A stretch of 11,531 nucleotides of DNA from Candidatus Bathyarchaeia archaeon. Lineage in GTDB: Archaea > Thermoproteota > Bathyarchaeia > Bathyarchaeales > Bathycorpusculaceae. The stretch lies in assembly GCA_050015395.1 (NCBI GenBank), contig JBEKBM010000041.1:1-11531 (forward strand), in the 5' to 3' direction. The first letter of the stretch is position 1. Each line of letters starts with the position of its first letter. Shown here one piece after another: positions 1 to 11,531 of the stretch. Both the position numbers and the translations under genes were made by a program. Under the pieces are notes generated by a model. The model saw nothing but the letters and a program-made list of their open reading frames with translations. It searched no databases and was not told where the DNA came from.

Positions 1-300
1 TTGACGCCCAGACTCCGCCTGGAACCCTCAAGCCCTACGCTCTTACCCGCACCCCCTTGAGCGCATAACGTCCAAACTTAGGTTGCTCTCTCCCGAGCCT
101 AGCCGGGTTCGCCTGGTGAACAATGAAACAACTCCCCTACGGAAGCTGCCCATTGACCGCCAGCCCCAAAGGACGGATAGTCAATGTTTCGGAAATGAAG
201 ATCCAAGCGGCCTTCGGCGCCTCATCCGCAGATGTCAGCCCGTCGTATAGAGGGTTTACGGTACAATGGACCCCTACCCCACCGCCTAAGATCCACCGCC
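1..300 (-). ncRNA. ffs: Archaeal signal recognition particle (SRP/7S) RNA; 3' end truncated by the window edge
   Basis: The minus strand begins GGCGGUGGAUCUUAGGCGGUGGGGUAGGGGUCCAUUGUACCGUAAACCCUCUAUACGACGGG, an Alu-like domain with a UGUA turn and complementary loops AGGGG/CCCUCU. Helix 6 is GCAGCUUCC-GUAG-GGGAGUUGU (~148-127). Helix 8 is GAACCCGGCUAGG-CUC-GGGA-GAG-AGCAACC (110-81), matching the SRP54-binding consensus CAGG-NNN-GNRA-NNN-AGCA. The 3' partner strand of helix 1 lies beyond position 1. Confidence 0.93.
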
Positions 301-323
301 GAAAGTTAAAGGCGCACAACAAG

Positions 324-337
324 TTTTAAAACCTTCT
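324..337 (-). promoter_or_regulatory. BRE/TATA promoter of the SRP RNA gene
   Basis: Minus strand AGAAGG-TTTTAAAA. The TATA element (331-324) lies 24-31 nt upstream of the predicted 5' G at 300, which is canonical archaeal spacing. Confidence 0.75.
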
Positions 338-454
338 TAATGTTCAGCCAAGTTTTTCAGGTTCTACCGCATTTTTTGTCGATTACATGTTTTATTGCGC
401 TTTCTTCTACATAAAAAAGCACCGTTCTGCATGGAAAAGTGCGCGCCTTAATTC

Positions 455-497
455 TATGTTGAAGTATGTTGAATCATGTTTGGAGCCTAATAGGCTC
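455..497. repeat. Three imperfect 10-bp tandem repeats followed by a perfect 7-bp inverted repeat
   Basis: TATGTTGAAG TATGTTGAAT CATGTTTGGA (455-484), then GAGCCTA-A-TAGGCTC (483-497). Confidence 0.55.
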
Positions 498-571
498 ATC
501 TAGCAGACTGGAGGGTAGACTGTGAGAGAGCAAGCTTTGGCTTGACCTATGGGGATACCCTACTATTTGTG

Positions 572-609
572 CAAAAAATCAACCACAAAAAGCAAACAAA
601 AGCCAAGAA
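572..609 (-). terminator. U-rich putative terminator of the trp operon
   Basis: Directly after the trpA stop the minus strand reads GTTCTTGGCTTTTGTTTGCTTTTTGTGGTTGATTTTTTG. Multiple oligo-U runs are typical of archaeal terminators. Confidence 0.5.
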
Positions 610-1431
610 CTAAACGTTTACAGGCATTTTTGTTGCTGCCTTAAGCCCAGACGCAGTCGCTTGCAACTCTTTAAGCATAGCATCGATGTTGCCCTGACGC
701 TTTTGGATCAGGTTGATGAAGGCGCTTCCAACGATGACGCCATCTGCTCCTGCCCCAACAATGCGCGCTACATGCTCAGACTTCGAAACGCCAAACCCAA
801 CCGCCAACGGAATCCTCCCAGACGTGAAAGGCAAAACACGCTTGACCAGCTGAATAGTTGAACCCTCAATCGCTGACTGCGCACCTGTAACGCCGAAATG
901 TGAAACAAGATACAGAAAACCTGAAGAACACTCAACAATCCTTGACAATCGCTCGTTAGAAGTTGAGGGTGCTGCAAGGAAAATCGAGTCTATGCCGAAT
1001 TTGTTTGCTGCTTTCTTGTAGTCGCCTGCTTCCTCGACGGGTAAGTCTGGAACTATGACGCCATCAACCAGGCATTCTTTGGCTAACCTGAAAAATCTTT
1101 CCAGCCCCATCCTGAACACTGGATTATAGTAAGTCATTATTACAACTGGCACATCATGCCTTTGCCGTATTTCCTTAGCAACTTCCAGCACCTTAACAGG
1201 CGTTGTTCCAGCAGCTAAAGCGCGTACGCTTGCAGCTTGAATTGTGGGTCCATCAGCAATCGGATCAGAGAACGGCAATCCCAACTCCAGAATGTCTACG
1301 CCGCCTTTGATTAAGGCATCAGCAATTTTCGCTGTCAGTTCTGGTTTTGGGTCTCCAGCCATAATGTAGCCGATAAGCGCCCTGTTTCCATGCGCCTTTG
1401 CCTTTTGGAAGGCTTCGTTTATTGCGTTCAT
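610..1431 (-). CDS. trpA: Tryptophan synthase alpha chain
   Basis: Motifs [52 protein letters not shown] and [12 protein letters not shown] overlap with the trpB stop. Confidence 0.98.
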
Positions 1432-2624
1432 ATTTTCGCCCTTATGTAGTCTGCTACAGTTTCCACGTCTTTGTCTCCCCGTCCCGACACTGTTACGACG
1501 ATTGACTGGGTCTTCTTCATCTGCTTGGCTAACTTCATTGCGTAAGCTACTGCATGCGAGGACTCTAATGCAGGCAGGATTCCTTCCTCTCTGGACAAAG
1601 TGAGAAAAGCATCTACCGCTTCCTTGTCCGTAGCAGAAGTATACTGCGCTCTCTTAAGCGTCTTAAGGAGGGAATGCTCTGGTCCAACGCCAGGATAATC
1701 TAAGCCAGCGGACACGCTGCTTGTGTTCTGTATTTGTCCATTACTATCTTGAAGAACGTAGGTTAACATGCCGTGAAATACGCCTTCTGCTCCTGCGCCA
1801 AGTGATGCGGCATGTTTGCCTGTTTCTAAGCCTTGGCCAGCAGCTTCAACACCGTAAAGCTTCACCGCGTCATCATCTTCGAAGGGGTAGAAGGTGCCCA
1901 TGGCGTTGCTTCCGCCGCCAACACAAGCAACCAGTGCGTCTGGCAGTCGACCTTCTTTTTTGTGGAATTGTTCTTTGAGTTCCTTGCCGATTACGCTTTG
2001 AAAATCTCTAACAATCATAGGGTACGGATGAGGACCCACCACCGAACCGATTAAGTAATATGTGCTCTCGATGTTTGTAACCCAATCCCTGAACGCCTCG
2101 TTTATCGAGTCCTTGAGGGTTTTTGAGCCAACTTCCACAGGATGGACTTGCGCGTTTAAAAGTTTCATCCTAAAAACGTTAAGCCGCTGCCGTTCACAGT
2201 CTTCCGTGCCCATGTAAACCTCAGCTTTTAAACCTAAAGCAGCGCAAGCTATTGCTGTGGCTACGCCGTGTTGACCTGCTCCTGTCTCAGCGATTACACG
2301 CGTCTTACCCATACGCTTAGCCAGAAGCGCTTGGCCGATTGTATTGTTTATTTTGTGTGCTCCACCGTGCGCTAAGTCTTCACGTTTAAGGTAAATCTTG
2401 GCGCCGCCCAGTTTACGGGTCAAGTTCTTAGCGTAATACAATGGTGTTGGTCTTCCAACGAATTCTGAAAGATAATAGTCAAGTTCTTTTTGGAAAGTCG
2501 GGTCTTTTCGGGCTTGCTCGTAGGCGTCTTCCAGCTCCTTAATCGCTGCCATCAGGACTTCTGGAACAAAACGACCGCCATATTTCCCATATTTTCCGTC
2601 AACTGGGTAATTGCTTACTTTCAT
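1428..2624 (-). CDS. trpB: Tryptophan synthase beta chain (TrpB1 type)
   Basis: [24 protein letters not shown] (PLP lysine), [51 protein letters not shown]. Confidence 0.98.
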
Positions 2625-3400
2625 TTTGCATTCACAAACTCCTTAACTTTTTCTTCAATGTTATCGGTTGACATTATGGCTGATCCGATAAGGAAAGCGC
2701 ATGCGCCACTTTCACGGAGAAACCGTATGTCTGCTGGCGTGTTTATTCCGCTTTCACTTACGACCACTTTGCCTTTTGGATTAATTTCGGCAAGAATTTG
2801 TTTTGTCACGTTCAAATTCACCTTTAATGTTTCAAGGTTACGATTATTTATCCCAATCAAATCAGCGCCTGTTTTGATGGCTGAGCGAAACTCCGATTCG
2901 GTGTGGGTTTCAAGCAAAACCTCAAGACCGAACAGATGAGCCCCGTCTATCATTTCGTTAATGCTTTTTTCACAGTATCCTCTGTCAAAAAGCGCTTTAA
3001 TTAGCAAAACGGCGTTAGCTCCTATCTTTGGTGCGGCTTCGATTTGTATTGGGCTTAAGATTATGTCTTTCATGAGGATGGGAAGTTTCACGGCTTCTCG
3101 CGCTTCAGCCAATGCTTCTAGAGAGCCATTGAAGTGTTTTGGCTCAGTTAACACGGATATTGCGGTTGCTCCGCCTTTTGCCATAGCCTTCGCAATCATG
3201 CTTGCTTTAACGTTTTTTCTGATTATCCCAGCTGATGGTGAAGCGGCTTTGATTTCGGTTATGACTGGGGTAGCTTTGCTTTCTAAAATTGCCTTCCTTA
3301 AACTAATGCGAACCCTTTCTGTCGGCTTTAACGTTTCATAGTATCCGCTATCAATTGTTTCTTTAGCATCACGCGCCAGCACATCAAGGAAATCACTCAT
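2621..3400 (-). CDS. trpC: Indole-3-glycerol phosphate synthase (monofunctional, no TrpF fusion)
   Basis: [43 protein letters not shown]; 259 aa. Confidence 0.96.
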
Positions 3401-4454
3401 ACTTCGCTTTCAACTCCTCAAGTTTTGACAGGCTGCCGCCTGAAGCTTTCACTAAAGCCTTAAGCTTGGCGTAGGCAGCTCCGCTTTCGATTGATTTGCG
3501 AGCTATTTCCATGCCGCCTTCGAAGTCTTCTGCTTCCCCGCCAACAATGATTCCTGCCGCACTGTTGACAAGCACAAACTCCGCTTTGGGGTCATCTAAG
3601 GTGCAGTTGCCGCTGAGAATTTTGAATAAAGTTTCAGCGCTTTCCTCAAGCGTTTCCACTTTCAAATCGGCGATGCTTGCCTTTTCTATTCCGAAATCGC
3701 TTGGAGAAGCCTCTCGTTCTGTTACTTTGCCTTTCTTTAACCATGCAATAGCCGTCTTTCCAACCGTTGACACTTCATCTAAGCCATCTAATCCATGAAC
3801 AACCATCGCTTCCTCGCAACCCAGCCGCTTCAACGCATAAGCCAATGGGGCAGTCAGTTTGGGGTCATATACGCCGAGCAGTTGGGCGTTAGCGCATGCT
3901 GGATTAGTTAGCGGTCCGAGGAGGTTGAATACTGTGCGAATGCCAATTTCCCGTCTTGGCTCAGCAGCATACTTCATAGCGGGATTGAAAGCTGGAGCAA
4001 ACATGAAGCCTATCCCAACGTTTTCTATTATGCCTTCAACTGCTTCGGGCTCCAAGTACAGGTTAAGACCGAGCTTTTCCAGCACGTCGGCGCTGCCGCT
4101 TTTGCTGGTTACAGCCCTGTTTCCATGCTTAGCAACCGCAACGCCAGCTCCTGCAATGACGAAGGCTGCTGCTGTGCTCACGTTGAAGGTTTTTATTTTG
4201 TCTCCGCCTGTCCCGCAGGTATCCACTAGGCGGCTATGCACACGGGGATGTATTTGGCTGCTCTGCTCACGCATAACAGAGGCAAAGGCGATGAGTTCCT
4301 CAACAGCTTCACCCTTCATTCGCAAGGCTGTTAGAAAAGCAGCAGTTTGTGAGCTTGTCGCTTTCCCCGACATGACTTCTCGCATTATCGCTCCTGACTC
4401 GTCGCTTGTTAAGCTGTAGCCTTCGATGAGTTTCTGTATGCCTTCCCTAATCAC
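3393..4454 (-). CDS. trpD: Anthranilate phosphoribosyltransferase
   Basis: DTCGTGGD, TFNVST, VAKHGNRAVTSKSGSADVLE, RTVFNLLGPLTNP, GLDEVS. GTG start overlaps the trpG stop. Confidence 0.98.
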   Translation of the reverse strand: MIREGIQKLIEGYSLTSDESGAIMREVMSGKATSSQTAAFLTALRMKGEAVEELIAFASVMREQSSQIHPRVHSRLVDTCGTGGDKIKTFNVSTAAAFVIAGAGVAVAKHGNRAVTSKSGSADVLEKLGLNLYLEPEAVEGIIENVGIGFMFAPAFNPAMKYAAEPRREIGIRTVFNLLGPLTNPACANAQLLGVYDPKLTAPLAYALKRLGCEEAMVVHGLDGLDEVSTVGKTAIAWLKKGKVTEREASPSDFGIEKASIADLKVETLEESAETLFKILSGNCTLDDPKAEFVLVNSAAGIIVGGEAEDFEGGMEIARKSIESGAAYAKLKALVKASGGSLSKLEELKAKYE

Positions 4455-5041
4455 AGCCGTCGCCCGCCATCCAAAAAGTTTTTAATTATAACTTTCCCAT
4501 CCTCGCAGAGAATCGATTCGGGATGAAATTGCACGCCGTCAATCGGGTACTTAACATGCCGAACACCCATGATTTCACCGTCGTCAACGCATTCTGCGGT
4601 AATTTCTAAGCATGAAGGAATAGAGCATCGCTCGCCAGCAAGTGAGTGATATCTCGTTGCCGTGAATGGGTTGCGTACACCCTTGAAGATACCTTTTTGG
4701 TCATGTTTTATGGTGCAGGTTTTGCCGTGCATTAGCCTTTTTGCGTGGATGATTTTTCCGCCATAGACGCTGATTATTCCTTGGTGACCTAAGCAGACGC
4801 CTAAAGTTGGAATTGTACGACTCATAGTTTGCAGAATTTCTGTGCAAACGCCAAAATACCTAACATCCTCAGGCGTGCCTGGACCTGGCGAAATCACAAT
4901 TCTGTCAGGTTTAAGCTTGGTTAACTGTTCTAGGGTAACTTTGTTGTTTCTGTAAACGATGGTTTCTGCGCCCTGTTCGCCTATGTACTGGACAAGGTTG
5001 TAAACGAACGAATCGTAATTATCGATTACTACTACCTTCAT
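4451..5041 (-). CDS. trpG: Anthranilate synthase component II (class I glutamine amidotransferase)
   Basis: IDNYDSFVYNL, ISPGPG, LGVCLGHQ, RYHSL, GVQFHPES (Cys-His-Glu triad). Confidence 0.97.
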   Translation of the reverse strand: MKVVVIDNYDSFVYNLVQYIGEQGAETIVYRNNKVTLEQLTKLKPDRIVISPGPGTPEDVRYFGVCTEILQTMSRTIPTLGVCLGHQGIISVYGGKIIHAKRLMHGKTCTIKHDQKGIFKGVRNPFTATRYHSLAGERCSIPSCLEITAECVDDGEIMGVRHVKYPIDGVQFHPESILCEDGKVIIKNFLDGGRRL

Positions 5042-6463
5042 GCTTTTGCGCCTCCAGCCCGCTCAAGCGCCTGCATCAGCGCTTTTGCCTTGTCGTCTGT
5101 TTCGAACCATTCTCTTTCTGGAACTGAATCAGCTACGATTCCGGCGCCAGCTTGAATGTACGCTTTGTTCTTGTCGGCGAAGAGGGTGCGGATGGTTATG
5201 GCAAAGTCGGCATTGCCATTGTATGAAAAGTAGCCTACTGCACCAGCGTAAGGTCCACGCCTTGCTGGTTCAAGTTCGTCAATGATTTCCATGGCTCGCA
5301 CTTTTGGTGCTCCAGAAACCGTGCCAGCTGGAAAAACAGCCCGCAACGCGTCATAGCTTTGAAGGTTTTCTTTAAGTTCACCTACCACTTGCGAAACAAT
5401 ATGTTGTACGTGGCTGTACCGATGGACTTTCATGAATTCAGGCACATGAACGCTACCGTACTTGGAGATTCTGCCAATATCATTACGTGCTAAATCGACA
5501 AGCATCACGTGTTCAGCACGTTCTTTTGGGTCGGCAAGCAATTCGCAGGCTAACTTGCGGTTTTCACCAGGGTCTTCAGCAACTGGTCTTGTTCCTGCAA
5601 TCGGGAAGGTTTCCACGGTTCTGTTTTCAACTCGGACGAGCATTTCGGGGCTGGAACCAACGATTTGCCGATCGCCTGACTTGTAAAAGTACATGTAGGG
5701 TGAAGGATTAATGGTGCGAAGAGACTGATAAAACGGAATCAGGTCACCTTTTATTTGGAATTGGTAGCGTTTGGACAGGACAACTTGGAAAATGTCTCCT
5801 GCAGTCACGTATTCTTTTGCTTTTTCTACCGCTTTTTCATAGTTTTCTTTTTTAGTGCTTACTTTAGGTTGAGTGTAAGATAATTCTTCAGAAGTGATGG
5901 GTTGCTTGAGTAGGTTTTCAACTTCGGGTAGACGGTTCTCGCTTCGGTAATAGTAGAATGCTTGTCGCTGTATATGGTTGAAGATGAATCCGTCGTCAAA
6001 TATGCCCATTTCCAATTCAGGAAAATTCAGGTCAAATCGGGACTTTTCTGGCAGTTTTTCCCAGTAACGTACCGCATCATAAGAGATGTAGCCGACTGCT
6101 CCGCCAATGAATCTGAATTCGCTGTTTGAGACTGCATCGTCTTTGAGGAGTTTTTCTATGAGTTGCAGTGGGTCGCTTGTTTTCTGTGTGGTTGTTTCGC
6201 CGGTTCTTTCGTTTTTGATTTGGGCTTTTTTGTTTTTTGTTTGGAGGGTTATTTTTGGGTCGAATCCGATGAATGAGTATTGTGCGAGTTTTTTTGGTCC
6301 TTCGATTGATTCGAGAAGGTAGGTTGTTTTGTATTGTTTTTGGAGTTTTGAGAATATTTCGAGGGGTTGTTGAGTGATCTGGATTTTTTTGATTTTTAGG
6401 GGGTTAGCTGGTTTGGTTTCGGTTGTTGTCTGTGTGCCAAAGGTGATTCCCCATTTTGTTCAT
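5038..6463 (-). CDS. trpE: Anthranilate synthase component I; the full-length product appears to need a +1 frameshift near 6442-6439 (about 474 aa from ATG 6463)
   Basis: The C-terminal part has GDIFQVVLS, NPSPYM, GSSPE, PIAGTRP, EHVMLVDLARND, PAGTVSGAPK and AGAGIVADS. Manual translation shows the same frame open from 6015 up to 6459 (TGA at 6462-6460), encoding ...PLEIFSKLQKQYKTTYLLESIEGPKKLAQYSFIGFDP...FRFIGGAVGYISYDAVRYWE..., but with no in-frame ATG/GTG/TTG. The ORF-track start at 6015 is internal. Gene identity is near certain; the start and frameshift are inferred. Confidence 0.9.
6404..6463 (-). CDS. 19-aa leader ORF MNKMGNHLWHTDNNRNQTS, the zero-frame product at the trpE start, with a single Trp codon
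   Basis: ATG AAC AAA ATG GGG AAT CAC CTT TGG CAC ACA GAC AAC AAC CGA AAC CAA ACC AGC TAA, preceded by TAAGGAAGC. A second in-frame ATG lies at 6454. Confidence 0.65.
   Translation of the reverse strand: MNKMGNHLWHTDNNRNQTS
6436..6442 (-). other. Candidate programmed +1 ribosomal frameshift site CUU-UGG-C
   Basis: P-site CUU can re-pair on the overlapping UUU (6441-6439), which is in the trpE frame. The zero-frame A-site codon is UGG (Trp). Confidence 0.65.
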
Positions 6464-6483
6464 GCTTCCTTATGGTTCAAAAA

Positions 6484-6529
6484 TATACGCCAATGTATTA
6501 TTTAAGGCTTACCAGTACAAAAATGTACT
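6484..6529 (-). promoter_or_regulatory. Putative trp operon promoter (TATA CTTAAATA, 6506-6499) flanked by two palindromic operator-like sites
   Basis: A perfect inverted repeat AGTACA-AAAA-TGTACT (6514-6529) and an imperfect copy TATACG-CCAA-TGTATT (6484-6499) lie 30 bp apart on either side of the TATA-like box, about 36 nt upstream of ATG 6463. Confidence 0.55.
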
Positions 6530-6853
6530 CTAAGGCTTGAGCACAACACTCATCCAATCCAGATAAGCCTTCGACGCATCAACAATCGGAAGCGCAAGAA
6601 CCTCCGGAACCTCATAACTATGCAAGCTCTTCACACGCTCAGCAACTTGCGAAAACAAGTCCATGCGTGATTTCATAACGATTAAGCACTCCTCAGCCTT
6701 CTCAATTTTGCCAGACCAATGAAAAAGTGACGTGACTGGACTAACGATGTTTCCGCAAGCAATCAAACGCTCATTCAAAAGCAATTGCATTATTTTTTCT
6801 GCTTCCTGCTTATCTTTCGCAGTAACTAATATGATAATGTAATTGTGGTTCAA
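6530..6853 (-). CDS. cutA: Divalent-cation tolerance protein CutA
   Basis: 107 aa; LIACGNI, SLFHWSGKIE..EE, LHSYEVPEV, YLDW. Confidence 0.95.
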   Translation of the reverse strand: MNHNYIIILVTAKDKQEAEKIMQLLLNERLIACGNIVSPVTSLFHWSGKIEKAEECLIVMKSRMDLFSQVAERVKSLHSYEVPEVLALPIVDASKAYLDWMSVVLKP

Positions 6854-7340
6854 TAGCTCTCACTAAAAGAAATGTTTAGTTTTGAGGAATAAATAAACTT
6901 GCACTTTACTTGAATTTTGCCCTTTCTGCCGAACGTCAAAATCACCGCTAGTTTAGGGAGAAATTTCCCACAGTCATATTATCGCCGTCGGAATCCCAAT
7001 TGTCTGTAAATCAATGAACAACTGCCAAATAAAAAAGGTAAAATTAGAATAATCTTTGCTCCATTGATACAGTGACGTATAACCATGAACTTGAGTGACT
7101 AGTAACAATGAAGATGCGTGACGTAAAAGAACAGCCAAAACAAGCTTTATTCAACAAAATAACCTTGAAACAGACGCTGAAGGATTAGAAAAAATAGTTT
7201 CGCAAGCGTGCCCTGCCTTAATTAGCTAAACGATGGGTTTAGTAGTTTTGCCCATGGAACATAGCAGGTTATTATCGAAGAAGTTGCTTGATTATAGCGA
7301 ATGGTTAAGACATTTAAATTTCCGTTTAAACAATAATAGA

Positions 7341-7348
7341 AGGTGAGG
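7341..7348 (+). promoter_or_regulatory. Shine-Dalgarno site for the 7357 gene
   Basis: AGGTGAGG lies 8 nt before TTG 7357. TTTAAA elements at 7313-7318 and 7325-7330 are TATA candidates. Confidence 0.6.
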
Positions 7349-7356
7349 GAAGCCAT

Positions 7357-7857
7357 TTGAAAGAGGAGCAATTTAAAGTTTTAAAAACTATGAGTGAAGC
7401 TACAAGCCGCATGGACCTGAACATGTTTGCTAAAAAGGTGAATTTAAACCCAAACCAAACTATACAGCAAATTCAAGAACTAGCAAAAGAGGGCTTTCTG
7501 CAAAGAATCGGAAATGGATATGGCATAACTGAAAAAGGAAAAGCAGCAATCAAAGCGTTCACGCCTGTTCCAGAAGAAATGGGGTTTCACTTTTACTATG
7601 GTATCAATCAGCCCGCAGACTTAACCTCGAAGACACTTGAAGAGTTTTACAAGGCTATAAAACAGGTCAGCGCAGGTTCGCTTGAATTTCACCTCTACAG
7701 GGGCGACTTTGAAAACTGGCTAAAAGAAGCCTGCAAAGAGCCAGAGCTTGCAGATAAAATTGGAGGCATTAAGGTCGCTGGCCTAAAGGGTGAAGACCTT
7801 AGGGCAGAACTCTTGAAAGTGCTTGACGCAAAATACTGCATCCAAGAACTGATGTAA
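7357..7857 (+). CDS. Uncharacterised protein: N-terminal winged helix-turn-helix plus C-terminal DUF5752-like domain
   Basis: The N-terminus has a wHTH pattern (VLKTM...FAKKVNL...IQELAKEGFLQRIGNGYGITEKG). The C-terminus FHFYYG...TLEEF...SLEFHLYRGDFENWLKE resembles DUF5752 (recognised from memory, not searched). Strong SD. Confidence 0.7.
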   Translation: MKEEQFKVLKTMSEATSRMDLNMFAKKVNLNPNQTIQQIQELAKEGFLQRIGNGYGITEKGKAAIKAFTPVPEEMGFHFYYGINQPADLTSKTLEEFYKAIKQVSAGSLEFHLYRGDFENWLKEACKEPELADKIGGIKVAGLKGEDLRAELLKVLDAKYCIQELM

Positions 7858-7861
7858 ACTT

Positions 7862-8323
7862 CTACAGCTTCTTCTCGTTTAACTTAATCCACCAATCAGG
7901 GACTCTGGCTTTTTCCGCGTTGTCCCAAGAGTCAAAGGGCTTAATATCCAAGATTGGCGTGCCGTCGAAAGCGTCCAGACCGCGAACAGTCAAAGTGTTG
8001 CCTTCAACCTTTAACAACTCAACTAGTGTTAGTCCGATGGGGTTTGGGCGAATGTTAGTTCTGGTAGCGAAAACTCCAAGCAAAGGCATGTCCATTCTGC
8101 CTCTTGGATGAATCTTCAATGTCATTCGTTGCTTGTTGGAAATTTGGTTGAGCCAAAAAAGCACAAACAAGTGTGAAAAGCCATCAACACCATCTAAGGC
8201 TCCAACCAACTCGTCACGAACGATAATCTGTGAGATTCTGGATTTATCTTTAACCTCGTTGCCAACAGCTTCGGTTTTGACGCGGCCTATGGGGTTCAAA
8301 AAGATTTTGTCTTGAAAAGTCAT
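7862..8323 (-). CDS. tsaA: tRNA m6t6A37 methyltransferase TrmO (TsaA/YaeB family)
   Basis: PIG, LDGVDGFSHLFVLFW, GVFATRTNIRPNPIGLTLV, GLDAFDGTPILDIKP. Confidence 0.93.
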   Translation of the reverse strand: MTFQDKIFLNPIGRVKTEAVGNEVKDKSRISQIIVRDELVGALDGVDGFSHLFVLFWLNQISNKQRMTLKIHPRGRMDMPLLGVFATRTNIRPNPIGLTLVELLKVEGNTLTVRGLDAFDGTPILDIKPFDSWDNAEKARVPDWWIKLNEKKL

Positions 8324-8435
8324 CGGTTAAATACGCCTTAACTTTTGAGTGAGCCGTAAAACTATATAAGCATTCTACTGAAATCGCGAATAAACCTGCT
8401 AATAGAAATCACAAGCTAAAAATTGAAACTTACCT

Positions 8436-9218
8436 TTAACTTCTAAATTTAGCCGCACGATTCGCAATTAACGTAGCCATAGCACCAGCAGCAACTCCAG
8501 CGTCAATGTTAACAACTGCCAACCCCAGTGAACATGACTGAAGCATAGCCATCAGCGTGCTTACTCCTTTTTCGCCAAAACCGTAACTATTAGAAGTTGG
8601 AACCGCAATCACCGGAACATTAACCATACCAGCAACCACCGAAGCCAAAGCCCCTTCCCTGCCAGCAACCACAATAATAACGTCAACATCCTTCACGATT
8701 AAGTCTTTTAGGGGCTGAAGAACCCTATGAATCCCAGCCACACCCAAATCATACGATGCATAAACTTGGCAACCCATTTCTTCAGCAATCACCTTTGCCT
8801 CTTCAGCCACTGGAATGTCAGAGGTGCCTGCGGTTAAAAGTCCAATCTTTCCACCAGTGTTTTTAATGGCAATGTTTTTCTTTTTAATGATGACTATTCT
8901 TGCTTTTTCATTAACCTGGAAAGTTGCATCGTCAGGCAGCGCCTGGTTGAGGGCTTGAACTTGTTCTTGACTGCATCTGCTCACTATTACTCTACCATTT
9001 TCACTAAGCATTCGAAGGGTTATTTCAACTAGGTCTTTTGCTGTTTTGTTCTCAGCTAAAATTATTTCAGGAATACCTTTTCTGTGTTCCCTGTTAGCGT
9101 CAATTTTTGCTATGCCTTCAACTTCAGCAATAGCTAGCAGGCGCAACAGTTTTTCTGCTTCCTCAACTGTTAACTCGTTTTTAGCGGTTTTTTCAAGAAT
9201 CTCTTTCAATGTGGACAT
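8436..9218 (-). CDS. larB: Nickel pincer cofactor biosynthesis protein LarB (PurE/AIR carboxylase-like)
   Basis: DANREHRKGIPEII..K, TAGTSDIPVAEEA, DLGVAGIHR, VAGREGALASVVAG, PVIAVPTS..YG, MLQSCS.GLAVVNID. ATG 9218 is preferred over TTG 9251 because it avoids overlap with the divergent promoter region. Confidence 0.93.
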   Translation of the reverse strand: MSTLKEILEKTAKNELTVEEAEKLLRLLAIAEVEGIAKIDANREHRKGIPEIILAENKTAKDLVEITLRMLSENGRVIVSRCSQEQVQALNQALPDDATFQVNEKARIVIIKKKNIAIKNTGGKIGLLTAGTSDIPVAEEAKVIAEEMGCQVYASYDLGVAGIHRVLQPLKDLIVKDVDVIIVVAGREGALASVVAGMVNVPVIAVPTSNSYGFGEKGVSTLMAMLQSCSLGLAVVNIDAGVAAGAMATLIANRAAKFRS

Positions 9219-9296
9219 GATTTCGATCACTTGCTCAAGAACCACAAGCAATATATCGTTTTTGCTTTTTTAATATATGCAAGCGGTCGGAACAGG
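9219..9296. promoter_or_regulatory. Compact divergent promoter region for larB and larC-larE
   Basis: 78-bp AT-rich gap with TTTTAATATA (9268-9277) about 20 nt before larC ATG 9297, suggesting a near-leaderless transcript, and AATATAT (9250-9256) upstream of larB. Confidence 0.5.
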
Positions 9297-10550
9297 ATGC
9301 CTGAATTTTCTAGAATAGTTATGATTGATTGTCAAGTCGCTGGAGTTTCTGGAGACATGATTCTGGGCGCTTTACTGGATCTTGGAGCAGATGTAAACAA
9401 GGTTACTTCAGCCATAAAAAGTCTGGAGAACGCCGATTACGGTTACAAGAATGTGGTGGTTGATATCAAACAGGTTATGCGTAAAGAGTTCAGAGCCACC
9501 AAAGTTGACGTCACAGCTGAAGGAAAATCCAGAAAAGACGGGAAACAATTAATCGAAATAGTTGAAAAAACAGCAGAAAACCTCAAGCTTTCAGCAAAAG
9601 CAAAGCAGTATGCCTCAAACGTCATCCACACGTTGGTTGATGCAGAAGCGAAACTTCATGGGCATCATTTGGCTGATGCGCATTTGCATGAGGTTGGGTT
9701 GGTTGATACTGCCGCGGAAATTATTGGTTCTGCGGTTGCCATGGAAGACCTTGGCTTCTTTAACGCTAAAATCGTTGCAACGCCAGTCTCCGTTGGCGGA
9801 GGATTATTCCAGTTTTCACATGGCACAGTGTCAAGTCCATCTCCGGCGGCGCTAGCTATTTTTCAATCAAAGAGTTTTCCGATTAAAGGTGGACCTGTCG
9901 AGTCGGAACTAGCTACGCCCACGGGAGCAGCAATAATAGTTAATTTAGCAGACGAAGTAAGCAGGTTTTACCCTGAGATGGCTCCATTGAAGGTTGGTTA
10001 TGGCGCAGGCGGAAAAGAGTTTTCTGAAATACCTAACGTTCTTCGAATAACAATGGGTAAACCTTTAGAAAAATGCTTGATGAAGGATCAGATTGCCGTA
10101 TTGGAAACCAACGTTGATGACGTGTCAGGGGAAATTGTGGGGCATACTGTTGATCGGCTTCTTGCGGAAGGCGCAAAAGACGTAAGCATCATACCCATGT
10201 ACACTAAAAAGAATAGACCTGGGCAAATTATCAAGGTAATCGCTGACCAAAAAGATGCCCAACACCTCTCAAATGTACTGATTAATGAAACAGGCACGTT
10301 GGGAGTCAGAGTTTACTTCTGTGAAAGACACATTGTTACCCGTGAAGTTTATTCAGTCGATTTGCTGATTGGCGGCGTTAAAGAACCAATAAAAGTAAAG
10401 GTTTCAAAAAACAGCAATGGAGAAATCATCCGCATAAAACCCGAATATGACGATCTTAAAAGGTTGGCGGAAAAAACTAATAAGCCTCTTAGAGAACTTT
10501 CGGAGCTTGTAATCTCGAAGGCAAAAGAAATTTTTATCCAACCGACGTGA
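9297..10550 (+). CDS. larC: Nickel insertase LarC, single uninterrupted ORF
   Basis: IDCQVAGVSGDMILGALLDLG, AEAKLHG..HLHEVG..D, HG..P.PA, ELATPTGAA, GYGAG, PNVLR, LETNVDD, KKNRPG, ETGTLGVR, KPEYDD. The likely start is ATG 9297 rather than TTG 9231. Confidence 0.95.
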   Translation: MPEFSRIVMIDCQVAGVSGDMILGALLDLGADVNKVTSAIKSLENADYGYKNVVVDIKQVMRKEFRATKVDVTAEGKSRKDGKQLIEIVEKTAENLKLSAKAKQYASNVIHTLVDAEAKLHGHHLADAHLHEVGLVDTAAEIIGSAVAMEDLGFFNAKIVATPVSVGGGLFQFSHGTVSSPSPAALAIFQSKSFPIKGGPVESELATPTGAAIIVNLADEVSRFYPEMAPLKVGYGAGGKEFSEIPNVLRITMGKPLEKCLMKDQIAVLETNVDDVSGEIVGHTVDRLLAEGAKDVSIIPMYTKKNRPGQIIKVIADQKDAQHLSNVLINETGTLGVRVYFCERHIVTREVYSVDLLIGGVKEPIKVKVSKNSNGEIIRIKPEYDDLKRLAEKTNKPLRELSELVISKAKEIFIQPT

Positions 10551-11386
10551 TTTGCATGGAAGACCCAAATCGTAAACTTGAAGAACTCAAAGATTTCATC
10601 AAGGAAAAAGGAAAGGACGGCGTGGTAATCGCTTTTTCTGGAGGCGTGGACAGCTCAACATTAGCGGCTGTAAGCCATGAGGTTCTAGGCGAGAAGGCTG
10701 TGGCTGTTATAGCTCAATCTCCAACATACACGTCTGAAGAATTAAGGGACGCTAAAAAAACAGCCAAGGACATAGGCATCAAACTGTACGTGATTGAAAC
10801 TGACGAGTTATCCAATGAGAATTTTAGCAAAAACCCTGAAAACCGCTGCTACTACTGCAAAAAAGAATTACTCAAATCCCTAATCGACTTCGCGCATGAA
10901 CTCGGGTTCAAAGCGGTTTTTGAAGGCACAAACTTCACCGATTTAAACGATCACAGACCAGGATTCAAAGCAATTCAGGAAGTAAAAAGCGTGTATAGTC
11001 CATGGATGATTAACAAGTTTAGTAAAGATGAGATTCGCCAAGTAGCCAAAACAATGGGGCTTAGCGTTTATGACAAGCCTGCTTTAGCGTGCTTGGCTTC
11101 AAGGATACCGTTTAACGAGAGAATTACGGCTGAGAAGCTGAGTAGAATCGATAGGGCAGAGCAAGCCGTAAAGGCGATAACGGGGGTTAAGCAGATCCGA
11201 GTTAGAGACCATAACGGGTTAGCAAGAATAGAAGTTGGAAAAACTGAAAGAGAACTCTTTTGCAGCGTCGAAGTTTTGGATAGGGTAGCTGAGGATTTGA
11301 AAAAATTAGGATTCAAGTATGTGACAATTGATTTAGAAGGCTACCGATCAGGAAGCATGCTAAAAACACTGGACACATCAGTATAA
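10547..11386 (+). CDS. larE: ATP-dependent sulfur insertase LarE
   Basis: PP-loop AFSGGVDS, NPENRCYYCKK, DHRPG, KPALACLASRIP, RVRDH..LARIEV, DLEGYRSGSM. The start is either GTG 10547 (GTGA overlap with the larC stop) or ATG 10556. Confidence 0.95.
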   Translation: MICMEDPNRKLEELKDFIKEKGKDGVVIAFSGGVDSSTLAAVSHEVLGEKAVAVIAQSPTYTSEELRDAKKTAKDIGIKLYVIETDELSNENFSKNPENRCYYCKKELLKSLIDFAHELGFKAVFEGTNFTDLNDHRPGFKAIQEVKSVYSPWMINKFSKDEIRQVAKTMGLSVYDKPALACLASRIPFNERITAEKLSRIDRAEQAVKAITGVKQIRVRDHNGLARIEVGKTERELFCSVEVLDRVAEDLKKLGFKYVTIDLEGYRSGSMLKTLDTSV

Positions 11387-11531
11387 AAAAACTGTTTGTA
11401 TTTAGCTGCGTCGTTTTCAGCTCCATTTATTTGCTTCGAGAGAGGCAAAACGAATAAGGGTGCGGGACAATTGAACAGTGGAAAGAAGAGTGCAGGAGGG
11501 GCAATCAAAATTAAAAACAAAACAAAAAACA

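What the first reader, a model, noticed from the sequence alone, without database searches (positions are those of the whole stretch)
6404..6463. Candidate tryptophan-sensing programmed +1 frameshift (CUU-UGG-C) required to make TrpE
Seen in sequence: the trpE frame is open from 6459 to 5038 and includes the N-terminal LLES (Trp feedback site) and GGAVGYISYD motifs, yet has no ATG/GTG/TTG before 6015. The two ATGs downstream of the promoter (6463, 6454) are one frame off and read ...CAC CUU UGG CAC... to UAA at 6406-6404. A +1 slip of peptidyl-tRNA-Leu from CUU to UUU, with the leader's only Trp codon in the A site, enters trpE (…NHL/GTQTTTETKP…) and gives about 474 aa, a normal TrpE length. 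Established: prfB (CUU-UGA-C) and yeast Ty1 (CUU-AGG-C) use this geometry, a shifty P-site CUU plus a slowly decoded A-site codon, and hungry codons promote +1 shifts. Inference: when Trp-tRNA is plentiful the ribosome reads UGG and stops after 19 codons; under Trp starvation it pauses, shifts and makes anthranilate synthase. This would be amino-acid feedback control by recoding rather than hairpin attenuation. I do not know of it being described for a trp operon or in archaea.
Basis: partly seen in the sequence, partly recalled or inferred. Interest (0 to 1): 0.95.

Follow-up and report, generated by a model that had tools for sequence, protein, structure and literature searches.

The report
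Tryptophan-codon frameshift switch before archaeal trpE
The first tryptophan-synthesis gene of this uncultured archaeon, and of hundreds of relatives including ammonia-oxidising archaea, can be made only if the ribosome slips one base forward at a tryptophan codon, which looks like a built-in sensor of tryptophan supply.

Summary
In the window (an uncultured Bathyarchaeia MAG from peat) trpE has no canonical start. A Shine-Dalgarno-led ATG (6454) opens a 16-codon ORF one base out of frame, reading ATG GGG AAT CAC CTT TGG C.

Among 264 distinct trpE 5' regions from the same phylum, 241 carry start-N9-NTT-TGG. In 242 of 244 pattern hits trpE lies in the +1 frame. Natural variants confine the shift to NUU-UGG:
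- a +1-frame stop directly before TTT in 10 loci;
- a 0-frame stop one codon after TGG in several;
- in-frame fusions at exactly this point.

Leader bases 3-10 pair with the 16S rRNA 3' tail (mean -7.6 kcal/mol against -2.1 for control genes) and end 2-3 nt before NUU. This is the architecture of bacterial prfB, with a Trp codon in place of the stop. Independent metagenome contigs show no indel.

Seven literature searches, passages of two recoding reviews and a genome-wide frameshift survey found no description. Trp-dependence is inferred, not shown. Verdict: a real, ancient, obligatory +1 frameshift site, probably tryptophan-sensing. High interest.

The parts
6515..6528 (-). Inverted repeat GTACA-N4-TGTAC just upstream of the TATA box, overlapping the cutA stop codon. 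Candidate operator for a transcriptional regulator; part of the promoter context, not of the frameshift cassette.
   Evidence: Read. Relatives carry TGTACA...TGTACA at the same place (upstream strings). Function not tested.
6499..6505 (-). TATA-box-like TTAAATA of the trp operon promoter.
   Evidence: Read. aagccTTAAATA is conserved in relatives. Promoter function is inferred.
6465..6470 (-). Shine-Dalgarno sequence AGGAAG, 10 nt upstream of ATG 6454.
   Evidence: The anti-SD duplex-energy profile over 241 leaders peaks at about -15 (mean -5.3 kcal/mol). The 16S 3' tail was read from G000 contig C30.
6452..6454 (-). Start codon of the 0-frame leader ORF (ATG).
   Evidence: A start (ATG 229, GTG 9, TTG 3) lies exactly 4 codons before NTT in 241 loci. 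SD spacing.
6445..6452 (-). Internal SD-like element GGGGAATC (leader nt 3-10), complementary to the 16S rRNA 3' tail GAUCACCUCC. Proposed frameshift stimulator.
   Evidence: Mean duplex energy is -7.6 kcal/mol at this window in 241 leaders. In 622 control SD-led ORFs of G000 it is -2.07 (sd 2.0), with 1.6% at or below -7. Pairing reaches nt 10 in 165 of 241. Column conservation: nt 4 R 241/241, nt 5 G 240, nt 8 A 214, nt 9 T 202.
6439..6442 (-). Slippery run CTT-T. P-site codon CUU (Leu), on which the peptidyl-tRNA can re-pair with UUU in the +1 frame.
   Evidence: Codon 5 is always NTT: CTT 130, GTT 57, ATT 45, TTT 9 of 241. tRNA genes with GAN anticodons (Leu-GAG, Ile-GAU, Val-GAC, Phe-GAA) are found in G000.
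6437..6439 (-). 0-frame A-site codon TGG, the leader's only Trp codon. Proposed sensor codon.
   Evidence: Every locus that needs the shift has TGG here, except L146, which has TAG.
6436..6438 (-). +1-frame A-site codon GGC (Gly), the first trpE-frame codon read after the shift.
   Evidence: The base after TGG is C in 161, A in 47, G in 19 and T in 14 of 241. tRNA-Gly(GCC) has two genes in G000.
6404..6406 (-). 0-frame stop TAA, which ends the 16-codon leader peptide MGNHLWHTDNNRNQTS.
   Evidence: The 0 frame is closed before the conserved TrpE domain in 236 of 241 loci.
5038..6438 (-). trpE body in the +1 frame (466 sense codons plus TGA 5040-5038): anthranilate synthase component I.
   Evidence: Pfam PF04715 and PF00425. 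The +1 frame is open from the shift site to the domain in 240 of 241 loci.
6100..6436 (-). A/C-rich, G/T-poor 5' part of trpE. Third codon positions are 88-97% A or C in the first 115 codons. A lineage-specific accompaniment of unknown role.
   Evidence: A+C 0.77 against a control mean of 0.52, sd 0.056; 0 of 305 controls reach 0.75. One search shows it is strong only in close relatives.
610..5041 (-). Downstream operon genes trpG, trpD, trpC, trpB, trpA. Each overlaps the previous gene by 4-8 nt.
   Evidence: trpG has its own SD (GGAGG, 9 nt, ATGA).

Best explanation
A programmed, obligatory +1 ribosomal frameshift makes TrpE and uses a tryptophan codon as its sensor.

Proposed sequence of events:
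1. Ribosomes start at the SD-led ATG 6454 and read MGNHL.
2. With peptidyl-tRNA-Leu on CUU (6442-6440) in the P site, the A site holds UGG.
3. If Trp-tRNA is plentiful, UGG is decoded. The ribosome terminates 10 codons later at TAA 6406-6404, having made a 16-aa peptide and no TrpE.
4. If Trp-tRNA is scarce, the A site stays empty. Leader bases 3-10 pair with the 3' tail of 16S rRNA 2 nt upstream of the P-site codon, as in bacterial prfB.
5. The P-site tRNA (anticodon GAN) slips from NUU to UUU. Gly-tRNA reads GGC, and translation continues into trpE, giving a 471-aa product.
6. More Trp is then made, which closes a feedback loop.

Shown: the anatomy, its conservation, the position of the shift window and the rRNA complementarity.

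Inferred: that shifting happens, its efficiency, and its dependence on Trp.
For: 1. No alternative start. There is no ATG/GTG/TTG in the trpE frame for 148 codons, although the N-terminal domain is intact.

2. Conservation.
- 241 of 264 distinct trpE 5' regions carry start-N9-NTT-TGG.
- 242 of 244 frame-agnostic pattern hits have trpE in +1.
- The +1 frame is open to the domain in 240 of 241. The 0 frame is closed in 236 and the third frame in 238.
- The motif occurs in the same order, in 35 of 40 genomes of other orders of the class, in 29 of 29 ammonia oxidisers and in further families.

3. The shift window is pinned by natural variants.
- A +1-frame stop lies immediately before TTT in 10 loci and three codons before it in 70 (e.g. 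ATG GGT GAC TTA GTT TGG).
- A 0-frame stop lies one codon after TGG in L081, L109, L110, L113, L140, and directly after TGG in L304.
- In-frame versions join the leader's frame to trpE exactly there (L013 CTT GAC, L170 CTT TGC).

4. prfB-like stimulator. The anti-SD duplex averages -7.6 kcal/mol on leader nt 3-11, against -2.07 in 622 control genes, with a 2-nt spacer in 165 of 241. The prfB cassette is defined in PMC12421855 (passages).

5. One natural variant has a stop codon in place of UGG (L146, CTT TAG C).

6. The conserved block is nt 1-19 only; the flanks fall below 0.6 bits.

7. No indel in independent contigs.

8. No attenuator hairpin. The fold z-score is +0.44 and no terminator-like site lies between leader and trpE.

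9. Within G000 the cassette is unique to trpE.
Against: - No experiment, ribosome profile or peptide was available. RNA contigs did not cover the site in this organism.
- Trp-dependence rests on the identity of one codon and on the gene's function.
- 92 of 241 loci have some canonical in-frame start between the upstream +1-frame stop and TTT. This includes GTG three codons before TTT in 34 loci (ammonia oxidisers among them) and ATG/GTG one codon before it in 22. In those lineages the shift is not strictly required by sequence.
- G000 seems to use rare start codons elsewhere (candidate ACG and ATA starts behind good SDs). NCBI records of relatives start TrpE at ATC or ATA. Initiation at AUC 6447 in this genome is therefore not excluded directly.
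- There is only one Trp codon, where bacterial leaders use tandem codons.
- A shift at codon 5 leaves a very short nascent chain that might drop off.
- tRNA-Trp was not detected by ARAGORN in this MAG, which is uninformative.
- Related genomes are not independent samples.
Confidence: 0.65

Rival explanations
1. The +1 frameshift is real and obligatory but constitutive. It sets a fixed, low yield of TrpE per mRNA or serves some other purpose, and UGG is merely a slowly decoded codon. Tryptophan control, if any, is exerted at transcription through the inverted repeat next to the TATA box.
For: All structural evidence for the shift applies equally. A conserved inverted repeat abuts the TATA box. 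One variant has a stop codon in place of UGG (L146), so a Trp codon is not indispensable for a working site.
Against: Every other locus that needs the shift keeps UGG, across at least three classes, while the P-site codon varies among four NUU codons and codon 4 among about 20 codons. A merely slow codon would be expected to drift among rare codons or stops. The cassette is found only at the gene for the committed step of Trp synthesis.
Confidence: 0.17
2. There is no frameshift. The short ORF is a separate Trp-containing upstream ORF, and TrpE is initiated independently in its own frame. Initiation would be at a near-cognate codon (AUC 6447 here; AUH, GUG or AUG in relatives) or by reinitiation. 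The uORF modulates that initiation by occupying the same ribosome-binding site.
For: - The +1-frame codons under the leader often read G-I/V-x-F-G, with ATC/ATT/ATA at the second place.
- Ammonia oxidisers have an in-frame GTG.
- 22 loci have ATG or GTG directly before TTT.
- G000 has candidate ACG and ATA starts elsewhere.
- Database records start some of these TrpE proteins at ATC or ATA.
- L301 has an in-frame ATG downstream at a normal TrpE N-terminus, after a leader with two Trp codons.
Against: - The +1 frame is closed by a stop immediately before TTT in 10 loci and three codons before it in 70, with no in-frame start after it for the whole N-terminal domain.
- The apparent G-I conservation is explained by complementarity of GGNGAUC to the 16S tail.
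- The positions of in-frame starts are scattered and not conserved.
- The invariant TTT-GG and the fixed 4-codon spacing have no role in this model.
- Natural fusions join the leader frame to trpE.
Confidence: 0.1
3. Artefact or decay: a one-base assembly or sequencing error in a homopolymer, or a trpE pseudogene.
For: The region holds short homopolymers (AAAA, GGGG, TTT). All sources are MAGs, some from long reads. A few records have in-frame versions that differ by one base (L170, P0005).
Against: - The same out-of-frame arrangement occurs in 241 distinct loci from many studies and assemblers.
- Contigs from two independent runs are identical.
- The TrpE frame is intact and conserved, with both Pfam domains complete.
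- The operon is intact.
Confidence: 0.02

Closest known systems
Bacterial prfB (release factor 2) autoregulatory +1 programmed frameshift: AGGGGG-UAU-CUU-UGA-C
   Same: - An internal SD-like element pairs with the 16S 3' tail 2-3 nt upstream of the slippery codon.
- The P-site codon is CUU (or UUU) followed by U, allowing re-pairing in +1.
- The A-site codon is slowly decoded, and C mostly follows it.
- The site lies early in the ORF.
- The logic is that the product relieves the pause that causes the shift.
- In-frame versions exist in some lineages.
(prfB features from PMC12421855 passages; this locus.)
   Different: - The A-site codon is a sense codon, UGG (Trp), not the stop UGA. It differs by one base.
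- The factor sensed would be Trp-tRNA, not a release factor.
- The gene is trpE, and the organisms are archaea.
- The SD-like element overlaps the start codon and pairs mainly with the GAUCACC part of the tail.
- The P-site codon may be any NUU.
- The shift occurs at codon 5, against codon 25 in E. coli prfB (the latter figure is recalled, not from a call).
'Hungry codon' frameshifting (amino-acid starvation-induced shifts at slippery sites; Gallant and Lindsley, cited in PMC8211752 and PMC5009743)
   Same: A vacant A site at a codon whose aminoacyl-tRNA is limiting lets a P-site tRNA on a slippery codon shift frame.
   Different: In the passages I read, hungry-codon shifting appears as starvation-induced shifting studied in E. 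coli. Atkins et al. 2016 call its role under natural conditions unclear. Here it would be an evolved, conserved switch placed in the operon that makes the limiting amino acid.
Bacterial trp leader-peptide attenuation (trpL)
   Same: A short leader ORF containing Trp codon(s) is translated ahead of trpE, and ribosome speed at UGG reports charged tRNA-Trp.
   Different: There is no terminator/antiterminator hairpin. The leader overlaps trpE and is out of frame with it. There is a single Trp codon. The output would be a change of reading frame, not of transcription.
Antizyme (polyamine-sensing +1 PRF) and yeast Ty1 CUU-AGG-C
   Same: A sensor-type +1 frameshift with a slippery P-site codon and a slow A-site codon. 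Ty1 uses CUU followed by a rare codon. The antizyme sensor role is stated in PMC8211752 passages.)
   Different: These are eukaryotic. The signal sensed is polyamine or a rare tRNA, not the amino acid made by the regulated pathway.
TrpY and Tar, the known archaeal regulators of trp operons
   Same: They control archaeal trp operon expression in response to tryptophan (TrpY) or aromatic amino acids (Tar) (PMC6737238 passages).
   Different: They are transcription factors. That paper notes that almost no Crenarchaeota have TrpY or Tar homologues and suggests a third mechanism. The cassette described here acts in translation and lies in that phylum as now defined.

Membership tests
prfB-type +1 PRF cassette | Internal SD-like sequence about 3 nt upstream of the slippery codon, pairing with the anti-SD | tested here: met
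   Mean -7.6 kcal/mol on leader nt 3-11 in 241 loci, against -2.07 in 622 controls. Spacer of 2 nt in 165 loci and 3 nt in 23.
prfB-type +1 PRF cassette | Slippery CUU-U (or UUU-U) allowing P-site re-pairing in +1 | tested here: met
   NTT-T in 241 of 241 pattern loci: CTT 130, GTT 57, ATT 45, TTT 9. The window has CTT-T at 6442-6439.
prfB-type +1 PRF cassette | In-frame premature stop codon (UGA) in the A site | tested here: not met
   The A-site codon is TGG (Trp) in the window and in all loci except L146, which has TAG.
prfB-type +1 PRF cassette | C following the A-site codon | tested here: met
   C at 6436 in the window. C in 161 of 241 loci.
prfB-type +1 PRF cassette | The gene encodes release factor 2 | tested here: not met
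   The gene is anthranilate synthase component I (Pfam).
Hungry-codon (starvation-responsive) frameshift | Shift efficiency rises when the A-site aminoacyl-tRNA is limiting | not testable with these tools
   Needs reporters, in-vitro translation or ribosome profiling with and without Trp limitation.
Leader-peptide transcription attenuation (trpL type) | Short leader ORF with Trp codon(s) upstream of trpE | tested here: met
   A 16-codon leader with one TGG. Leaders span 6-51 codons in 241 loci.
Leader-peptide transcription attenuation (trpL type) | Alternative terminator and antiterminator hairpins with a U run between leader and structural gene | tested here: not met
   No terminator-like site lies downstream of the promoter; the only hit, 6545-6524, is at the end of cutA. 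The fold of 6485-6360 has z = +0.44. The leader overlaps trpE, which leaves no room.
Anthranilate synthase component I (TrpE) | Anth_synt_I_N and Chorismate_bind domains, complete | tested here: met
   PF04715 at 1.1e-34 (profile 4-139 of 140) and PF00425 at 1.1e-99 (2-257 of 257).
Programmed (as opposed to accidental) frameshift | Frame relationship and site conserved across divergent lineages while the flanks vary | tested here: met
   242 of 244 pattern hits are in +1. The conserved block is nt 1-19 only. TrpE identity runs down to about 30-50% over the anchor.

The most novel reading that the evidence does not exclude
An ancient tryptophan-sensing +1 ribosomal frameshift controls anthranilate synthase across much of the archaeal phylum Thermoproteota: Bathyarchaeia, the ammonia-oxidising Nitrososphaeria and further families. 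It uses prfB-like hardware, namely rRNA pairing, NUU-U slippage and a slow A-site codon.

If true it would be:
- the first amino-acid biosynthetic pathway known to be feedback-controlled by recoding;
- the first +1 programmed frameshift in an archaeal cellular gene;
- evidence that the prfB design arose, or was kept, in both prokaryotic domains with a sense codon as sensor.

In ammonia oxidisers the mRNA appears leaderless. The whole switch would then sit in the first 19 nucleotides of the transcript.
Probability: 0.6. Interest if true: 0.95.

Novelty: new variant of a known kind. Interest (0 to 1): 0.9.

Why it matters
- **Regulation of amino-acid synthesis.** It would add a new principle: charged-tRNA sensing read out as a change of reading frame, rather than as transcription termination (attenuation, T-box) or repressor binding.

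- **An open question in archaea.** It would explain how archaea of this phylum, which mostly lack TrpY and Tar homologues, control tryptophan synthesis. That gap is stated in PMC6737238 (passages).

- **Recoding in archaea.** The 2021 review of archaeal recoding reports, for cellular genes, one demonstrated case (-1 PRF in fucA1) and a suggested frameshift in Mg-chelatase. Its only +1 case is in a virus (PMC8211752, passages).

- **Mechanism.** It shows the prfB mechanism working, in design at least, with a sense codon. That makes the role of A-site vacancy directly testable.

- **Annotation.** Gene callers give these TrpE proteins inconsistent and probably wrong N-termini: upstream ATGs in the promoter region, ATA or ATC starts, or truncations. 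Hundreds of genomes are affected.

- **Testability.** Carriers include cultured ammonia oxidisers. Existing proteomes could be searched for the junction peptide.

Tried and rejected
- **Shift right at the start codon** (ATG-R read as four bases, suggested by apparently synonymous variation GGA/GGG/GGT and ATC/ATT/ATA in the trpE frame). Rejected. Family f11 and others have a +1-frame stop between the start and TTT, and the pattern is explained by anti-SD complementarity.

- **TGA read as Trp** (TGG and TGA alternate in the +1 frame at leader nt 2-4). Rejected: no in-frame start lies upstream, and TAG or TAA occur there too.

- **Ty3-like shift one codon earlier** (P site on codon 4, Phe-tRNA binding UUU out of frame). 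Judged unlikely. Codon 4 varies among about 20 codons, NUU is not a slow codon, and in-frame variants show that F-G is dispensable.

- **Shift with tRNA-Trp in the P site.** Re-pairing of the CCA anticodon on GGC would be poor (inference).

- **Transcriptional slippage.** A run of three T is too short (inference). An RNA-library contig of a relative carries the unchanged motif (loose end; weak evidence).

- **Second copies of the cassette.** None found.
  - Window 3845-3862 (+) is a chance match.
  - The 25 loose-pattern hits in G000 with a leader of at most 60 codons and a +1 ORF of at least 100 codons are, apart from trpE, mostly without an SD context and probably internal to genes (judged by eye, not checked one by one).
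  - In five complete genomes only trpE is a leader. G040:139540 is the SD and TTG start of an Alba-like gene.

- **First guess at the organism.** I guessed Methanobacteriales from the SD use and the TGTACA boxes. This was wrong and was corrected.

- **A/C-rich tract as part of the universal device.** Rejected: it is strong only in close relatives.

- **RNA evidence.** Metatranscriptome contigs X16 and X17 did not cover the site in this organism, so nothing can be said about expression.

- **tRNA-Trp.** Not detected by ARAGORN, with or without intron search. Uninformative.

- **Literature.** Seven full-text searches found no paper linking trpE or anthranilate synthase to frameshifting. Supplements are closed, so the GeneTack cluster lists of PMC3711429 could not be checked. 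Papers outside the held library were not searched.

Full report
**What is in the window.** On the minus strand lies a trp operon, trpE-G-D-C-B-A. Each gene overlaps the previous one by 4-8 nt (ORF list; Pfam). It sits downstream of cutA.

- The trpE frame is open from 6459 to 5038 and encodes both TrpE domains in full.
- That frame has no ATG, GTG or TTG before 6015.
- One base upstream in phase, ATG 6454 follows an SD (AGGAAG, 10 nt upstream) and reads ATG GGG AAT CAC CTT TGG CAC ... TAA (6406-6404).
- ATG 6463 is in the same frame but lies 1 nt from the SD, and its frame varies among relatives.

**Artefact excluded.** Contigs from two independent peat metagenome runs cover 6343-6650 without any difference or gap (X4 record 12 and X10 record 4). 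RNA-library contigs did not reach the site in this organism.

**Who carries it.** Record titles of near relatives name uncultured Candidatus Bathyarchaeia/Bathyarchaeota from peat, bog, fen and soil. The complete genome of Ca. Bathyarchaeum tardum M17C-01 is among them. My first guess, Methanobacteriales, was wrong.

**Comparative test.** I collected trpE 5' ends as follows.

| Sample | trpE match |
|---|---|
| Relatives | 28 of 41 genomes |
| Order | 214 of 401 |
| genome contigs | 67 loci |
| Class | 142 of 301; 40 regions fetched |
| Phylum | 137 of 251; 20 regions fetched |
| One further family | 58 of 61; 30 loci, one from an unpublished genome left out |

After removing identical copies there were 264 distinct 5' regions with at least 170 nt upstream of a TrpE anchor. 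Two of these are bacterial.

A search that ignored frame for start-N9-NTT-TGG gave these results:
- 244 hits in 241 regions, and 242 of the hits place trpE in the +1 frame.
- The +1 frame is open from the site to the conserved domain in 240 of 241. The exception, L298, is a chance upstream match; its real site is a variant.
- The 0 frame is closed in 236 and the third frame in 238.
- Start codons: ATG 229, GTG 9, TTG 3.
- Codon 5: CTT 130, GTT 57, ATT 45, TTT 9.
- The base after TGG is C in 161.
- Leaders span 6-51 codons.
- Conservation is confined to nt 1-19.

By sample, the pattern holds in:
- 169 of 181 regions at order level plus genome contigs;
- 35 of 40 from other orders of the class;
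- 8 of 20 from other classes, plus 5 variants with a longer leader;
- 29 of 29 from family f39.

Family f39 carries archaeal amoA in 3 of 3 genomes tested, so these are ammonia oxidisers. By my hand mapping of loci to the family labels in the tables, at least 22 GTDB families carry the motif.

**Where the shift must occur.** Three kinds of natural variant bracket it.

1. In 10 loci the +1 frame has a stop immediately before TTT (for example ATG GGT GAC TTA GTT TGG in family f11, and the f60 variants). In 70 loci it has one three codons before. The ribosome must therefore still be in the 0 frame when it reaches NTT.
2. In L081, L109, L110, L113 and L140 the 0 frame stops one codon after TGG. 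In L304 it stops directly after TGG.
3. L013 (ATG AGG AAC CAC CTT GAC...) and L170 (...CTT TGC AGC...) are in frame with trpE. They join the leader's first five codons to the trpE sequence at exactly this point. L155 and L291 are in-frame relatives of shifted genes.

**A prfB-like stimulator.**
- The 16S rRNA of G000 ends ...GGATCACCTCCT.
- Duplex energies between this tail and 9-nt windows along the 241 leaders show the true SD at about -15 (mean -5.3 kcal/mol). A second, stronger peak (mean -7.6) covers leader nt 3-11.
- In 622 SD-led ATG ORFs of G000 the same window averages -2.07 (sd 2.0), and 1.6% reach -7.
- Pairing runs to nt 10 in 165 of 241 leaders, which leaves 2 nt before NUU.
- This explains the conserved G-RGG-NAU-C and the misleading G-I-x-F-G pattern in the +1 frame.
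- The layout matches prfB as described in PMC12421855: SD-like element, 2-3 nt, CUU-U, slow codon, C (passages). The sense codon UGG stands where prfB has UGA.
- L146 even has CTT TAG C.

**tRNAs.** All NUU codons are read by GAN anticodons. Genes for Leu-GAG, Ile-GAU, Val-GAC and Phe-GAA are present, and Gly-GCC is present twice. After a +1 slip, positions 34 and 35 still pair with UU, and for Leu position 36 can form a G-U pair (inference). tRNA-Trp was not detected, which says nothing either way.

**What it is not.**
- No terminator-like hairpin lies between leader and trpE, and the region folds no better than shuffles. It is not attenuation of the bacterial kind.
- Within G000 and five complete genomes, no other gene has the cassette.

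**How it most likely works.**
- With ample Trp-tRNA the ribosome reads UGG and ends after a 7-34-residue peptide in most genomes.
- With scarce Trp-tRNA the A site stays empty. The rRNA-mRNA duplex close behind the P site favours forward movement, the P-site tRNA re-pairs on UUU, Gly-tRNA reads GGN, and TrpE is made.
- Shown: the anatomy, the conservation, the shift window and the complementarity.
- Inferred: the shift itself, its efficiency and its Trp response.
- trpG has its own SD, so the switch may act mainly on TrpE, the committed step. Coupling to the overlapping downstream genes is possible but untested.

**Ammonia oxidisers.** The ATG lies 21-22 nt after TTTAAATA in the sequences printed (three counted by hand). 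Given the usual archaeal TATA-to-start distance (recalled), this suggests a leaderless mRNA beginning at this AUG. An in-frame GTG three codons before TTT exists there, so the need for a shift is less certain in that family.

**Weak points.**
- No translation data of any kind.
- 92 of 241 loci have some canonical in-frame start upstream.
- G000 has candidate ACG and ATA starts at other genes.
- Database records start relatives' TrpE at ATC or ATA.
- Related genomes are not independent.

**Known or new.** Seven full-text searches found nothing on a trpE frameshift.
[quoted passage not shown] Its only +1 case is in a haloarchaeal virus. It holds no occurrence of tryptophan, trpE or anthranilate.
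- PMC5009743 (Atkins et al. 2016; passages; first 300,000 characters held) has no trpE or anthranilate.
- PMC3711429 (GeneTack; passages) has none in its main text. Its supplements are closed.
- PMC6737238 (passages) states that little is known of archaeal trp regulation beyond TrpY, and that Crenarchaeota mostly lack TrpY and Tar homologues.

I therefore rate this a new variant of a known kind: a prfB-type sensor frameshift with a sense-codon sensor in an amino-acid biosynthetic operon of archaea.

**Verdict.**

| Reading | Probability |
|---|---|
| A real, conserved, obligatory +1 frameshift site | about 0.85 |
| Real site that also senses tryptophan | about 0.65 |

Interest 0.9.

Noticed in passing
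window 6515-6528 (-), next to TATA 6499-6505: Inverted repeat GTACA-TTTT-TGTAC abuts the TATA box and overlaps the cutA stop. Relatives across the class carry TGTACA...TGTACA at the same place. It may be an operator for a transcriptional regulator of the operon. It recalls the TRP boxes bound by TrpY in Methanothermobacter, but that box sequence is recalled from memory and no call verified it.
   Followed up: partly
window 6100-6436 (-): The first roughly 340 nt of trpE after the shift site are 77% A+C. Third codon positions are 88-97% A or C, against about 60% later in the gene. None of 305 control genes of the genome reaches 75%. The bias is strong only in close relatives (mean 0.70-0.79) and is absent in distant carriers of the cassette (0.52). 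Its role is unknown; it might keep the mRNA free of structure or of SD-like sequences.
   Followed up: partly
G000 contigs C5:82101-82706 (+), C7:45046-46335 (-), C1:171560-173089 (-), C2:17008-17853 (+): Four long ORFs lack a canonical start but have a good SD followed, 7-9 nt later, by ACG or ATA.
- ACG: a ribosomal protein uS4-like gene whose frame reads GDPKK right after the ACG, and a membrane protein with a long T/P/Q/N-rich region.
- ATA: a purF-like amidotransferase with G-C-G-I-F-G after it, and a membrane protein.
This lineage may use ACG and AUA as start codons.
   Followed up: no
P0002-P0121 (database TrpE proteins of relatives): Gene callers give these TrpE proteins inconsistent N-termini:
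- upstream in-frame ATGs that lie between the TATA box and the SD (MLLNH...);
- ATA or ATC read as Met (MKWGIAFG, MAFG, MFSKLQ);
- truncations.
None reflects the conserved out-of-frame start.
   Followed up: partly
L146 and L155 (two trpE copies of genome G095): One copy has the cassette with a stop codon in place of the Trp codon (ATG GGT GAT CCA CTT TAG C), which is exactly the prfB form. The other copy has an ordinary in-frame ATG and has lost the SD-like and slippery bases.
   Followed up: no
P0005 (ENA protein, 472 aa): In this relative the leader frame runs on for 14 codons (MGNRLWHTNNNRNQ) and then continues in frame into TrpE. It is either a natural one-base change further downstream or an assembly error in the A/C-rich tract.
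   Followed up: no
L301 (genome G611, family f51): A variant with a longer leader containing two Trp codons (M P R L W G M C L W Q stop). An in-frame ATG lies at a normal TrpE N-terminus a few codons after the leader stop. Here a separate upstream ORF, rather than a frameshift, may be at work.
   Followed up: no
window 5038-5060 (-): trpG starts at an ATGA overlap with the trpE stop and has its own strong SD (GGAGG, 9 nt upstream) inside the end of trpE. All later junctions of the operon also overlap by 4-8 nt.
   Followed up: partly
window 6524-6545 (-): A terminator-like hairpin followed by a T run lies at the end of cutA, just upstream of the trp promoter. Its stem overlaps the inverted repeat noted above.
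   Followed up: no

Follow-up and report, generated by a model that had tools for sequence, protein, structure and literature searches.

A weakly folding A/C-rich mRNA tract behind a putative Trp-codon frameshift site in the trpE gene of a Bathyarchaeia archaeon

The trpE locus and its leader

The window analysed is the whole of an 11,531-nucleotide stretch of DNA (contig JBEKBM010000041.1, positions 1 to 11,531) from a peat-soil archaeon, and the gene bearing the tract described here is the tryptophan-synthesis gene trpE. The features of the locus are collected in Table 1. The trpE product contains two Pfam domains, Anth_synt_I_N (residues 25-162, E 1e-34) and Chorismate_bind (residues 198-451, E 1e-99). 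The first in-frame ATG, GTG or TTG of the gene is found only at 6015. Downstream of trpE are the other genes of the operon, among which trpG is recognised as a GATase by Pfam. All five operon junctions overlap, by 4 or 8 nt. Since trpG, the trpC-like gene and trpB are each preceded by an SD-like motif, regulating the operon as a whole would need more than the translation of trpE. The upstream neighbour, cutA, is 100 nt away on the same strand. The promoter-like box ahead of the leader may be a BRE/TATA element, and the SD-like motif is found as GGAAG or GGAG at the same position in most relatives.

Table 1. Features of the trpE locus, with positions in the window
Feature	Position	Strand	Remarks
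Promoter-like box AAGCCTTAAATA, upstream of leader	6499..6510	(-)	near-invariant in the flanks of relatives' trpE loci
SD-like GGAAG before leader start	6465..6469	(-)	from reading of the sequence; function presumed
Leader ORF MGNHLWHTDNNRNQTS*, from conserved ATG	6404..6454	(-)	one Trp codon, 6439-6437; stop, 6406-6404
Putative +1 shift site CTT TGG C (NUU UGG N)	6436..6442	(-)	frameshifting predicted
trpE frame after shift	5038..6441	(-)	467 aa; Pfam scan
A/C tract	6121..6435	(-)	105 trpE codons, 315 nt; A 0.48, C 0.31, U 0.12, G 0.09
Ordinary to G/U-richer zone right after tract	6001..6120	(-)	A+C 0.47, U 0.28
trpG, trpD, trpC-like gene, trpB, trpA	610..5041	(-)	operon, downstream of trpE; names other than trpG from order and length

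The leader, which has an additional in-frame ATG at 6463, is read in frame -1 relative to trpE, trpE being +1 relative to the leader. It had been proposed that the RNA of the tract is left free of ribosomes when the leader terminates; the stop codon was indeed found in the leader frame, and CUU UGG C is conserved class-wide, so that the tract would be ribosome-free RNA whenever no shift takes place. The leader motif M-(G/R)-(N/Y/D)-x-(L/V/I)-W is kept together with the shift site in 106 of the 119 unique Bathyarchaeia-type trpE loci, and in several relatives the trpE frame is closed upstream of the shift site by a TGA (ATGAGG). Since the site is conserved, and since this TGA closes the upstream trpE frame in some relatives, ribosomes probably shift +1 at CUU UGG C.

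A known comparison is prfB, the release factor 2 gene, whose +1 programmed frameshift site is CUU UGA C. The trpE locus has the corresponding parts, namely a slippery NUU U followed by a slow A-site codon, an early 0-frame stop and a main +1 ORF without a start; as in prfB, the slippery codon is the Leu codon CUU and the slow A-site codon would report the supply of the product of the gene's own pathway. In place of the stop codon of prfB, the A site here holds a sense codon, for Trp, and the G-rich element is 6 nt upstream rather than 3 nt. We know of no A/C tract behind prfB sites. A trpL-type attenuator, with alternative terminator and antiterminator hairpins and a U run behind them, is not apparent, the RNA after the leader having neither stable hairpins nor a U run. 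Elsewhere in the genome the leader motif has no match, that of trpE being the only one. A literature search found no description of a Trp-sensing +1 frameshift in the trpE of Bathyarchaeia, and such a class-wide frameshift, as read from these sequences, appears to be previously unreported.

Composition and folding of the tract

A and C together make up 79% of the tract and are found at 92% of third (AC3) and 72% of first and second codon positions; C is 0.31 and G 0.095 over the 317-nt span, and the tract encodes roughly the N-terminal 80 positions of Anth_synt_I_N. The hand counts of the first-pass annotation were reproduced over 6420-6181 (A 0.496, C 0.300, U 0.125, G 0.079), as was its count of 93 codons in 100 ending in A or C over 6420-6121 (A 54, C 39, T 4, G 3); the share is 62% in the other 360 trpE codons and 0.47-0.59 in the remaining genes of the operon. 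The edges are sharp, with an A+C of 0.74-0.79 over 6480-6121 against 0.38 over 6600-6481 and 0.47 over 6120-6001. There are no runs of three or more U in the 315 nt, compared to 17.2 per kb of coding sequence, and the first U4 run in trpE is at about 6025-6022. Stops in the trpE frame and GGAGG-like motifs are also absent from the tract. Furthermore, the amino acids that have codons of A and C only (K, N, T, Q, H and P) account for 0.50 of its residues, compared to 0.26 +/- 0.05 genome-wide.

It is clear that start triplets are missing between 6437 and 6138 (the nearest ATG, GTG or TTG are at 6463, 6454, 6440, 6137 and 6107), but their absence, which had been interpreted as a block to re-initiation, follows from the composition: shuffles that preserve it give a mean of 2.1 such triplets and none at all with P=0.10. 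It was therefore not counted as independent evidence. Long open frames on the antisense strand and in the 0 frame also span the tract but were not taken as genes; they are expected because of its poverty in U, about 1.3 0-frame stops being expected by a hand estimate.

The tract was compared with 5366 non-overlapping 105-codon windows drawn from a crude set of 2251 genes of the genome. None of these reaches its AC3 of 0.92, 4 reach its A+C of 0.72 at first and second positions, none matches both values jointly, and 6 reach its content of K, N, T, Q, H and P. Genomic 240-nt windows have an A+C of 0.50 +/- 0.062, and only 19 tracts with a value of at least 0.75 or at most 0.25 occur in 2.59 Mb, that of trpE being the third most extreme. 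It had been acknowledged that the claim would fail if such tracts were common at the 5' ends of unrelated genes; they are not, as the 2251 crude genes show no average 5' trend, AC3 staying at 0.54-0.56 between codons 10 and 200. A 60-codon window with AC3 of at least 0.85 and A+C of at least 0.70 is present in only 18 of 1453 genes; the positions are scattered over the gene, and 4 fall in its first tenth.

The expectation that the RNA would fold unusually weakly was borne out. The minimum free energy of the tract is -19.1 kcal/mol, whereas 280 sampled genes have -72.7 +/- 12.6 kcal/mol over their 5' 315 nt and none of them folds as weakly; the mean probability of being unpaired is 0.72 in the tract and 0.51-0.54 in its flanks. 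In the one peat metatranscriptome run that was found, 5% of the sampled words occurred, and a relative of 90-96% similarity was represented by six short contigs; one of these, of 266 nt, covers 6099-6364, the contigs carrying no ends, strand or expression level.

Conservation among relatives

The shifted loci among the 119 unique Bathyarchaeia-type trpE loci were binned by identity. Over their first 300 nt, A+C averages 0.75 at 79% identity or more (n=27), 0.69 at 64-79% (n=45) and 0.55 at 50-64% (n=34). The tract is kept in all congeners (A+C 0.68-0.80) and persists down to 66% protein identity, but it weakens with distance and is nearly absent from most other shift-bearing lineages; in the 34 loci at 50-64% the first 300 nt exceed the remainder of the gene in A+C by 0.042, the difference being positive in 30. 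In 31 close relatives the tract runs from the shift site to about codon 105, AC3 dropping to 0.47-0.53 at codons 110-130.

Comparison of trpE genes with and without the frameshift, which had been suggested as a check, gave a divided result. The 11 non-shifted loci, as predicted, show no excess (-0.005, positive in 5 of 11); however, one congener (G006/L013), which is in frame and has a Trp-free junction, keeps the tract with an A+C of 0.80, its nearest relative in the set being only 80.6% identical in DNA. In view of this locus the tract may be independent of the sensor. Conversely, most shift-bearing Bathyarchaeia do not have a strong tract, so the sensor would work without it. The view of the tract as a required partner of the sensor is thus not sustained, since a shift site without a tract and a tract without a shift site both occur.

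Divergence was compared in 30 close pairs from 26 loci, which are phylogenetically non-independent. At four-fold sites it is 0.174 in the tract and 0.313 in the rest of trpE, and for amino acids it is 0.162 and 0.075, respectively. As the tract is kept while its silent sites change half as fast and its amino acids twice as fast, RNA-level selection on the tract, earlier proposed from the bias at synonymous sites, is well supported by the comparison of sequences, although a lowered synonymous divergence is to some degree expected under a strongly biased mutation equilibrium as well. Selection and biased mutation are not told apart by the spectrum of silent differences between close relatives: transitions make up 65% in the tract and 68% elsewhere in trpE, and A<>C changes 21% and 12%, respectively.

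Possible functions of the tract

We suggest, with a probability of roughly one in three, that the tract is an unpairable buffer behind the sensor, free of starts, SD motifs and terminators. It would have been selected as a property of the mRNA and not of the protein, with some 315 nt behind the Trp-codon sensor cleared of G and U at each position of the codon. Since A and C do not pair with each other, such RNA could not fold on itself, and the same alphabet would exclude starts, trpE-frame stops, GGAGG-like motifs and U runs, the last being the known archaeal termination and FttA signals. The tract may in this way be both an insulating buffer and a fast lane; while a ribosome is paused at the hungry UGG, RNA polymerase could advance about 300 nt without offering targets for termination, folding or re-initiation, and the shifted ribosome would then traverse structure-free RNA and may catch up, using A/C-ending codons that the abundant proteins of the genome also favour. 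Polarity in the OFF state, if any, would arise after 6120 in U-containing sequence or through lost translational coupling, not within the tract. We infer each functional step of this buffer. In its favour, a factor-loading site behind a pause-based sensor would be most exposed during the very stall that a shortage of Trp brings about. Against it, the remaining 1.1 kb of trpE would be unprotected by a 300-nt buffer.

A functional tract would mean that selection for an RNA property has altered a conserved enzyme domain at silent and replacement sites alike, which is rarely so visible. The frameshift and the tract would together give a sequence-level handle on the regulation of archaeal amino-acid operons and on the Rho-less policing of uncoupled transcription, and the comparative series provides natural controls (the frameshift alone, a weak tract, an extreme tract and an in-frame variant with the tract). 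It is possible, if rather unlikely, that the tract is a kinetic "delay line", a new sort of cis-element serving a recoding sensor and written in the one two-letter, non-pairing alphabet without start, stop, SD-like or U-tract signals. With the ribosome held at a hungry Trp codon, the polymerase would be safely ahead, and the shifted ribosome would catch up before an FttA-type surveillance of uncoupled transcription acts; archaeal transcription-translation coupling and its policing would then be readable from sequence.

Alternatively, the naked tract, with its excess of C (0.31) over G (0.09), could be an entry or cleavage site for FttA/aCPSF1 or a nuclease, so that a failed shift would cause termination or 5'-to-3' decay and thereby shut off the operon in a polar manner, as the first-pass annotation had proposed by analogy with Rho. 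In the tna operon of E. coli the rut site adjoins the stop codon of tnaC and is masked by the stalled ribosome. The trpE tract resembles such sites in being C-rich, G-poor and unstructured, over more than the ~80 nt that define them, and in following a short leader ORF with a Trp codon, whose ribosome leaves it naked on terminating at 6406-6404. It differs in being coding sequence, in its length of 315 nt and in being A-rich as well as C-rich; moreover, a ribosome paused at UGG would leave it uncovered, unlike the masked site of tna. Nor was Rho found: a search of the genome, which is 98.9% complete, with PF07497 (Rho_RNA_bind) gave no hit, and the same search was positive in 9 of 14 reference genomes, all of them bacteria.

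FttA/aCPSF1 itself is encoded (TIGR03675 scores 904.6 bits at G000:C37:5676-7559, the cut-off being 580.2), and in this respect the organism is like those in which termination dependent on this factor is described (PMC11616081, PMC8716108, PMC7515710 and PMC3553952). The factor, however, is reported to bind and cleave U-rich RNA (PMC11616081 and PMC13681488), with U optimal at -23 and a U-rich stretch at -30 to -36 (PMC11616081), and the terminators described are likewise rich in U; these specificities come from Thermococcus and Methanococcus rather than Bathyarchaeia. As the tract is 12% U and has no U3 run, it looks more like avoidance of an FttA signal than a carrier of one. The aCPSF1 of Pyrococcus is reported to prefer cleavage at single-stranded CA and to have 5'-3' exonuclease activity (PMC3553952), which would speak for cleavage here and against the buffer, and the tract does offer 40 CA in unpaired RNA; this is fewer than the 46.4 expected from composition, and CA enrichment was rejected as a signature of aCPSF1. 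Furthermore, the tract would be equally naked in the Trp-starved pause and in the OFF state, so that co-transcriptional loading of a factor would defeat the sensor, and in most lineages the shift site is present without the tract. The SD-like motifs of trpG, the trpC-like gene and trpB would suit a shut-off acting beyond trpE translation, but the five overlapping junctions permit translational coupling instead. Loading of FttA or of a nuclease thus seems unlikely, without being negligible.

A distinctly doubtful explanation is one of translation only, in which an extreme run of preferred A/C-ending codons and easy residues serves the speed or yield of the rare shifted ribosomes. Such codons are enriched in thermosome (AC3 0.80), EF-1alpha (0.72), ribosomal proteins S7 (0.87) and L15e (0.75) and GAPDH (0.75), part of these names being recognised by eye, and along 50 operons AC3 drifts slightly downwards, from +0.024 at the first gene to about -0.03 at the sixth and seventh. 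High expression is, however, only moderately linked to A/C-ending codons, with ordinary values in L2, L4 and S19 (0.58-0.60) and in two copies of EF-2 (0.54 and 0.45). The AC3 of the tract exceeds that of every whole gene (maximum 0.87), and codon choice does not account for the shift at first and second positions (0.72 against 0.51) or for the doubling of K, N, T, Q, H and P. Reduction of 5' structure, the codon "ramp" and the downstream CA-repeat enhancers of E. coli are general and extend over some 10-15 codons. The tract shares with them silent-site selection for unstructured, CA-rich RNA near the gene start, but it covers 105 codons, includes amino-acid replacement and is seen in one gene of a genome that has no average 5' trend.

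It is likewise improbable that the tract has no function and reflects local mutational or compositional drift in a weakly constrained N-terminal part of TrpE. Its amino-acid divergence, twice that of the rest of trpE, and the 65% of its silent differences between close relatives that are transitions to G/T would be consistent with drift, as would the existence of other A/C-skewed regions, such as an island of about 19 kb on C25 that is A/C-rich on one strand regardless of gene orientation. However, the tract has sharp edges at the same place in 31 relatives and survives to 66% protein identity, and genome-wide AC3 follows the coding strand (r=0.32 for co-oriented neighbours, -0.05 for opposed). 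A regional strand skew of the C25 kind was ruled out because of the sharp edges and because cutA has an AC3 of 0.30. Transcription-associated deamination would make the exposed coding strand G+T-rich, which is opposite in sign to the bias of the tract. Least probable of all is that the tract is bound in trans by a small RNA or an RNA-binding protein (for instance an Sm-like protein on A-rich triplets), or that its C/A runs pair with the G/U-rich leader and so gate the start or shift site: the predicted GGGG:CCCC and UUUGG:CCAAA pairings, which add about -13 kcal/mol to leader plus tract, do recur in the minimum-energy folds of close relatives, but distant relatives use different, shorter local hairpins, 315 nt far exceeds the need of such a stem, and the partners are conserved coding sequence with an invariant 5' arm, so that covariation cannot be shown.

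Two further loci of the genome were considered and rejected, one as a second case of recoding with an A/C tract and the other as a second amino-acid sensor. On C7, the 5' part of the HtrA-like gene is rich in A and C and a canonical start is lacking, but comparison with orthologues suggests that a conserved ACG is the start and that AC3 is uniformly high along the gene, so the gene is not a parallel. The aspartate-kinase/shikimate operon on C3 has no A/C tract (A+C 0.47-0.56 in the first 270 nt). This operon does have an aromatic-rich leader and a hairpin.

Leader, putative shift site and operon layout

The window is the whole of contig C41 of the genome (2.59 Mb in 42 contigs, 42.6% G+C) and carries the trp operon on its minus strand. 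The trpE product matches Pfam Anth_synt_I_N and Chorismate_bind, and that of trpG matches GATase. The leader ORF, which translates as MNKMGNHLWHTDNNRNQTS, meets trpE at CTT TGG C, which we take to be the RF2 (prfB) shift site with a Trp codon in place of the stop codon.

Positions of trp operon features in the window
Feature	Position	Strand	Remarks
trpE open frame	6459 to 5038	minus	first in-frame ATG/GTG/TTG only at 6015
Leader ORF	ATG 6463, conserved ATG 6454; stop 6406-6404	minus	upstream of trpE, frame -1 to it
Junction CTT TGG C	6442-6436	minus	leader/trpE junction
A/C tract	6435-6121	minus	315 nt, 105 codons, 5' part of trpE
trp operon junctions	610-5041	minus	5/5 overlap by 4 or 8 nt, ATGA/GTGA type

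To place this arrangement among relatives, trpE loci whose 5' end is intact were pooled from relatives, public contigs and a class-wide sample, 119 unique ones in all; these three sources have genomes in common and their loci are related to one another, which makes the counts descriptive. A leader of the form M-(G/R)-(N/Y/D)-x-(L/V/I/F)-W, followed by NTT TGG N and by trpE in +1, was present in 106 of them, and at several loci ATGAGG supplies a TGA that interrupts the trpE frame ahead of the shift site. An even class-wide sample of Bathyarchaeia gave leader and shift site in 37/44, one of the seven lacking them being cut by a contig end. This conservation looks like that of an ancient Trp-sensing programmed +1 frameshift. 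No description of such a frameshift at an archaeal trpE was found in searches of the literature on frameshifting and tryptophan in Bathyarchaeota and on programmed frameshifting and hungry codons in archaea, and the text of a 2021 review of archaeal recoding never mentions tryptophan, trpE or anthranilate (PMC8211752). Likewise, no account of a recoding site followed by an A/C-only coding tract was met in these searches, none of which was aimed at that question alone.

Overlapping junctions of this kind are what one would expect if translation were coupled from end to end of the operon, and such coupling could relay the decision taken at trpE to the genes downstream without transcriptional polarity. 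The SD-like motifs that trpG, the trpC-like gene and trpB each possess point against a relay by coupling only.

Composition, rarity and folding of the A/C tract

Recounting reproduced all of the hand counts in the first-pass annotation. The mRNA composition over 6420-6181 is A 0.496, C 0.300, U 0.125 and G 0.079, and 93 of the 100 codons in 6420-6121 end in A or C, compared to 62% in the remaining trpE; the fraction of third positions that are A or C (AC3) is 0.47-0.59 in the other trp operon genes. The edges are sharp, with A+C at 0.74-0.79 over 6480-6121, 0.38 directly upstream and 0.47 directly downstream. The residues K, N, T, Q, H and P, which have A/C-only codons, form 0.50 of the encoded segment, against 0.26 +/- 0.05 genome-wide. 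Start-type triplets are absent from all frames between 6440 and 6137; this absence, earlier read as a block to re-initiation, is real but carries less weight than it seems to (P=0.10 given the composition).

It is clear that the tract is beyond chance and statistically exceptional. Among 5366 non-overlapping 105-codon windows from a crude gene set of the genome, none matched its AC3 (0.92), four matched its value at positions 1 and 2 (0.72) and none matched both. Similar tracts are not common in this genome, a check that had been proposed for the tract: windows of 60 codons with AC3 of at least 0.85 and A+C of at least 0.70 occur in 18/1453 genes, scattered along gene length, and third codon positions, averaged over the genome's genes, show no trend at the 5' end. 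Only 19 tracts reach an A+C of >=0.75 or <=0.25 in 240-nt windows, that of trpE ranking third; the others include Thr/Pro/Asn-rich low-complexity protein segments, the antisense strand of membrane-protein genes, a few non-coding stretches and a ~19-kb island of contig C25 with one strand A/C-rich irrespective of gene orientation.

In that island (about 8,200-27,000) the third-position A/C richness is on the plus strand, AC3 being 0.72-0.83 in plus-strand genes and 0.21-0.34 in minus-strand genes, which points to a mutational history that differed between the strands, such as that of a foreign or integrated element. Two further A/C-rich tracts, C3:87945-88314 and C5:117902-118141, are largely non-coding or in short ORFs; by eye they appear to share the 18-base string AAAAAGCAACCCAAAACA and a common PKPKKQPKT-like reading, and could be two copies of the same element.

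For the 315-nt tract, a folding energy of -19.1 kcal/mol is predicted. Equally long 5' segments of 280 sampled genes gave -72.7 +/- 12.6 kcal/mol, none of them being as weak; when the flanks are included, 72% of the tract is predicted to be unpaired, against 51-54% of the flanks.

Conservation of the tract and its link to the putative shift site

The tract has a narrower distribution than the frameshift. A+C in the 300 nt that follow the site was 0.75 (0.68-0.79), against 0.55 in the rest of the gene, for the 27 shifted loci of >=79% protein identity, and 0.69 (0.57-0.77) against 0.54 for the 45 of 64-79% identity. At 50-64% identity (34 loci) the values were 0.55 (0.46-0.65) and 0.51, the small excess being positive in 30/34, and the 11 non-shifted loci showed no excess (-0.005; positive in 5/11). 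In 31 close relatives AC3 holds at 0.84-0.92 for some 90 codons, and by codons 110-130 it has dropped to 0.47-0.53. Two loci of the genus have the leader in frame with trpE and no Trp codon. L013, from a relative's genome (G006), reads CTT GAC and keeps the tract (A+C 0.80, AC3 0.90), its closest relative in the locus set being 80.6% identical in DNA; L042 has CTT TGC at the junction, and its 93.6% identity to shifted relatives makes an assembly error possible. The two are either natural "sensor-less" variants or assembly errors. A link between tract and sensor is supported by position and by the graded comparative trend, though not as an obligatory one.

Divergence was compared between the tract and the rest of trpE in 30 close pairs from 26 loci. 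The difference at four-fold sites is 0.174 within the tract and 0.313 outside it, and that at two-fold silent sites 0.097 and 0.181, whereas for amino acids it is 0.162 and 0.075. Conservation thus lies in the silent sites, the hallmark of selection on the nucleotide sequence, although silent divergence would also be lowered somewhat at a strongly biased mutation equilibrium. The RNA-level selection proposed in the first-pass annotation from silent-site bias is thus borne out, the slowed silent divergence being added to it, and is well supported.

Possible roles of the tract

Few two-letter alphabets allow no base pairing; A/C is among them, and it alone of these also excludes start codons, stop codons, GGAGG-like motifs and U tracts. 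Our preferred reading, to which we give a probability of roughly 35%, is that the tract is an insulating buffer and fast lane behind the frameshift sensor. With a sensor based on pausing, the RNA behind it would be exposed while the ribosome waits for Trp-tRNA, and a factor-loading site there would fire in the very condition when the operon is needed, which favours the buffer. The polymerase would meet no termination signal over about 300 nt, nothing could fold lastingly onto the G/U-rich leader, bypass of the sensor by re-initiation would be prevented, and shifted ribosomes would cross the tract quickly.

Alternatively, the tract may be an entry site for a nuclease or termination factor, as first suggested, which we consider unlikely. 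The genome encodes FttA/aCPSF1, and the Pyrococcus aCPSF1 is described as preferring single-stranded CA and having 5'-3' exonuclease activity (PMC3553952), which favours this reading. CA dinucleotides are not enriched in the tract (40 vs 46.4 expected from composition). FttA binds and cleaves U-rich RNA, with an optimal U at -23 and U-rich sequence at -30 to -36, according to excerpts of two reports (PMC11616081; PMC13681488), whereas the tract is 12% U and has no U3 run (17.2 per kb in coding sequence); it does not resemble a terminator of the described type, and the Rho-like loading of FttA that had been envisaged is unsupported by the specificity given in those excerpts.

Pure codon optimisation seems less probable again. 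Per-gene AC3 is spread three times more widely than binomial sampling predicts (sd 0.093 vs 0.032) and is shared by co-oriented (r=0.32), not opposed (r=-0.05), neighbours, making it a property of the coding strand. It is highest in the genes for thermosome, EF-1alpha, ribosomal proteins S7 and L15e, GAPDH and an SSB-like protein, and ordinary in those for L2, L4, S19 and both EF-2 copies, so A/C-ending codons are only moderately tied to high expression; the whole-gene maximum is 0.87. Along operons (50 runs of >=4 genes) AC3 falls slightly, from +0.024 at gene 1 to about -0.03 at genes 6-7. Neutral drift is given the same low standing; known transcription-linked deamination would enrich the coding strand in G+T, the opposite sign to the tract.

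A protein-binding or leader-pairing platform is the least probable of these, recurrent predicted pairs (GGGG:CCCC, UUUGG:CCAAA) speaking for pairing with the leader. Minimum-energy folds of 6380-6455 (minus strand) and of close relatives repeatedly form them between the leader's GGGG or the UUUGG of the shift site and the tract, the first with CCCC(C), so that the leader stop codon is enclosed; in more distant relatives UUGGC...GCCAA hairpins take their place. The 5' arm is invariant. A hairpin attenuator was rejected since the tract RNA cannot fold, and a Rho site since no Rho RNA-binding domain was found in the genome.

Two other loci were noted in passing. Ahead of the aspartate-kinase/shikimate operon (C3, about 35,700-35,850, minus strand), which has an ATG of its own and lacks an A/C tract, stand a 27-codon leader rich in Tyr/Phe codons (…SFDYYFYHYFP) and then, directly before the kinase ATG, a perfect hairpin of 9 bp whose loop contains a T6 run; the arrangement resembles a leader-peptide attenuator. 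The HtrA-like protease gene (C7 45046-46335, minus strand) has no canonical start codon. Five of its six orthologues (L100-L105) have ACG, 8 nt after AAGGAG or GAGGAG, and the sixth has ATG at the same place; upstream of the gene stand two copies of a conserved hairpin, GCTACTA-N7-TAGTAGC.
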